Of a stretch of 64,000 nucleotides of DNA, positions 1 to 64,000 are shown piece after piece. Position 1 is the stretch's first letter. Each line of letters begins with the position of its first letter. Made by a program: the position numbers and the translations under genes. The stretch is from the human T2T-CHM13v2.0 reference genome, Homo sapiens: the NCBI RefSeq assembly GCF_009914755.1, contig NC_060929.1. The stretch is one strand, 5' to 3'. The notes under the pieces were generated by a model, which made no database searches, was not told the DNA's origin, and saw only the letters and a list, made by a program, of their open reading frames with translations.

Positions 1-507
1 TTATCATCTCATTTAACTTATGGAGAAGCAGGTATCATGGATTAGATTACAGGGTACTACTTAAAGGATAACCAGGTAAGAAGAGGAAACATTTACTTTC
101 TCTAAACTTGAGTACATGAGAGATTGTGGTAGATGATGGAGGAAACAGTAAGAAGCCTCCCTCCCACTCCCCTGCCTTGAGGTTGAGCCTAGAAAGGGAT
201 GGCTTTAGGAGAAACAATACAATTTGTGAGGCCTTAAACATATGGACATTTTATCACACTCTATACTTCGATTCCAAATACAGCAAAATAAACTTAATGC
301 TGTCTATGATTAGGCAGAAAGAAGATGATGTTTATTTTTCCTGACTGGCTCTTGATGCTATTTTAACATGGATAGACTTAGAAGCATCTGAAAGACCAGT
401 TGAGGGAGTTTTCAGGAGACATTTGCCCCAGTGGCTCCTCAGAAGCCAGAAGGGGTCCTTCTTGTCAAGTTCAAGAACAAATGGAAATCAGAATAAAACC
501 TGGGCTG

Positions 508-708
508 TCCTGAGCAACAGTGAGATCCCCTTCTCAACCAAAAAAAAAAAGAAGCTGGACTTGGTGGTGCACACCTGGAATCCTAGCTACTAGGGAGATA
601 GAGGCAGGATAATCGCTTGAGCCCAGGAGCTCAAGGTTTCAGTGAGATATGATCATGCTACTGCACTCCAGCCTGGCCAACAGAGCAAGACCATGTCTCA
701 AAATAAAT
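508..708 (+). mobile_element. 5'-truncated old Alu (AluJ/FRAM-like)
   Basis: End of left monomer, A-rich linker, then right-monomer motifs (cctagctactagggag, cactccagcctggccaacagagcaagacc) and a short A tail. Confidence 0.85.
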
Positions 709-3360
709 ACATATTTTCTGCTCCTTGTTGTATTTAAAAAAAGAAATAAAATAAAACCTGGACTCTATGTGTGGAGGATACTCTACATATATGCCAAGAG
801 TTGGGGGAAAAAGACAAAGCAGCCAAGTAGATCTGCTGGGTACTGGCAAGTAGAAAGAGAAATAACCCAGGTGACACAAACCACTGTCTTTACCCCAAAT
901 GTCAGCTGGTTGGGCAGTGATCAAGCAGACAATGGATGTCTATTAAAACATAAGAGCCAACTAGAGAATATCTAGGCAATCTGAGTACTCATTATTTCCA
1001 ATACCATAGCAAACTATTATTTCTTCTTTTTCCCTTTTGTTTACCACTGACTGTGTGTTTTGAAAAGAAAGTAAATTTGAAAACTCAAGCCTTTTTACCA
1101 GAAAACTTGAGTACTACAGAGAGGAACAGTTTATATTATTGCAGCAGTCTAAAGTTACTCCTACATAGAGGATAAGTGGTTTCTGAAAAACTCAAGATCA
1201 ATTTAGACAGATGTAGAAACTAGATTTTTTTTGAGTACATTTGTTGGTAAATATTTTTACTTGACTATAGAAGAAACCTTTATACATTTTGATTACCTCA
1301 ACAGTACAGTGAATTTGAAAGTGTTGAGATATAGTTCAGATTATGAAATTTCTCATTTACTAGTTCAGTAATTTAGATGTATGAGTTAATTTATATTGAC
1401 ACATCTGCTATGTTAGCCATTGTTCAAAACTCTATATGAATTACATGTGAAAATGTTTAGCACATTGCAAATTAGAAAAATAAATTAATATTGCAAATTT
1501 CCTTATATTTTTCTTATTTTTTATCTTTTAATCTACCCTATTTGTCCTAGAAACATATATTTAATCCCAAGCTAATTTCTCTAACGTTTACTAACATGAG
1601 TCTATACCCATGTTATAAATTTAAAAATTATGTAAGAATGTATGTTTTAGAGTTGTGGAGACATAACTTAATTTGGGAACTTCCTTCACTTAACTTTCAT
1701 TCAGCCTGGTTTCACAACGTGTCTTTTGGGGGACCTACAAAATTATTAAACAATATACCACCTAACATTAAGTTTAATATTTTACTCATTCTTCTTTTTT
1801 CTATACTGTATCTTCCATTATGTTTAGTGTTCAAATATTTGAGGGAGTGGAATGAAATGAGTTGATATGAAACAATATATTAATAATAACAGGAAAGGGA
1901 ACCAGTGTATTATAACAAATTTAAGCAGACATTTAACATTTTTCAATAATAGTCTTTGATTCTAATGTTTTAAACCAAAATTATATTTTCTATAGTTAGC
2001 ACGCAATTTATAATATAACTCATAATATTAAAACTACATAGCATATAATTTATAATTAACTGAATTGTGTCATCAAGTTGAATTGTATTTGAAGGGCTAA
2101 GGGCTTTATCTTTACAGGCTTTCCTTGTTAATCACCATGAAACATTCCATGAGACCCCATAAAATGGCTCCTTTCATCTCTATTATCTACAAAGGCACAG
2201 ACTATCTGCATCTTCCTCGTAGATGAGCACATGAGGTACTTAACCAATAAATATATGTTGAATACATGTGTAAATATATGAAGGATTAAAATAGCCTTAA
2301 GTAATATTATGGTTCCAAAGTATATAGCTCAAAAAGTGTTGTCATATCTGCCTTATATCTAACTACAATTTTTATACAGTGAAATTCACGTCACAAATAT
2401 AAAATCTGATGTGTTTTCACAAAAGAATACTTTCAAGTAACCAATAGCCTCATATTTCCATGAACTCAGAATGTTTCCTCACGCCCATTCAATTGCTTCA
2501 CCAGAAAAAGGCAAATGCTTTCTAATGCCTATCATCATTGATTAGTTTTGCCAGTTCTTGAAAGTATTAAAAGCAATCCTTATATAATACTTTTCTGGAT
2601 ATACATTATTTTGCTTAAGAATCAAGTATCTGCCACATGTTGGAAACAATTATTCAATTATGAACAAAACATATAATTTGCCTTCCTACAACTTGCTTTC
2701 TACCAAGGTAAGTGTATTAAATATCAAAATGGATTAATACAAAATTACTTGCTATGATAGGTACCCAGAAAATCTGAGGAACTGAGAAAAAAGTAGTGTG
2801 GATGAATAACAAGTGATTGAGATAAACAATGGCTAAAGATAAGATTTTTTAAATATACGTAAGATCACACAGTTTACAAAGAATTTCTATTCATCATAAG
2901 CACAATTAAAAGCTACAGAAAGATTAAGAATGAAACCGACATGGTCATATTTGCATTTTAGATGAAATGGATAGAAACTACCATCGTTATAGTTATATGC
3001 ATCTAGTTGCTGACTTTTCCCAATGTACAAGGAAAATGTCTAAATGTTCTATCTTCTTGTTTCACTACCATGATCATTTATCTGAGGTAACATCTACATT
3101 TCCATTTATTCCTCCTTTTCTATCAGTTTCATAATTACTTTTCCCCCCTCTTTCTTTTCATTTTAAGCTTATTCTGATAGGTCTTTCTCCTATTTCTTCT
3201 CTTCAACTTTCTTTTTTGTTTTTGTTGTTTATAGACAACTTTTCAATTCCACCAATGTGGATAAATTCATAATGATTGTTAAATTCTGGCTTCCCAAATA
3301 TTACCAAACACATGCCATTGATATGAAAAAACTGAGTATACAGATTACTATGGTCAGACA

Positions 3361-3767
3361 CATTAAATAAGCAGGAGGCCATTGGTTTAAGACTGTCTCC
3401 GTAGTTTGAGTTTCTACGTAATTAACTACAATCTAATTTAGCACATAAACAAACCAAAGCCTAACTCAGGAGTATATATATCTTTTGTAACAGATAGCTA
3501 GGTCTCAGCCAGTCACAAGCAGCCATGCTTCAGCTATTCATAGACAGGCAACTGATCAGACCATGTCCAAGTAAGGCAAACACCTAGCTGTAACCAGCCA
3601 AGCTATTTCTGTACTTTATTTCTACGTTCAACCTAAAAGCTCACTGCCTACATTGCAGTATGGAGCTCTCTGAATCTTCTGATTTTGAGTGCTTCCTAAT
3701 TTATGAATCACTCTTTGCTCAAATAAATTATGTTACATGTATTTTGTCTATGCTTTTTCTTTTAACG
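3361..3767 (+). mobile_element. Solo ERV1 LTR, MER57-like (MER4 group)
   Basis: ttaaataagcaggaggccatt start, taaggcaaacac...gctgtaacc motif, aataaa and ttttcttttaac end resemble recalled MER57-type consensus. Confidence 0.7.
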
Positions 3768-4602
3768 GGGAGAAAACACCTCAAAAAGATTTCAGTGTCT
3801 GGAAAAGAAGGCAAAGACAGAATTCTTTTAGAATTGAATGTTTGGTTTAATTATAGGTGTTTTAAATAAGTGAGGGGGTTTGATAAAGATTGGGTAAGAA
3901 TCATGATACCATAGTCCAGGGTTGGCAGTAACAGCAGAGTGAGATTGTGAGATGAGGAATTCAACAAATTTTAGGACAAAATAAACTGTCTGTTTGCATT
4001 TTTCATTGAAGGCTTCATAAGACTTTCTGCAAGTTCTTATAATTAAGAATCAAACCATTTGCCTGAGCAGAAGATTCCTAGAAAAATAAAGTCATGCCAA
4101 TGAAAACAGAGAAACAGCAAAGTCATGCTAATAAAGAGAGAGGAGCAGAACAATCTCATGCTAATATAGACAACTTGTGGTTTGGGTTCTGTGTCCAGGC
4201 TGTACGTAGGGGTAGATAATTTCAGGTCTCATTATTATCTCTGTTTTGTTTTATTCCCTCCGTCTTTCCCTTTTCTCACTCTCCTCCTCCCCAAAAATAC
4301 AGAATTCCATAGAAAATACCTCAACCCTTCAGAGTTCAGCCCCAAAAGTGATTAATCCATGTGTGCTTCCCAATCTCTTCACAGTCAAATTAGTTATGAG
4401 GTTTAATTCATATTAGAAAACTGTATGACATTCTAATCAGAGCCTGGGAAATACTTCTTTTTAATTATTTAAAATGTCTAAAACACTTCAGATTAATACT
4501 GGCATTTTAATTTACATTATTAAAAATAAAGCTAATTTAAATTTTTTTTTACTATTATTATTTATTCAAAGGACACAAAAGAGTAATTTGAGGTAACCTG
4601 GT

Positions 4603-5593
4603 TGTGATCATTAATTTTAAGTGTCAACTTGACTGGATTAAGGAATAACCAAAGAACTGGTAAAGCATCGTTTCTATGTGTGACCGTGACGGCATTTCAA
4701 GAAAAGATAGGTATGTAACTCAGTGGACAAAGTGCAAGGGATCTGCCTTCAAGTAGTAGGTGGGCACCATCCAATTGAATGGGGGCCCAGAGAGAACAAA
4801 AAGGTAAATTTTCTCTGTCTCCCTCCTGTAACTGGGACACTCTTCTTCCCCTGCTCATGGACATCAGAACTCCAGACTCTTCGGCCTTAAGACTCTGGAA
4901 CTTACACCAACAGCCGCCCTGGATTTCCAAGTCTTCAGCCTGGGGCTGAGAAATACAGCATTGGCTTTCCTGGTTCTGAGGCTTTTGGACTTTCACCCTG
5001 GTATGTTATTGGCATCCCAGGGTTTTCAGGTTGCAGAAGTTCTGTCATGAGGCTTCTCAGTATCCCGTAATCATCTGACTCAATTCCCCTAATCAATCCT
5101 ATCTGCTTATCTATCTAATCTATTTATTATCTATCTATATCATCTATCTATCATCTGTCTGTCTACTTATTATCTATTATGTATCCTATTAGTTCTTTCT
5201 GTCTGTATTAGTCTGTTTTCACACTGCTATAAAGAATGGCCTGAGCCTGGGTAATTTATAAAGCAAAGAGGTTTCATTGACTCAATTCCGTACAGCTGGG
5301 GAGGCTTCAGTAAACTTACAATCACGGCAGAGGGTGAAAGGAAAACATGGTATGTCTTACATGGCAGCAGGAGAGAAGGAGAGATCGAGATGGGAAGTAC
5401 CACATTTTAGAACCATCAGCTCTTGTGAGAACTCACTATTAGGAGAACAGCATGGGGGAACCATCCCAAGATACAATCACCTCCCACCAGGTCCCTCCTT
5501 CAACACATGGGGATTACAATTTGAGATAAAATTTGAATGGGGACAAAAAGGCAAACCATATCACTGTCACTCTTGAGAACCCTAACTAATACA
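4603..5593 (+). mobile_element. MLT2B-type (HERVL) solo LTR, interrupted by MSTA
   Basis: tgtgatc...gtgtcaacttgactggatt start, gaaccctaactaataca end, internal (TATC)n, perfect 5-bp TSD CTGGT at 4598-4602 and 5594-5598. Confidence 0.9.
5204..5563 (-). mobile_element. MSTA/THE1-type MaLR solo LTR nested in MLT2
   Basis: tgtattagtctgttttcacactgctataaag ... caaaccatatca; perfect TSD CTGTC at 5199-5203 and 5564-5568. Confidence 0.9.
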
Positions 5594-6660
5594 CTGGTTT
5601 AATACTAAAATTTCAAGAATTGTTATAAATAAAACAGGAATATATATTTGGAGACTGTAGGATCTCTTTAGAGTCCCTATTCATATGCACCATTATTTTC
5701 TTTTTAATAGTCAAAATAGGCTTGACTGCTTTAACAAAATTGGCCTTTTTTATTACTTCAACCTTTATAATTAATTTTGAAGTTAGACTAACTTTTTTTC
5801 CAGACTCTTCAGATGGTAAAACATATGGCACTGTTGTTGTTTAGATGAAGTAAAAGATAATGTGCTATTATATGGTTATTATGTAAATAGAGTTATTTGA
5901 GTCCCAGTGGGAGATTATTTAGGTCACTGAAGTAGCTACTCAATAGTTTTAAAAATAAAAATATCTTTGAGCAACAAAACAACTGTAGTTATCTTGAAAA
6001 CTGACAATACATTTTGTTGGAACCTAAAGGTTGAATATTACACTAATCAAGAAAGAATTATGTTCTAGTTTAGATCTTAATTTCTACCATAATAAAAGTT
6101 GTTTACATTAAAATAGTATGTATGTTTTTTGAAATTAATGTTTTTGCTAGACATACCCAAAGGCCCATTTAGATATAATTTGAGAGAACAGTACTCACTA
6201 CTTTTCTAAGCACCTACATTTTTGTACCGTATTTTGTATATAATTTAGGCTAACATTATAATTCTTACACAGTAAAATGAGTCCTTTCGTTCCCTCACTG
6301 CAGAAGCAATACATGTAATAGTCTGTAAGAATTAGTGTTTTCTAACACGTTCCTTACTTTTAAGTAATTATACAAACAGGAAAAGGTGAGCTCAGTATTT
6401 TCTACTGTGTAGCTTGAAATTATTTGGCAATTGTTAGATTTTTGTAAAACAACAAATGATGATACTTTGAATGTGCAGTATGAATGATAATTGTACTTTT
6501 CAAACAAATTATCGTTTGTTGAAGGTACCTGAGAATGAAAGAAATAAGACAGAGAGAGTGTGTCAAGAGTTCCTTAAATTACAACTTTAAGCTGTTTTAA
6601 CTCATGCTTGAAGCATTTAGGATTCAAGGAAATATGGGTTATAGGCAATTGTGAGTAGTA

Positions 6661-6971
6661 CAGTTACCCTCAGTCATTAGCAGGGGGTAGGTTCTAAAAT
6701 CCCCAGTGGATGTCTACAAGCACATAGACAGTACCAAATCCTATATATACTGTTATTTTTTTTCTACCCATACCTATCTATGATAAAGTTTAATTTATAA
6801 ATTTGGCACAGCAAAATATTATCAACAATAATGGATGATAAAGTTGAATGATTATCATTAAGTAAGCATGCTTCCTCTCTCTCTCAAAATATCTTTATAC
6901 TTTTAGATTGCTGTTGACTGCTGGTAAATGGAACTGCAAAAGATGAAATCATGAATGAGAGAGGACTACTG
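6661..6971 (-). mobile_element. MER44A-like Tigger (TcMar) non-autonomous DNA transposon
   Basis: CAGT...ACTG termini flanked by TA; tgataaagtttaatttataaatttggcacag and ctctctctcaaaatatctt motifs. Confidence 0.8.
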
Positions 6972-7428
6972 TATATGTAATTTGGTAATTAAAGAGCGAG
7001 AGACTACTGCTTCGTATTGTTATGAAGGGGAGAGCAGGAGGATCCAAGATGTAGTACAGATGTTTGACACTCATAGTGATGAAAGCAGAAAGCAGGTGAA
7101 AAAACAGATAATGAACTGGTATCTTGATAAACAAAAGATATAACTAGTTATCAGAAAATTGCTTTCTTGATGTAAGGGCATGAGGAAACTTATTCACAGA
7201 AAATAAAAGTCTTTTAGATGGCTTTATTGGCTGCAATGGGGCTGTGATATTCAGGGATATACAGTGAAAATAAATCCATGAGCTAAGAAGCTTCTTGTTG
7301 GCTTATTCCAACCTTCCTTTATTCAATTATCCACACTTTGAATTAATAAATACTATGTTTCTGGTCTTGTTCAAGGTGTTGGGGTTTCATCTAACAGGAA
7401 ATGGTGTACTACAACTCAATTCTTGTGC

Positions 7429-7843
7429 TGTCTTAGTACGTTCCTGCTGCTATAAGAAAATACCTTAAGCTGGGCAATTTATAAAGAACAGAAATTTATT
7501 TCTCATAGTACCAAAGACTATGAGTCCAAGATCTAAGCATGGGAAGGTTGAGTGTTTGGTGAGAGCTCAGTCTCTGCTTCTGAAATGGCACTTTGTTGCT
7601 GCATCCTCCAGAGTGGAGGAACACTGTGTTGGTGGAAAGGATAGAAGAAGTGTGGAAGGGACAGAAGAAGTGTGGAAGGATGAAGGCTGCATGAAGCCTT
7701 TGGTATAAGGATCTTAATCTAATTCATGAAAGAAGAACCCTCTGACCTAATGTTTTCTTAAAGGCAACACCTCTTAATATTATCACATTGGTCAACAAGT
7801 TTCAACACCTAAGTTTTGGCGGGATCACATTCAAAACATAGAA
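7429..7843 (-). mobile_element. MSTC/MSTD-type MaLR LTR
   Basis: tgtcttagt...gctgctataa...gggcaatttataaagaacagaaatttatttctca; ends cattcaaaacatag. Confidence 0.8.
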
Positions 7844-7845
7844 GA

Positions 7846-7992
7846 TTCTAACCACCCCCACCCCCCAAATTTAGCACATATCCCACAGATTAAGGGTTTG
7901 GTACTTCACGAGACTGCCCTTGTTTTAGATGCCAGCCATCAGTGGAGAGTCCTCGGGTCACCTGCACTTCTCACAAAATGCCTACAGATCGG
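7846..7992. mobile_element. MER21-like LTR fragment
   Basis: cccacagattaaggg...agactgccct...gatgccagcc...cacctgcacttct motifs. Confidence 0.55.
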
Positions 7993-10900
7993 GAAACAGT
8001 TGTGGGTAATGATTATACAATGATACAAATGGATTGTCTGTATTGCATAATTTAAAATTTTCAAATAAAGACATAAGGGATCATGAAACAGAATCCTACT
8101 GCAAGAAAAATTTTATTGATTAAATACTAAACTTGAAGATAAATGTTGACAACAGGGAAGAAAATGTTCAGAAGTTTTTATTCATGATGGGAGTAAGAAA
8201 AGGAAGAGAAGAGGGGTAAGAATTTTATCTAAATGGCTCACTTTGTAGAACTTGAAACCAGTCGGAAATAGGGGATCTTGGTAGAAAATATAGTTCCTTG
8301 GTTCTATATAATGATAATAAAATGTGTCTGATTAGAATGAAATCTCCGAGATTTTTTTTTTCTGTTTTGTCTATTCCATTCTTCTAGAATAGGACCTGGC
8401 ACATAGAAAATACTCAAATTCTTAAAAAATAACTAACTAATAGTGCAAGCATAGTATATTCCACTAACAAAATGAATAAATACAACTGTATTGATCCAAA
8501 AATAAAAGGACAAGAAGAAAAAATAATATGAAAAAGTAAACATAGTAAGATTCAAGAAATATAATAACATGTCATTTATTCTGCTAGAGTGGAATATGTA
8601 TATTGTATTCTTCCATTCATTAAATACCAAGTTTGTCAGAGTTAAAAATTTTGATGCAACTATATGCTATTGAAAAAAAAAAAGAAGAAATAAGCCTCTT
8701 AAAATAAAAATAAACAAGAATTTCTAAATGAAGGAGTACACAAAGAGACAATAGGCAAATGCAAATAAAAAAAAACAGAAATGGCCATATTCACGTTAAG
8801 ATTGTTGGTGGTTAAGAACACAATCAAGTAGGATAAAAAGAGAGATGATATAATGAAATAATAAAAGTGACAAATGTCAAAGAAATGTAAAGATTATATA
8901 CCCATACATACCGAACAGTATAGTGTTTAAACATAGAGATCAATGTATATTGGAAATTAAGGGAAAATTTAACAGATATAGTTGACAAAAGTAAGTAACA
9001 GCACAAAGGAATTGAGTGATAAAATGAATACATTTGATTTAATAAGTAAATATAAGCAAAACTGTATATTACTCAATATAACATATATATTTTTCATGTG
9101 TCTACTTTTGTAAAAATATTGCACACCACCAGTAGCTTAACAACCACATGAAAATTTTAAAAGGCAAAATTTCTGAATACCGTGTTATTTACAATATAAT
9201 AATCAAAAGATGATGTGAATGCCTTAAAAATTAACAAACACAATAATAATTAATCCCCAGATCATTGAAATGAACTCAAAAGAGAAATAAATATTATACA
9301 GAAAAGTTTTTAAATGGCCACACCTTATACTAAAGCTAATGGACAGTCAATGCCACATTTAGAGCAAATTAATGGCTTTTGATCTTCGTTATTAAAAGAA
9401 TAAAGAATAAATTAAATGATTTAGTATTCAACTGTGATATGCTTCCTTATTTTACTTCCCTAACACTCATTTCCAGTTTTTCTTTTGCTTGCTCATGTTG
9501 ACTTCAGAGACTGGAAATGCATCATGCTACCTCTTCTCATCTTCCTTGCTTCTCAGGGTGTCCAAGTGCACACGGTTTTCACTAGTGACACATAAGTAAT
9601 CTCTTATACGAATGCCAAAAAATATTTGCTTTCCTGATGAAATGAACAGCTGTTTCTGTGACTAGCCCCTTCCCAACTTATTCTAGTCTTGAATGCAGAC
9701 TGATGCCAAGTTCCCAAATACAGCCATCATGTGAACATATGAACATGTGAAGAGAAAAGAGGGAGAAAATACATAACTTGCTCTACTTTGAGATGCACAC
9801 AAGATATGTATCTACTGAAGCTGTGGTATTAGCACAAATGGCAGGAACTCTCTGAATGTTAGTTATAGTGGTTACCCTTAACAACTTTCAGCCAAATTTC
9901 CAAAAGGAGGTATGAAAGTTCTGAAAGCAGTCTAAAGCAGAGAAGGAGAAAATAATGCTTTGCTGGAGGTATGCTCTCAATATGTGGGCTGCAATCTAAG
10001 TGATTTAGAGCCCTATAATTTGTAGACCTGCTGGGTTTGAAAATAAAATTTGTGTACCCCAAATTGCAACTAGTCCAAGAAGCAGGGAAATAGCTGTCTC
10101 AGCAGGAGATAAGATTGATAAAATTAGGCAGCAGGTGGCAAAGGGAGGATTTAGGATGGGACCTTTTACCCAAGGCTGTCATTTTACACTGCCTTGGGGT
10201 AACAGCCATTATGGGAAGGTGAAGGGGTATGGATAGAACAGAGACCAGCAAGTTGTAAAAAAAAGAAAAAAAAACTTAGAAACTTAAAAAACTATGTTAA
10301 AGACTTAAAAGACTGTGTTAAACTTAAAAGACTATGTTTAAGAAAAATCCTTGGCCATGTTTATTTGCACAAAGACTGACTGGAAGAAAATACCCTTAAA
10401 ACATAATTGTTTTTTTGTTTTGTTTAAAAAAAAACATTTTGCAAAAATAACAGCCATCTTGACCTCCACAACCTGTAACTCTTCAGCACCTACTACAAAA
10501 GCTGATCATTCACCAGGGTAGGCATTCATCCTAAAGTTCATCTCCTATGGCCAAGACAGAAAATGGATAAGATAGATCATCCCAATTTCACAAGTAGCAG
10601 CCAATGACAATGAATAATAGAGTCCTAGATGGCAACAATAGGGTTGTAATTTGAGGAGGTGGACAGATGTGTGTGAGAGGGGTACCTATCAGATCAACTT
10701 ACCTGGACAGAGCAATCTCATTTTTGCTCACCATCATAAGTTGTTAAGAGCTACGCATCTCTGACTGCCATATGGTTCTCTTCTTTCCTTCCTTTAATGG
10801 GACTTTTTTTCCTATTACCCACTTTCTCTTCAAATACTGCATTGTCAGTGTGTTAAACAAAGATATCATGTCATTTGGGCATGGATCACTAGAATAGGAG

Positions 10901-11009
10901 GAGCCAGTGACAATACTACAACTTACCAAAATATCCTCAACTTCGACTTTGTGCAGAAACTAAATGACAATTGGTGAGCAAGTTGTGTCTAATGTGCCCG
11001 GCAGCTTAA

Positions 11010-11380
11010 GAAAACATTCCACAAGCTTCTCCTTATTCCAAGCCACAGATCTCCCTTTTCTTGGAGCATTTACTTTAGATAATGTGTACTTTTAAATTAT
11101 TTGTCTGCCCCTTTGAGATGCAGAAATTTTAAAGAGCCTCTGAGCAGTTTTACAACTCAGGAATGTTCTTCCTAAGGATCTTAGAGCCATGCCTTTGAAA
11201 TACAATCATTAAGAAAGATAGGGCCCCTATCTCCCAATCTCCATGGGAGGTTAGGAGCCCAACTTTTCTGGGCTTAAAACTGCCTTCTGTCTTGAAAATA
11301 GGGAAAAGTTTATTTTCCATTGGAAAAAACAATTATCAAGCACAGATGGGCTAAGAACTGATCTCTCACTTCAGCTCTGT
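11010..11380. mobile_element. MER34/MER39-type ERV1 LTR fragment
   Basis: ggaatgttcttcctaaggatcttagagccatgcctttgaaat...aagatagggcccctatctccca motif. Confidence 0.55.
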
Positions 11381-13006
11381 ATATTCTCTTTTTCTTTCTT
11401 GATTATGTTGATAACTGGAGATGTTACCAACAAGAGACATCAGCAAGATAATTAAAAATGCATGGTTCTGCTACACTGAACCATGCTGTCAGCCTACTAC
11501 TTTCAGATTTTGTGTGTGTGTGTATGTGTATGAAAAAATAAACTTCTTTCTTTAATAATTACTAAGACATTCTGTTACATTCAGCCAAAATAATTTCTTA
11601 ATGACATTAACATCTCCAGAAACTGGAAAAGTAAAAAGAATATAAAACAAAATGTTGGACATGTGAAGTTAGTGATATTGAAAATTCCCGAGTCAGAAAA
11701 AGTTTTAAATATTAATTTAAATTCCAAATTTTAGTTGAGAGCCATAAAATCAAAACCTCACAAGCATGATGGTAGAAAAAGAAAGAGCAAAGATGGTGCT
11801 TAACAATGAAAATTAAAGAAAATAACTATAAAAAGTTACTGTGCAACTCATTAAATAACAGCATACAAATTACAAAAGGTGACAGAAAATGCCAAAAAAA
11901 GATTAGACTAATTAATCTACATTAAAAGAATAGAGTGTTTAATAAAAATGTGCCATTGAAAAAAATGCCAGTGGGTCAGATAAGGGTCACAAATGGAGAG
12001 TACTGGCCTTTTAAAAAATGAAAATTACACTATTATTTAAAATATTCCAGGTTATGGTAAAGATAGAAAAATCCCCAATTCCTTTCATAGAGGAAGTATA
12101 ATTTTAATAACAGAATTTCACGAGTGATTTTAAAATCTTGTATAACATTCCCTCCCATGTTATACTGTAGATTTAAAAGCTCTAAATGAATGTTAACTAA
12201 AATGAAGTGATGATACAAAAAAATGTTACACTACAACAAATAGGATTTGCTCCAGAAGGTGCAAACCCAGCAAATAGGATTTGCACAGAAGGTGATTTAT
12301 TACCAGGTCCATGCTTAATATAATTTATTTGAGCAATAAAGTAAGGAAAAAAATTTTAAGAGTATATCAATAAATATTTAAACATAATTTGATCATAAAA
12401 CATTAGGTAGTTTGGAGTATAAGTAAACTAATAAAAAAGATTACAAAATAAGTTTCAATTGTTATTCTAAATGTTAAGAAACTAAAGTAGTTTTATTAAA
12501 TCAAGAACTGGACAAGGAAATTACTACCCTGTTAGAATTTAATCTTGTCCTCAAAATGTATTACCATGTGTTAATTATAATTTTTTCAAAATTTTAAAAG
12601 GCATGTTATAAACACTGTCTTACAAAGTTCTTAGTTTAATAATCAGTTCATTTCACTATAATAAAGCAGGTCACAATGCGTAAAATGAAAAATAAAGAAT
12701 TCTGTGAAGAAATAGAAAATTAAATAATTTTTGTGAGCATTGGAAAAGCAAGTTATAAAATATCTCTTTGATGATGACATAAACATATTTCTAAAAAAAA
12801 GAGAAATCTGACCCATAAAAAACTAAATGATTAACAAAAAATATTGAACATATGGTAAAATAGTTTTTTTGTTCAAGTAAGAACACACTAGAGAAAAAAC
12901 ATTTTAAAAACAATCGATTATAGTAGTTAATACAAAAGCAAAAGCATCTAAAATTTTTGTGAATAATTTGAACAAGAAAGACATAGTAACTATCAAGAAA
13001 TATATA

Positions 13007-13211
13007 TTTTTTTAACTTTCAGGCTCAGGGGTGCATGTGCAGATTTGTTGTGTAGGTAAACTTGTTTCATGGGGATTTGTTGTACAGATTATCTCATCAC
13101 CCAGGTACTAAACCTAGTACCCAGAAGCTATTTTTTTCTGATTCTCTGCCCCCCAACCATCCACCCTCAAGTAAGCCTCAGTGTCTGTGTTCCCGTCTTT
13201 GTGTCAATGTG
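13007..13211 (-). mobile_element. Short 3' end of L1PA13-16 class LINE
   Basis: T tract then caggggtgcatgtgcagatttgtt...catcacccaggtactaa; imperfect TSD tca(a/g)gaaatat at 12993-13003 and 13212-13222. Confidence 0.85.
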
Positions 13212-14239
13212 TCAGGAAATATTTTACTGAAAGACAAAAAAATCTAATCATAGCTAGAAACAGAAAATAATGTACCTGAATGAAAAAAATTCGAAAGCGA
13301 AATATGTTGATTCATTTAGTGTTCAAATATAAAATACATTTCATTTTAATTAGGAACTTCACAGAGAAATTCTTGAATTGGATACAAATGAATACATTAT
13401 AATTCCCATAGGAAACATTATAAATCTTTAAGAATCTTTAAATACAAATAAAAACATAATAAACCCTTAAATTGAAACTTGAGCAGTAAGGAGAAAATAA
13501 ATGAAAAAAGATGGAAAGCCTCAAGCAAAACTGTAATATAAACACAGTAATAAAGAGAATAATTGTGAGGCACGTGGCACAATAGAGAAGATGACACTTC
13601 TACATTTAAATCAGGAACCCCGAGGGAGACTAAAGCTCTCCAACATTGTCTTCCAAATCCCAGCAGAATCAAACACAGTTCTCTCTGCAGGAGAGCATTC
13701 CTCAATGCTGACCCCTAAAATTTCCATAGATTAATAGCCTCCAAATATGAACTCACAGTAGAAGATGAAAAATCATGAGAGGAAACAAGATACAATAATG
13801 AAACGTTAACAAGCAGAGGATGTAAGTGCTAAGTTATGAAAAGCACATCAGACAGAATATAAAATAACTAAATATAAAATATGGATGACAATAACAGGGG
13901 GTCAAAAAACAAAACTATTGAAACAACGACAGACCTGGATCTAGCCATGAAAGAATGGTTTGTGCATAATCCTATTTCTTAAAATAGCAGTAGAAGCAGG
14001 GAAAATAAATAGAAGACCTGCATGAAGACAGTGAAGAGCAACCAAAACAGGCAGAACTAGATGTGCTTCAATGACTGAGAAAGGTCATTGTTCATTGCTC
14101 TTAGATGTTTGTTTTATTTATTGTGGTCTTTCAAAAGCAATATTTCAATGCCTATTATAAATTTTAAAAATTATATATATATATATCTCGACCTAGCAAT
14201 TCTATTTTAGGAGGCTTTCCCACAAAAGGTAGGACATCT

Positions 14240-14289
14240 AAGCCAGGTGCGATGATGTATACCTGTAGTCCTAGCTAACATGGAAGCTG
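14240..14289 (+). mobile_element. Alu/FAM fragment (about 50 bp)
   Basis: agccaggtgcgatgatgtatacctgtagtcctagcta; ends abruptly. Confidence 0.7.
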
Positions 14290-16035
14290 CTTTATTTCTT
14301 TTTTAATTCTTTTTTCTTTTGTCTCCTCTGACTGTGTAGTTTCAAAAACCTATCTTCAGGCTCACCAATTCTTTATTCTGCTTGATCAGTTCTGCTATTA
14401 AAAGACTCTGATGCATTCATCAGTATGCCAATTGCAGTTTTCAACTCCAGAATTTCTGCTTGATTGTTTATTTCAATCTCTTTGTGAAATTTATTTGACA
14501 TAATTCTGAATTCCTTCTTTGTGTTATCTTGAATTTTTCTGAGTTTCCTCAAAACTTCTATTTTGAATTATGTGTCCAAAAGTTCACGTGTCTCTGTTTC
14601 TTCAGCGTTTGTCCCTGGTGCTTTATTTAGTTTATTTGGTTAGTTCATTTCTTTCCTGGACTGTCTTGATAATTAAAGATATTCATCGGTGTCTGGGCAT
14701 TGAAGAGTTAGGTACTTATTGCAACCATCGCTGTCTGGGCTTGTTTGTAATCATCCTTCTCAGGAACACTTTCCAGATATTAAAAAGTTTTTGGGTGTTG
14801 TGATCTAAGTTATATTTGCTTTAGGAAGCACCTAAAGCCCAGCAATGCTGTGATTCTTGATGACTTGTACAGGTCTGACCTTGATGGTCCAGGACAAGAT
14901 CTGGGAGAATTCTCTGGATTATCAGGCAAAGACTCTTATTTTCTTCCCTTACTTTCTCCTAAAGAGTCTCTCTTTCTGTTCTGAGCCACCTGAAGTTCTG
15001 GGTAGAGTGACACAAGCACCCCTGTGGCCACCACCACCACTAGGACTGCACTGGGTCAGACCTGAACCCAGCACAGCACTGAGTCTTAGCCAAGGCTTAC
15101 TGTACCCACTCCCTGGCTACTGCCTATGTTCTCTCAAAGACCTGGGGCTCTACAATCAGCAGAGGCAAAGCCAGCCGGGCTTGTATTCTTCCCTTCAGGG
15201 CATTGAGTTACCCCAGTCCCTGGGTGGGTCTAAAGGTGCCATCCAGGAGCCAGAGACTAGAGTCAAAAACCTGAGACGTCTACCTGGTATTCTATTGTCC
15301 TGCAGCTGAGCTGGCACTCAAACCACAAGATGTAATCCTTCCCGCTCTTCCATCTGCTTTCCAAAGGCAGAGGAGCCTCACCCCATGGCCATCGCCACCA
15401 CAGGTCCACAGGGAATACTGCCAGTGTATCTCTGATGTTCCCTTTATGCCCAAGGGTTCTTAAGTCAACTTGTAGTGAATACTATCTGGACTGGGACTCA
15501 CCCTTCAGGGGCAGTGGATGCCCCTCTGGCCCAGAGAAGGTCCAGAAGTGCCATCTAAAAGCCAAGTTTTGGCATGGGGGACCTCAAGAGCCCACTTTGT
15601 GCTCTACCCCTCTGTAGCTGAGCTGGTACCTAATGTACAAGACAAAGTCCCCTTTACTTTTCTCTCTCCTTTTCTCAAGCAGAAGTCTTCCCATAGTCAC
15701 CACAGTTGAGTCTCACCTGAAGCCAGCAATTCTCAGAGCTTCATCCAAGGCTCTTAATATACTACCTGGGTATCACTGCTGGTTATTCAGGGCCCAAGGT
15801 CTCTGTAGTTAGCAGGTGACATATCCTGCCCCCACTGCATCCTTCCCTTCAAAGTAGCAAGTTCCTCTCTGGCCCAGGGTGTGTCCAAAAATGTAGTTCA
15901 GAGCTAGGGTCTGGAAAGAGGGCCGGATGTATAGTTCTTATGAAAATGCTTTTCTTGTGTAGATAGTTGCTAAATTGATGTCCTTGTTTGGAGGATGATT
16001 GATCAAGTCTTCTATCCCACCGTCTTGCTCCTCCT
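14290..16035 (-). mobile_element. L1M (L1MA-type) 5'UTR plus start of ORF1; 3' part missing
   Basis: Reverse strand begins ggagcaagacgg (L1 start motif), GC-richer UTR, ORF1 coiled-coil remnant at 14290-14570. Confidence 0.8.
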
Positions 16036-17605
16036 GGAGCAATTACTCCCCACTTTCTTCTGAATTATGTCCATTGCTAAGTCAGGAATAAGCTAATAGA
16101 GATCATTATATTAAAAAATACATAGTAAATTATTAGTATGCAATGGTATTTATCAGTGTTTTCTCACATTTTCCTAAATTGTGTGATTTGGAACATTTCT
16201 GTCCTAGGAGAAATATTTACAGATTTTCTTCAAATTAGCACTTCTCATTCCCATTTAAATGTGATAAACTTTATATAGTATATTACCTCTATAAGATTCA
16301 CAATGCTCATTCATTTATTTAAGGTTCTAAAAAGTCCTACAATAAAAAAGTGATAACTTTAATTAACCACACATTTCTCAGCCTAGTTCTACCATAAATT
16401 TGTTCTTTAAACTTTGGCATAGTTCTTAACTTCTCATGAACTATTCCTTCATCTCTAAAATGAAGGCAGGATTTTATTACCTCTAATGGTCTTTTTAGTT
16501 CTGAAATTATACATATCTAATAAATTTCCAGGACCAAGGTGGCAAAGGTCAAGGCTTAAGTAAAGCCTTGAAGATATTCTTAACCAGAATTGAGTAAATA
16601 ATTGTATTTAGTTTTTGCTGCTGTTGTTGTTGATCTTGTGAGGACTCATCAGAATAGTAAGTTTTCATCTTGCTGAAATAGAGAGGTTCTCATTGTTCAC
16701 TGTCTTAAATGACATGCTCATATCTACTATTCATTAATCTTTTTGTTAATAAACCATAGGAACTGACTTTATCCAAGGTCAATATTGTAATGGAAGATGG
16801 TGTTTATATCTCATAATTCAGTTTGGCTTAGCAGGGTTATGGTCATTCAGTCCAGTATTTATGACTTATTTTAAAAAGCCTCACGTAGAAGAAATCCTGG
16901 ATATCTCTGGCTCAGTGTTTGGCAGAGCTTTTCCAAGGGAGAAATAGTATAAAAGCAGTATTGCATTGTAACACGGACTCTCAAATCAGATGTAAGTTTC
17001 AAGAGTTAGTCTTGCAGAAGTACACTAAGGATAACAGGGTTTGCTATTTGCCTTAGTATTACTAAGAAGCACATCATAAATCCTTGACTTCTGCCAAATA
17101 GAGAGAATTTTCATGCAGCAGCTCTCAAGTAATATGTCAAGGCCAGAGTTATTGTAGTAAAAGGAAATAATGTACATTATAATAATAAATAGTCTACTCA
17201 ATAGTTTCCTGGTTACTTGAGTAAAATATATACAGACAATTTTGGTTAGTTGAATTGCTAACTCAAACACCAGTTTTCCCCATTTGCTCCAAAAAGCAGC
17301 ATGGCAGTGGCAAAGCACTGTAATTCCTATATGGTCTTCTTGGTCTTTAATACTCTTTAAATGATGGTTGGAAAGAAATTAAAACAAGTCTCTCTTATGG
17401 AGCTCTAATGAAACATCCTCAAATCATTATAGGAAATCGAAAAAACTGATTTGAAGAACTAAATATAAATAATTTCACCGACTAAAATAAGATCACATAA
17501 CTGAGACTAGGAATATGATTGTTTTTAAGCACTTAGAAGATTACTGTATACTGTCCAAATCACATTTCACAAAGATATTTTACTTAGCAATAGCACACAT
17601 CAGAG

Positions 17606-17912
17606 GCACCTTTTTGGTCCAATTCAATAGGAAATTTGTATTTGATAAAAGAACTCTCATTAAAATCAATGTTTATCATCCTACTGCAATCTGCCATGAA
17701 CAATTCAAGATAAATCTTCTCCTCATATTTTTATCAAGTAACTCTAGCTGGAAATACAGCCATCTTTTTGGCCCATTTATAAAGGAAATTTGTCTTCTAG
17801 AAAAGAGCTCTCATTAAAATCAATGTTTATCTTCTGACTGCAATCTACCATGCACAATTCAAGATAAATCATCTCCTAATAAGCTATCAGATAACTGTAG
17901 CTGTAAGTACAT
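17606..17912. repeat. Two-copy diverged tandem duplication, 154-bp period
   Basis: ctctcattaaaatcaatgtttatc at 17654 and 17808; caattcaagataaatc in both copies. Confidence 0.9.
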
Positions 17913-18519
17913 ACTAGTGTGACACTTCACTCTTACAAGATAAAATCCAAAATGCTTAACCTATAATTCCATGTCACCCTCTATCTAGCAAAATTTTTTA
18001 TTTCAATATAATTTTTCCTCCTCAATGAAACAAAACATATTCTTATGGACAAGTCTTCTTTTTCCTAATCAAGGATTTTGTAACCCAGTGTCCAACTATT
18101 TGTTTATACCATTCTTTCTCATAGGATATTGTCTTTATTTATCCACTCTTCTGACTATGACACACAATTTAATATATTAGAAGTCTACACCATCTATTAA
18201 CCTTTCCTGATTCTACTAGGCTATAGTAAACAAATTAAATATTAACATGTCAGAAAAACAAATTATTTAATTTTAAACACACTACCTAAATCTATACAAG
18301 TATCAATGTACCTACATGAGAATAAGACTAATTCTCAATTTTTTGATCGCAATTTTATATCCAATTTTTAAAAATGACACCAGAGTATATTTTAACATGG
18401 ACAAATTGAAGACATAGGTTAATTAAGATGTCTGTATGTGGTACAAAAATATGTACTTACAAAATATTATGTAAATGTAGACTAAACCAAACTTTTACAA
18501 ACTTGAATACAAACTTACC

Positions 18520-19050
18520 ACACTTAATATTTATTTCCCCAACTACACTATTAAGATTGTTCTTGACAAGGTCACCGATAACCTCTGCCTTACAAATCCA
18601 ATCAGCATTTTCCGATACTTACCTTACTTGTCTGTCAACAGGGATTGATTGGTATTATTGGAAGTTGACCTCTTTCTCCTTTTTTAAAGCCCTGTTCTCC
18701 TTTAGTCTCTGTCACACTACAGTCATGGTTTTACTGGTATTTCAGTAATCACCCTTTTTCAGTCTATTCTATTATTTTATTTTTTCTGTTCTGAGTACTG
18801 AATGGTGTCATAACTTCATCCTGAATCTGAGCTTCTGTTCTCTCAACTTCTTCACAAGCTAGATCTTGTTTAATCATGTTTCAAACCACAAACTATAGGA
18901 TAACTACCCAAAGCAAATTTTCAATGGGATGTCTACTAGGCATTTTGATCCTAGCAAATCCAAAACAATTTGTTTTTTTTTCTCTCCACATTTTTCCCCT
19001 TATAATCTTCCCAACTCAGATAAAATTACAAGCTCATTATTTACTTTCCT
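18520..19050 (+). mobile_element. L2 LINE fragment
   Basis: ttcttgacaaggtcaccgataacctct...aaatccaat motif; pyrimidine-rich. Confidence 0.6.
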
Positions 19051-19584
19051 CAGAGAAATAGACTTAAAAAGAGCTCAATATACAAACTAAATTAGTTAAT
19101 TTTATACTTCTGGCTTCAAGAACTGCAAGAAAATAAATTTTTGTTGTTTTGAACCCCAAATTATTGCTAACTTATTACAGCAGTAATAGAAAATTAATAC
19201 AGTGATTACAAGAAAAATTATCTCAACATCGCAAATAACATACCATTAAAATATACTCTACCTTTCTTGTCCATATAATTTTGATTCATTAATATGAATG
19301 TTCATTCAATAATTACCAGACAATTGAGGAAAATATGCAAGAGAAACTTCAGAACGAACAAACTGGTATTCAGAATTTTGAGAAGATAGAGTTAATGTGA
19401 GAAATAGATAACAAATAAAAATATGTCTTCTAATTGATTAATTAAAGAAATAAGAGAATCAATTAAATCTATCAAGCAAGAACAATCTGTAATAAAAGAG
19501 AAGCAGTTGAAAAAGGAAGAAAACAAGTACAGTATTATACAAAGTGTTATGAAATGAAAAGTATGATATTCCCAGTAAAAGTAG

Positions 19585-19917
19585 TTATTTTAGCCATTTG
19601 GGCTACTATAACAAAATATCATAAATTGATTGGATTTTAAACAACAGAAATGTATTTATTACAGTTCTAGATACTGGAAAAATCCATGATCGAGGTGACA
19701 GCAAATTTGGTGTCTGATGAGAGCCTGCTCTCTGGTTCATACCTGGCACCTTACTCAGAAGAGAGAATGAAGCTCTCTGGCACTATATCCCATTCATGAG
19801 GGCTTCACCTTCATAATCTAATCATGTTCCAAAGTCCCACCTGCTAATATCATCTCATTGGTAATAGATTTCAACATATGAATTTGGAAGGGTACACAAA
19901 TATTTAGATCATAGGAG
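19585..19917 (-). mobile_element. MLT1A-type MaLR LTR
   Basis: gggctactataacaaaatatcata...aaacaacagaaat...cccattcatgagggc...tttcaacatatgaatttgg. Confidence 0.8.
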
Positions 19918-20009
19918 TACCGGTTGTTAGAAAGCATACAAATGAAGACTAAATAATGATATTAGTATAATTAAGAAACTTCCCAAAATGAATTATATTG
20001 AATCATAGT

Positions 20010-20235
20010 AAACTCTGACATCAGATTGGCAGGACACAAACATGGTCTCAACACCCACTTACTACCTGTGTGTTTTGAACAATTTATTAAAAGCCTTTAT
20101 AACTTTGTTTCCTTATATGTAGAATGAGGATATCAGTAATAACATTCAGAAGGTCATTTTGAAGAGGTAAAAGGTGGTTGACTAGAGAACAATTAGTAAA
20201 ATTCTTGCAAATTACTAAGTTTAATAAGTACAATT
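20010..20235 (+). mobile_element. MIR SINE
   Basis: ccacttactacctgtgtg...gtttccttatatgtagaatgagga core. Confidence 0.6.
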
Positions 20236-21427
20236 TATTATTAAATAGATGGAAATATAAAAGAAGTAATGGAGGTGGAGGTAGGTGGTAGCCTGTCTTT
20301 TGCTACATATGCAATTGACATTTTATGTATTCTACATAATTGCCCAGAACTTGTAAAGAACATCACTATTCAGAGATTAAACCTATTAAAGAAACACATT
20401 CCCTACTGCTAGGATTCCAGCAGCAACTATCATGTTTATAAATGTAGCAAATTCCCAAATTTGAATGAATAATCAATCAGTGATTGCCAGACTATAGAGG
20501 AAAATAAGTAAACAGTTAACATAAGGATCAAGACTGGATAACAGAGCAACCCAGGTAGGCACATCAAAGGTTTTTTTAAAATTCATGAATATATTTTATA
20601 TGCAGTATTAATAGAGCTCATATAGCTAATCTAGAATATTCTGTAACCTCACATGAGCTTGATGAGGGCAGAGCACATGCTTTATTCTGTGTTGCATCAG
20701 CAGTGTCTAGGAGCACCTCCCATGGTGTAAACACTGGATGGTATTTTTCGAGAGTAATGAATTGAATGAACTACACATGGCCATTATTTGTGTTGTGTCA
20801 CTATTGATAAATGCACCCCAAGTTCTAACTAATTACTTAAGGAAAAAGCCACCTGTCAGTCTTTGCCTTCTTGGCTTTATTCAGCTACGGGCAATGATGC
20901 TTGTCAATACTACATACCTCTTCAACCAAATTAGAACAAACATAGCAGTGTGCTAAGAACCTTAGATTCACAAGTGGAATTTAAGCATATCCTTCATGTA
21001 AACCCCATATTTAGTTTTCCTAAAGGATCCTCTGAAATTCTATGCTGTCATTAAAGGACAAATTTTTTCATATATGACTCTATTCATATAATCATAAATT
21101 TTCAGTTTCAAAATCCTGTAACAATATACCGTATTTGATTCTATCGTCTATAACCCCATGAAAGTAGTTGTGTCCTGGGTCATGTTTTATTTGATGGTGC
21201 TCCATGTGGCCCTAGTTTTGACTGTATAGATTTCTATACCAGATACAGAAGCACAGCATCCAATTCTGGGCATGGACATTCTCTCTGAGATATTTGAATA
21301 TTGGTGTTGACCCATATGTCAATGGATACTGGAAACTTGACAGTTAATAGGCCACACTCATTGTGATTTCATCGCTTCTAAATTATTGATTTGTCATAAA
21401 GTTTTAACTTTTCAAAAATTTCTGATA

Positions 21428-22478
21428 GGGGGCTGGGGTGGAGCAAGATGACAGAATAGAAGGCTACACTATTTGTATGCCCTGCAGAAACACCAAATAT
21501 TTACAACTGTCTGCACACAGAAAAGCACAGACACAAAAACCAAAAATCAGGTAAGCAATCACAATACCTGGTTTTAACTTCATCTCTATGGAGGAGTCAT
21601 TAATGAGGGTCAAAGAGACAGTCCTTGATCACTGATATCATATCCCCTGGCAGTGGCTGAGCAGTGTGGAGAGTCTATGTACTTGGGAGAGGGAAAGTGC
21701 AGTGACTGAGGGACATTACATTGAAATCAGTGCTGACCAGTCATACCGGAGAGAAAAGCCATGCACTAGTGTCCGTGCACAGAAGGAGCATTTGGACCAG
21801 ACCTAACCAGAGGGGAATTGCCCATCCCATTGGTCAGAACTTGAGTTTCTAGGCAACTCTTACCACCACAAGCCAAAGTGCTCTGGGGTCTCAGATAAAC
21901 TTGAAACACAGTCCAGGAAACAAGGACTACAATTGCTAGGCAACTCTTAGTGCTGGGCTGGGCTCAGAGTCATAGGACTATAGTGGCAGGTGACCTAGGG
22001 AGACTCCAGCTTGGATGGCTATAAAACTGCTTGCACCACTCTTCCCCCAACCCTTGGCAGTGCAACTCACAGCAACAAAAATGTCTCCTTCCTTCTGCTT
22101 AAGGAGAGGAGAGCAAAGAGTAAAGAGGACTTTGCCTTGCATCCTGGATACCAGCTCAGCCATAGAAGGAGAGGGCACTGGGAAGAGTCACGAGGCCCCC
22201 ATTCCAGACACTAGCTCCCAGATATTATTTCTAGACATATTCTGGGGTCAAAAGGGAACCTGCTGCCTTGAAGGGAAGAACCAAGTCCTGGCAGGTTTCA
22301 TCACCTGCTGACTAACGGGTCCTTGGCCCTTGAATGGCCGGCAGCAATATCCAGATTATCCCATGCTCCTTGAGACCTGAGATGTGCTGACTACAGGTGT
22401 GAGCCAGCACATTCCCAGCTGTGGTGGCTAGAGTGAAAGACTTCTTCTGTTGGAGAAAAACAGAGGGAAAAGAAAAAG
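21428..22478 (+). mobile_element. L1M (L1MA-type) 5'UTR fragment; remainder missing
   Basis: ggggtggagcaagatgacagaatagaagg start; acctggttttaacttcat and gaggactttgccttgcatc motifs. Confidence 0.8.
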
Positions 22479-22484
22479 TAAATA

Positions 22485-22650
22485 CTTATCAAAATTTAAT
22501 GTGCGTAAAATTCAACTGGGTGGTTAATTAAAATGTATTACTAAATGCCACTACCAGAGATAATGATTAGGTAGAATTTTTAAATCATGGAGTCTGCATT
22601 TTTATACGACTGCAAAACATTATGATGCAGGTGGCCATGCCCCATAACAT
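22485..22650. mobile_element. MER5-like hAT relic
   Basis: tcaaaatttaatgtgc...gtctgcattttta...tgatgcaggtggcc. Confidence 0.55.
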
Positions 22651-25600
22651 GCACTACTCAGTTCATAGATGTTCTTAATAGCGGAACGTCTTTCACTCAC
22701 TATCACTTGGGAAATTGAAATCTGAATTCGGATTACCCCTGTGCCTTCCCTCAAGTCAATTTCTTCAACTTCTAAATGTATTTTTTATGTATTAACATAT
22801 TTCTAGTAAACCAGATTTAAGCCAAATAAGAATGTTCACAATTTAAGGAAAACATTTTAGGAAAAGTAGGATTTTGTTTTCTGCCTTCAACAATATTATA
22901 ATATTTCTAGATCGTTAGATACACTGTGTCTTTATGATAAATTATGGTCACTTAAAAAATGAAACAAACTTGGAATTTGAGGCAACCAGTGCTGTTATCT
23001 GAACAACTGATACATTAACTTATGTGTAGTTTACATTTGCTTCTCAAACATGATTCATAGTCTTTCATCAGGAAATGGAGTACCTTTCTTCTAAGCTAAC
23101 ATATTCTATTAGTATAATGAATTATCACTTTTATCTAGGGTATCAGCAGAAATATGACTCATTAATTATATGAACAAGTAACCACTTGCATAAATAATGG
23201 AGAAATGAAAAACCCAATAGCAGCAGCAACAGCAAAACCCTGTATTTTACTTAAACTGTTTTATTAAGCAATACCTATAAAGGTATTTTTTTTTCAAATA
23301 CATATGCTAAGACAATGAAATCAGGGGATTCAGAGAATTGAGACAGAAAATAATATTTTTAAATTTTTAAAATTATTTTGATGATATTTTTTCCAATTTG
23401 CTGTTAATATTTTGGTAGCCATTTACATTGAATAATAGTTCTTTGTATCTTGAATTTTATGTCAATATACTTCTGATTGGAGTCTCATAAAACATCAAAT
23501 GTAGCATAATTTAGCATATGTATACACACTTAAATTCAAAGCAGTACCTAAGGATTCCACCTGCAGAACCTGTTTGCTCCTCATTATTGGCTTACAAAAG
23601 CCTGGTTCAATTGTAATGGATAGGATTAGGCTGTCAGAAGAACACTGCATGGAATATACATACCTTAACGCATTTTGCAAGCATCACTACATTGATAGTC
23701 AATATATACATTACATTTGAGAGCAACAGTTTTTGATAGTAAATCAAAACATAATTTTATAAGTTTCTGAAGTTTTCCCTAGTTTCTTCACATTAAGCCA
23801 GTAGTAAAACCCATTATTGCTTAAAGGTAAGTAAATACAAACCACATCTATGAAAAACATTTTTACTGTTCCAAAACTTCTATTATTTCAATTTCTTTTA
23901 AGTCTGTTTCTTTTCTATTTAAACTTAAATACTGTTATAAACAGTTAATTTAAAAAATACACAATTATAAATTAATAACACAGAAACCATTTGACATTTG
24001 AGTACTTTTCCCTTGGAATTTCAAATTAGTACTTCTTTAGTGCTTAATTTAGTGCATGTATGCTTTACCTAGAGACACAATAACCACACTGAAAGTCATG
24101 AACCATATGTAAGCTTAATGGCAATGAGATATTTAATGTGTCTCATGTGACATACTCTGCAAAATGGTGCTGCATGAATGCCAATACAATGTTGCAAACA
24201 GAAGATCAAATTCACAGACGTTTTACTATAAAATGTCACAATATTTTTTTAAGTGAACTTAAAGATCATTGAAGTCTATAGGAAAAAAAAACTTGCAATG
24301 GAGGAGAACCTTGTTCTTCCAGTACATTAATAGTACTGTGTTTTTTGTTTGTTTGTTTGTTTGTTTTCCAAGATGGTGGATTAGAGGCTTTTAGCAGGCA
24401 TCAGTCACTTGAAAATAGCAAGAGAGTACATAAAACTCTACTTTGTGAGCTTTAATTCAGAAGAAAAAATGGGAATCCACTTGGATCATGAAAGACACCC
24501 CAGATCCTGTGGGGGGAATGACACCAAACAGCCCCATGATGGCGTCTGGCTGATAGAGACTGAAACCCCATGTGCTAGAGAGGCAGTGAGCCTCCTTCTG
24601 TGACTCACCTTTCCACTGGGAGCCTGAGCAACCTAGGCAGACAGAGGACACTTTGTTTCTCCCAAGCTCTGGAGGTAAGGTGGAAGAGGCTTGGCGATGC
24701 TACGAGGGAAAGACACCAGGAAATGCTGCAGATATTTTCCTAGGCCCAGGACTGAAAGCAGTACACCATTTTAAATCTGGGCACACACACATCAGGCACT
24801 CATAGGAGACCCAGCAAAGTGACCATGCAGGCATTTTGGACTCAGGCCGGAGATTGGAGCACCTGCTCTGGAGCTGGGCAGGGGTCTCCATAGCCAGAAC
24901 TGTGGAAAGCACCTCAGCAGTAGGTGCTGGAATTGTGCTCTCCCCATCATAACCCTGGGACAGGAAGAAAACTGCCCTACTTACAGCTCATGGGTGCTGA
25001 GGCTTGAAGCCAGGGCCAGCCAGGCAATTTGGAACTGACATGCATATGACATCGCTGGGTGCTCCAGCCTGCTTCCCTGAAGTCATGGCACACCAGGGCC
25101 TTCTCTGCTTCACTTCTAGGCAGAAATCCAGGCATTTGGAGCACCTGCTTGCCTGAGCCAGCAGCAAGAACCACTCCACCCTTCATGGACACAGATTATA
25201 CTATAACGGGGCTTTCTCTGCTCCATGCTCAGGCAGATCGCCAGGGATCTCCAGGTGACACCTACTCCACTGGATTAGGAGTTTAGGCCACCCCCTATCT
25301 CCATGCAGAATATGAGGCTGAGGAGGTTTCCCAGTTCCATGCCTAGGCACACCTCTGGGCACACTTGGTGACTGCCCACTGGATTCTTCCTGAGCCCTGG
25401 TGCTTGTGCCAGCCATTGGAAGACCTGTATGTGAACTGGCCTGGCTGAGCACTGCTCTTCATGGCCCCACTCCCAGAGCTGAGCAGGGAGCTCAGACCAC
25501 TGCATTCCACGAATCAGCCCATTGCCTGTGGCATCACAGAGATTCTCCCAGTAAACAGGAATCAAGTGTATACCTAGCTGCATAGGCTGCTACTGGCTCT

Positions 25601-26090
25601 TACCTACAAGCACCATTAACTGGCTTGTAGGTCAAACTGAACAGTCCAATATAAAACCTTTTGAAACAAGTGCGTAGGGCTATAGAAGCAAGCCAAAAAG
25701 TCTACACAGCATGCTCACATCTTCTAGGGAAGGGACAAAGAGAAAGGGGTAAAACATAAATATACGTACTTACATAAAGACTATATAAAAATATATGTAT
25801 TTATATCAAAGTATATAAAATATATGTTACATATATTATATTTATATAATATATAATATGTAATGTATTATGCAATGTATATTATATATTCTATAATTAC
25901 ATATTATATGTAATAATATAATATAATATATAATATATACACATATAATTATATAATGCACACATATTACATACAGAAATAAAATACATATAATTATATT
26001 TAAGTTATATATAATATATTATATATTATATAATTATATATTATACATTATATATAATAAATATACTATATATTATAATATGTAACATAT

Positions 26091-26420
26091 ACATATATAA
26101 TAATATAATATATAATATATACATATATAATAATATAATATATAATATATACATATATAATAATATAATATATAATGTATACATATATAATAATATAATA
26201 TATAATGTATACATATATAATAATATAATATATAATGTATACATATATAATAATATAATATATAATGTATACATATATAATAATATAATATATAATGTAT
26301 ACATATATAATAATATAATATATAATATATACATATATAATAATATAATATATAATATATACATATATAATAATATAATATATAATATATACATATATAA
26401 TAATATAATATATAATATAT
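26091..26420. repeat. 30-bp AT-rich minisatellite, 11 full copies
   Basis: Unit acatatataataatataatatataat(a/g)tat; variant order 2A-5G-4A. Confidence 0.97.
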
Positions 26421-26654
26421 ACATATATAATATATACATATATAATAATATAATATATATACATAATTACATATATAAATATAATATATGTAATACATTA
26501 TGATATAAAAATATATATTTTATATACTTTGAAACAAATACGTATATTTTTATATAATTTTAATATAAATGCTTACATTTATGTTTTACCCCTTTCTCTT
26601 TGCACCTTCCCTAGAGGGTGTGAACATGCTGTGTAGACTTTTTGACTTGCTTCT

Positions 26655-26979
26655 TTTTTTTTAAATTTATTTATTATTATTATACTTTAAGTTTTAGGGT
26701 ACATGTGCACAATGTGCAGGTTAGTTACATATGTATACATGTGCCATGCTGGTGCGCTGCACCCACTAACTCGTCATCTAGAATTAGGTATATCTCCCAA
26801 GGCTATTCCTCCCCCCACCCCACAACAGTCCCCAGAGTGTGATGTTCCCCTTCCTGTGTCCATGTGTTCTAATTGTTCAATTCCCACCTATGAGTGAGAA
26901 TATGCGGTGTTTGGTTTTTTGTTCTTGCGATAGTTTACTGAGAATGATGATTTCCAATTTCATCCATGCCCCTACAAAG
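26655..26979 (-). mobile_element. 5'-truncated young L1 (L1PA2/L1PA3) 3' end
   Basis: T tail, tatactttaagttttagggtacatgtgcacaatg, actaactcgtcatct (GAG, not the Ta ACA); TSD CTTGCTTCT at 26646-26654 and 26980-26988. Confidence 0.93.
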
Positions 26980-27605
26980 CTTGCTTCTATAGCCCTACCC
27001 ACTTGTTTCAAAAGGCTTTATATTGGGCTGTGCAGTTTGACCTACAAGCCAGTTAATGGTGCTTGTAGGTAAGAGCCAGTAGCAGCCTGTGCAGCTAGGT
27101 ATACACTTGATTCCTGTTTACTGGGAGAATCTCTGTGATGCCACAGGCAATGGGCTGATTCGTGGAATGCAGTGGTCTGAGCTCCCTGCTCAGCTCTGGG
27201 AGTGGGGCCATGAAGAGCAGTGCTCAGCCAGGCCAGTTCACATACAGGTCTTCCAATGGCTGGCACAAGCACCAGGGCTCAGGAAGAATCCAGTGGGCAG
27301 TCACCAAGTGCCCAGAGGTGTGCCTAGGCATGGAACTGGGAAACCTCCTCAGCCTCATATTCTGCATGGAGATAGGGGGTGGCCTAAACTCCTAATCCAG
27401 TGGAGTAGGTGTCACCTGGAGATCCCTGGAGATCTGCCTGAGCATGGAGCATGGAGCAGAGAAAGCACAATCTGTGTCCATGAAGGGTGGGGTGGTTCTC
27501 GCTGCTGGCTCAGGCAAGCAGGTGCTCCAAATGCCTGGATTTCTGCCTAGAAGTGAAGCAGAGAAGGCCCTGGTGTGCCATGATTTCAGGGTAACAGGCT
27601 GGAGC

Positions 27606-27990
27606 GTATATATTATATAATATATTATATTTTATATAATAAAAACCTTTATAATAAATAAATAAAATACAAATATATAAATAATATATAAATAAAAATT
27701 TATAATAAATGAAATAAATTTTCATACTTTAATTATTAAATAATTGTATTTATTTATATTTAATAATTATTTAGTAATTATTAATTAGTAAACAAAATTA
27801 TTTAATATTTTATTAAATTACTATTAATGATATAATATATTTATATAAATTTTATTAAATTATTACTATAAATTTAATATTTAAAATTATTTAATTTTAA
27901 TATTTTATAATACATAAAATATATGTATTAATATGAATACATTTTATAAACATATTTATATAGAAATGTATATATAGCTTTCTTCGCATA
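27606..27990. repeat. AT-rich low-complexity tract
   Basis: Almost exclusively A/T, starting exactly at the outer end of the right arm. Confidence 0.9.
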
Positions 27991-29220
27991 TAAACATGAA
28001 ACGAAAGAAAAAGAAGAATATTCCACCAGCAATACAATAATTACAAAATTTAGGATTGTCAAGGTCTCCATATGAGAAGGTATCAGCGCAAGAATTCTGG
28101 CACCATGAAAAATCTGAATGCAGTGACCCTACGAAAGGATCACATTAGCTCTCCAGCAATAGTCCCTAAAGTAAAATGAAAACTCAGAAATAACGTATAA
28201 AGAATTCAAAGCATAGATTTCGAGAAAGCTCAATGAGATCCAAGTCAAAGTTGAAAATCAACACAAAGAAACTTCTAAAACAATCCAGGAAGTGCAGAAG
28301 GATATAAACATCTTAAAAACAAATCAATTAGTGCTTTTGGAATTGAAAAATTCAATTGAATAATTTCAAAGTAAAATTGAAAACTTTTTTAACAAATTGA
28401 ATCAAACAGAAGAAAAAATTTTAGAGCTTAAAGACTGGTCTTTTGAACTAACCTGGACAGACAAAAGTAAAGAAAAAAAGAATTCTAAACAAATGAACAA
28501 AGTCTTTGAGAAATATGAGACTATATACAGCAGAAAAACACATGAATTATTGGCATTCCTAAATAAAAAGGTGAAAAAACAACTAATCTGGAAAACATAT
28601 TTGAGAGGGAATAATTGAAGGAAACTTCCCTAATTTTGCTAGAGTGTTGGATATCTAGATACAAGAAATCCAGAGAATGCATTTGAAATACTATGCCAAA
28701 TGAACACTGCCAAGGCAGATAGTCACCAAACTGTCCAAGGTAAATGGTAAAGAAAAAATTTTAAAGGCAATTGGACAAAAAGGTCAGATCATATACAAAG
28801 AGAAACCTATTAGGCTAACAGTGAACTTCTCAGCAGAAACCTTAAAATCCAGAAAAGACTGGGGGGCTATTTTCAGAATTCTTAAAGAAAAAAAAGAATT
28901 CCAATCAAAAAGTTTATACTCTGCCAAAGTCAGCTTCATAAGTGAAAGAGAAGTAAAAGTTTTTCCAGACAAACAACAAAGTGATAAAGGAATTTGTTAC
29001 TACTACACTAGCCTTACAAGAGATTATTAAAGGAGTTCTAAACATAAAAATAAAAGAACAACCTGCTAACGCAAAACACACTTAAGTACATAGCCTGAAG
29101 ACCCTATAAGCAACCATACAATACAAACTACAAAGCAACTGGCTAACAGCCTCATGATAGGGTCAAAACTTCACATATCGATATTAATCTTTAATGTAAA
29201 TGGCCCCAATGACCCACTTA

Positions 29221-29566
<346 letters not shown>

Positions 29567-31615
29567 AAGACACCTCCTTCTGTTGTTTTTAGGAGACCCA
29601 CCACACATGTCATAACATCCATAGGCTCAAAATAAAGGGTTGGAGAAAGATCAACCATGCAAACAGACAATAAAAGAGAGCAGGGATAGCTCTTTTTATA
29701 TCAGATAAACAGACATTGAACAAACGCCAGTAGAAAAGAAAAAACAACAACAAAGAAGGACGTTATGAAATACTAAAGGGTTCAATTCAACAAGAAGACT
29801 TAAGTATTCTAATATATATGCATTCAACATTGGAATACTCAGATTCATAAAGTGAGTACTTCTAGACCCACAAAAAGACTTAGACTGCTGTACTATAATA
29901 GTGAAGGATATGAATACCCCACTGACAGCATTAGCAGATACCAAGGCAGAAAACTACCAAAGAAATTCTGGACTTAAACTTGATGCTTGGCCAATTGGAC
30001 CAAATAGACATCTACAGAATACTCCACTCATCAAACACAAAATATGCATTCTCCTCATCTGCATACAGGACATACTCCAAGATCAACTACATGCTCTGTC
30101 ATAAAACAAGTCTCAAGAAATTAAAAAAAAAATCCAAATCATACCAACCATAGTCTTGGACCCAGTGCACTAAAAATAAAAATCAATACCAAGAAGATCT
30201 CTCAAAACCATGAAATTACATGCAAATTAAACAAATTGTTCCTCAATGACTTTTGAGTAAACAATGAAATTAAGGCAAAAATAAAAAAAATTGAAATAAA
30301 TGCAAACAGAAACACAACATATTAATATCCCAAGGATGCAGCAAAAGCAATGTTAAGAGAAAAGTTTATAGCACTCCAGGTCAACCTCAAAAAGCTAGGA
30401 AGATCTCAAATTAATGACCTAACATCACATCTTGAGGAACTAGAAAAACAAGAGCAAACTAAACCCAAAGCTAACAGAAGAAAAGAAATAACTAAAATCA
30501 CACGGGGGCTGAACAAAAATGAAACCCCAAAATTTATGCAAAAACCCCCCAAAACCACATGTTGGTTATTTGAAAGGATAAAGAAAATCAGTTGATCACT
30601 AGCTAGATTAACAACAAAAAAGAACATCCAAATAAGCACAATCAGAGACAACAAATGTGGCGTTACCACTGATCCCAAGGAAAAACAAAAGATTCTCAGA
30701 GACTATTATGAACACTTCCGCACATGAAAATTAGAAAATCTAGAGAAAATGGAAATCACAATCTCCCAAAATTGAATCAGGAAGAAATTGAAACACTGAA
30801 CAGACCAATATCAATTTCTGAAATTTTATCCATAATCAAAGTCTATAAACCAAAAAAGCCCTAGTCTAAATGGATTATTCACAGCTGAATTCTACCATAC
30901 ATACAAAGAAGAGCCAGTACAAATTCTGTTGAAACTATTCCAAAAATTGAGAAAGCAAAATTCCTCTCTAACTCATTCTATGAAACCAGCATCAACCTGA
31001 AACTAAAACCTGGCAAAGACACAACAACAAAAAATAAAATTGCAAGCCAATATCCCTGATGAATATAGACATGAAAATCCTCAATAAAAAAAAAAAACAC
31101 GAAAAGAAAGAAAAAGAAAAACTAGAAAAACGAATTCAACAGCATATCAAAAAAAGTTAATTCATTGTTCTTTTTTGGGCTGTCACATTGGTTCAGCATA
31201 TACAAATTAATAAATGTGATTAATCACATGAACAGAATTTTAAAAAAAATCATATGATCATTTCAATAGATGCAAAAGAAACTTTTAATAAAATCCAACA
31301 TCTCTTCATTATAAAAACCTTCAAGAAACTAGCCACTGAAGGAACATTTCTCAAAATAATAAGGACCATGTATGACAGACTCACAACAAACATCATACTG
31401 AATGGACAAAAACTGGAAACATTTCTGTATAAGAACTAGAATTAGACAAAGATGCCCACTCTCACCACTCCTAATCAGCATAATACTGAAAGCACTAACC
31501 AGAGCAACCAGGCAAGAGAAAAATATAAAAGGCATCCTTAGAGAAAAGATCTCTGACTGTCTCTCTTCACAGACAATACGATTCTCCACCTAGAGAACTC
31601 TAATGACTCCACCCG

Positions 31616-33945
31616 TAGGAAAAAAAAAATAGGAGTTACAAACCAAAAAATACAAATACTGACTATTGTATGTTACTTTAATGAGTATGCTTTATTTCTT
31701 CATTTGGCTTCAAATTACTGCTTAGTGTCATTTTATTTCCACCTCAAATTTTTTTTTTTTTTTTTTAGCATTTCTTGTATGGCAGGTTTAATAGTGATAA
31801 ACTTCCTTAACTCTTGTTTATCTAAGAATGTCTACATCTCTCTTCATTTTTGAAGAAAAAATTGTCAGATATCAAATTTTTGGCTCACTGTTCTTTGTTT
31901 TCAGCACTTTAAGAAAAATATCCCACTTCATGGTTTGATGAGAAATTTGTTGTTAATAATATTGAGGCTCCTTTATACATAAGAAGTCATTTTTTTTCTT
32001 ATTGCTTTTGAGATTATCTTGTTTTGTCTTTTGACAGTTTTACAATAAGTCTCAGTATACATCTCCTTGAATTTAGCCTACTTGCGTTCATTGAACTTCT
32101 TGGATAGGTAGATGCATACATTTCATCAGATTTGGGAAGTTTTTAGCCATTACGTTTTCAAATATTCCCTCTCACACTTTTTCTGGGGCCCCTACAACAC
32201 ATATGTTGATACACTTGATGGTGTGTTATAGGTCTCTTATTCTCTATTTATTTTTTGTTTGTTTATGCTTTTCAGACTGGTTAATTTCAATTGTCTTGTC
32301 TTCAAATTTACTAATTCTTCTGCCTGTTAAAACGTGCTGTTGGACATCTCTAGTGATTTTTTTCATGTATCTATCTTGTTTTTCAGCTTGATTACTTTCT
32401 AAAATTTATCTATTTGTGGATATTCTTTATTTGTTAATGCATCATTCTCTTGGTTTTCTTTAGGTCTTTTTCCATGGATTCCTTTAGGTTTTTGAGAAAA
32501 TATAAGATAGTTGATTTAAACTTTTTCTTTTAAATACAATGTGTAGGCTTCTTCAGAGAAATAGTTTCTGTCAATTTCTTTTTGTAAATGGGCAATATTT
32601 TCCTAGTTTTTCATAATGCTTTAAAATTATTTATTAAAAATAGATATTATGAATATTAAAATATAACTCTGGAAATTAGATGTCTCCACATCTCTGGTGA
32701 TTGCTGTAATTTCTTTATAAGGGGTGTAATCGTCTCTGTTCTCTTTTCTCTGTTGTTTCCTCAGAGTGATCCTATGTCCTCATGGAAATTTTCTAAATCC
32801 CTGGAGCCAAAACAACAACAACAAAAACCTCTCTTTGTGTTTGCAATCTAGCTCTTAACTATTTATGGCACATCTTTAATGCTTAGACAGGCCTACTGTA
32901 ACTGCACATTTGTCTTCATCTCCTGTTTATATGGAGCTCAGCAATGAGCTAGAGGTGCCAGACTAGGTTTACTCTGAATTTGTGTCTGCGAGTTATATTC
33001 TGGATCTGCCAGTACACGAAGTATCTCTTCTAAGCCCTCGTTTCCTTATTATCTTTCTCCTTAGCATACTTTTCCAGGATTTTCTGTCTGTTTTCCCCCT
33101 GCCATGCCCACCATCTCTTGTCCTAGGTGACTACAGGTAGTATATGTCTTTAAATCCTATCAACAAATCTGTTCAGGAATCTACTGCAGACTCTTGGAAA
33201 GAAAATAAAGATAAGCCTCTGTGCTGATTCCTCTGAAATTACCAAACCGATAAAAATGTGAAACCTATTTTTTTTCCTCGTTTTTTTTTTTTTTTTTTTT
33301 TTTCTTGAGACAGGGTCCAACTCCCATTGCCCAGGCTAGAGTACAGTGGCATGATCTTGATTCATTGCAACCTCGAATTGCCAGGATCAAACAATCCTCC
33401 CGTCTTAGCCTCCTCAGTAGCTGGAATGACAGTCATACACCACCACTCCTGGATAGTGTTTTGTATTTTTAGTAGAGACAGGGTTTTGCCATGTTTTCTG
33501 GGCTGGTCACAAACTCCTGGGCTCAACGTATCCACCTGCCTAGGCCTCCCAAAGTGCTGGGATTACAGGGGTGAGCCACCATATCCTGCCTAAAATGTAA
33601 ATTTTGGGGGAACAAAGTTTACATTGCACCCTCCACTCCCCACCCCCACCCTCCAACCCCAAGGCACCAGCAGGCTGCACCAGAAACACAGACTACCATT
33701 TCCACCACTGATGCTAAGCTGGCGAATAGGGGTGGGCAGATGGGTAGGCAAAAAGTCACAATGCTTTTTTAACTAAAATTATAGCAGACTTTATCTTCAT
33801 TTATCACTATCTGGTTGCTTTAAGGTTTTCCTTTTTTCCAGAGTCCCAAAAGAACTGATTAACTGTTTTCCAGCCTAATAGTTGCTTAAATTAGATGGAG
33901 TGCAGATGTTGGTTCTTGGAGCTTTCTATTTTGCCATTTTCTTTG
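31616..33945 (-). mobile_element. L1MB/L1MC-type 5' portion (5'UTR, ORF1, inter-ORF)
   Basis: ggagttacaaaccaaaaa, tagcatttcttgtatggcagg and tttgggaagtttttagccatt motifs; reverse strand starts gaaaatggcaaaatagaaagctc. Confidence 0.75.
33281..33590 (-). mobile_element. AluJ
   Basis: Poly-T, gagacagggtc, aactcctgggctcaa, cccaaagtgctgggattacagg. Confidence 0.92.
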
Positions 33946-34791
33946 TTGTCATTCTGGATTAAATGTTTAAGTCCAAAATTATTTTCCATTAGTATATACA
34001 CTAAGTGTAGATAAAACTCCATAGAATAAGATTTAAAAAGCTCAGCTTTATATAAGCATACCAACCAGAGTTTTTTCCTCATTCTTATGACCATTCCTTA
34101 TTATTTGTCCTTCCTTCTAGTGTGACATACTAAACTTTTATACATATAATTAAAAAGTTTTAAACATGTACTATACACTAGCTAGTGTGCCAGGTACTAA
34201 AAATATTTTGTCTCTCATCAATGAGCTCACAGTTTAAAGTAGAGGTAAGACAATACTTCTTAAATCTCTAGGCAACAGTTTGGAGAATGAATTTATGTAA
34301 AGAAAGACTGGTGAAAAGATCAGAAGACTAATGTATAACACTTGATTTATAATGGTTTTGAAAAATAAAAAATTAAAACAGACCACACTATTTTCTACTA
34401 ATTTTACCAATTATTTAACATAGATATTAAGCCAAGACCTCAGAATTCTCCTACTATATAATCCCAATCATTACATATATGTTATTTATGACACAGTGGC
34501 CTAATATAGCAGATCATTTTTCTTACTCTTTAAAAATTAAGACAGAGAATTTTTAATAATCTAGTTTTGTAAGTTATTAATAGCAGAAGCATTTCAACTA
34601 ACCATTTCTAAGGATTTGTTCCATAAAAAGTTCAATAAAGTCAAAATGCTATAAATAGAATATTATATTTTATAGTCTTTAAAAAGGTCACTTTTGACTA
34701 TATAGCAAATGTTATGCATACATATGCTGATATGTTTTTTAAATTTTTAAAAACATCTAATTAAAGAAGTATTTTATTAAAATTAAGTTTT

Positions 34792-35586
34792 AAAGCTAGA
34801 ACTTGTATTTATGCCAAATAAAACTAGATATTTATTCTTAGTGTTCCTTTACAGACAAGGAAAAGTTTGAGAATTACTCTATGTTGATAACTTTCCTTAA
34901 TCGTTTAAAAGCTATGTTAACATCCACAAATGTTGTTTTAAGGAAACATGCATTTACTTTTTATCGTATGCTGTAATCTGATGAATAAATGATTAACAGA
35001 AGGCACCAAGACTAAAATATTTCTTCTTAGAGTTCTGTCATTTATCTGTCACCTACCAGTAAATAATTCTATTTGTGAGTGAAGAACATTACAATATGAC
35101 ACATGGTAAAATAATTAGCTAGCAGAAATATAGCTTCCATTGTATTTAGATGTCATATGTTCTAGAATTTTCCATTGATCTTGACGGTTACCGTAGATGA
35201 TATGAACAGTCTTGGGGAAAGCAGTACAATAATCTATCTATGTTAAAATAATAGAGGCTATCCTTTGGGAATAGTGGTAGTGAACTATAGAACCTCTCAC
35301 AAGGACAGAGCTGCTTTTTCTTTCTATTTTACTTTTTCCTCCCTTAGCCAATCTAGATTTTCGACTCTATTCAGTGATTCATCCAAAAGAATTGTTTTGG
35401 GTTACTTCCTGATGATAGATGTTTATATCTTAAAACATATTTCCCAGATTATGTTCTTTTTCACTGTTTTGATGGAAAAGATAGAACCTGTGTTTACATA
35501 GAGTAAAGCCAGTTTTATTCTTAGTGTTCCTTTACAAATCACGAAAAGTTTGAATATTACTCTATAATGACAAACTTTCATTAATC
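34792..35586. repeat. ~110-bp direct repeat pair (34792-34902 and 35477-35586)
   Basis: tttattcttagtgttcctttaca, gaaaagtttga and attactctat shared in the same order. Confidence 0.85.
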
Positions 35587-36023
35587 ATAGCTTATATTCT
35601 CAACAGCGTTTTATGAAAAGAAAATTTCACTTAAAAGTTATGGTTTCTTTCTCTGTAGTTGTGTTAGTTGTGCATTATATATTTATAAATGTGTATTTTA
35701 TAGACATCAAGTAATACATATTTTGAATTTATACAGTTATTAAATTTTTATTATCTTGAAGAGAATCAATAAGAATATTACTATTTTACTCTCAGAAGAT
35801 TAAATGTGTGTGTGTGTGTGTGTGTGAGTATACACACATGCATGTATATATAATGCCAGTTATATGAAATAATTAATTCACTTTGGAGAGATCATTGTTT
35901 ATTTTACCTGATATCTAAACCTTAGTTCAGGGGAGCGTTTACTGCATATTCATTATTCAGAACAATATTTTAAAGATTCAAATACAGAAATATTTGAGTA
36001 GTCATTAGACATCAAACAACTTA

Positions 36024-36813
36024 TGAAATGAGAAAAGTCCCCTAATCCCCTTGTAGGGCGAGCAACAGGGTGTGGCTGGCTTCTTTGGTGCCCCTCTGCT
36101 CAAACCCCTAGGGGTAGCATGCAGAGGAGGAGGTCGTGGGGAGCGTTTTTTAGCTCCAACCCCATAGCAGCGTCTAAGGTTGAATGTTTAAGGCTCCCAA
36201 GACCCCAGTGGGCGTGTGTTAAAGTGTGCTCTTTCAGTTTTGCCATCTGCAGGGCTTGTGTCAATCACTCAATTAGACCCTCTGTCTTATTGCATGGAGA
36301 GAGCGCTTTCTGTTTCTTAGGTTCTTGCCTTAGTATACTGGAAAAATCCTATCACATGTGGTCTTGGGGGACGAGTGCAAGACTTTTTATTGAATAGTGG
36401 TAGCTCTCAGCAAGGTGGATGAGGAGGCCAGAAGGGGGAATGGAGTGGGAAGGTGTTCTTTCCCTGGAGTCAGGCCACCCAGAGGCCAGACTCTCCTCTG
36501 ACAGAATTCCCCTCGGTGTCTGCATCATTCTGCCCCTGATGGCCTGCCAATGTCTGCTGGTACCTGTCTGTGTACTCTTCCACTCCTCTTGATGTCCAGA
36601 CACCTATGTGTGTGCCCGCTAGGGTCTTGGGGTTTTTATCGGTACAGGTTGGGGGATGTGGTGGGCTGGAATGCTCTTGGAAACGCAACATTTGGGCAAG
36701 AAAAAGGAGTGCCTGTTCTCACTTAGGTTCATGGTCACAGACCCCAGGGTGAAGCCCTTGCCAGGGACCCTGCCCTTCTCTACCCAGCACTTCCTTGCCC
36801 TGCTCCCATATCA
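36024..36813 (-). mobile_element. LTR1-family (HUERS-P2, ERV1) solo LTR
   Basis: TG...CA termini, 4-bp TSD CTTA at 36020-36023 and 36814-36817; reverse strand gaagtgctgggtagagaagggc, cccaaatgttgc. Confidence 0.85.
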
Positions 36814-39800
36814 CTTACATTTAAAAATGAAATTGTAGGGCAAATTTGATATTTCCTTGTGATCCATAATAAAAAGACTTGTTTAAATAAATATAGATAA
36901 TTATTTTCTAATTTTATTTGGAAGAATATCTTTTTATTAGTGTTATTTTTGACTTAATGTTAAAATTAAGAAAAATAAATTGGTAGCATAGAGGCTGAAC
37001 ATTTGATTGGATGAAGAAAATTATAGCCACACATAAGAGTAATAAATAGGGGAGGGAGGCCGAGATGCTTGACTAGAAGCAGCTAGTGTGCACTATTCTC
37101 ATGGAGAGGAGAAAGAATGGTCAGTAAATACTTGTTCTTCACTGGAACATTCAGGTGGACACATGGGGATTCATCAAGAAAGCAACCTGATCCACAGAGA
37201 AGGGAGAAGAGTGAGACAGGATGACCATCAACCCGCAGTGTCACGGAGATGGGGGAGGCTCCCTCACCCCAGGGAAACAGTGAGTAAGGGAGATTCTCCA
37301 AAGACTCATACTTCTGCCACAAACATTTGCAACTCTGAGCTTAGGAGATTCCACATGAGACCTCCAACAAGGGCCTCCTGATTACACGGAGAGCAATGTG
37401 GGGTCTGGGCAGAGCTGCTGCTCAGACTTACACAGAGTCCCAGGAGCGTTGGATCCCTGGGCATCTTGGCATTAGCAGCTGCTGCTCTGGCAAGGGGGTA
37501 AGTCAGGCTCCTTCACAGACCCCAAGAAAGGGGCTGAATCTATAGGGCTGAGCACCAATGGACTGCAGGCCTCACTTCTACCACACCTCACAGGATAATG
37601 TCCACTGGCCTTGGGATGCTAGCAAGGCCACCCCAGCCCCACCTGGGCTCTTGGGCCAGTAGCAGCTCTGCACTTTTCTGGGATGGAATTCCCAAAGGGA
37701 GAGGCAGATCACTAATTTTTCTGTTTCACAGCTCTCACTGCTGTAGCTCTCAGGCTCTGAAGGGTGCATGGTGATTAAGGACTGGTGCAGAGCCCAGCAC
37801 AGGGCAGCCACCCTACAGAAAAGCAGCCAGACCATTTTCCAAGTGATTTTCTGTTCCCACTTTTCCTGACTGAGCAGGGCCTCTTAATCTGGGACTCCAG
37901 CACAACTACCATGTACCCCTCTGAATACTTCAGTCAGAGAAGGCTCTACATTTCTCCAAGGAGGAAATCCAAGAGAAAACCCACAGCCCCACCAGACTGG
38001 GAAAGGAACAAAGAGTCTGGTCAATAAGATGGCACCTCTGCCACACTACAGCCACCATACACAGAGGAACCCAGGGCCCCTTCCCTGCTGCAACTGACAG
38101 CCCCTCTGCCACTGCCATGGCAGTGGTTCCGCTGCAGCTGCCCTCTGTCTGGGGAAAATACAAAGAGCCCTAGGGCATCACCTGAGCTTCCAGCATGCCA
38201 CAGTTGCCTTAAGGAGAGGAGCCCACTCTTCCCTCGCTGTGAGCCCTTCACACTCCACTTTTCATCAAGAAGAGCCCCCAGCTCGGTCCAACAGTGCAGC
38301 CACCCCACCCCTACTGAACACTCCCAGTAGTAGTGGCTCTGTGCATCTCTGAGGTGGAGCTCGCAGAAGCAATTGAAAGCCCCTCTGCCACTTCCAAGGC
38401 TGTGATATTATCCTTGGTGCCACTGGACTTGAAAACGAGCAAAGACCCTGAGTGCCTTAAGCAAACCTCCAGCAAGCTGCAGTTGCCCTAAGGACAAGAG
38501 GCCATTTTGTCTCCCTCATGACCTCCACCATTCCATCTACTCATCACCAGGAAGGACCCCAATTTGGGCCCACAGTGCAGCCACACTACCCATCACACTG
38601 ATTGATCTGGCTCTACATCTCTCTGGGGTGGAGTCCCAAGCAAAAGGCCCTTTGCCACAACCACTGCCAAGGACCCTTCCCTTGCTGCCTCCAAGATAGG
38701 GAGGGAACATAAAGTCTGAGCTTGCCCTGGAGCTGTGGTGGGCAGCCCAAGAGTGCCAAGCCAAAATCTGCAAGCAGAACTCAAGTGGGAGAGGAGCCCA
38801 CCCTTTCAGAGCACTGAGAAAGAGCAAGGCTGCAATTGTGAGACAATATGAATGAGCCACGTGGCCAAGCAAAAGTCTAGTACTGACCAATACTCATCTG
38901 CACCATCTACTGGTTCACAGCCCAAACTTCAACATCAGAAATATTTTGCTAATATATTTTGAAACCAAGGACAAGAATTCAGCTACAAATAAATACCATG
39001 CATAGATCCCTAGTCCTCTGAAAACATACAGAAAAGAAGTTTACTGGCAGTACTCAATTTACACCTCAGTTAAAGGAACAGCCCACACAAATGGGAAAGA
39101 ATCAGTGTAAGAACTCTGGCAACTCAGAAAGCTGGAGTGTCTTCTTTCCTCCAAACACCACACTAGTTTCCTAGCAAGGATTCTTAACTGGCTGTAGTCC
39201 CTGAAATGACAGATATAGAATTCAGAATATGGATAAGAATAAAGACCATTGAGATAAAGGACAAAGCCAAAACCGTATCCACAATAAGATGATACAGGAG
39301 CTGAAAGACAAAATGGACATTATGAGAAATAACTACACAGATCTGGTAGAGCTAAAAACACTACAAGAATTTCATAATGCAATCGCAAGTATTAACAACA
39401 GAATAGACAAAACTGAGGAATAAATTTCAGAGCTCAAAGACTGGCTGTCTGAACTAACTCAGTAAGACAAAAACAAAGAAGAATAAAAAGAAATGAACAA
39501 AACCTCCAAGAAATATGGGATTATGTAAGAAGACCAAATCTATGACTCATTGTCATCTCTAAAAAGATGAGGAGAAAGCAAGTGACTTGGAAACAAGTAA
39601 GGATATCATCCATGAAAACTTCCCTAACCTTTCTAGACCGGTCAACATTCAAATGCAGGAAATTCAGAGAACCCCTGAGAAATAGTACACAAGAAGGCTA
39701 TTGCCAAGACATATAATCCTCAGACTCTCCAAAGTTGAAATGGAAGAAAACATGTTAAAGGTAATTAGAAAGAATGGGCAGATCACCTACAAAGGGAATC

Positions 39801-41757
39801 CCATGATGCAAACAGCAGACCTTTTAGCAGGCACAGGTTCTGCATCTCTACTCTCTACAAGCCAGAAGCGACTGAGGGCTTATATTCAGGATTCTTAAAA
39901 GAAAAGATTTTCCAACCCAGAATTTCATAGCTGGCCAAACTAAGTTTCACGGGGGAAGGAGGAATAATATATTTTTCAGCCAAACAAATGCTGGTGAATT
40001 TGTTACCATTAGACCTGCCTTATAAGAGGTTTTCAAAGGAATGTTAAGTATGGAATGGAAAGACCACTACCTACCACTACAAAAACATACTTAAGTTCAC
40101 AGACCAGTGACACTATAACGGAGCCACACAAACGAGTCTGCATAATAACCACCCAACAACACAATGACAGAATCAACTCTGCACATATCAATATTAATCT
40201 TGAATGTTTAGTGAGCTAAATGGCTCAATTAAAGGCACAAAGTGGCAAGCTGAGTAAAAACACAAAATCCAATATTATACTGCCTTTAAGAGACCCATCT
40301 CATATGCAGTCACATCCCTAGGCTCAAAATAAAAAGATGGAGAAAATCTACCAAACTAATGGAAAACAGAAAAAGCAGAAGTTGCTATCCTAATTTCAGA
40401 CAAAACAGACTTTAAACCAACAAAGATCAAAAAAGACAAAGAAGGGTACTACAAAATGGTAAAGGTTTCAATTCAATAAGAAGACCTATTATCCAAAATA
40501 TATATCCTCCCATCACAGGAGCACTGAGATTCATAAAGAAAGTTCTTAGAGACCTACAAAGAGACTTAGATTTCCACAGAGTAATAGTGAGAGACTTCAG
40601 CACCCCATTTACAGTATTAGACAGAACATCAATGTAGAAAATTAACAAAGATATTCAGGACCTGAACTCGACACTTGATCAGATGGACTAATAGATATCT
40701 ACAGAACTCTGTATTCAAAAACAACATAATATACATGCTTATTATGACCACAGGGCACATATTCCAAAATCGACTATACAATCAAACATAAAAAATTCCT
40801 AGTAAATTCAAGAAATGTGAAGTCATACCAACCACTCCCCCAGACCACAGCACAATAAAAATAGGAATCAATACTAAGAATTCACTTAAAACCATGTAGT
40901 TACATGGAAATTAAACAACCTGCTCCTGAATTACTTTTGAGTAAATAATGAAATTAAGGCAGAAATCAAGTAACTCTTTGAACCTGATGAGAACAAGAAC
41001 ACAACATACCAGAATCCCTGGGACAAAGCTAAGGCAGTGCTAAGGGGGGAAGTACATAACACTAAATGCCTACATCGAAAATTTAGAAGGATCTCAACTT
41101 AAAGACCTAATATTACAACTAGGGGACCCAGAGAAACAAGAGCAAACCAACCCCAAATCAAGCAGAACACAAAAATAACCAAACTCAGGGATGAATTGAA
41201 GGAAGTTGAGATGCAAAAACAACAACAACAACAACAACGTACAAAAGATCAATGCGTCCAGGAATTAGTTCTTTGAAATACTAAGATAGGTAAAACACTA
41301 GGTAGACTAATAAATAAAAAAAGAGAGGAACAGCCAAATAAACACAACCAGAAATGAGAAAGTGGATGTTACCACTGACTCCACAGAAATATAAAAACTA
41401 CTCAGAGACTACCATAACCACCTCCATGCACACAAACTAGAAATTCTAGAATAAACGAATAAATCCTGGACACATACACCTTCTCAAGACTGAACCGGTA
41501 AGAAATTGAGTCTCTGAACAGAGCAATAATGAGCTTTGAAATTGAATCAGCAAAAAAATAGCCTTCAAACCGAAAAAAGCCCAAGACCAGATGGATTTAC
41601 AGCCAAATTCTACCAGGTGTATCAAGAAGAGCTGGTATCATTACCACGGAAACTATTCCAAAAAACTGAGAAAGAGGGACTCCTCCTTAACTTCAATGTG
41701 AGGCCCACATCATCCTGACTCCAAAACCTGGTGGAGACACAACAAAAAAATAAAACT

Positions 41758-42092
<335 letters not shown>

Positions 42093-43380
42093 TTAAGCCA
42101 ATATCTTTCATGAACATAGATGCAAAAATCTTCAACAAAATAATAGCAAGCCAAATCCAGCAGCACATCAAAAAGCTAATCCACCACAATCAAGTAGGCT
42201 TTATTCCTGGGATGCATGCTTTCGTTCAACATAAACATTCATCACATAAACAGAACTAAAGACAAAGACCACATGACTATCTCAATAGGTGCAGAAAAGG
42301 CTTTTGATAAAATTCAACATACTTTCACGTGAAAAAATCTCAACAAACTACACATCAAAGAAACTTACTTCAAAATAATAAGAACCATATATGAAAAACC
42401 CACAGCTGACATTACACTGAATGGGCAAAGCTGGAAGCATTCCTCTTGAAAACTGGAACAAGAAAAGGATGCCCTCTATCACCATTCCTATTCCACGTGT
42501 AATAGTACTGTTACTTCTGGACAGAGCAACCAGGCAACAGAAAGAAATAAAAGGCACCCAAATAGGAAGAGAGAATGTCAATCTATCCCTGTTTGCAGAC
42601 AATATGATTCTATACCTAGAAAACACCATCATCGCTGCCCAAAAGTTCCTTCATCTAACAAACTACTTCAGCAAAATTTCAGGATAGAAAATTAACATAA
42701 AAAAATCAGTAGCATTCCTATACAACAACATCCAAACTGACAGCCAAATCAAGAATGTAATTCCATCCACAATAGCCACAAAAAATAATTAAATACCTAG
42801 GAATACAGCTAATCTGGGAGGTAAAAGATCTATAATGAGAACTACAAAAACTGCTCAAGGAAATCAGAGGCAACACAAACAAATGGGAAAAACATTCCAT
42901 GCTCATAGATAGGAAGAATCAATATCGTTAAAAAGGCCATATTGTCCAAAGCAATTTACAGATTCATTGATATTCTTATCAAACTACCGATGACATTTTT
43001 CACAAAATTAGAAAAAAAAAACCTTTTAAAAGTCATATGACACAAAAAAAGAGGCTAAATAGTCAAAGCAATTATAAGCAAAAAGAACAAAGCTGGAAGC
43101 TTCATGTTACCTGACTTCAAACTATACTACAAGGCTACAGTAACCAAAACAGCATGGCACTAGTACAAAAACAGACACATAAACCAATAGAACAGAATAT
43201 AGAGTCCAGAAGTAATGCCACACACCTACAACCTTGTGACCTTCAACAAAATTGACAAAAACAGGCAATGAGGACTCCTTATTCAATAAATGGTGCTGGG
43301 ATAACTGGCTAGCCATATGCAGATGATTGAAACTGTACCCCTTCCTTACACTATATATAAAAATCAACTCAAGATGGATT

Positions 43381-43541
43381 GCTCATATTGGATATGGGAA
43401 ATCTGTTAATCATTATTTTGTTATGATTGTTAATAGAACTTTTCTATGTGTGTTATCTACTTGGCTGATGACCTAGACCACAATGTAAATTTGACCAACT
43501 TAATCGATAAACATTTGCAAAGTTTTCAGTTTCTAAAAAAA
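43381..43541 (+). pseudogene. Short retroposed non-L1 fragment with poly(A), probable mRNA 3' end
   Basis: Interrupts L1 ORF2; flanks aagatggatt / aagacgaatt; 9-A run; gataaa ~25 nt upstream of the A run. Confidence 0.65.
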
Positions 43542-44429
43542 AAGACGAATTGAAGACTTAAATGTAAAACCTAAAACTATAAAAATGCTGAAAAATAACA
43601 TAGAAAATATATTATGGGCATAAGACCAGGCAAAGATTTCATGACAAAGACACCAAAAGCAATTGTGACAAAAATAAATATTGACAAATGAGGCCAATTA
43701 AACTAAAGAGCTTATGCACAGCAAAAGAAATTATCAGCAGAGTAAGCAGACAACCCACAGAATAGAAGAAAGTATTTGCAAATGATGTACCCGAACAAGG
43801 TCTAAAACCCAGCATCTATAAGGAACAAACAAATTCACAAGAAAAAAACAACCTAATTAAATACTGGGTAAAAGACATGGACAGATACTTTTCAAAATCA
43901 TACATATACATGGCCAACAAGCATAGGAAAAAATACTCAATATCACTGATCATTAGAGAAATGCAAACCAAAACCCAAATGAGATACCATCTCACACCAA
44001 CCAGGATGGCTATTATTAAAAGGTCAAAAAATAACAGATTCTGGTGAAGTTGCAGAGGACAGGGAACACTTACACACTGTTGGTGAGAATGTAAATAGGT
44101 TCAACCATTGTAGAAATCAGTGTTGGGATTTCTCAAAAAACTTAAAACAGAATTACCAGTCAACCCCGTAATCCCATTATTGCCTATACACCCAAAGGAA
44201 TACAATTATACTATAGTTACAGTATTGTTTCCCATTTCTGTTTTTTTCTTCTAGCTATAACTTTTAAAAAATATTATATTTGTCAACAGTTAAATAATAT
44301 TGGGCTATCTATTAAATGCACATTTTTTTCTTGGAGGCCCACTTCCTGGACCTTTTCATCCTTTCTGTGCTGAGACTCCTTACTTCTTTGACCTGAAGTC
44401 CATCTTTTGTCCTGATGTTTCTCTTTACT

Positions 44430-44950
44430 GCCATCCTGGATCAAAGTCGCTGTTTTATAAATCATGATTTCTTTTCCTTTTGATAAATTCAGTTATATTG
44501 CTGAAAAACATTCTCAAATTGCTTCTAAGGAAGACATATGAGGAACATAGATTATCAGAATCTTAGTATATCTGAAAGTATCTTTGCTGTGTGGTTATTT
44601 GAGTAGGTATGAAATTCGATATTAAAAATTAATTTCACTCAAAACATTGACAGTAAATGTCAAGTAGTATCAGGCACTGTTGAAAAGTCCAGTGTATTTT
44701 AAATCATTGTGGTAGAACAGTTTTTTGTTTCCTCCCTCCCTCCTTACCTTCATCCCTCGTTCTTTCATTCTTCTGTTTTTTTTTTTTTTTTTTTGCTTTC
44801 TAGATGCCTTTAAGTTCTTCTTTATATTTGTACTTCTCTAAAGTTTCACAATGATATCCCTTGGTGTGGTTTGTATTATATTTATTACGGCGGTCTCTTA
44901 CAAAGTACTATTAAATATGTTCAAACTGGTGATTCATGGTATTTATTCTA
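44430..44950 (-). mobile_element. L1ME-type fragment
   Basis: tatatctgaaagtatcttt, gttgaaaagtccagtg, tttcacaatgatatcccttggtgtgg ORF1-region motifs. Confidence 0.55.
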
Positions 44951-45099
44951 ATGGCATTGCGAAATGATTCAGATTCCCAGTTTTAAAGAATACCTGGCTA
45001 GCAGTCTCCAATGTGTTCTCCAGGTGTCTTCCTAAATACCAACTAAGATAGGAGAAGGTTAATTCTTCAAATAAAGCTAAAGCTGACAGGGTACTTAAT

Positions 45100-45600
45100 G
45101 CCAGAGTTGAGGATGAATGGGCAATACTCCATGATTGTGTTAAGTTATATGGCACAGTTGACCTTAAGATATGGAAAGTATACAACTGGGCCTAATATGA
45201 TAATGTGCTCCCTTAAAAGTAGAGAGATTTCATTGGATGTTAACAGAAGAGGAAATCAGAGAGATTTGAAAAGTGAGAAGACTTGTGACATCATTTCTAG
45301 TTTGAAGATGGAGGGTGCTGCACAAGAAGAAATGCAAGTGGCCTTAAAGGAGCAGAAAGTGGTATCTGCAGGCAACGGCAAGGAAATAGGAATCTCTGTC
45401 CTATCACCAAGAGGAAGTGAATTCTGGTAACAACATGAATGAGCTTAGAGGTGGTGTCTTTCCCAGAGCCATCAGATAAGAAAGAGTCCAGCTGATTTTA
45501 TCTCAACATTCTGATTTCAGCCTAGTGAGTCCCCAAGCATACAACACAGGTAATTCTATCTGGGCTTCTAGTTTATAGAACTGTGAGCCAACATACATTT
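45100..45600 (+). mobile_element. MLT1E/F-type MaLR LTR
   Basis: tatggcacagttgaccttaagat, tttgaagatggaggg, caacatgaatgagcttag, gatttcagcctagtgag. Confidence 0.7.
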
Positions 45601-46657
45601 CTACACAGATAAAACCACATTTTCTGTTCCCCCCCGCCCCGCCCCATGACTAGGTTATTTGATATAGTTCTAATTAATATAATTTTCTTAAAATAATTAA
45701 TATAGAACCTTCTGAGAAATTTTCTTGTAAGATGGCTTATATGAATTCTTTGACCCTTTATGCCCCTCCACCATTTCCCCAGGGATTCGTATGTTACAGT
45801 TGACCATATAACTTAGATACCATTTGAGAATGAGAGGCATACCCTTGATATTTATGAGCAGAATCTTGGAATCTGAAACCTGAAAATTTTGTGTAACAGA
45901 CCTGTCTGTCATTTAGACTTGAGGATAGAACCCCCACGTTTTTACAAGAAAGAGAAGAAAATTTTGATTTTGTTTAAGCCAATAATATCTAAAGTCTGTC
46001 TTTCTTTTAGTTTAACCTAGTAGTAACTTTTGGATCTTCTCTGGTTATGCCAGTACAAGATCATCTGCCCTCTTTATTTCCTGTTATTTTACCTCTACCT
46101 AGCATAACATTATTAGTGTTTACAGAGATCTAAATTTGCATTTAATTACCACGATGGTGTGTGCCTATGGCCAAAAAGACATAGCCATAACGAATCCATA
46201 ACAAAAAGAAAAGTTATTCATCATAGGTAAAATGAATATATTTTACCACCATCAAATGAGAACAGTCAAGCCCTCTGCTCACTGCTTCAGTGAGTTGCAT
46301 ATATAAAGATGAATGAGAATAGTACCTCCAATCAAATACTGTATGTCAAAAGACCCACAGGGCAAAGAAATTGTGCTTTAAATAATGAGAAGCTTGTGCA
46401 CATAATGTCCTCACGTACCATTTGTATTGAGATTAGATTTGTATTTGGTATAGGCAAGAGTTTCTGGTCATGCATCTGCAAACTCATTTGCACAGAAAAA
46501 TGTCTGTGGGTTCAAAGGTTTTATTGAGGTGATATCCATGAACTTAGCTTCTATAAGGTATTCAAAGGTGAAATGGAAAAATAACCTATACACCAAATCA
46601 AAACCGTTTCTTTGAGTAGAGAATGTTTCAACTAAAAAAAAAAAAAAAAAAAATTAT

Positions 46658-46969
46658 GGCTGGGCGTGGTGGCTCATGCCTGTAATCCCAGCACTTTGAG
46701 AGGCCAAGGCGAATGGATCGCTTTGAGCTCAGGAATTCCAGACCAGCCTGAGCAACATGGGGAAACCTCACCTCTAAAACAAAATACAAAAATCAGCCAG
46801 ATATGGTGGTGCCCACCTGTGGTTCCAGCTACTTGGAAGGCTGAGGCTGCAGAATCGCTTGAATTCAGGAGATGGAGGTTAAAGTGAACCAAGATGGCTC
46901 CACTGTACTCCAGCCTGTGCGACAGAGTGAGATCATGTCTAAAAAAATAAATAAATAAAATTAAAATAA
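46658..46969 (+). mobile_element. AluJ
   Basis: Dimeric Alu with ttgagctcagga and cctgagcaacatgg (J-type). Confidence 0.9.
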
Positions 46970-47034
46970 TCTGAAAAATTGTATCTTATGTAAACTTATT
47001 TTTTAATGGAATAAAATTTTAAGTGTGGGATTAG

Positions 47035-47066
<32 letters not shown>

Positions 47067-47613
47067 TTGCTCAAGTCTTGAAGATCACTCAGTTTATTGG
47101 ATAATGTTTAAGTTATATTTAATAATGTATCATTTTCTTAAAAATGTGTGGTGTCACATGGCTCAAATACTGTTATTGATTTTGAAACCTATTTAGGCAA
47201 AAGTTTATGACATATTTTTCAAAGAAGCTACTATTCCAAAATCAGCACAGGTAAAATTCAGTATAAGCTTGTTTAAGAAGAGAGAATATAGTTAATTAAT
47301 TTTGTATTTTCAGCTAACTAAAAAGCAGTTTATTCATACAATTCTTCAGTAAATTAACACCTAATTCTTGATGCAGGCATTGCTTAATACATAGTCAGTG
47401 ACATTCAAATTTTGAATTTGAAGTTACATTACATCTTTTCACTTACATGAGAGTTTACTGATTTTGCAAAATAGCAATAATAACCATTATCTTAGTAACT
47501 ATTATTCCAGAAATGCATGGCAGCAGAAGGTACACAGGCTTTTAGAAAATTTGACAAAATGTATAGAAAAAATATGGCTTCAGCCTACCCATGAAAATTT
47601 AGTAAATACATAC

Positions 47614-47647
<34 letters not shown>

Positions 47648-50291
47648 CTGTGTATGTGACATATGGAATTTGTTAGTAAGTGTATATATATGTATATATG
47701 TGATATATGGTATTTGTTAGGCTATGCTTATGCAATGGGTATAGAAAGATAAATAAGATATGATTACTTAAAATGTTACTTATTTTGCAATCTCCATAAA
47801 GAATAGAAACATACCGAGAGTAAAAGGCACGAACCTTCAATTTGGAGCGATTTGAATGAAACATTAATTTCAAGGTTACTGCTGAAAGTTACTACTCCTT
47901 TTGGACACATAAATGCCTGAGGAAAATGCCAGAGCAACAGGGGAGTAAACCCTTGGGACTAACTTCCAATATCTGACAAGACGTGAGAGCTATGATGCTA
48001 TACATATACCTAATGAGCTTCCAGGAAGACCTTTAGACAAATATTGGGCAACAGGAGCTGTTATCATAAAAAATATTAATTCACCTGGGAAGGAGATTAA
48101 TTGTGAGCAAAGCACCTCTCTGCTTTCTATAATGTAAGAAAGGCCAGGATATTGGGGCAAGTTTCTCTTTTCCTTGAGATCATTTTCTTCCTTACAGCTT
48201 CACCCCTTAGAATTCAGGTGACCCCTAGATTCCTACTTCTGTTCTTACCCCTCATGTCCGGGGTTTCTGGATGTATGCCAAGGTAAACTTAGAGCTGGAA
48301 AGACTCATAGTCACCACATACCTAAGCCTATCTTATTAGAGGACACTTTGGATTAAATATTTTTCCTGTAACTACAATTCAGACAGCTAAATCAGTCCCT
48401 GGTATCTAGGAAGATATAAAAGAGGAATCTCATAGAGGCGTCAAAGGCTGTTATGAAAACGTAGCTTTGAAATATTGACAGGGACTTTTGAGCTCATCCC
48501 ACTTAAAACCGCAAGATGAGAAAATAAAAGACCACAGAAATTGTGTGACTCACCTAACTAGAAAATAATGCCACATAGTGAGGCACATAAAATCTACAGG
48601 ATCCTACCTTACACTAACATTTTTACTTGTCTGTTTTTTTTTAATCAACATCTCTCAATAAAATTGTCAGACGCTTAGTATTGGGCTGATCAATTTTAAA
48701 TCTTATTTTACTTTTGCTACACTAGATGAAGATTTCAATTACTTTTACCATCTCCCAGCTATATTTCCCTATATATAGGTTACCTGTGTAAAACAGGTGA
48801 CATCGTTAATGCCTATTGGTTAATAGTTTTCCCATAGCCAGTATCACTTGATTCACCTTTATCCTGCTATCTACCTTCCAAATTTTATTAATTTTATGTT
48901 TACATTTTATTGTCAAAGCTAATATTTTCCCTCTGTATTATTATTCATTTGTAAAGGGTGTTCAGTGCAAAGACCATTAGTATATTTTATATATTGTTCT
49001 CTAAGTTTAGAATGCTATATCTTTTAGTTTTATTCAAAAGATAATATTTTTAATGAAAACGTGACATGAATTTTCCATTTTCCGTTTCCTGGATTTTACC
49101 ATAATGTCTATCACTATGGAGCTGAACAATAGGTGGGAAAACATTTACAGTTTCTGGGGGAGAAAAACAATGTTGTTACTCTGCAAATGTATTATTTGGT
49201 ATAAACTATATTTTTGTTACACTATTTTCACACTTCTAAAATGAGAGGTTCAGTTAAGAGAATTTCCAGTTTGTTTCTAGTTCTAAAATTTTATGACTTT
49301 GAATTAAATTCGATTAAGTCTAATTTTATGTTATTCTAACTAGTTTCTCACTAATTTACCACATGAAGTATTCAATCATCCAGAATTTCAAACATATTCA
49401 GAAAATAAGTTATATGTTGAATCTGTTGATATTTTTAAAACTTTTTTATTGGGGTATAAATTACCTAAAATAAAATGCCTGGACACATTTAAAGTGGATT
49501 ATTGTATTAACTTCTTCATTAATATATCTGCTCCTCAACACTCATTACCCCACCCAGACCATTCAGCACATCATCTAGAAATAAATATCCCTACTATTAA
49601 TTTTATTGTCTTTCTTGCTTAAAAATAGTAATACCCTCTTACTAGCATAAAGTTTTGAAGCCTAAAACTACAAATTTTCTCATCACCCTACCTATCCAAA
49701 CAAATATTTCAGTACTCACAAAGAGAAGCCCTTAACTTTAGCCAACATATAACCATCATTTCTTCCCTTGACCCTGAGCCTTATGTTATTGATGCCTTTT
49801 CCGTATGCCTTTAAGTTGATTTCTACATAAGGAAAATGCCCGCAAATTATTGACTGGGGACTTTCTTTTTTGGGCAAGGGCACATGCTAAGCTCATTCCA
49901 TAGAAACAAGGACAAGGATATTCTGGGAAGTTAGTACACCAAGAAGCAACTTTCAACTAATGATGAATGGATAAATATCTCAGCTTTTATATTCTTACTT
50001 GCAGCATTTCGGTGGTGTATTCTTCAATGTCTTTTATAATATAGCAGCAGGAAGAAGATTTAATTACTCACAGAAGTGTTCTACCCAGTAATACACCTTT
50101 TATTGGCTTAACTGCCTGCTATTTTTGAGATCACCTACCAAAGAAATTACTTGTACTCAAATTCTTTCTCAGAGCCTGCCTTTTGAAGAATTCAATCAAA
50201 GCCATTTTGTATTTGGAAATGGTACAAGGAATTAGTCATTTGTTATGATATTCTGCAACTGTCCATTCACTGAACAGAGGGCAATAATAAT

Positions 50292-50976
50292 TGCTATAGT
50301 CTAAATGTTTATGTTGAAATACTCACCCTGAAGATGATGGTGTTAGAAGGTGGGACCTTTACGAGAAGATTAGGTCACAAAAGCAGAGAGCCCTCCATAA
50401 ATGGGATTAGTGCCAGTTATGGTCTGCATATTTTCCCCCCAAATTCAAATGTTAAAACTTAATTGCCAATCTGATAGCATGAAGATGTGGGACCTTGAGG
50501 AAGCAATGAGCACCCTTGTGAAAGAGGTAGAAGGGAGCCACGTACTCCTTCCACCATGTGAGGACACAGCTAAAGGCTTCATCTTGGGAGCAGAAAGCAT
50601 CACACATCACACAATCTTCTAATGCCATGATCTTAGACAGTCCAGCCTCCAGAATGGTGAGAAAATAAATACGTGTTCTTTATCAATTACCCTGCCTCAG
50701 GCATTTTGTTATAGTAGCAGGGATGAACTAAATCAGTGTCCTTATAAAAGAGGCCCAAGAGAGATCCCTCATCTCTTTCACCATGTGAATGTAAAGCTAT
50801 AAAAAAATAAAGATTAAAGGCTTTCTGTGAAGAAATGGACCCTCACTGGGTACTACATTTATTGCCACCTCGATCTTGGACATTCCAGCCCCAGAACTGG
50901 GATAAATAAATTTCTGTTGTTTATTAGCCACCCGGTCTGTGTCATTTTGTTATAGCAACCTGGATGAACTAAGGCA
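50292..50976 (+). mobile_element. MLT1A0-type LTR interrupted by an MSTD-type LTR
   Basis: tgctatagtctaaatgttt start; atgggattagtgc|cttataaaagaggccc split by the insert; gaactaaggca end. Confidence 0.8.
50415..50735 (+). mobile_element. MSTD-type LTR (nested)
   Basis: Flanked by gtgcc / gtgtc; ccaccatgtgaggacacagc; caggcattttgttatag. Confidence 0.75.
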
Positions 50977-52035
50977 TTACCCACCGCTATTAATAAGTAG
51001 AAGGATGATAATCCTTTTCGTATTATAACATCACAACTACTAAGAGTCTCATTTGTAGTAAAAATGACTGGGGTCTAGAAAGAATGAAATTCTGTGATTT
51101 ATATGGTATTTTTAGCAGTTGAAAAATGTAACAGCATTGGTTAGAATGAGTTTATGAAGTGAGTTGGCTACAAGTCTCTGCCATGGAAGTCTTAATGGAA
51201 GAAAATAACAGTATCGGGTCGGCGAATTATCAATTCAGGTAATGGTATAAAAGTCAGAAAGACACCAGGACAGCATTTAAATAAATTTTTATTTCTTACA
51301 TGAAGAATGTGGACTAAGATGAAAAAACAGGCTCATGATCTCTTTGTAGGAGTGGTGAAGCTATGACGAATCTGGAAGCGTAGCCTTGGTAAATCTCTTA
51401 TTATAAAGTCAGTGTCCTGATAAGAAAGGAGTGGAATTTAAGATCTAGGATGATAATATTTTAGTAAATATGTTTGAGATAATTGAATCTTTTAATATCC
51501 ATTCTAAAAGAAATGTTCCCCCATTTTTCCTTTACTAGAGAAATTCACCTCCCTTTGCCTGGAAACGATGCAAACACTTCACTTGAGGCAAGGACTATAC
51601 AGATGATTCTTGGTGTTCTTAACATATGCTACCACTTTCACTCATTATTTCTAGGACAATAATTAGATTTGAGATTCAGCAAGGTCCGAAAGGAAGAATA
51701 TTATCTCTACTTGGGAAAATAAAATTTATTCAATAAAAAAATCAACACATACCTATTACATACTGGGACATTCCCAGAAGACATGCAGAAATATACTTGA
51801 GAATGAACCTGGGAGGGGGAAAAGAATATAAGCAGTATGCATGATAATTTCTTAATTCAGGGGAGTATTCCATAATTTAGTATTCAATACCCTAACAAGA
51901 ATACCTGGAGCTATCTTGAATATTCTATTAGGATGCCTCCTTAGAGCTTGGAAGCAGCAATGGTTTTTTGTAAAGGAGGTAGATGCGTTGGAATTGCTTT
52001 GGCAAAAGCAGTGTTCAAAAGATCCTGAGAGGTAG

Positions 52036-52455
52036 TGTCTTAATCCATTTTCTTTTGCATATAACATAACACTTAAAAATGGGTAATTTGCAAAGGGAAA
52101 AAATATTTCTTAAAGTTATGGAGGCTGAGAGATTCAAAGTCAAGAAGTTTCATCATGTGAAGGTTTTCTTGCTGACAGGGACAGCCTGTAGAGTTCTGAG
52201 GCAGGGCAGAGCATTAAATGGCAAGGGTGCTAAGCATGCTATCATCTCAGATGTCTGTTTCTCTTCTCCTAAATCCATCACTCTCACTTGGTGACAACCA
52301 TTAATCCATTAAACCATTGATTATTTAATGGATTAATCTTTCCATGAGGGCAAAGCCCTCAATCACCTCTGAAAGTCCCCACCTCTCAATAGTGCCACGT
52401 TGGGGATTGAGCTTAAACATGAGTTTTGGAGGGGGCAAACATTCAAACTATAGCA
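52036..52455 (-). mobile_element. MSTB/MSTC-type MaLR LTR
   Basis: tgtcttaatccatttt ... acatgagttttggagggggcaaacattcaaactatagca. Confidence 0.82.
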
Positions 52456-54439
52456 CGGGGTCATATAATATTGGATTTACTATGGTTACTATAGTATTGG
52501 GATTTACTATGCAAGACTAAAGGACTTATCAGCTGACTGTATTCCCTAGAAAGGTCTGAAGCAATGAAGGTTCTACTAGGGTTAAGGAAAAGCTCTATGA
52601 TGGCTTTCTTCTAGAGATAGAATTGATGGTAGGATATGTGATATGGAACTTCACTTCCTAGTGATAAAGGAGCAGAATTCCAGAAAAACTGAAGTTGGTG
52701 GTGGAGCTAACTGCCAGAAACAAAATGGACATGATTGCCGTGAGCGACAGAAAGTTCAGAAAGCTAACAAGGGGCCCTCACATTTTGTGGATGGCTAATA
52801 GATCATAGAGTCCTTAGAAGCAAAATGGATGGGCAACGAATATGGTTATTACTTGCTATAGATAACAACAACAACAACAACAACAAAATCAACAGCAAAC
52901 AGCTAAAGGAAGATTTCAGCCATTATAATGGAAAACCACTGCAATGCAGATATGAGTTTTCAAACTTGAACCAGCTCTCAGGCCTATAGTCCAGAAACTG
53001 GAAAAGAAGGAAATGAGACTAATCCCCTTCCAAATAGTCCTTTCAACATGTCAGCAAAAGAATATACAACATCTATTCTTTAAATTATTTTCCAAAAGGT
53101 TCTATAGCCATTTATCAAAGTAACTGTACATTGCAGGAAATTTAAAAAAAAAGTCATTGTGCATGTAGAGTCAAAAGATAATAATACCTAAAAATTCAAA
53201 ATGCTATCATAGATTCCTTGTTAGAATAAGATATATGAGGTTCAGATGATAAACAAAAACCTGATTGAATTGTATCTCACAGCAGTTTCATTGTGTCCAT
53301 GGAAACATATCATTATTGTTTTCATAGTTACCTAATGTTTAATTGAAAAGAATATACTTAGCAACAGAGAAACCCATCATATTATTTCCTTAACCTGAGA
53401 AAAAATATTCATTATGGTAAAAAAGGTAATGCAGAAGCCCCTGATATTTTTCTCAAACTGAAATTTAGCCGAAAAAGTATATCAAAAGCAAGACAATATT
53501 CTGGAGAGAAAGACAGGGATTAGTGCACTCCTTAATGACAAAGTATGCAAGTGCCAATATAGATATTGCAAAAACCAGGTGGATCGTTGTGAAGAACAAT
53601 GGATTGTTGTAAAGTTCACCAAATGTTAGTTCTAATAACAGCTGCTTTACCAGATGTGGTATATTTACTGTAATAACTTAACACAGCATCTAGACATTAG
53701 TATGCAGGTATTGAGATAAAATATGTTCTTTATAATATGGATAAAGGAGAATCAAAAGCAATTCACACTCAACAGACCATGGTACACATTTGCAGTCTTC
53801 TCTGTAGGCTACAATAATCTCCTGTCAGTATTGTCCAAAGGAGCCTTGAACATGTAGATATTCCGAAGATCATCAAACTAGTCAGTTCTATTAACAATAA
53901 GATGTTACTTAGAATTGATGGGCAATAAACGGTAAATGTTTTGGACTCCCTGATAAAATACATGCATGTCAGAAGTGGGAGATTAAAACTTGTAAGGATT
54001 CAGAGACCTGCATTATTGATGAAGTTTTCACATATCCAATATCTGGAGACATATAGAAATATCACATGCAAGATAAAACATAAGTCATGACATCCTACAC
54101 CGTCTCCACTTAAAATAGTGGCATAATGCCTGGAAAACCTCTACAGATTTTGGAGCTGCACTTCATTCACTTGGGAATACTTCTCAATCCATTTGCCAAG
54201 TGTCTTGGAAGTCTAAAAAGAGCAACATCCTAGAGAAAGTTTAGTTTGTAGTATAAATTGTCTTGTTATTTGAACTATGTACAACATAAGATTCCATGGT
54301 TCTGAAGTCATCTGTGGGGATAAAGATGCTATGCTGCGTCTCCAGCAATTTATAATAGGACAATCCAGCTCAAGGCACTAGGAAGCTCAAGAGATATTGA
54401 AAAGTCTGACTCTGGTACATCAAGTTTCTCTGTGACCAG

Positions 54440-54777
54440 GGCTGAGCATCTTTCCAAAGTTCATGCTTGACTCTAAGAAAATTAAGAGATGGGACTTTTT
54501 GGGAAGTGATTAAGTCATGAAGGCAGAGCCTTCACAAATAGGATTAGTGCCCTTATGAAAGAGATAGAAGGGAACTGCCTTGTCTTTCCACCATGTAAAT
54601 GGGTAGCAAAAAGGCACCATTTATAGAGCAAAGAACAGGTCCTTAGCAGAAACTGAATCTACTGGTGTCTTGATCTTGGACTTCCCAGCCTCCAGAGCTC
54701 TGATAAATATATTTCTATTGTTCATAAATTACCCAGTCTAAGGCATTTTGTTGTAGCTACCCACACAGACTAAGACA
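54440..54777 (+). mobile_element. MSTD-type MaLR LTR
   Basis: gggaagtgattaagtcatga, cttggacttcccagcctccag, gactaagaca end. Confidence 0.8.
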
Positions 54778-55893
54778 ATTCTTTTGTCATTTGTCATTAC
54801 TTCTATTGCAGTGATCTGACATGTTTTCCTAAGTGCCCATCTATAGCTTTGATGAGTGGGAATAGTTTCTATGGTCAGTTGACAGAAGGGGAAAGTATCA
54901 GGGCCTTGTTCACAGATGAATCGGGTCAATATGTTAATAAAGCAGGTGTTGAGGGCTACCACAAAACATGGGTAGTCTTGGAAGACAATGGATAAAGATT
55001 ATCCTTCCAGTGGACACGTCTTCAAGCAGTATACCTAGCTATTAATTTTATGTGGAGAGAAAAGTGGCCTTATGTAGGAATATACATAAAATCCTGGCAA
55101 GTATTGATTGAAGATAGAAAATGGTCTATAAGGTGGTCTGAGAAGGGGCATATGAATTGGCACATGAGAGTGAGTACAAAGTGTGTGAGTCTTCGTCTCT
55201 CACGTAAAAGTCCACCAAAATGCACCCTCTAGATAAAAAATACTAATCAAAGAGGAATGAAAGATTTGTCCAGTGGATTTTAAGCATCCTCTGTTTCTGT
55301 CACACCAATGCTGTCATGATGGACTCATGGTGGAGGAATCTGTTGGAAGAATATAGGATCTGCATGGGCCTAACATGCTTGGCTCTCAATCAGCAAGATA
55401 TCTGTCTGCTGGAGCAGATGCCAAAGCTAGGCTCTTTTTGTATTACCAGTGATTGAGGTGTTAAGTATGAATGGGCAATTGCAGCAACCACAGGCTCGTA
55501 AGGGCAGAAAAAATAAGAGTTCATATTCTTCCCAGGAATGAAGGCCTAGTTGCCCCACGGGGCAAATACCTGCACCAGCATAAGAGATAACCTAAAAAGG
55601 ATAGTCTGGAATGAGTGTTAGAGAAGGCAGATAAATATTAGGGCCTTGAGCACTGCATCAATGAATATTCTGGCTCATTCCACTAACTTTCTTGTTGGAA
55701 GTTATTTTCTCTTTTAAAAAGTTGTGACACAACATTACTTTAAAGAACCAATGGCAGTGAAGAATGAACATGAGTGGATGGTTAACTATGATACAGTAGA
55801 TGTTAATGATGCCACTTCTGCCCATGTCTACTTGGCATTTGTACATATATTCTGACTGATAGCTTCCTAGTGTGAGCATAAGAAACCCTTTGA

Positions 55894-56191
55894 GGCCGGG
55901 CGCACTGGCTCATGCCTGTAATCCCAGGACTTTGGGAGGCCGAGGAGGGTGGATCATCTGAGTTTGGGAGTTTGAGAACAGCCTGGCCAGCATGGTGAAA
56001 CCCCATCTCTACTAAAAATACAAAAATAAGCCGGCCATGGTCGCTCATTCCTGTAATCCCAGATACTCAGGAAGCTGAGGAGGGAGAATTGCTGGAACCG
56101 GGTTGGGGGGTGGGGGGATGGGGGCCGAGGTTGCACTGAGCACTCCAGCCTGGGTGACAGAATGAGACTCCATCTAAAAAAAAAAAAAAGA
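55894..56191 (+). mobile_element. AluS with expanded G tract
   Basis: Dimeric Alu; TSD aagaaac(c/g)ctttga at 55880-55893 and 56192-56205. Confidence 0.92.
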
Positions 56192-57249
56192 AAGAAACGC
56201 TTTGATGGCTTTTTCTGGCTATGGAAATTTTCTCAGCTTGCAAGCAGTGCAAGTGTAATATTCTGGGGGAGTTAATTCATCCAAAACAGCTCTAGAGAAG
56301 TTATAGAATGAGCAATTTGATAAGCACCCCAGCTTGCTTCATTCTCTCTGAGACATTTTCTAAATATTTTCCATAATTCCCTAACAGGATTAAAATCCAG
56401 TCACCCATATCAGTAATCTTCTCAATAAAGCATCTTTGGAGTCCCCTTCTCTGTCACGTTTCTGCTCTTCCTTCCCCCATTACCTCTCAAATAAACCTAT
56501 TTCACTTAAATCCTCTCTCATAGTCTGCTTCTGGGGAACAAAACTTAAAGGAAAATCCATGCATGACTTACATCAATATAAAGCCAATTATATTTCAAGG
56601 CTCCTCATAGGACCATTTCCCTCCAATAAATTCTGCTTTAATGTGCCCAGCCTACGATAATATTGCAATCCTATGAAGACCTATTGACATTAATTATGAC
56701 ACATATTTTGGCCTTCATAAATAAATATCTGGAATTATGCATTTTTTGTTTAAAGTTTTACTCTCTTGTCTCTCCAGGATTTTATCCCCTCATAGTGTTA
56801 TCTACACACAGTCAGTGATAAAAACTCTTGCTGAATTTTATCAAATCTTGCCATCTTTGTTGGACTTTTAGGCAATGAGGATCTATCCCTTCTACTGCAT
56901 CAGTATGAACTCATACTCTCAGTGCAATGAGCGGAAGTTCTAAACAGTTGATAGTTCAATGGTTAATGAACTCTATGGTTAATGAACCATAGAACTCTGA
57001 CAGTTCTATGGTTAATGTAGTCAACACTACATCTCTGCTTTCTCTCTCCAGCTTAATGAGTTTGTGAGTAGTTTCTCCTATGATGTTACACTCATATATT
57101 GATAGTAATTCATAGAATCACATGATTCAGCTCCCTAACAGAAATGCAAATGATAATTAATGGTCAATACACCATCTTACTTTGACACCAAAGAATCAAT
57201 ATGATAATCCTGTGGTCTCTATTTTCCTATTCTAATAGGAAACAGTCTT

Positions 57250-57714
57250 ATATTAATTACTGCTGTAGCAAATGACTACAAATTTAGTTCCTTAAAATAA
57301 CACACCTTATTATTTTACACTGCTGAAGATCCAAAGTTAGAAATGTGTCTCAATGAACTGAAATCAAGGTGTCAGCAGGGCTGCATTCCTTCTGGAGGCA
57401 CTAGGGAAAACCTTTTCTTGCCTTTTTCAGCATTTAGTGACCACTTGCATTCCTTGGCTTTAGACACCACCTTCCATTTTCAATTGCAGAAACTTCAAAT
57501 CTCTCTTTCCTCTTCTCCTTCCCTCTTTTACTTTAAGAACTCTTTTAATTACATTTGGCCCACCCAGGTAAACAGGTAAACTGGTTAGGCAATCAGCTAA
57601 CTTAATTGCATCTGCAACCTTAATTCTTCCTTGTCATGTAACATACCATATCCACAGGTTCTGGAAATTAGGACATGGCCATCTTTGGCAGGTGTCATTA
57701 TTTTGTCTACCACA
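57250..57714 (-). mobile_element. MLT1C/D-type MaLR LTR
   Basis: aaatcaaggtgtcagcagggctgcattccttctggaggc; ccacaggttctggaaattaggacatgg; ctaccaca end. Confidence 0.82.
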
Positions 57715-58021
57715 CCCCGCATTTCTCCTTGGTGCTGATGTTCTAAGAACTAAGTAAAAAGATACACAATTATTTTAAGTAACAATGTCATTTGTCTACC
57801 AATTGATGTTTAGTAACTCTGGACTATAAATAACATTTTACTATTGATTAATGAATAAGGAATATTGACTTTTAAGGAGGTGATTGGACATACTATATTG
57901 GAAATAGCATACTCTTTCGCCAGCTAATTAAACAATTGTATTTGCATTTACACTTTTTATACCGAATTTATTTTATATCCACTGCTTGTCTACTCTCTAA
58001 CATTAAGTAGACCATCTAGAG

Positions 58022-58332
58022 CAGTGCTGATTAGTGGAAATATAGTGTGATCCCCCAATCTGAGCCACGTATATAATTTTAAATTTTCTAGGAGCCATAT
58101 TTAAAAATGTAATAAGAAACAATTGAAATTAATTTTAATAATTTATACAATACAATATTAAGATATTTTAACATGTACTCAATATAGAATAACAATGAAC
58201 TAATTACATTCTTTTTTGTTCGCGCTGTATATTAGAAATCTAGCCTATATTTTCACTTACAGCATATCTCAATTTGACTTGGCACATTTCAAGTGCCAGA
58301 TGTGCCTAATGACTACCATACTGGGCAGTGCA
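58022..58332. mobile_element. MER33-like hAT-Charlie relic
   Basis: cagtgctg start, taattttaaattttctag, cacttacagcatatctcaattt, cacatttcaagtgc, ctgggcagtgca end. Confidence 0.8.
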
Positions 58333-61300
58333 ATGTAAAATGAAAGGGTACTCAGGGTAATTGTTAAGAATTTCCACCTCTCAATTCTTTTTAAAATTAA
58401 ATAAAAAGAAGTAGGAATATTTTAGCTTGGAGAATGGAAGTATGTTAATTTAAAATTCACAAATAACTGTTGACTACTTTTTACTGAGTTGTGGGGTAAA
58501 TCCAATGCACAATTATTTTTTCTGTACAATATCAAGGCATCTATAACATTGTTTTCTATATAGCCATATAACCATATGGGTTTCTATATATATATATATA
58601 TTTGTGCACATGTATATATGTGTATACATGTTATCTACATAGAACGATTATATTTGTGCATATGTAACATACATACATGTACATGATGACTAATATTAAT
58701 ATTATTTATCTGATCTCTACACCAATAACAAATTTATTTTGTGAATAAGAAAGGAAGAATAATAGTTTATGTGAGGTTTAGAGAGATTCACACATATACA
58801 CAACAGCAGAAACACAAACACACAAATTTAGAGTTTGGTATATTTTTGCCAATCTACAACAAAAATAATTAGTTTAAATTGTATCATAAGAATTTCTGAG
58901 TTAAGAGGACCGCAGGTCCTTGTGTTAACTGGTAATTTCCCGAAGATAGTAATTAAATCTAAGAGAATGATTGACCTAAGATCCTGATTACTTAATTATC
59001 TTAAATATGTTGCCCTTCTTTGATTAGTTTATATTGCTATTAAATTTATCAACTTAGAGTTTCTCTCTAGGCTATTAAATATTTGACTTCCATCTTTTTA
59101 TCCTTCATCACGTCTCTTAAACAACCAACTTATTATAATTAAATTAAGTTTCCAGAATAAAATTAAATGATAATATGTAGAATTTATTACTATGATTACA
59201 GGGATATGAACTATTACATGGATTATTAGTCAAGGTTAAGAGATCAGAGGATTCATTATACATAAACTTGAAATTTGTTTTCAGATGTCTCTACTTCTAA
59301 GATAAAAACACATAAACACATCCATTTGTTTAAAGTCATATTTGTGAGCATTTTGTAAACAAAGTGTTAAAGCAGTTATGCAAAATTCGGTTTTTATTAC
59401 GTACTCTGGATATTAATGAAACTATAAAAACTAAAAAGTTCTAAAAAGTCAAAAAACTAAGAGTGCATATCTTCTTGGTGCACTATATTTCTAGGAACCT
59501 AAAGTGGATTCACCTTGGATATATTTCTTACAGTGCAATTTCAGCTTTTATCTGGTCCTTATGACACCTGTCTAAGCAAGTTTCTGCTTTCACAAAATAT
59601 TGTGAAAGATACAGGGACCATATATTTTGTTACTCTATTGCCAAGCGTACACCATAATTGAACTTTGAAAAAGATTTAAAAAGTTTTCTTCACAGTAAAA
59701 CATTAACAAAAAATGTTTTATCCTAATAAGTTTATATTTGAATTCCTGAAGGTATGTTATTAATGCTTTGATTTTCACTGTTACAAAGAGGATGTAGATA
59801 CCTTCTATTTATTCTATACATTGTTTACCTATGTTTTTTCCAGTTGATTGTAAGTGCTTTTAAAGTATTTATTTATCTAGCTATGTGCAGCTAGATAAAT
59901 AAGCACTATACACACACATATATATGTATACACACACACTCACACATATATGTGCAAATCTATAATTATATATAAGTGTATGTATATATATAATATATAT
60001 GTAAAGTTTGGCATTTTGCATACTGCTTGGACTAGTCAAATCTTATGAAACTTTTTTTGGTATGAATTTGTTATCCAACTTATCTTCTATATTCATCTAT
60101 TTGCATCTTCAAAGTTTTTTTGGCTATCAATTTTTCTAATGCTATATTCTCCAAATAAGTAAAAATTTTGTTATTTATTGAATTAGTATGAAAGGTCTAT
60201 ATTTTACCTCATATAATACGCCATTCAAAGGAGGGAGATAAATATTGTATCACTAAAGACCTGATTTCTTTGTGTATTTTGTCTACCATTTTCAGGTCAT
60301 TGGATTCATCTTTATTTAAGCTGCCCTTATTTTGAAAAGATAGATGTAGGACCTCCAGGCATCATATTCTCATGTTCTAATTCTTTCTGGATATGTTTGT
60401 TTCATTTGATCAAGGATCAGAAGAATTAATTGTAGCCATAATTAGTTTTCTTTATACTGTATTTCCTCTTTTAACAAAATCAAGGATATGCTTTTAGAGA
60501 AGCTTAAGTACCAGCTCCTCTTCATATGTCATACCCAGAAATTCGCCCTGTGTCCCTGCTTAATAAAGTCACTGACAAAGGGTAAGAGACAACTAAGATT
60601 GGTTTGGAAGCATGATTCCCTCCTAAGGCTGGGAACAGAGCCCAACATCTTTACTCGATTGCACCACAATAATAGTTGAATAGGGGAATAAATGGAGCCA
60701 TAATTCTAACTAGAGACATGATAATTGGTTTTACTATCTTCAGAGAGATAAAACTATTAGCGAAATCAGTTAAATTTTTATCAGATCTTCTCTCTCTAGA
60801 AGTATAAGGCTTGCAAAAGATAACGTAGTTTAACATTCTCCGCCTTACTAAGTGTCATCTGTTAGGTTTTATGTATGAAAATAATTATGCTTATTCTTGG
60901 TCTGACTGAGTAGCCTGTAAATGTATTTGTATATTTATATCAATGATTTTTTTCATAAGCTTGACAAAAATTTTGTCCTCATTTATGAATTTTCATATAG
61001 GGTAGTATTTTCATAATTTTAGCATTAGATCCCATTACAAGATGGTAAAATCTCTTTCTGTGTTTACTTTAAACATGCAATTTTTAATTTTATTTATTTT
61101 TTGGCTCTATCTAATTTTGTAATCCCAGAAAGACTATCTTGAGAAGGTATTTCATGTGTGATAAAATATTACTTTTGTTTTATTACTCATTGAATTTCTT
61201 TCTATAGTAAAATTTTATATATATTTTCCAACATACCTTGTTATTCATTTTTCCTTAGACTTAGTGACAAACTGTTTATTATAATGGAAGTAACAATTAA

Positions 61301-62214
61301 TGCTGTTCAATGGAATCAAGTATACAGTTGTTTATTCATATATAAATGAAAATCTCCCTTAAATAGCATTTCCCTGCTAAACATGTATTTTTGGATATCC
61401 TCTCTTCTTTTGTAAGAAACCCATTTTTTAATTTCAAAAATTAATTTTTAAGTAATTGTTTAATTTTTAGAAAATAAAATTGTACCATTGGCAATGCAGT
61501 CTTTTTTTTTTAAAAAAAAATATCTATCACCATTATGTTTTTTAACACCAGCCATGGACAGAACTTTAAAATTTTCCAAAGTATGCACTAGTAATCAGAG
61601 GAGATATATTCAGTTAGGGAACTTATAGTCTATGTGAAGAATATACAGTAACATTCCAAACATTTTACTTGCTCATTCCTCTCTGAATTCTCAGATATCT
61701 GTGACTAAAGACTCAGTAGCCAGTAGTCACAGACTACAAAGACTCAGTAGTCACAAAAAAAAGAAGGTCAATGGAGTTACAATACATAGTTCAATAAAAA
61801 TAAATCAGGAAACAAAAGTATCAATGAATGAAAATTAACACCATTAAATATTTTAATGAATTTATATCAAATATAAAAGTTTAATTGCAGTATCCAAAAA
61901 TTAGAATATATTATAAAATGTTTACACTAATTTGTTTAGAATATTTGATTCTTCTTCAGGAGAAAAGCAACCACTTAAAGAAATATAAACACTGCATTAA
62001 ATCAATTTTTAAGGCCATAAGTTAGATAACATTTAATAGTTATGTTAGACATAAGGCAGAAATAAATCTTAAGAAGTTTATGGTTGAAATGTGTGTGTAA
62101 GAAAGTGATTCCAACAAATTTCACTGCTGTTACATAATCTGGATTTGAACTTGTTTGGTGAAATTCGACAGGACATTTAACTTCCTTGGAGCTTAGTTTT
62201 ATTGATAGCATTAT

Positions 62215-62410
62215 TATTAAATGCCAGACACTGTTCCTATCCCTTTACATATACCTGTCTTCACAATAATCCTAAAAGGTTGGTATTATTATTATCTTGA
62301 CCTAAGATGGGGAAGCTGAGACCAAAGAGGTTAAATTATGATTGAGTTGAATTCAAATCTTGACTGTCTACCTTTCCAAAATTCCATGTTCTTAACCACA
62401 ACTCTATATT
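62215..62410 (-). mobile_element. MIR SINE
   Basis: tgccagacactgtt, cacaataatccta, gatggggaagctgag, tcttaaccac. Confidence 0.7.
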
Positions 62411-63047
62411 CCTCTTTATTTATAAACATAAGGGAATTGAATTATGTCAAGTTTTTCTTCCACCTTCAAGAGTCAAATAACTTATGTTAGACTTAGTTCA
62501 GATACAGGCCAATTAAAGAGGCCACCAGGAGAAAAGAGCATTAGTGGCCAGTAAAATCAGAAAATATGAAACATTCATTATGAATGCCATATTTTATGGA
62601 GTCATTATTTGTGGTTTGATTTTAAAATTTCTGTGAATGATTCTTAGACTACAAATTAAAAAGCAAACATAGATGAACTAGAATGGCACGATTCAGGTCA
62701 ATTCTTCAAAAACGGCTAAACGTGAAAACAAATTATTCTATATTCCATATTTTTGGTATAACAAACACCTTTTAATGACCCAAAATATTATCAATATCTG
62801 AAGGGTAGTAGTTGGACTTTTAGTATCTATTGATTGAAAAAAACCGCACTATGTCGAAAGCTACTACAACTTTGCAATGCATTTAAAGGAGCTTATATTT
62901 TATTAGTCACAATGACATAAGGATGGATTTGAAAAACAATACCTATACAATAAAATGTATTCATTTTGTCAAAATAAAATTCTTCTTCACTTAGTTTTAC
63001 AGACCCCATAGAGACCCAGGCAAATTATGTATTTAAATTGTTAGAAG

Positions 63048-63488
63048 GAGCTAGGCATCGTATCTGTAATCCCAGGACTTTGGGAGGCCAAAGCTGGAGA
63101 ATAGCTTGAGGCCAGGAGCTTGAGACCAGCCTGGGCAACATAGTAAGACCCCATCTCTACAAAAATAAAAAATAAAGTTAGGTGGGCATGGTGACATGCA
63201 CCTGTGGTCCTGGCTACTAGGGAGGCTGAGACATGAGGATTGTTTAAGGCCAGAAGTTTAAGGCTGCAGAGAGCTATGATTGTGCTACCACACTCCAGTC
63301 TGAGCAACAGAGTGAGACCCAGTCTGTCTCTTAAAAAAAAGACAAAGAAAGAAAGAAAGAGAGAGAGAGAAAGAAAGACAGAAAGAGAGAGAGAGAAAGA
63401 AAGAAAGAGAGAAGAAAGAAGGAAGGAAGGAAGGAAGGGAGGGAGGGAGGGAGGGAGGGAAAAGAAAGGAAAAGAAGAGAAAATAAGA
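63048..63488 (+). mobile_element. AluJ with tail expanded into purine-rich microsatellites
   Basis: gcttgaggccagga, cctgggcaacatagtaagacc; TSD aaa(t/a)tgttagaag at 63035-63047 and 63489-63501. Confidence 0.92.
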
Positions 63489-64000
63489 AAAATGTTAGAA
63501 GAAAAGTATCCTACACTTTTATTTGATTACATAGAGGGGAAATTTTTCCACTCTTAAGAAGAATCATTTCACTTTCCTTAAGCAGTAAAGATACATTTGT
63601 GGAGTTAATTTAGAGAAGAAACTGACATTATATTACATTTCTTCGCTTTTTAAATTTTCAGATGAGCTTGCTTAATAATATGTTCTGTCTGCTATTTGGG
63701 ATACTGTAAACTGACACTAACAGGCTCTATCTCGTGGAGATAACTTTGTATTTGTCTCTTTGTGCAAGTGATTAGGTGGATAAATTTGTCTTATTATGGT
63801 AAAAATGGTCAGATCACTAGGCCACTCACATAAAGACAAATCTTTTAATTAGCTTTGTCAGTAATGTGGTGACATTTGATGTCCACTTGTTGGCTTGTAA
63901 CTTATTTTTCACAAATTTGGAATTTTGAAAGATAAAACATAATGATATTTATTATCTCTTTAAGAGTATGTCATATCTAGTATTTTAGAGCTAAGACAGT

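What the first reader, a model, noticed from the sequence alone, without database searches (positions are those of the whole stretch)
25241..27429. Identity gradient along the arms suggests gene conversion or recurrent spacer inversion
Seen by manual comparison: core 25241-25639 vs 27033-27429 differs by one substitution (25583) and one 2-bp indel in ~400 bp. The outer 180 bp has ~6-7 substitutions, an 11-bp deletion and a 7-bp duplication. The inner 120 bp (25640-25760) has ~10 substitutions. A single duplication should diverge uniformly. Inference: the core was recently homogenised by intra-palindrome conversion, as known for Y-chromosome palindromes but here at ~1 kb scale. Crossover in the core would flip the spacer and its L1PA insert.
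Basis: partly seen in the sequence, partly recalled or inferred. Interest (0 to 1): 0.8.

Follow-up and report, generated by a model that had tools for sequence, protein, structure and literature searches.

The report
Small L1-derived palindrome with converted core
A roughly 0.76-kb inverted duplication of an old L1 element's leading end, around an AT-rich centre, has a 420-bp stretch that is almost identical between its two arms while both ends of the arms have drifted apart, which is best explained by one arm having recently been copied onto the other, an ordinary and well-known process.

Summary
The arms are 25061-25824 and 27605-26514. They align over 751 columns with 28 substitutions:
- outer part: 6 of 147
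- core 25219-25639: 2 of 419, plus a 2-bp indel
- inner L1-derived part 25640-25759: 9 of 120
- AT-rich tip 25760-25824: 11 of 65

No run of 427 columns with at most 2 mismatches appeared in 100000 permutations. With the AT-rich tip excluded, it appeared in 27 of 100000.

The arms are an inverted duplication of the 5'UTR of an old L1, lying inside that same L1. A 5'-truncated L1PA later split the right arm, so it sits in the arm and not in the spacer.

Twenty-eight L1 paralogs were used as outgroup. Flank differences are derived about equally in the two arms (8 versus 7). The core is as far from the family majority as ordinary copies are, so low mutation or long-term constraint does not explain its identity.

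Best reading: a recent arm-to-arm conversion tract of about 400-420 bp. Spacer inversion and repeated conversion could not be tested here, because no ape or pangenome sequence was available. This is a known kind of event at a small scale.

The parts
24360..25759 (+). 5'UTR of the host element, an old L1 (subfamily not assigned). Its upstream part consists of tandem monomer-like repeats.
   Evidence: paralogs L003-L006 align at 72-74% from 24360 to about 25700-25759; paralog L005 carries frames downstream that I recognise from recall as L1 ORF1- and ORF2-like (no family search was run); 86 matches in the genome, with copies other than the right arm at 67-82% identity (the long matches at 71-75%).
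25061..25824 (+). Left arm of the inverted duplication. It is contiguous with the host L1 upstream, and its last 65 bp are AT-rich non-L1 sequence.
   Evidence: The AT-rich 65 bp pair without gaps at 54 of 65, p<=2e-6 against composition.
25219..25639 (+). Near-identical core, left copy. It has 2 substitutions in 419 columns (25240, 25583) and a CA insertion at 25360-25361 that is derived in the left arm.
25825..26513 (.). AT-rich spacer, containing a tandem array with a 30-bp period (25918-26517, 20 copies).
   Evidence: The spacer's self-complementarity is no greater than its direct self-similarity, so there is no evidence that the palindrome runs through it.
26514..26644 (-). Inner 131 bp of the right arm, cut off from the rest by the L1PA. 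It has 16 substitutions against 25694-25824.
26645..26978 (-). 5'-truncated L1PA 3' end on the minus strand. The element proper is 26654-26978, with a poly-T run at 26654-26662. The target-site duplication CTTGCTTC lies at 26646-26653 and 26980-26987. The left arm keeps the empty site.
   Evidence: Sequence read directly; 40 scored matches at 92-96%; 4 of 303 substitutions and one 7-bp deletion against the column majority of the 20 nearest copies.
26979..27605 (-). Outer and core part of the right arm. The core copy is 27033-27451. The 7-bp tandem duplication is at 27452-27458, and the 11-bp deletion lies between 27468 and 27469.
   Evidence: The paralogs have sequence where the right arm lacks 11 bp, so this is a deletion in the right arm.
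27606..27999 (.). AT-rich tract between the right arm and the point where the host L1 resumes.
   Evidence: Its similarity to the spacer is not clearly above composition (score 74 vs null 56 +/- 7.6).
28000..29817 (+). Continuation of the host L1 (end of the 5'UTR and the ORF1/ORF2 region). The alignment has a gap at 29259-29559 in which a further repeat lies.
   Evidence: L005 2183-3430 aligns to 28000-29258 and L005 3419-3666 to 29560-29817. L005 position 2169 corresponds to 25759 and 2183 to 28000, so 25760-27999 is an insert in the host L1.

Best explanation
An old L1 acquired an AT-rich tract at the junction of its 5'UTR and ORF1. Later, 764 bp spanning the end of the 5'UTR and the first 65 bp of that tract were copied in inverted orientation into the AT-rich tract about 690 bp downstream. 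This made a small palindrome. The likely route is a fold-back or template switch at hairpin-prone AT-rich repeats, but this step is inferred. The two arms then diverged to roughly 4-8%. A 5'-truncated L1PA inserted into the right arm. More recently, a non-reciprocal intrachromosomal recombination event (arm-to-arm gene conversion) copied about 400-420 bp of one arm onto the other. That erased the differences in 25219/25241-25639. The edges of the erased block lie next to interruptions of homology. On the outer side these are the 7-bp duplication and the 11-bp deletion. On the inner side the L1PA lies 54 bp away. This fits heteroduplex or synthesis tracts that stop short of heterologies (inferred). 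The remaining 1-2 substitutions and the CA insertion arose after the event. Shown: the anatomy, the significance of the heterogeneity, the polarity of the differences, and the absence of a long-term slow-down in the core. Inferred: conversion as the cause, the order and dates of events, and the role of the heterologies.
For: (1) Core 2 of 419 against L1-derived flanks 15 of 267, Fisher p=3e-5. The longest run with at most 2 mismatches was reached in 0 of 100000 permutations, or 27 of 100000 without the AT-rich tip. (2) The pattern is non-monotonic. The outer segment is also more diverged than the core (6 of 147 vs 2 of 419, p=0.005), which fits an internal tract rather than a trend tied to the centre. 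(3) With 28 L1 5'UTR paralogs as outgroup, 17 L1-derived differences polarise as 8 derived in the left arm, 7 in the right and 2 ambiguous. The indels are one-arm events. So both arms have been evolving independently outside the core. (4) The left core differs from the family majority at 11.8% (44 of 372), against 12.7 +/- 1.7% for the 28 paralogs over the same columns. Paralog divergence differs at most 1.2-fold between segments: 15.4, 12.7 and 14.0%. An intrinsically low mutation rate or long-term constraint in the core is therefore not seen. (5) The L1PA in the right arm postdates the duplication, since the left arm has the empty site and the insert has a target-site duplication. It has 4 of 303 differences from the majority of its nearest relatives. 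At that rate about 11 arm-to-arm differences would be expected in the core, and 2 are seen (conditional binomial p=0.046; p=0.023 for 25241-25639). (6) No other copy in the genome is closer than 82% to any part of the arm, and the long matches are 71-75%. The only possible donor for the core is the other arm. (7) Arm-to-arm conversion in human palindromes is established, as are conversion tracts of a few hundred bp (passages of PMC8327919, and PMC3961182).
Against: Only one haplotype of one species was available, so the defining test (arms clustering by species in the core) was not run. The dating argument from the L1PA is only marginal (p=0.046). It also rests on a majority taken from the 20 best-scoring of 1493 first-look candidates, which biases the L1PA divergence downward. 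No GC-bias is visible in the core: the weak-to-strong fraction is 0.26 (9 of 35) against 0.26 +/- 0.06 in the paralogs. This argues against sustained conversion but has little power against a single event. The core boundaries were chosen after seeing the data, although the scan permutation allows for that. The left arm's outer and inner segments are unusually far from the family majority (26.2% and 20.8% against 15.4 +/- 3.4% and 14.0 +/- 3.6%). Most of that excess is shared by both arms. Some local rate or alignment peculiarity of the flanks therefore exists and is unexplained.
Confidence: 0.7

Rival explanations
1. Stepwise growth. An older, short inverted repeat near the AT-rich centre (roughly 25640-25824) was later extended outward by fold-back priming or break-induced copying. 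On this view the core is simply younger DNA than the inner part, not converted DNA.
For: The inner part is the most diverged: 9 of 120 in L1-derived sequence and 11 of 65 in the AT-rich tip. Palindrome formation primed from short inverted repeats is an established mechanism (recalled, no paper read here).
Against: The outermost 147 columns are again more diverged than the core (p=0.005), so age does not fall steadily outward. Outer and inner parts do not differ significantly (p=0.29). The L1PA appears older than the core's identity (p=0.046), and an extension made after the L1PA insertion would have had to skip it.
Confidence: 0.1
2. Mutation-rate heterogeneity. The inner arm next to the hairpin-prone AT-rich array, and the monomer-repeat outer end, mutate faster, while the core only looks homogenised.
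For: The AT-rich tip has the highest divergence (17%). The left arm's outer and inner segments are more diverged from the L1 family majority than any or most paralogs. Structural change concentrates around the centre of symmetry in X palindromes (passages of PMC8327919).
Against: The excess in the flanks is about 1.5-1.7-fold, while the arm-to-arm contrast is 8-15-fold. Most of the flank excess is shared by both arms, so it is not arm-to-arm divergence. The outer end is far from the centre. CpG content does not differ (1, 2, 1 and 1 CpG per segment), and only 5 of 28 differences are in a CpG context.
Confidence: 0.08
3. Purifying selection keeps the 420-bp core unchanged in both arms, for example as a regulatory element or a structured hairpin RNA.
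For: A RefSeq enhancer feature (24033-25231, from the hub's annotation) lies next to the arm and overlaps its outer end.
Against: The enhancer feature overlaps the diverged outer part, not the core. The core has accumulated as many changes from the L1 family majority as ordinary copies have (11.8% vs 12.7 +/- 1.7%). Constraint would have to act on about 420 consecutive bases in both copies.
Confidence: 0.05
4. Assembly or polishing artefact. Reads from the two arms were mixed, so the core identity is a consensus collapse.
For: None from the calls made. It is the generic concern for any inverted repeat.
Against: The whole structure is 2.5 kb, far shorter than the long reads behind this assembly (recalled). 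A collapse would not spare both ends of the arms or leave a one-arm CA insertion and two substitutions inside the core. Reads could not be examined here.
Confidence: 0.03

Closest known systems
Arm-to-arm gene conversion in the large palindromes of the human Y and X chromosomes
   Same: Inverted arms flank a spacer. Arm-to-arm identity is higher than the age of the structure allows. Crossover between the arms would invert the spacer. Instability and divergence are concentrated near the centre of symmetry (passages of PMC8327919; abstracts of PMC3723533 and PMC8981503 in the listings).
   Different: The arms here are 0.76 kb rather than 8 kb to over 1 Mb. The locus is autosomal, made of L1 5'UTR and lies in a gene desert. 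Only about 55% of the arm is homogenised. No GC-bias is seen. Overall arm identity is about 96%, against over 99% in the sex-chromosome palindromes.
Inverted-repeat-mediated polymorphic inversions in humans (NAHR between inverted repeats; InvFEST-type catalogues)
   Same: Inverted repeats of hundreds of bp to kb flank a short segment. Recurrent inversion and conversion between repeats are described (PMC3961182 passages; PMC13629690 abstract and sections 4 and 13, which state inverted repeats from 140 bp and inversions from 197 bp).
   Different: Neither orientation polymorphism nor recurrence is shown for this locus. It is not listed in the supplements searched. Arms under 1 kb made of L1 sequence fall outside the segmental-duplication definition that such catalogues use (section 13 of PMC13629690).
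Palindromic AT-rich repeats (PATRRs) at translocation breakpoints
   Same: There is an AT-rich, hairpin-prone centre within an inverted symmetric structure.
   Different: The PATRR definition is recalled: near-perfect AT-rich palindromes of a few hundred bp without a spacer. Here the symmetric part is 54% GC L1 sequence, and the AT-rich centre is a direct tandem array with no symmetry beyond low complexity.
Template-switch homogenisation of short inverted repeats
   Same: It homogenises inverted-repeat arms and can invert the spacer (abstract of PMC8604942, listing).
   Different: That process is described for short, non-identical inverted repeats producing multinucleotide mutations. Here the homogenised block is about 400 bp, a size typical of recombinational conversion tracts.

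Membership tests
Palindrome maintained by arm-to-arm gene conversion | Two arms in inverted orientation around a spacer on one chromosome | tested here: met
   Arms 25061-25824 and 27605-26514, spacer 25825-26513.
Palindrome maintained by arm-to-arm gene conversion | [quoted passage not shown] | not testable with these tools
   No primate genome other than the window's own assembly is reachable.
Palindrome maintained by arm-to-arm gene conversion | Tract-like block of identity inside otherwise diverged arms, beyond chance | tested here: met
   A run of 427 columns with at most 2 mismatches was reached in 0 of 100000 permutations. Both flanks are more diverged than the core.
Palindrome maintained by arm-to-arm gene conversion | Identity younger than the structure, by independent dating | tested here: inconclusive
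   The L1PA in the right arm has 4 of 303 differences from its relatives' majority, against 2 of 419 between the cores. Conditional p=0.046.
Palindrome maintained by arm-to-arm gene conversion | GC-biased substitution pattern in converted sequence | tested here: not met
   The weak-to-strong fraction is 0.26 in the core against 0.26 +/- 0.06 in 28 paralogs. Power is low.
Inverted-repeat-mediated polymorphic inversion | Both orientations of the segment between the repeats observed among individuals or species | not testable with these tools
   Only one haplotype is held. No entry was found at T2T chr5 86.38-86.40 Mb in the supplements of PMC10150506 or at 86.391-86.393 Mb in those of PMC12350169 (one file unreadable, one cut when stored).
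PATRR | AT-rich, near-perfect palindrome without a substantial spacer (definition recalled) | tested here: not met
   Arm GC is 0.54 in the outer and core parts. The 689-bp spacer scores higher in direct than in inverted self-alignment (117.5 vs 87.5).
L1 twin-priming 5' inversion | An inverted 5' segment joined to a direct 3' segment of one insertion, without duplication of the same L1 positions (definition recalled) | tested here: not met
   Both arms cover the same 5'UTR positions. The copy also includes 65 bp of non-L1 AT-rich sequence, and AT-rich DNA flanks it on both sides.
Two independent L1 insertions in opposite orientation | Copies no more alike than family members are, with homology ending at the element's ends | tested here: not met
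   The arms are 96% alike, while other long genomic matches are 71-75%. Homology runs 65 bp beyond the L1 end.

The most novel reading that the evidence does not exclude
This non-genic, autosomal, sub-kilobase palindrome may have been kept partly homogeneous by repeated arm-to-arm conversion since before the ape radiation, and may flip its 1.4-kb centre (AT-rich array plus L1PA) recurrently in human populations. The converted block would be confined by small heterologies. It would then be a natural example showing the minimal homology and the barrier effect of indels and insertions on conversion and inversion in the human germ line.
Probability: 0.2. Interest if true: 0.4.

Novelty: new member of a known kind. 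Interest (0 to 1): 0.25.

Why it matters
The phenomenon itself is textbook: conversion between inverted repeats, which brings with it the potential to invert the segment between them. This locus is in a gene desert and has no annotated gene. Its modest value is as a clean small-scale example. The arms derive from an L1, so dozens of genomic paralogs serve as a built-in outgroup. A datable L1PA insertion in one arm gives a time marker. The converted block ends next to defined heterologies. Arms under 1 kb made of transposon sequence fall outside segmental-duplication-based inversion catalogues. Loci like this one are therefore probably under-surveyed for conversion and for small inversions.

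Tried and rejected
(1) Palindrome running through the spacer. The inverted self-alignment of the spacer (score 87.5) is beaten by the direct (117.5) and the reversed-only (107.5) controls. The axis scan was driven by length alone. Rejected as low-complexity similarity.

(2) The right-hand AT-rich tract (27606-27999) as a copy of the spacer. Best score 74 direct and 64.5 inverted, against a shuffle null of 56 +/- 7.6 with maximum 80.5. Not supported.

(3) GC-biased conversion signature. None found.

(4) CpG decay as the cause of the gradient. Only 5 of 28 differences are in a CpG context, and CpG counts per segment are similar.

(5) Known polymorphic inversion at this locus. The chr5 entries in PMC3961182 are at 178.8 and 180.5 Mb, which is elsewhere. 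PMC6748972 has no chr5 hit in its main text. Nothing was found in the supplements of PMC10150506 or PMC12350169. Supplemental Table S1 of PMC13629690, a catalogue of 612 candidates, was not looked up, and it may bear on this point. I had no hg38 or hg19 coordinates for the locus, so catalogues in those coordinates could not be searched.

(7) The subfamilies of the host L1 and of the L1PA could not be assigned, because no repeat library is available.
Full report
**Observation**

The repeat finder reports four collinear inverted pairs, I1-I4, that together form one interrupted inverted repeat. A gapped alignment of 24950-25860 against the reverse complement of 26480-27720 was made and counted. 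The arms are 25061-25824 on the left and 27605-26514 on the right. They align over 751 columns with 28 substitutions.

| Segment (left-arm coordinates) | Substitutions | Percent |
|---|---|---|
| Outer 25061-25218 | 6 of 147 | 4.1 |
| Core 25219-25639 | 2 of 419 | 0.48 |
| 25640-25693 | 4 of 54 | 7.4 |
| 25694-25759 | 5 of 66 | 7.6 |
| AT-rich tip 25760-25824 | 11 of 65 | 17 |

- 11 bp present only in the left arm (25198-25208).
- A 7-bp tandem duplication only in the right arm (27452-27458).
- 2 bp present only in the left arm (25360-25361).

The right arm is interrupted by 334 bp (26645-26978).

**Is it more than chance?**

I permuted the mismatch positions over the aligned columns. A run of at least 427 columns with at most 2 mismatches occurred in 0 of 100000 permutations. 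When the AT-rich tip was left out, it occurred in 27 of 100000.

Fisher tests:
- Outer vs core: p=0.005.
- Inner L1-derived part vs core: p=4e-5.
- Pooled L1-derived flanks (15 of 267) vs core: p=3e-5.
- Outer vs inner: p=0.29.

CpG context does not explain the pattern. Only 5 of 28 differences touch a CpG, and the segments hold 1, 2, 1 and 1 CpG.

**What the sequence is**

The left arm has 86 matches in the window's own genome. The right arm matches at 96%, and its severed inner part at 88%. All other copies match at 67-82%, with the long matches at 71-75%. The first about 188 bases match several times in tandem in those loci.

In paralog L005, the DNA downstream of the match carries frames that I recognise, from recall, as L1 ORF1- and ORF2-like. 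No family search was run on them.

Aligning four paralogs to the window gives the following:
- The host is an old L1 on the + strand, with its 5'UTR at 24360-25759.
- The host resumes at 28000. L005 position 2169 corresponds to 25759, and position 2183 to 28000.
- So 25760-27999 is an insert in that L1.

The insert consists of three parts:
- AT-rich DNA with an array of 30-bp period at 25918-26517.
- The inverted copy of 25061-25824.
- More AT-rich DNA (27606-27999).

The copy includes 65 bp beyond the end of L1 homology. These pair at 54 of 65 without gaps (p<=2e-6 against composition). Two things follow: the AT-rich tract was there first, and the arms are a local inverted duplication rather than two separate L1 insertions.

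The spacer itself shows no inverted symmetry beyond what its low complexity gives. The direct and reversed-only controls score higher than the inverted alignment. The right AT-rich tract is not demonstrably a copy of the spacer.

**The interruption of the right arm**

Read directly, 26654-26978 is the reverse complement of an L1 3' end, with a poly-T run at 26654-26662. It is flanked by CTTGCTTC at 26646-26653 and at 26980-26987. The left arm has the empty site with one copy. So the L1PA inserted into the right arm after the duplication.

It lies between the right core and the inner 131 bp of the arm, not in the spacer.

Its 40 scored genomic matches are 92-96% identical. Against the column majority of the 20 best, it differs at 4 of 303 positions and by one 7-bp deletion in a C-rich run. 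Those 20 copies themselves differ from the majority by 0.9-3.6%. This suggests a young L1PA, but no subfamily could be assigned. Choosing the best-scoring relatives also biases its divergence downward.

**Polarity of the differences**

I aligned 28 paralogous L1 5'UTR copies to the left arm. These were L003-L010 and L031-L050, which are all the non-self copies fetched.
- Of the 17 differences in L1-derived sequence, 8 are derived in the left arm, 7 in the right, and 2 differ from the majority in both arms.
- The 11-bp indel is a deletion in the right arm.
- The CA is an insertion in the left arm.
- The 7-bp repeat is a duplication in the right arm.

Outside the core, therefore, both arms have been accumulating their own changes. 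This is what real, independent divergence looks like.

**Is the core intrinsically slow?**

Over columns with a clear majority:

| Segment | Left arm vs L1 family majority | 28 paralogs over the same columns |
|---|---|---|
| Core | 11.8% (44 of 372) | 12.7 +/- 1.7% |
| Outer | 26.2% | 15.4 +/- 3.4% |
| Inner | 20.8% | 14.0 +/- 3.6% |

The core has not evolved slowly over the life of the element. This argues against a low mutation rate or long-standing constraint as the cause of its arm-to-arm identity.

The outer and inner segments of the left arm are unusually diverged. Most of that excess is shared by both arms, so it does not contribute to arm-to-arm divergence. I cannot explain it. A shifted register in the tandem monomers is one possibility for the outer part.

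**Dating**

These figures are rough, and the rates are recalled rather than taken from any call.
- Flanks at 5.6% between arms (95% interval 3.1-9.3%) imply about 25 million years at 1e-9 to 1.2e-9 per site per year.
- The L1PA at 1.3% from its majority (0.4-3.4%) implies about 8-13 million years.
- The core at 0.25-0.48% between arms (upper limit 1.7%) implies about 1-2.5 million years.

The direct comparison of the core with the L1PA is only marginal. The conditional probability of seeing 2 or fewer of the 6 events in the core is 0.046. For the narrower core it is 0.023.

**Mechanism**

The best reading is one recent non-reciprocal copy of about 400-420 bp from one arm to the other, or possibly a few such events. 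The supporting points are these:
- The block is bounded on both sides by diverged arm sequence.
- Its outer edge coincides with the 7-bp and 11-bp heterologies.
- Its inner edge lies 54 bp from the L1PA heterology.
- The severed inner 131 bp and the outer 137 bp are short homology blocks.
- No other genomic copy is close enough to serve as donor.
- Tracts of a few hundred bp are the usual size in mammals (passage in PMC3961182).

Sustained, intense conversion of the sex-chromosome-palindrome kind is not indicated. About 45% of the arm is unconverted. The weak-to-strong fraction of changes in the core (9 of 35, 0.26) equals that of the paralogs (0.26 +/- 0.06).

**Rivals**
- Outward growth from an older inner repeat fails on the diverged outer segment, and on the L1PA lying between the inner part and the core.
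- Faster mutation near the centre may well add to the 17% in the AT-rich tip. It cannot produce an 8-15-fold contrast, and it cannot explain the outer segment.
- Selection on the core is not supported. The annotated enhancer overlaps the diverged outer part, not the core.
- An assembly artefact is unlikely for a 2.5-kb structure, but it could not be checked against reads.

**Inversion**

A crossover within the cores would invert 25640-27032, L1PA included. Nothing in a single haplotype records whether this has happened.

The searches for a listed inversion gave the following:
- PMC10150506 supplements (41 genomes on T2T coordinates): no number beginning with 8638, 8639 or 8640.
- PMC12350169 supplements: no relevant hit for 86391, 86392 or 86393. 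One file was unreadable and one was cut when stored.
- PMC3961182 and PMC6748972: no entry near this locus in the main text.
- The 612-candidate catalogue of PMC13629690 was read only as abstract and sections 4 and 13. Its Supplemental Table S1 was not looked up.

That paper's methods state that the inverted segmental duplications added to the catalogue had to be 1-50 kb long and not made entirely of transposable elements. This would exclude the present locus from that source.

**Comparison with what is known**

The locus works like the conversion-maintained palindromes of the X and Y. PMC8327919 reports arms of 8-140 kb, within-species arm divergence below 0.2%, and rearrangements concentrated at the centre of symmetry (passages). 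It also resembles the inverted-repeat pairs behind recurrent human inversions. It differs from these in four ways: it is about ten-fold or more smaller, it is autosomal and non-genic, it is built from L1 5'UTR, and it is only partly homogenised.

It is not a PATRR, not a twin-priming inversion, and not a pair of independent L1 insertions. In each case a defining feature was tested and not met.

**Verdict**

The conversion reading is supported by evidence within this genome but not proven. The inversion reading is untested. This is an ordinary process seen in a tidy small example.

Noticed in passing
window 25061-25218 and 25640-25759: Both arms share an excess of differences from the L1 family majority in the outer and inner segments: the left arm is at 26.2% and 20.8%, against 15.4 +/- 3.4% and 14.0 +/- 3.6% in 28 paralogs. 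The core is typical at 11.8% vs 12.7%. The cause is unknown. It may be a shifted monomer register in the outer part, or a locally raised mutation rate before the duplication.
   Followed up: partly
window 25760-27999: The whole 2.24-kb block (AT-rich tract, inverted copy, AT-rich tract) is an insert at the 5'UTR/ORF1 junction of an otherwise near-full-length old L1, which spans 24360-25759 and resumes at 28000. The origin of the AT-rich DNA itself is unexplained.
   Followed up: partly
window 25918-26517: A tandem array with a 30-bp period, about 20 copies at 84% match, fills most of the spacer, with sub-periods of 15 and 7. It is likely to vary in length among people, but this was not tested.
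   Followed up: no
window 24033-25231: The RefSeq enhancer feature given by the hub lies on the tandem-monomer part of the old L1 5'UTR and overlaps only the outer 171 bp of the left arm. The right-arm copy of that part has no such annotation.
   Followed up: no
window 39354-40471: A second, more diverged L1 ORF1/ORF2-region fragment (65-68% to the paralogs) lies about 11 kb downstream. Several short matches in the window align to repeats sitting in the flanks of the fetched paralog loci: 540-707, 33268-33582, 41762-42085, 46645-46955, 55906-56197 and 63069-63378.
   Followed up: no

What the first reader, a model, noticed from the sequence alone, without database searches (positions are those of the whole stretch)
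25061..27605. 2.5-kb quasi-palindrome built from an inverted duplication of an L1 5'UTR
Seen: ~790 bp (25061-~25848) recurs as its reverse complement at ~26472-27605 (plus one insertion), around a ~620-bp almost pure A/T spacer. The host L1 then resumes in the original orientation at ~28000. This is a duplication, not the single-copy 5' inversion produced by twin priming. Inference: a replication template-switch or fold-back event seeded at an AT tract just upstream of ORF1. By analogy with palindromic AT-rich repeats it may form hairpins and be fragile.
Basis: partly seen in the sequence, partly recalled or inferred. Interest (0 to 1): 0.8.

Follow-up and report, generated by a model that had tools for sequence, protein, structure and literature searches.

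The report
Old inverted duplication inside an L1
About 800 bases of an ancient L1 element's 5'UTR were copied backwards into an A/T-rich tract just before its first gene several million years ago, leaving a real but decaying hairpin-shaped repeat of a well-known kind.

Summary
Left arm 25061-25864 recurs as its reverse complement at 26466-27605, around an A/T-rich centre.

- **Not retrotransposition.** The arms differ at 12 of 620 aligned sites in their outer part. Neither arm is more than 75% identical to any other copy of this L1 family in the genome. The arms share 69 changes away from the family majority, against 7 private changes each. Twin priming and a second L1 insertion are therefore excluded.
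- **Not a family feature.** All 8 family copies examined run straight from 5'UTR to ORF1.
- **Not an assembly artefact.** The arms have diverged. One arm carries a 5'-truncated L1PA 3' end with a poly-A tail and a 10-bp target-site duplication, and the empty site is intact in the other arm.
- **Nothing lost.** The host L1 stops at about 25759 and resumes at about 28000, the ORF1 start.
- **Mechanism (inferred).** A fold-back or reverse template switch in the A/T tract, with an apparent age of about 6-15 Myr.
- **Not a PATRR.** The arms are 45-57% GC, the spacer is about 600 bp and one arm has a 334-bp bulge. Fragility is not supported.

It is an ordinary new example of a known kind.

The parts
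24360..25759 (+). 5'UTR of the host L1, an old full-length element. A subfamily name of L1PB/L1MA type is my inference; no RepeatMasker run was possible.
   Evidence: Eight family copies align from 24354-24379 onwards at 72-75% identity, and up to 25697-25759. Other genomic copies are 71-75% identical.
25061..25864 (+). Left arm, in the original orientation. It holds the last ~700 bp of the L1 5'UTR plus ~100 bp of the adjoining A/T-rich tract.
   Evidence: It contains the intact empty site (25684-25693) of the L1PA insertion seen in the other arm.
25865..26465 (.). A/T-rich centre or spacer (5-11% GC). Most of it is a direct 30-bp tandem array (25918-26517, ~20 units). Eleven units at 26085-26414 are identical or differ at one site.
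   Evidence: The wider A/T tract that includes it (25761-26577) folds only modestly better than shuffles: -125 vs -108 kcal/mol, z -4.5.
26466..26644 (-). Right arm, inner part, the inverted copy of 25694-25864. It is much more diverged, with 16 mismatches in the 131 sites aligned without gaps.
26645..26978 (-). A 5'-truncated L1PA 3' end. The body is 26664-26978 (315 bp) and the poly-A shows as T9 at 26655-26663. One copy of the ~10-bp target-site duplication lies at 26645-26654, and the other at 26979-26988 belongs to the arm.
   Evidence: Sequence read. There are 1486 first-look candidates in the genome, and the 39 scored places other than the locus itself are 94-96% identical. It has 4 private substitutions in 311 sites against the majority of the 20 best hits.
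26979..27605 (-). Right arm, outer part, the inverted copy of 25061-25693.
   Evidence: 12 mismatches in 620 sites. Indels: an 11-bp stretch present only in the left arm (25198-25208), a 7-bp tandem duplication only in the right arm (27452-27458) and a 2-bp indel (25360-25361).
27606..27996 (.). Second A/T-rich tract (7% G+C) between the outer end of the inverted copy and the ORF1 start. I read it as the remainder of the original A/T tract.
   Evidence: Direct similarity to 26020-26133 is marginal: 1 of 200 shuffles scores as high. It matches only generic A/T-rich tracts elsewhere, on both strands, at 68-77%.
27997..31436 (+). Rest of the host L1. ORF1 starts near 27997, and decayed ORF1 and ORF2 remnants follow.
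   Evidence: Family homology resumes at 28000-28065. The junction was compared with 8 family copies. Pfam finds PF17490 (E 2.9e-16) and PF02994 (E 2.3e-07) in 28704-29027. A weak RVT_1 hit at 31224-31436 (E 9.8e-05) falls below the curated cut-off.

Best explanation
An old full-length L1 on the + strand had grown an A/T-rich low-complexity tract at the boundary between its 5'UTR and ORF1. Long after the L1 inserted, at roughly 9% of its age before present (about 6-15 Myr at face value), one DNA-synthesis error copied the preceding ~800 bases backwards. The likely path is as follows:
1. A growing strand that had reached the A/T tract folded back, or switched to the opposite strand.
2. It copied back through the A/T tract and the last ~700 bp of the 5'UTR as far as 25061.
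3. It then returned to the original template in the A/T tract and went on into ORF1.

The product is A - B - AT - B(inverted) - AT - ORF1 with no L1 sequence lost.

The palindrome has decayed since then. A short L1PA 3' end retrotransposed into the right arm. Three small indels and 12 substitutions accumulated in the outer arms. A 30-bp A/T minisatellite expanded very recently in the centre and pushed the arms further apart.

What is shown: the anatomy, the post-insertional local origin, the absence of sequence loss, and the order duplication then L1PA insertion. What is inferred: the fold-back or template-switch mechanism, the dates, and that the centre was once shorter or more symmetric. I see no evidence of a function. 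It is a neutral structural fossil.
For: 1. The arms are each other's closest relatives by far. They are 96-100% alike, against at most 74% for the other 38 scored places in the genome.
2. Of 527 columns that the family could polarise, 69 carry a change shared by both arms. Seven are private to the left arm, 7 to the right, and 2 differ three ways. The copy was therefore made from the already decayed resident L1.
3. All 8 family copies (L003-L010) are collinear from 5'UTR to ORF1 with no inverted block. In one search this is the only locus with opposite-strand matches side by side.
4. Family homology stops at 25697-25759 and resumes at 28000-28065. In the seven copies whose homology resumes by 28008, the matching points lie 14-105 bp apart. 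The junction alignment places the break in the A/T-rich patch just before the ORF1 ATG.
5. The symmetry runs from the GC-normal arms into the A/T tract. It is clear to about 25864/26466 and weak to about 26059/26284, scoring 67 against 17.3 +/- 2.6 for shuffles. A fold-back centred in the tract would give this.
6. The L1PA piece has a poly-A tail, a ~10-bp target-site duplication and an intact empty site in the other arm. It therefore inserted after the duplication. Its 4/311 private changes are compatible with the per-lineage arm divergence of 12/1240 (Fisher p = 0.54).
7. Walker et al. (PMC7954356, passages read) describe the four-point reverse template-switch model. They report that such events are enriched at A/T-rich and poly(dA:dT) sequence.
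Against: - No ancestral or outgroup sequence was available. The switch points, any microhomology at the acceptor site and the original spacer length are therefore unknown.
- On the donor side I see no microhomology at the outer junction 27605/27606 (read).
- The present centre is a direct, not mirrored, 30-bp array. A spacer-less fold-back cannot be demonstrated, and a pre-existing unique spacer is equally possible.
- The event (about 800 nt or more) is far longer than the short-range template switches of Walker et al.
- Divergence is very uneven, and a single clean event followed by clock-like decay does not predict that. The inner part has 16/131 mismatches against 12/620 in the outer part (p = 1.5e-6). 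The non-repetitive inner part 25694-25757 has 5/64 (p = 0.016). The outer edge has 6/147 against 6/473 in the middle (p = 0.04).
Confidence: 0.7

Rival explanations
1. Same product, different route. One option is a small inversion made by two breaks, one of them staggered by ~800 nt, with fill-in of the overhangs (the isochromatid or staggered-break model, recalled from Drosophila inversion work). Another is a double-strand break in the A/T tract repaired by copying or capturing the neighbouring segment in reverse orientation.
For: The present structure has a ~600-bp centre that is not mirror-symmetric, as a unique inverted spacer would be. No donor-side microhomology is visible at 27605/27606. 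Hermetz et al. (PMC3907307, passages read) found single-copy spacers of 766 bp to 70 kb in break-initiated fold-back duplications.
Against: Symmetry continues from the arms into the A/T tract. At least 330 bp of the centre is a very young expansion, with 11 units differing at one site, so the spacer was shorter at formation. Hermetz-type events end in terminal deletions or dicentric chromosomes. Here the flanking L1 is intact on both sides.
Confidence: 0.18
2. The duplication is much older than the 1.9% arm divergence suggests. On this view the middle of the arms has been homogenised by arm-to-arm gene conversion, as in sex-chromosome palindromes, while the inner part beyond the L1PA insertion has escaped and shows the true age.
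For: There is a step in divergence at the L1PA insertion. The 332 sites just outside it have 5 mismatches, and the 131 just inside have 16. The arm edges are more diverged than the middle, 6/147 against 6/473. Arm-to-arm conversion is well documented for large X and Y palindromes; I saw only the search listing and abstracts of PMC8600007, PMC8981503 and PMC3723533.
Against: The L1PA insert is not measurably older than the arms (4/311 against 12/1240 lineage-sites, p = 0.54). Eleven of the 16 inner mismatches lie in a 31-bp tandem-repeat, A/T-rich stretch (25758-25824). Three of the other five fall in columns where the family itself is variable. Locally fast or slippage-driven change therefore explains much of the excess. 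Conversion would also tend to remove or copy the 11-, 7- and 2-bp indels, which persist.
Confidence: 0.2
3. It results from L1 retrotransposition itself. This would be either a twin-priming 5' inversion of the host L1 or a second L1 of the same family inserted in the opposite orientation.
For: Both arms are L1 5'UTR sequence. 5' inversions are common in L1 insertions (recalled).
Against: The arms share 69 post-insertion changes, against 7 private ones each. Independent copies of this family are only 71-75% alike. The inverted piece ends inside the 5'UTR and A/T tract. It has no 3' end, no poly-A and no target-site duplication of its own. The sequence is duplicated, whereas twin priming gives a single-copy inversion.
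Confidence: 0.01
4. It is an assembly artefact, a fold-back chimera in the T2T-CHM13 assembly.
For: Palindromes are hard to assemble, and no second assembly could be examined here.
Against: An artefactual fold-back would have identical arms. These arms differ by 12 substitutions and 3 indels in the outer part. They differ by 12% in the inner part. One arm alone holds a bona fide retrotransposon insertion with a target-site duplication. The whole structure is 2.5 kb, far shorter than the long reads used for such assemblies (recalled).
Confidence: 0.02
5. It is at present a PATRR-like fragile or hypervariable hairpin-forming site.
For: As single-stranded DNA the region folds with 611 of 633 outer-arm bases paired arm to arm. 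The centre is over 90% A/T.
Against: The spacer is about 600 bp and one arm has a 334-bp bulge. The arms are 45-57% GC. The longest pure (TA)n run is 8 nt. The A/T tract folds only slightly better than shuffles. The review PMC7999016 (passages) states that risk rises with arm similarity and with short or absent spacers. It also reports that inverted Alus stalled eukaryotic forks with a 12-bp spacer but not a 52-bp one.
Confidence: 0.08

Closest known systems
Reverse-oriented template switching in replication (the four-point model; Walker et al. 2021, PMC7954356, passages read)
   Same: A reverse-complement copy of adjacent sequence is inserted in place. It creates an inverted repeat, lies in A/T-rich sequence and loses no flanking sequence.
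   Different: Those events are short-range mutation clusters. This one copies about 800 nt or more, and its ancestral state could not be examined.
Fold-back inverted duplications (Hermetz et al. 2014, PMC3907307, passages read)
   Same: Direct and inverted copies are separated by a short single-copy spacer, and an intrastrand fold-back is the key step.
   Different: Those are megabase-scale, start from a chromosome break and end with terminal deletions, translocations or rings. This one is 0.8 kb, interstitial, with both flanks intact.
Palindromic AT-rich repeats (PATRR11, PATRR22 and others; review PMC7999016, passages read)
   Same: A/T-rich sequence sits at the centre of symmetry, and the size is several hundred bp.
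   Different: PATRRs are near-perfect palindromes with over 90% A/T throughout. Here only the centre is A/T-rich and it is a direct tandem array. The arms are ordinary L1 sequence, with a long spacer and a bulge.
L1 5' inversion by twin priming (recalled; no paper read)
   Same: An inverted block of L1 sequence lies at the 5' side of an L1.
   Different: Twin priming happens during insertion and gives a single-copy inversion. Here the block is a duplicate made after about 90% of the L1's decay.
Sex-chromosome palindromes kept alike by arm-to-arm gene conversion (PMC8600007, PMC8981503, PMC3723533; search listing and abstracts only)
   Same: Inverted arms surround a spacer, and there may be a conversion signature, with the arm middle more alike than the ends.
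   Different: Those arms are many kb long, over 99% identical and carry genes. These are 0.8 kb, 98% or 88% identical and non-coding.

Membership tests
PATRR (palindromic AT-rich repeat) | Near-perfect palindrome with no spacer or a very short one | tested here: not met
   The centre of about 600 bp is a direct 30-bp array. The inner arms are 88% alike, the outer arms 98%, and one arm has a 334-bp bulge. Definition taken from PMC7999016.
PATRR (palindromic AT-rich repeat) | More than 90% A/T over the palindrome | tested here: not met
   The arms are 45-57% GC. Only 25800-26600 is about 5-11% GC.
PATRR (palindromic AT-rich repeat) | Documented breakage or translocation at the site | not testable with these tools
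   No breakpoint or population data are held. Searches listed nothing on this locus.
L1 twin-priming 5' inversion | The inverted segment is made from the L1 RNA at insertion, so it shares no post-insertion mutations with the rest and is single-copy | tested here: not met
   There are 69 shared derived sites against 7+7 private ones. The segment is present twice.
Local inverted duplication by fold-back or reverse template switch | The inverted copy derives from the adjacent resident sequence, not from another locus | tested here: met
   The arms are 96-100% alike, and the next best of 40 scored genomic places is 74%. Shared derived sites are counted.
Local inverted duplication by fold-back or reverse template switch | Flanks collinear with the ancestral sequence, with no loss at the insertion point | tested here: met
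   L1 homology stops at about 25759 and resumes at about 28000. In the seven family copies whose homology resumes by 28008, these points lie 14-105 bp apart. Family copies stand in for the unavailable ancestor.
Local inverted duplication by fold-back or reverse template switch | Inverted microhomology or symmetry at the turn-around point, and microhomology at the return switch | tested here: inconclusive
   Symmetry extends into the A/T tract. The centre has since been overwritten by a young minisatellite. No donor-side microhomology is seen at 27605/27606, and the acceptor side is unknown.
TPRT retrotransposon insertion (the L1PA piece at 26645-26978) | 3' end of the element with a poly-A tail, 5' truncation, a target-site duplication and an intact empty site | tested here: met
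   T9 at 26655-26663. The duplication of about 10 bp lies at 26645-26654 and 26979-26988, with one mismatch. The empty site is at 25684-25693 in the left arm. The 39 scored genomic places other than the locus itself are 94-96% identical.
Palindrome maintained by arm-to-arm gene conversion | Arm identity higher than expected from the age of the duplication | tested here: inconclusive
   The L1PA insert (4/311) is not significantly older than the arms (12/1240), p = 0.54. Divergence is nevertheless heterogeneous along the arms, with p = 1.5e-6, 0.016 and 0.04.

The most novel reading that the evidence does not exclude
The structure is an autosomal mini-palindrome older than it looks. On this reading the 0.6-kb outer arms are kept about 98% alike by arm-to-arm gene conversion, while the part cut off by the L1PA insertion decays freely to 88%. 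The very young, still-expanding 30-bp A/T minisatellite at the centre would make it a length-polymorphic site that may form secondary structure. That would be a natural example of how a palindrome is born in an A/T tract, is kept alike, and is then disarmed by spacer growth and insertions.
Probability: 0.12. Interest if true: 0.5.

Novelty: new member of a known kind. Interest (0 to 1): 0.22.

Why it matters
It is a cleanly readable fossil of a kilobase-scale inverted duplication that began in an A/T tract. Both flanks are intact, and a built-in time marker (the L1PA insertion) sits in one arm.

Such cases lie between the tens-of-bases template switches catalogued in ape genomes and the megabase fold-back duplications seen in patients. 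With ape assemblies, this one could show the exact switch points.

Beyond that it has no evident function and lies in a gene desert. The nearest annotated genes are lncRNAs 27 kb and 62 kb away, according to the hub's annotation. Nothing in its present anatomy predicts unusual fragility.

Tried and rejected
- **Satellite origin of the A/T tracts.** From memory I suspected that they might belong to a named A/T-rich satellite. Own-genome searches with 27606-27996 and 25740-26010 gave only 68-80% matches to many scattered A/T-rich tracts, usually on both strands of the same place. This is generic low complexity, so I dropped the idea.
- **Structured RNA.** An Rfam scan of 24000-30000 found 0 families at gathering score.
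- **Pfam on long read-through frames.** I then scanned 18 stop-free pieces, and 2 gave L1 domains.
- **Khan et al. 2006.** The paper on L1 subfamily ages could not be fetched by DOI or by a recalled PMC id. Only the 3.1-20.4 Myr span for L1HS-L1PA5, quoted in PMC5237266, was seen. The rate of 0.17%/Myr is recalled.
- **Direct similarity of the two A/T tracts.** This would have marked the return switch point. It is only marginal, with 1 of 200 shuffles scoring as high.
- **Naming the subfamilies.** No RepeatMasker or Dfam is on hand. 'L1PA2-4-like' and 'L1PB/L1MA-like' are inferences from divergence and recall.
- **Print search for this locus or kind.** Searches listed general mechanism and palindrome papers but nothing on this locus. 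Only the held open-access library was searched.
Full report
**1.

The repeat finder on 23000-30000 returns four collinear inverted blocks:
- 25061-25202 / 27464-27605 (95%)
- 25219-25362 / 27308-27451 (99%)
- 25362-25693 / 26979-27310 (98%)
- 25684-25828 / 26510-26654 (88%)

A gapped local alignment joins them into one arm pair.
- **Outer arm.** 25061-25693 against 27605-26979 has 12 mismatches in 620 aligned sites. Three indels separate the blocks: 11 bp only in the left arm (25198-25208), a 7-bp tandem duplication only in the right arm (27452-27458) and 2 bp at 25360-25361.
- **Inner arm.** 25694-25824 against 26644-26514 has 16 mismatches in 131 sites.
- **Towards the centre.** Weaker symmetry runs on to about 25864/26466.

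The centre is 5-11% GC and the arms are 45-57% GC. A scan of the whole window for inverted repeats of 200 nt or more, with arms within 10 kb, finds only this one.

**2. What the pieces are**

*Host L1.* A search of the window's own genome with the left arm gives the arm itself (100%) and the inverted arm (96% with gaps). The other 38 scored places reach only 71-75% (40 of 498 first-look candidates were scored, so counts are lower bounds).

Eight of those places (L003-L010) were aligned to 24000-32500. In all eight the family sequence begins at window 24354-24379 and runs collinearly through the 5'UTR to 25697-25759. It resumes at 28000-28065 on the same strand. In the seven copies whose homology resumes by 28008, the two points lie only 14-105 bp apart. 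In L006 homology resumes only at 28032 and the points lie about 320 bp apart, because that copy has extra sequence at the junction.

The junction sequences show that the family has an A-rich patch there, followed directly by the ORF1 start. In the window the ORF1 start is near 27997. Pfam finds the L1 ORF1 domains PF17490 (E 2.9e-16) and PF02994 (E 2.3e-07) in 28704-29027. A weak RVT_1 hit, below the curated cut-off, lies at 31224-31436. Of the 18 stop-free pieces scanned, these 2 gave L1 domains.

The host is therefore an old full-length L1 on the + strand. Between its 5'UTR and ORF1 lie 2.2 kb of extra sequence: A/T tract, inverted arm, A/T tract. No L1 sequence is lost. No tool on hand names the subfamily. 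'L1PB/L1MA-like' is my inference from the roughly 14% divergence described below.

*The 'one insertion'.* 26645-26978 reads as follows:
- T9 at 26655-26663
- 315 bp (26664-26978) that is the reverse complement of an L1 3' end
- a roughly 10-bp direct repeat at 26645-26654 and 26979-26988, with one mismatch
- an uninterrupted target at 25684-25693 in the left arm

The genome holds at least 1486 first-look candidates for this piece. The 39 scored places other than the locus itself are 94-96% identical. This is a standard 5'-truncated L1PA insertion made by target-primed reverse transcription. Because it is in one arm only, it came after the duplication.

*The centre.* Tandem Repeats Finder reports a 30-bp unit in about 20 copies over 25918-26517 (84% matches). 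Eleven consecutive units at 26085-26414 are 5 exact copies of one form, 5 exact copies of a form differing at one base, and 1 unit with one mismatch. All units point the same way, so the present centre is not mirror-symmetric. This 330-bp core is far more uniform than the arms, so it must have expanded recently. The spacer was therefore shorter when the palindrome formed.

*The A/T tracts.* Both are generic low complexity. In genome searches they hit many scattered A/T-rich tracts at 68-80%, usually on both strands of the same place. The longest pure (TA)n run is 8 nt.

**3. Retrotransposition, a family feature and an artefact are excluded**

I aligned both arms with the eight family copies and polarised each column by the family majority (at least 70% of 6 or more copies). 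The 527 informative columns divide as follows:

| Class | Columns |
|---|---|
| Unchanged | 442 |
| Same derived base in both arms | 69 |
| Derived only in the left arm | 7 |
| Derived only in the right arm | 7 |
| All three differ | 2 |

A further 132 columns were set aside as ambiguous in the family and 35 as lacking family coverage.

The copy was thus made from the resident L1 after it had accumulated about 90% of its present decay: 7/(69+7) is about 9% of its age. This excludes twin priming and a second independent L1.

- **Subfamily arrangement.** The inverted arrangement is not in the subfamily. None of the 8 copies has it, and no other locus has opposite-strand matches side by side.
- **Assembly fold-back.** An artefact would have identical arms. 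These differ by substitutions, by indels and by a retrotransposon with its own target-site duplication. No second assembly or read set could be examined.

**4. Dating**

- **Arms.** The outer arms differ at 1.94% of sites (95% interval 1.0-3.4%), which is 0.97% per lineage.
- **Rates.** At the 0.17%/Myr used for L1 dating (recalled from Khan et al. 2006, which I could not fetch) this is about 6 Myr. At the 0.64 per site per billion years quoted in PMC5237266 (passage) it is about 15 Myr.
- **L1PA insert.** It has 4 private substitutions in 311 sites (1.29%, interval 0.35-3.3%) against the majority of its 20 best genomic matches. This figure is biased low, because the matches were chosen for likeness to the insert. 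Those matches carry 0.9-3.1% private changes each.
- **Agreement.** The insert figure is compatible with the arm divergence (Fisher p = 0.54). It also fits a young L1PA subfamily, since PMC5237266 gives 3.1-20.4 Myr for L1HS to L1PA5.

At face value the duplication and the insertion both date to roughly the great-ape ancestor. This is a clock estimate, not a phylogenetic one.

**5. An unexplained unevenness**

Divergence is not uniform along the arms.

| Comparison | Mismatches | Fisher p |
|---|---|---|
| Inner 131 sites vs outer 620 sites | 16 vs 12 | 1.5e-6 |
| Non-repetitive inner 25694-25757 (64 sites) vs outer 620 sites | 5 vs 12 | 0.016 |
| Outer edge 25061-25218 (147 sites) vs middle (473 sites) | 6 vs 6 | 0.04 |

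The step coincides with the L1PA insertion. Two readings remain open.
- **(a) Locally fast change.** Eleven of the 16 inner mismatches lie in a 31-bp tandem-repeat, A/T-rich stretch (25758-25824). Three of the other five fall in columns that also vary within the family.
- **(b) Gene conversion.** Arm-to-arm conversion has kept the middle of the arms alike, while the short inner piece, cut off by the insertion, drifts. The duplication would then be older than it looks.

The insert-versus-arm comparison does not require (b), and the three small indels persist. I put (b) at about 0.2.

**6. Mechanism**

The product, A-B-AT-B'-AT-ORF1 with intact flanks, is what the four-point reverse template-switch model gives. 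In that model synthesis leaves the template, copies nearby sequence in reverse orientation and then returns. Walker et al. find such events enriched at A/T-rich and poly(dA:dT) sequence (PMC7954356, passages).

Here the turn-around lies in the A/T tract. The symmetry of the arms continues into it, with a score of 67 against 17.3 +/- 2.6 for 200 shuffles, none of which reached it. Reverse copying ended at 25061, and synthesis resumed in the A/T tract at what is now 27606.

Fold-back after a break is the sister model (Hermetz et al., PMC3907307, passages). It also predicts a single-copy spacer, but in patients it ends in terminal deletions, which is not the case here.

Some points cannot be settled without an outgroup sequence:
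- I see no donor-side microhomology at 27605/27606.
- The direct similarity between the start of the second A/T tract and 26020-26133, which could mark the return point, is marginal (1 of 200 shuffles).
- A staggered-break inversion, or break repair with an inverted templated insertion, would give the same present-day sequence.

I am about 95% confident that this is a post-insertional local inverted duplication. I am about 60-65% confident in the replicative fold-back or template-switch route. The overall figure I give is 0.7.

**7. Hairpins and fragility**

Folded as single-stranded DNA, 25001-27665 pairs 611 of 633 outer-arm bases arm to arm. The L1PA piece and the centre fold on themselves. 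That is expected of any inverted repeat and says little about what happens in a cell. The A/T tract itself folds only modestly better than shuffles (-125 against -108 +/- 3.8 kcal/mol, z -4.5, 20 shuffles).

According to the review PMC7999016 (passages):
- PATRRs are near-perfect palindromes of several hundred bp with over 90% A/T.
- Instability rises with arm length and similarity and falls with spacer length.
- Inverted Alus stalled eukaryotic forks with a 12-bp spacer but not a 52-bp one.

This locus has GC-normal arms, a spacer of about 600 bp and a 334-bp bulge. It fails two defining PATRR features, and its anatomy predicts low, not high, fragility. An Rfam scan of 24000-30000 found nothing.

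**8. Verdict**

Its reading as a duplication rather than twin priming is now supported by tests.

It is a new example of a known kind of event, a local inverted duplication begun in A/T-rich DNA. It is old, fixed in this assembly, decaying and without evident function. Searches of the held literature listed nothing on this locus.

Its main value would be as a worked example once ape orthologues are compared.

Noticed in passing
window 26085-26414: Eleven consecutive 30-bp A/T units: 5 exact copies of one form, 5 exact copies of a form differing at one base, and 1 unit with one mismatch. This looks like a very young minisatellite expansion, probably length-polymorphic in people.
   Followed up: partly
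window 25694-25824 vs 26514-26644: The inner ends of the arms are 12% diverged against 1.9% for the outer arms, with the step exactly at the L1PA insertion. The cause may be fast local change or escape from gene conversion. It is not resolved.
   Followed up: partly
window 29259-29559: A ~300-bp GC-richer block interrupts the host L1. In copy L005, family coordinates overlap by 12 bp across it, which suggests a target-site duplication. The block recurs in unrelated loci at 70-84%. It is probably an Alu insertion; that name is recalled, not tested.
   Followed up: no
L004 962-1417, L007 2081-2662, L010 2087-2719 and others, against window 25061-25248: Other copies of this L1 family carry several tandem copies of the 5'UTR unit that matches 25061-25248. 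The window's copy appears to have only one. The outer end of the inverted arm lies at the start of this unit region.
   Followed up: no
window 24033-25231: The hub's RefSeq annotation places an 'enhancer' over the first ~870 bp of the host L1 5'UTR and the first ~170 bp of the left arm. The matching 170 bp in the right arm carries no such annotation.
   Followed up: no
window ~31600-33300: A/T skew flips from strongly positive to negative at about 31600. This suggests that the host L1 is cut or adjoined there by sequence in the opposite orientation. I did not examine it.
   Followed up: no
L032-L034, L037-L038 and many places listed: Long A/T-rich tracts all over the genome match the window's tracts at 68-80% on both strands of the same place. 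Such tracts are therefore generally quasi-self-complementary.
   Followed up: no
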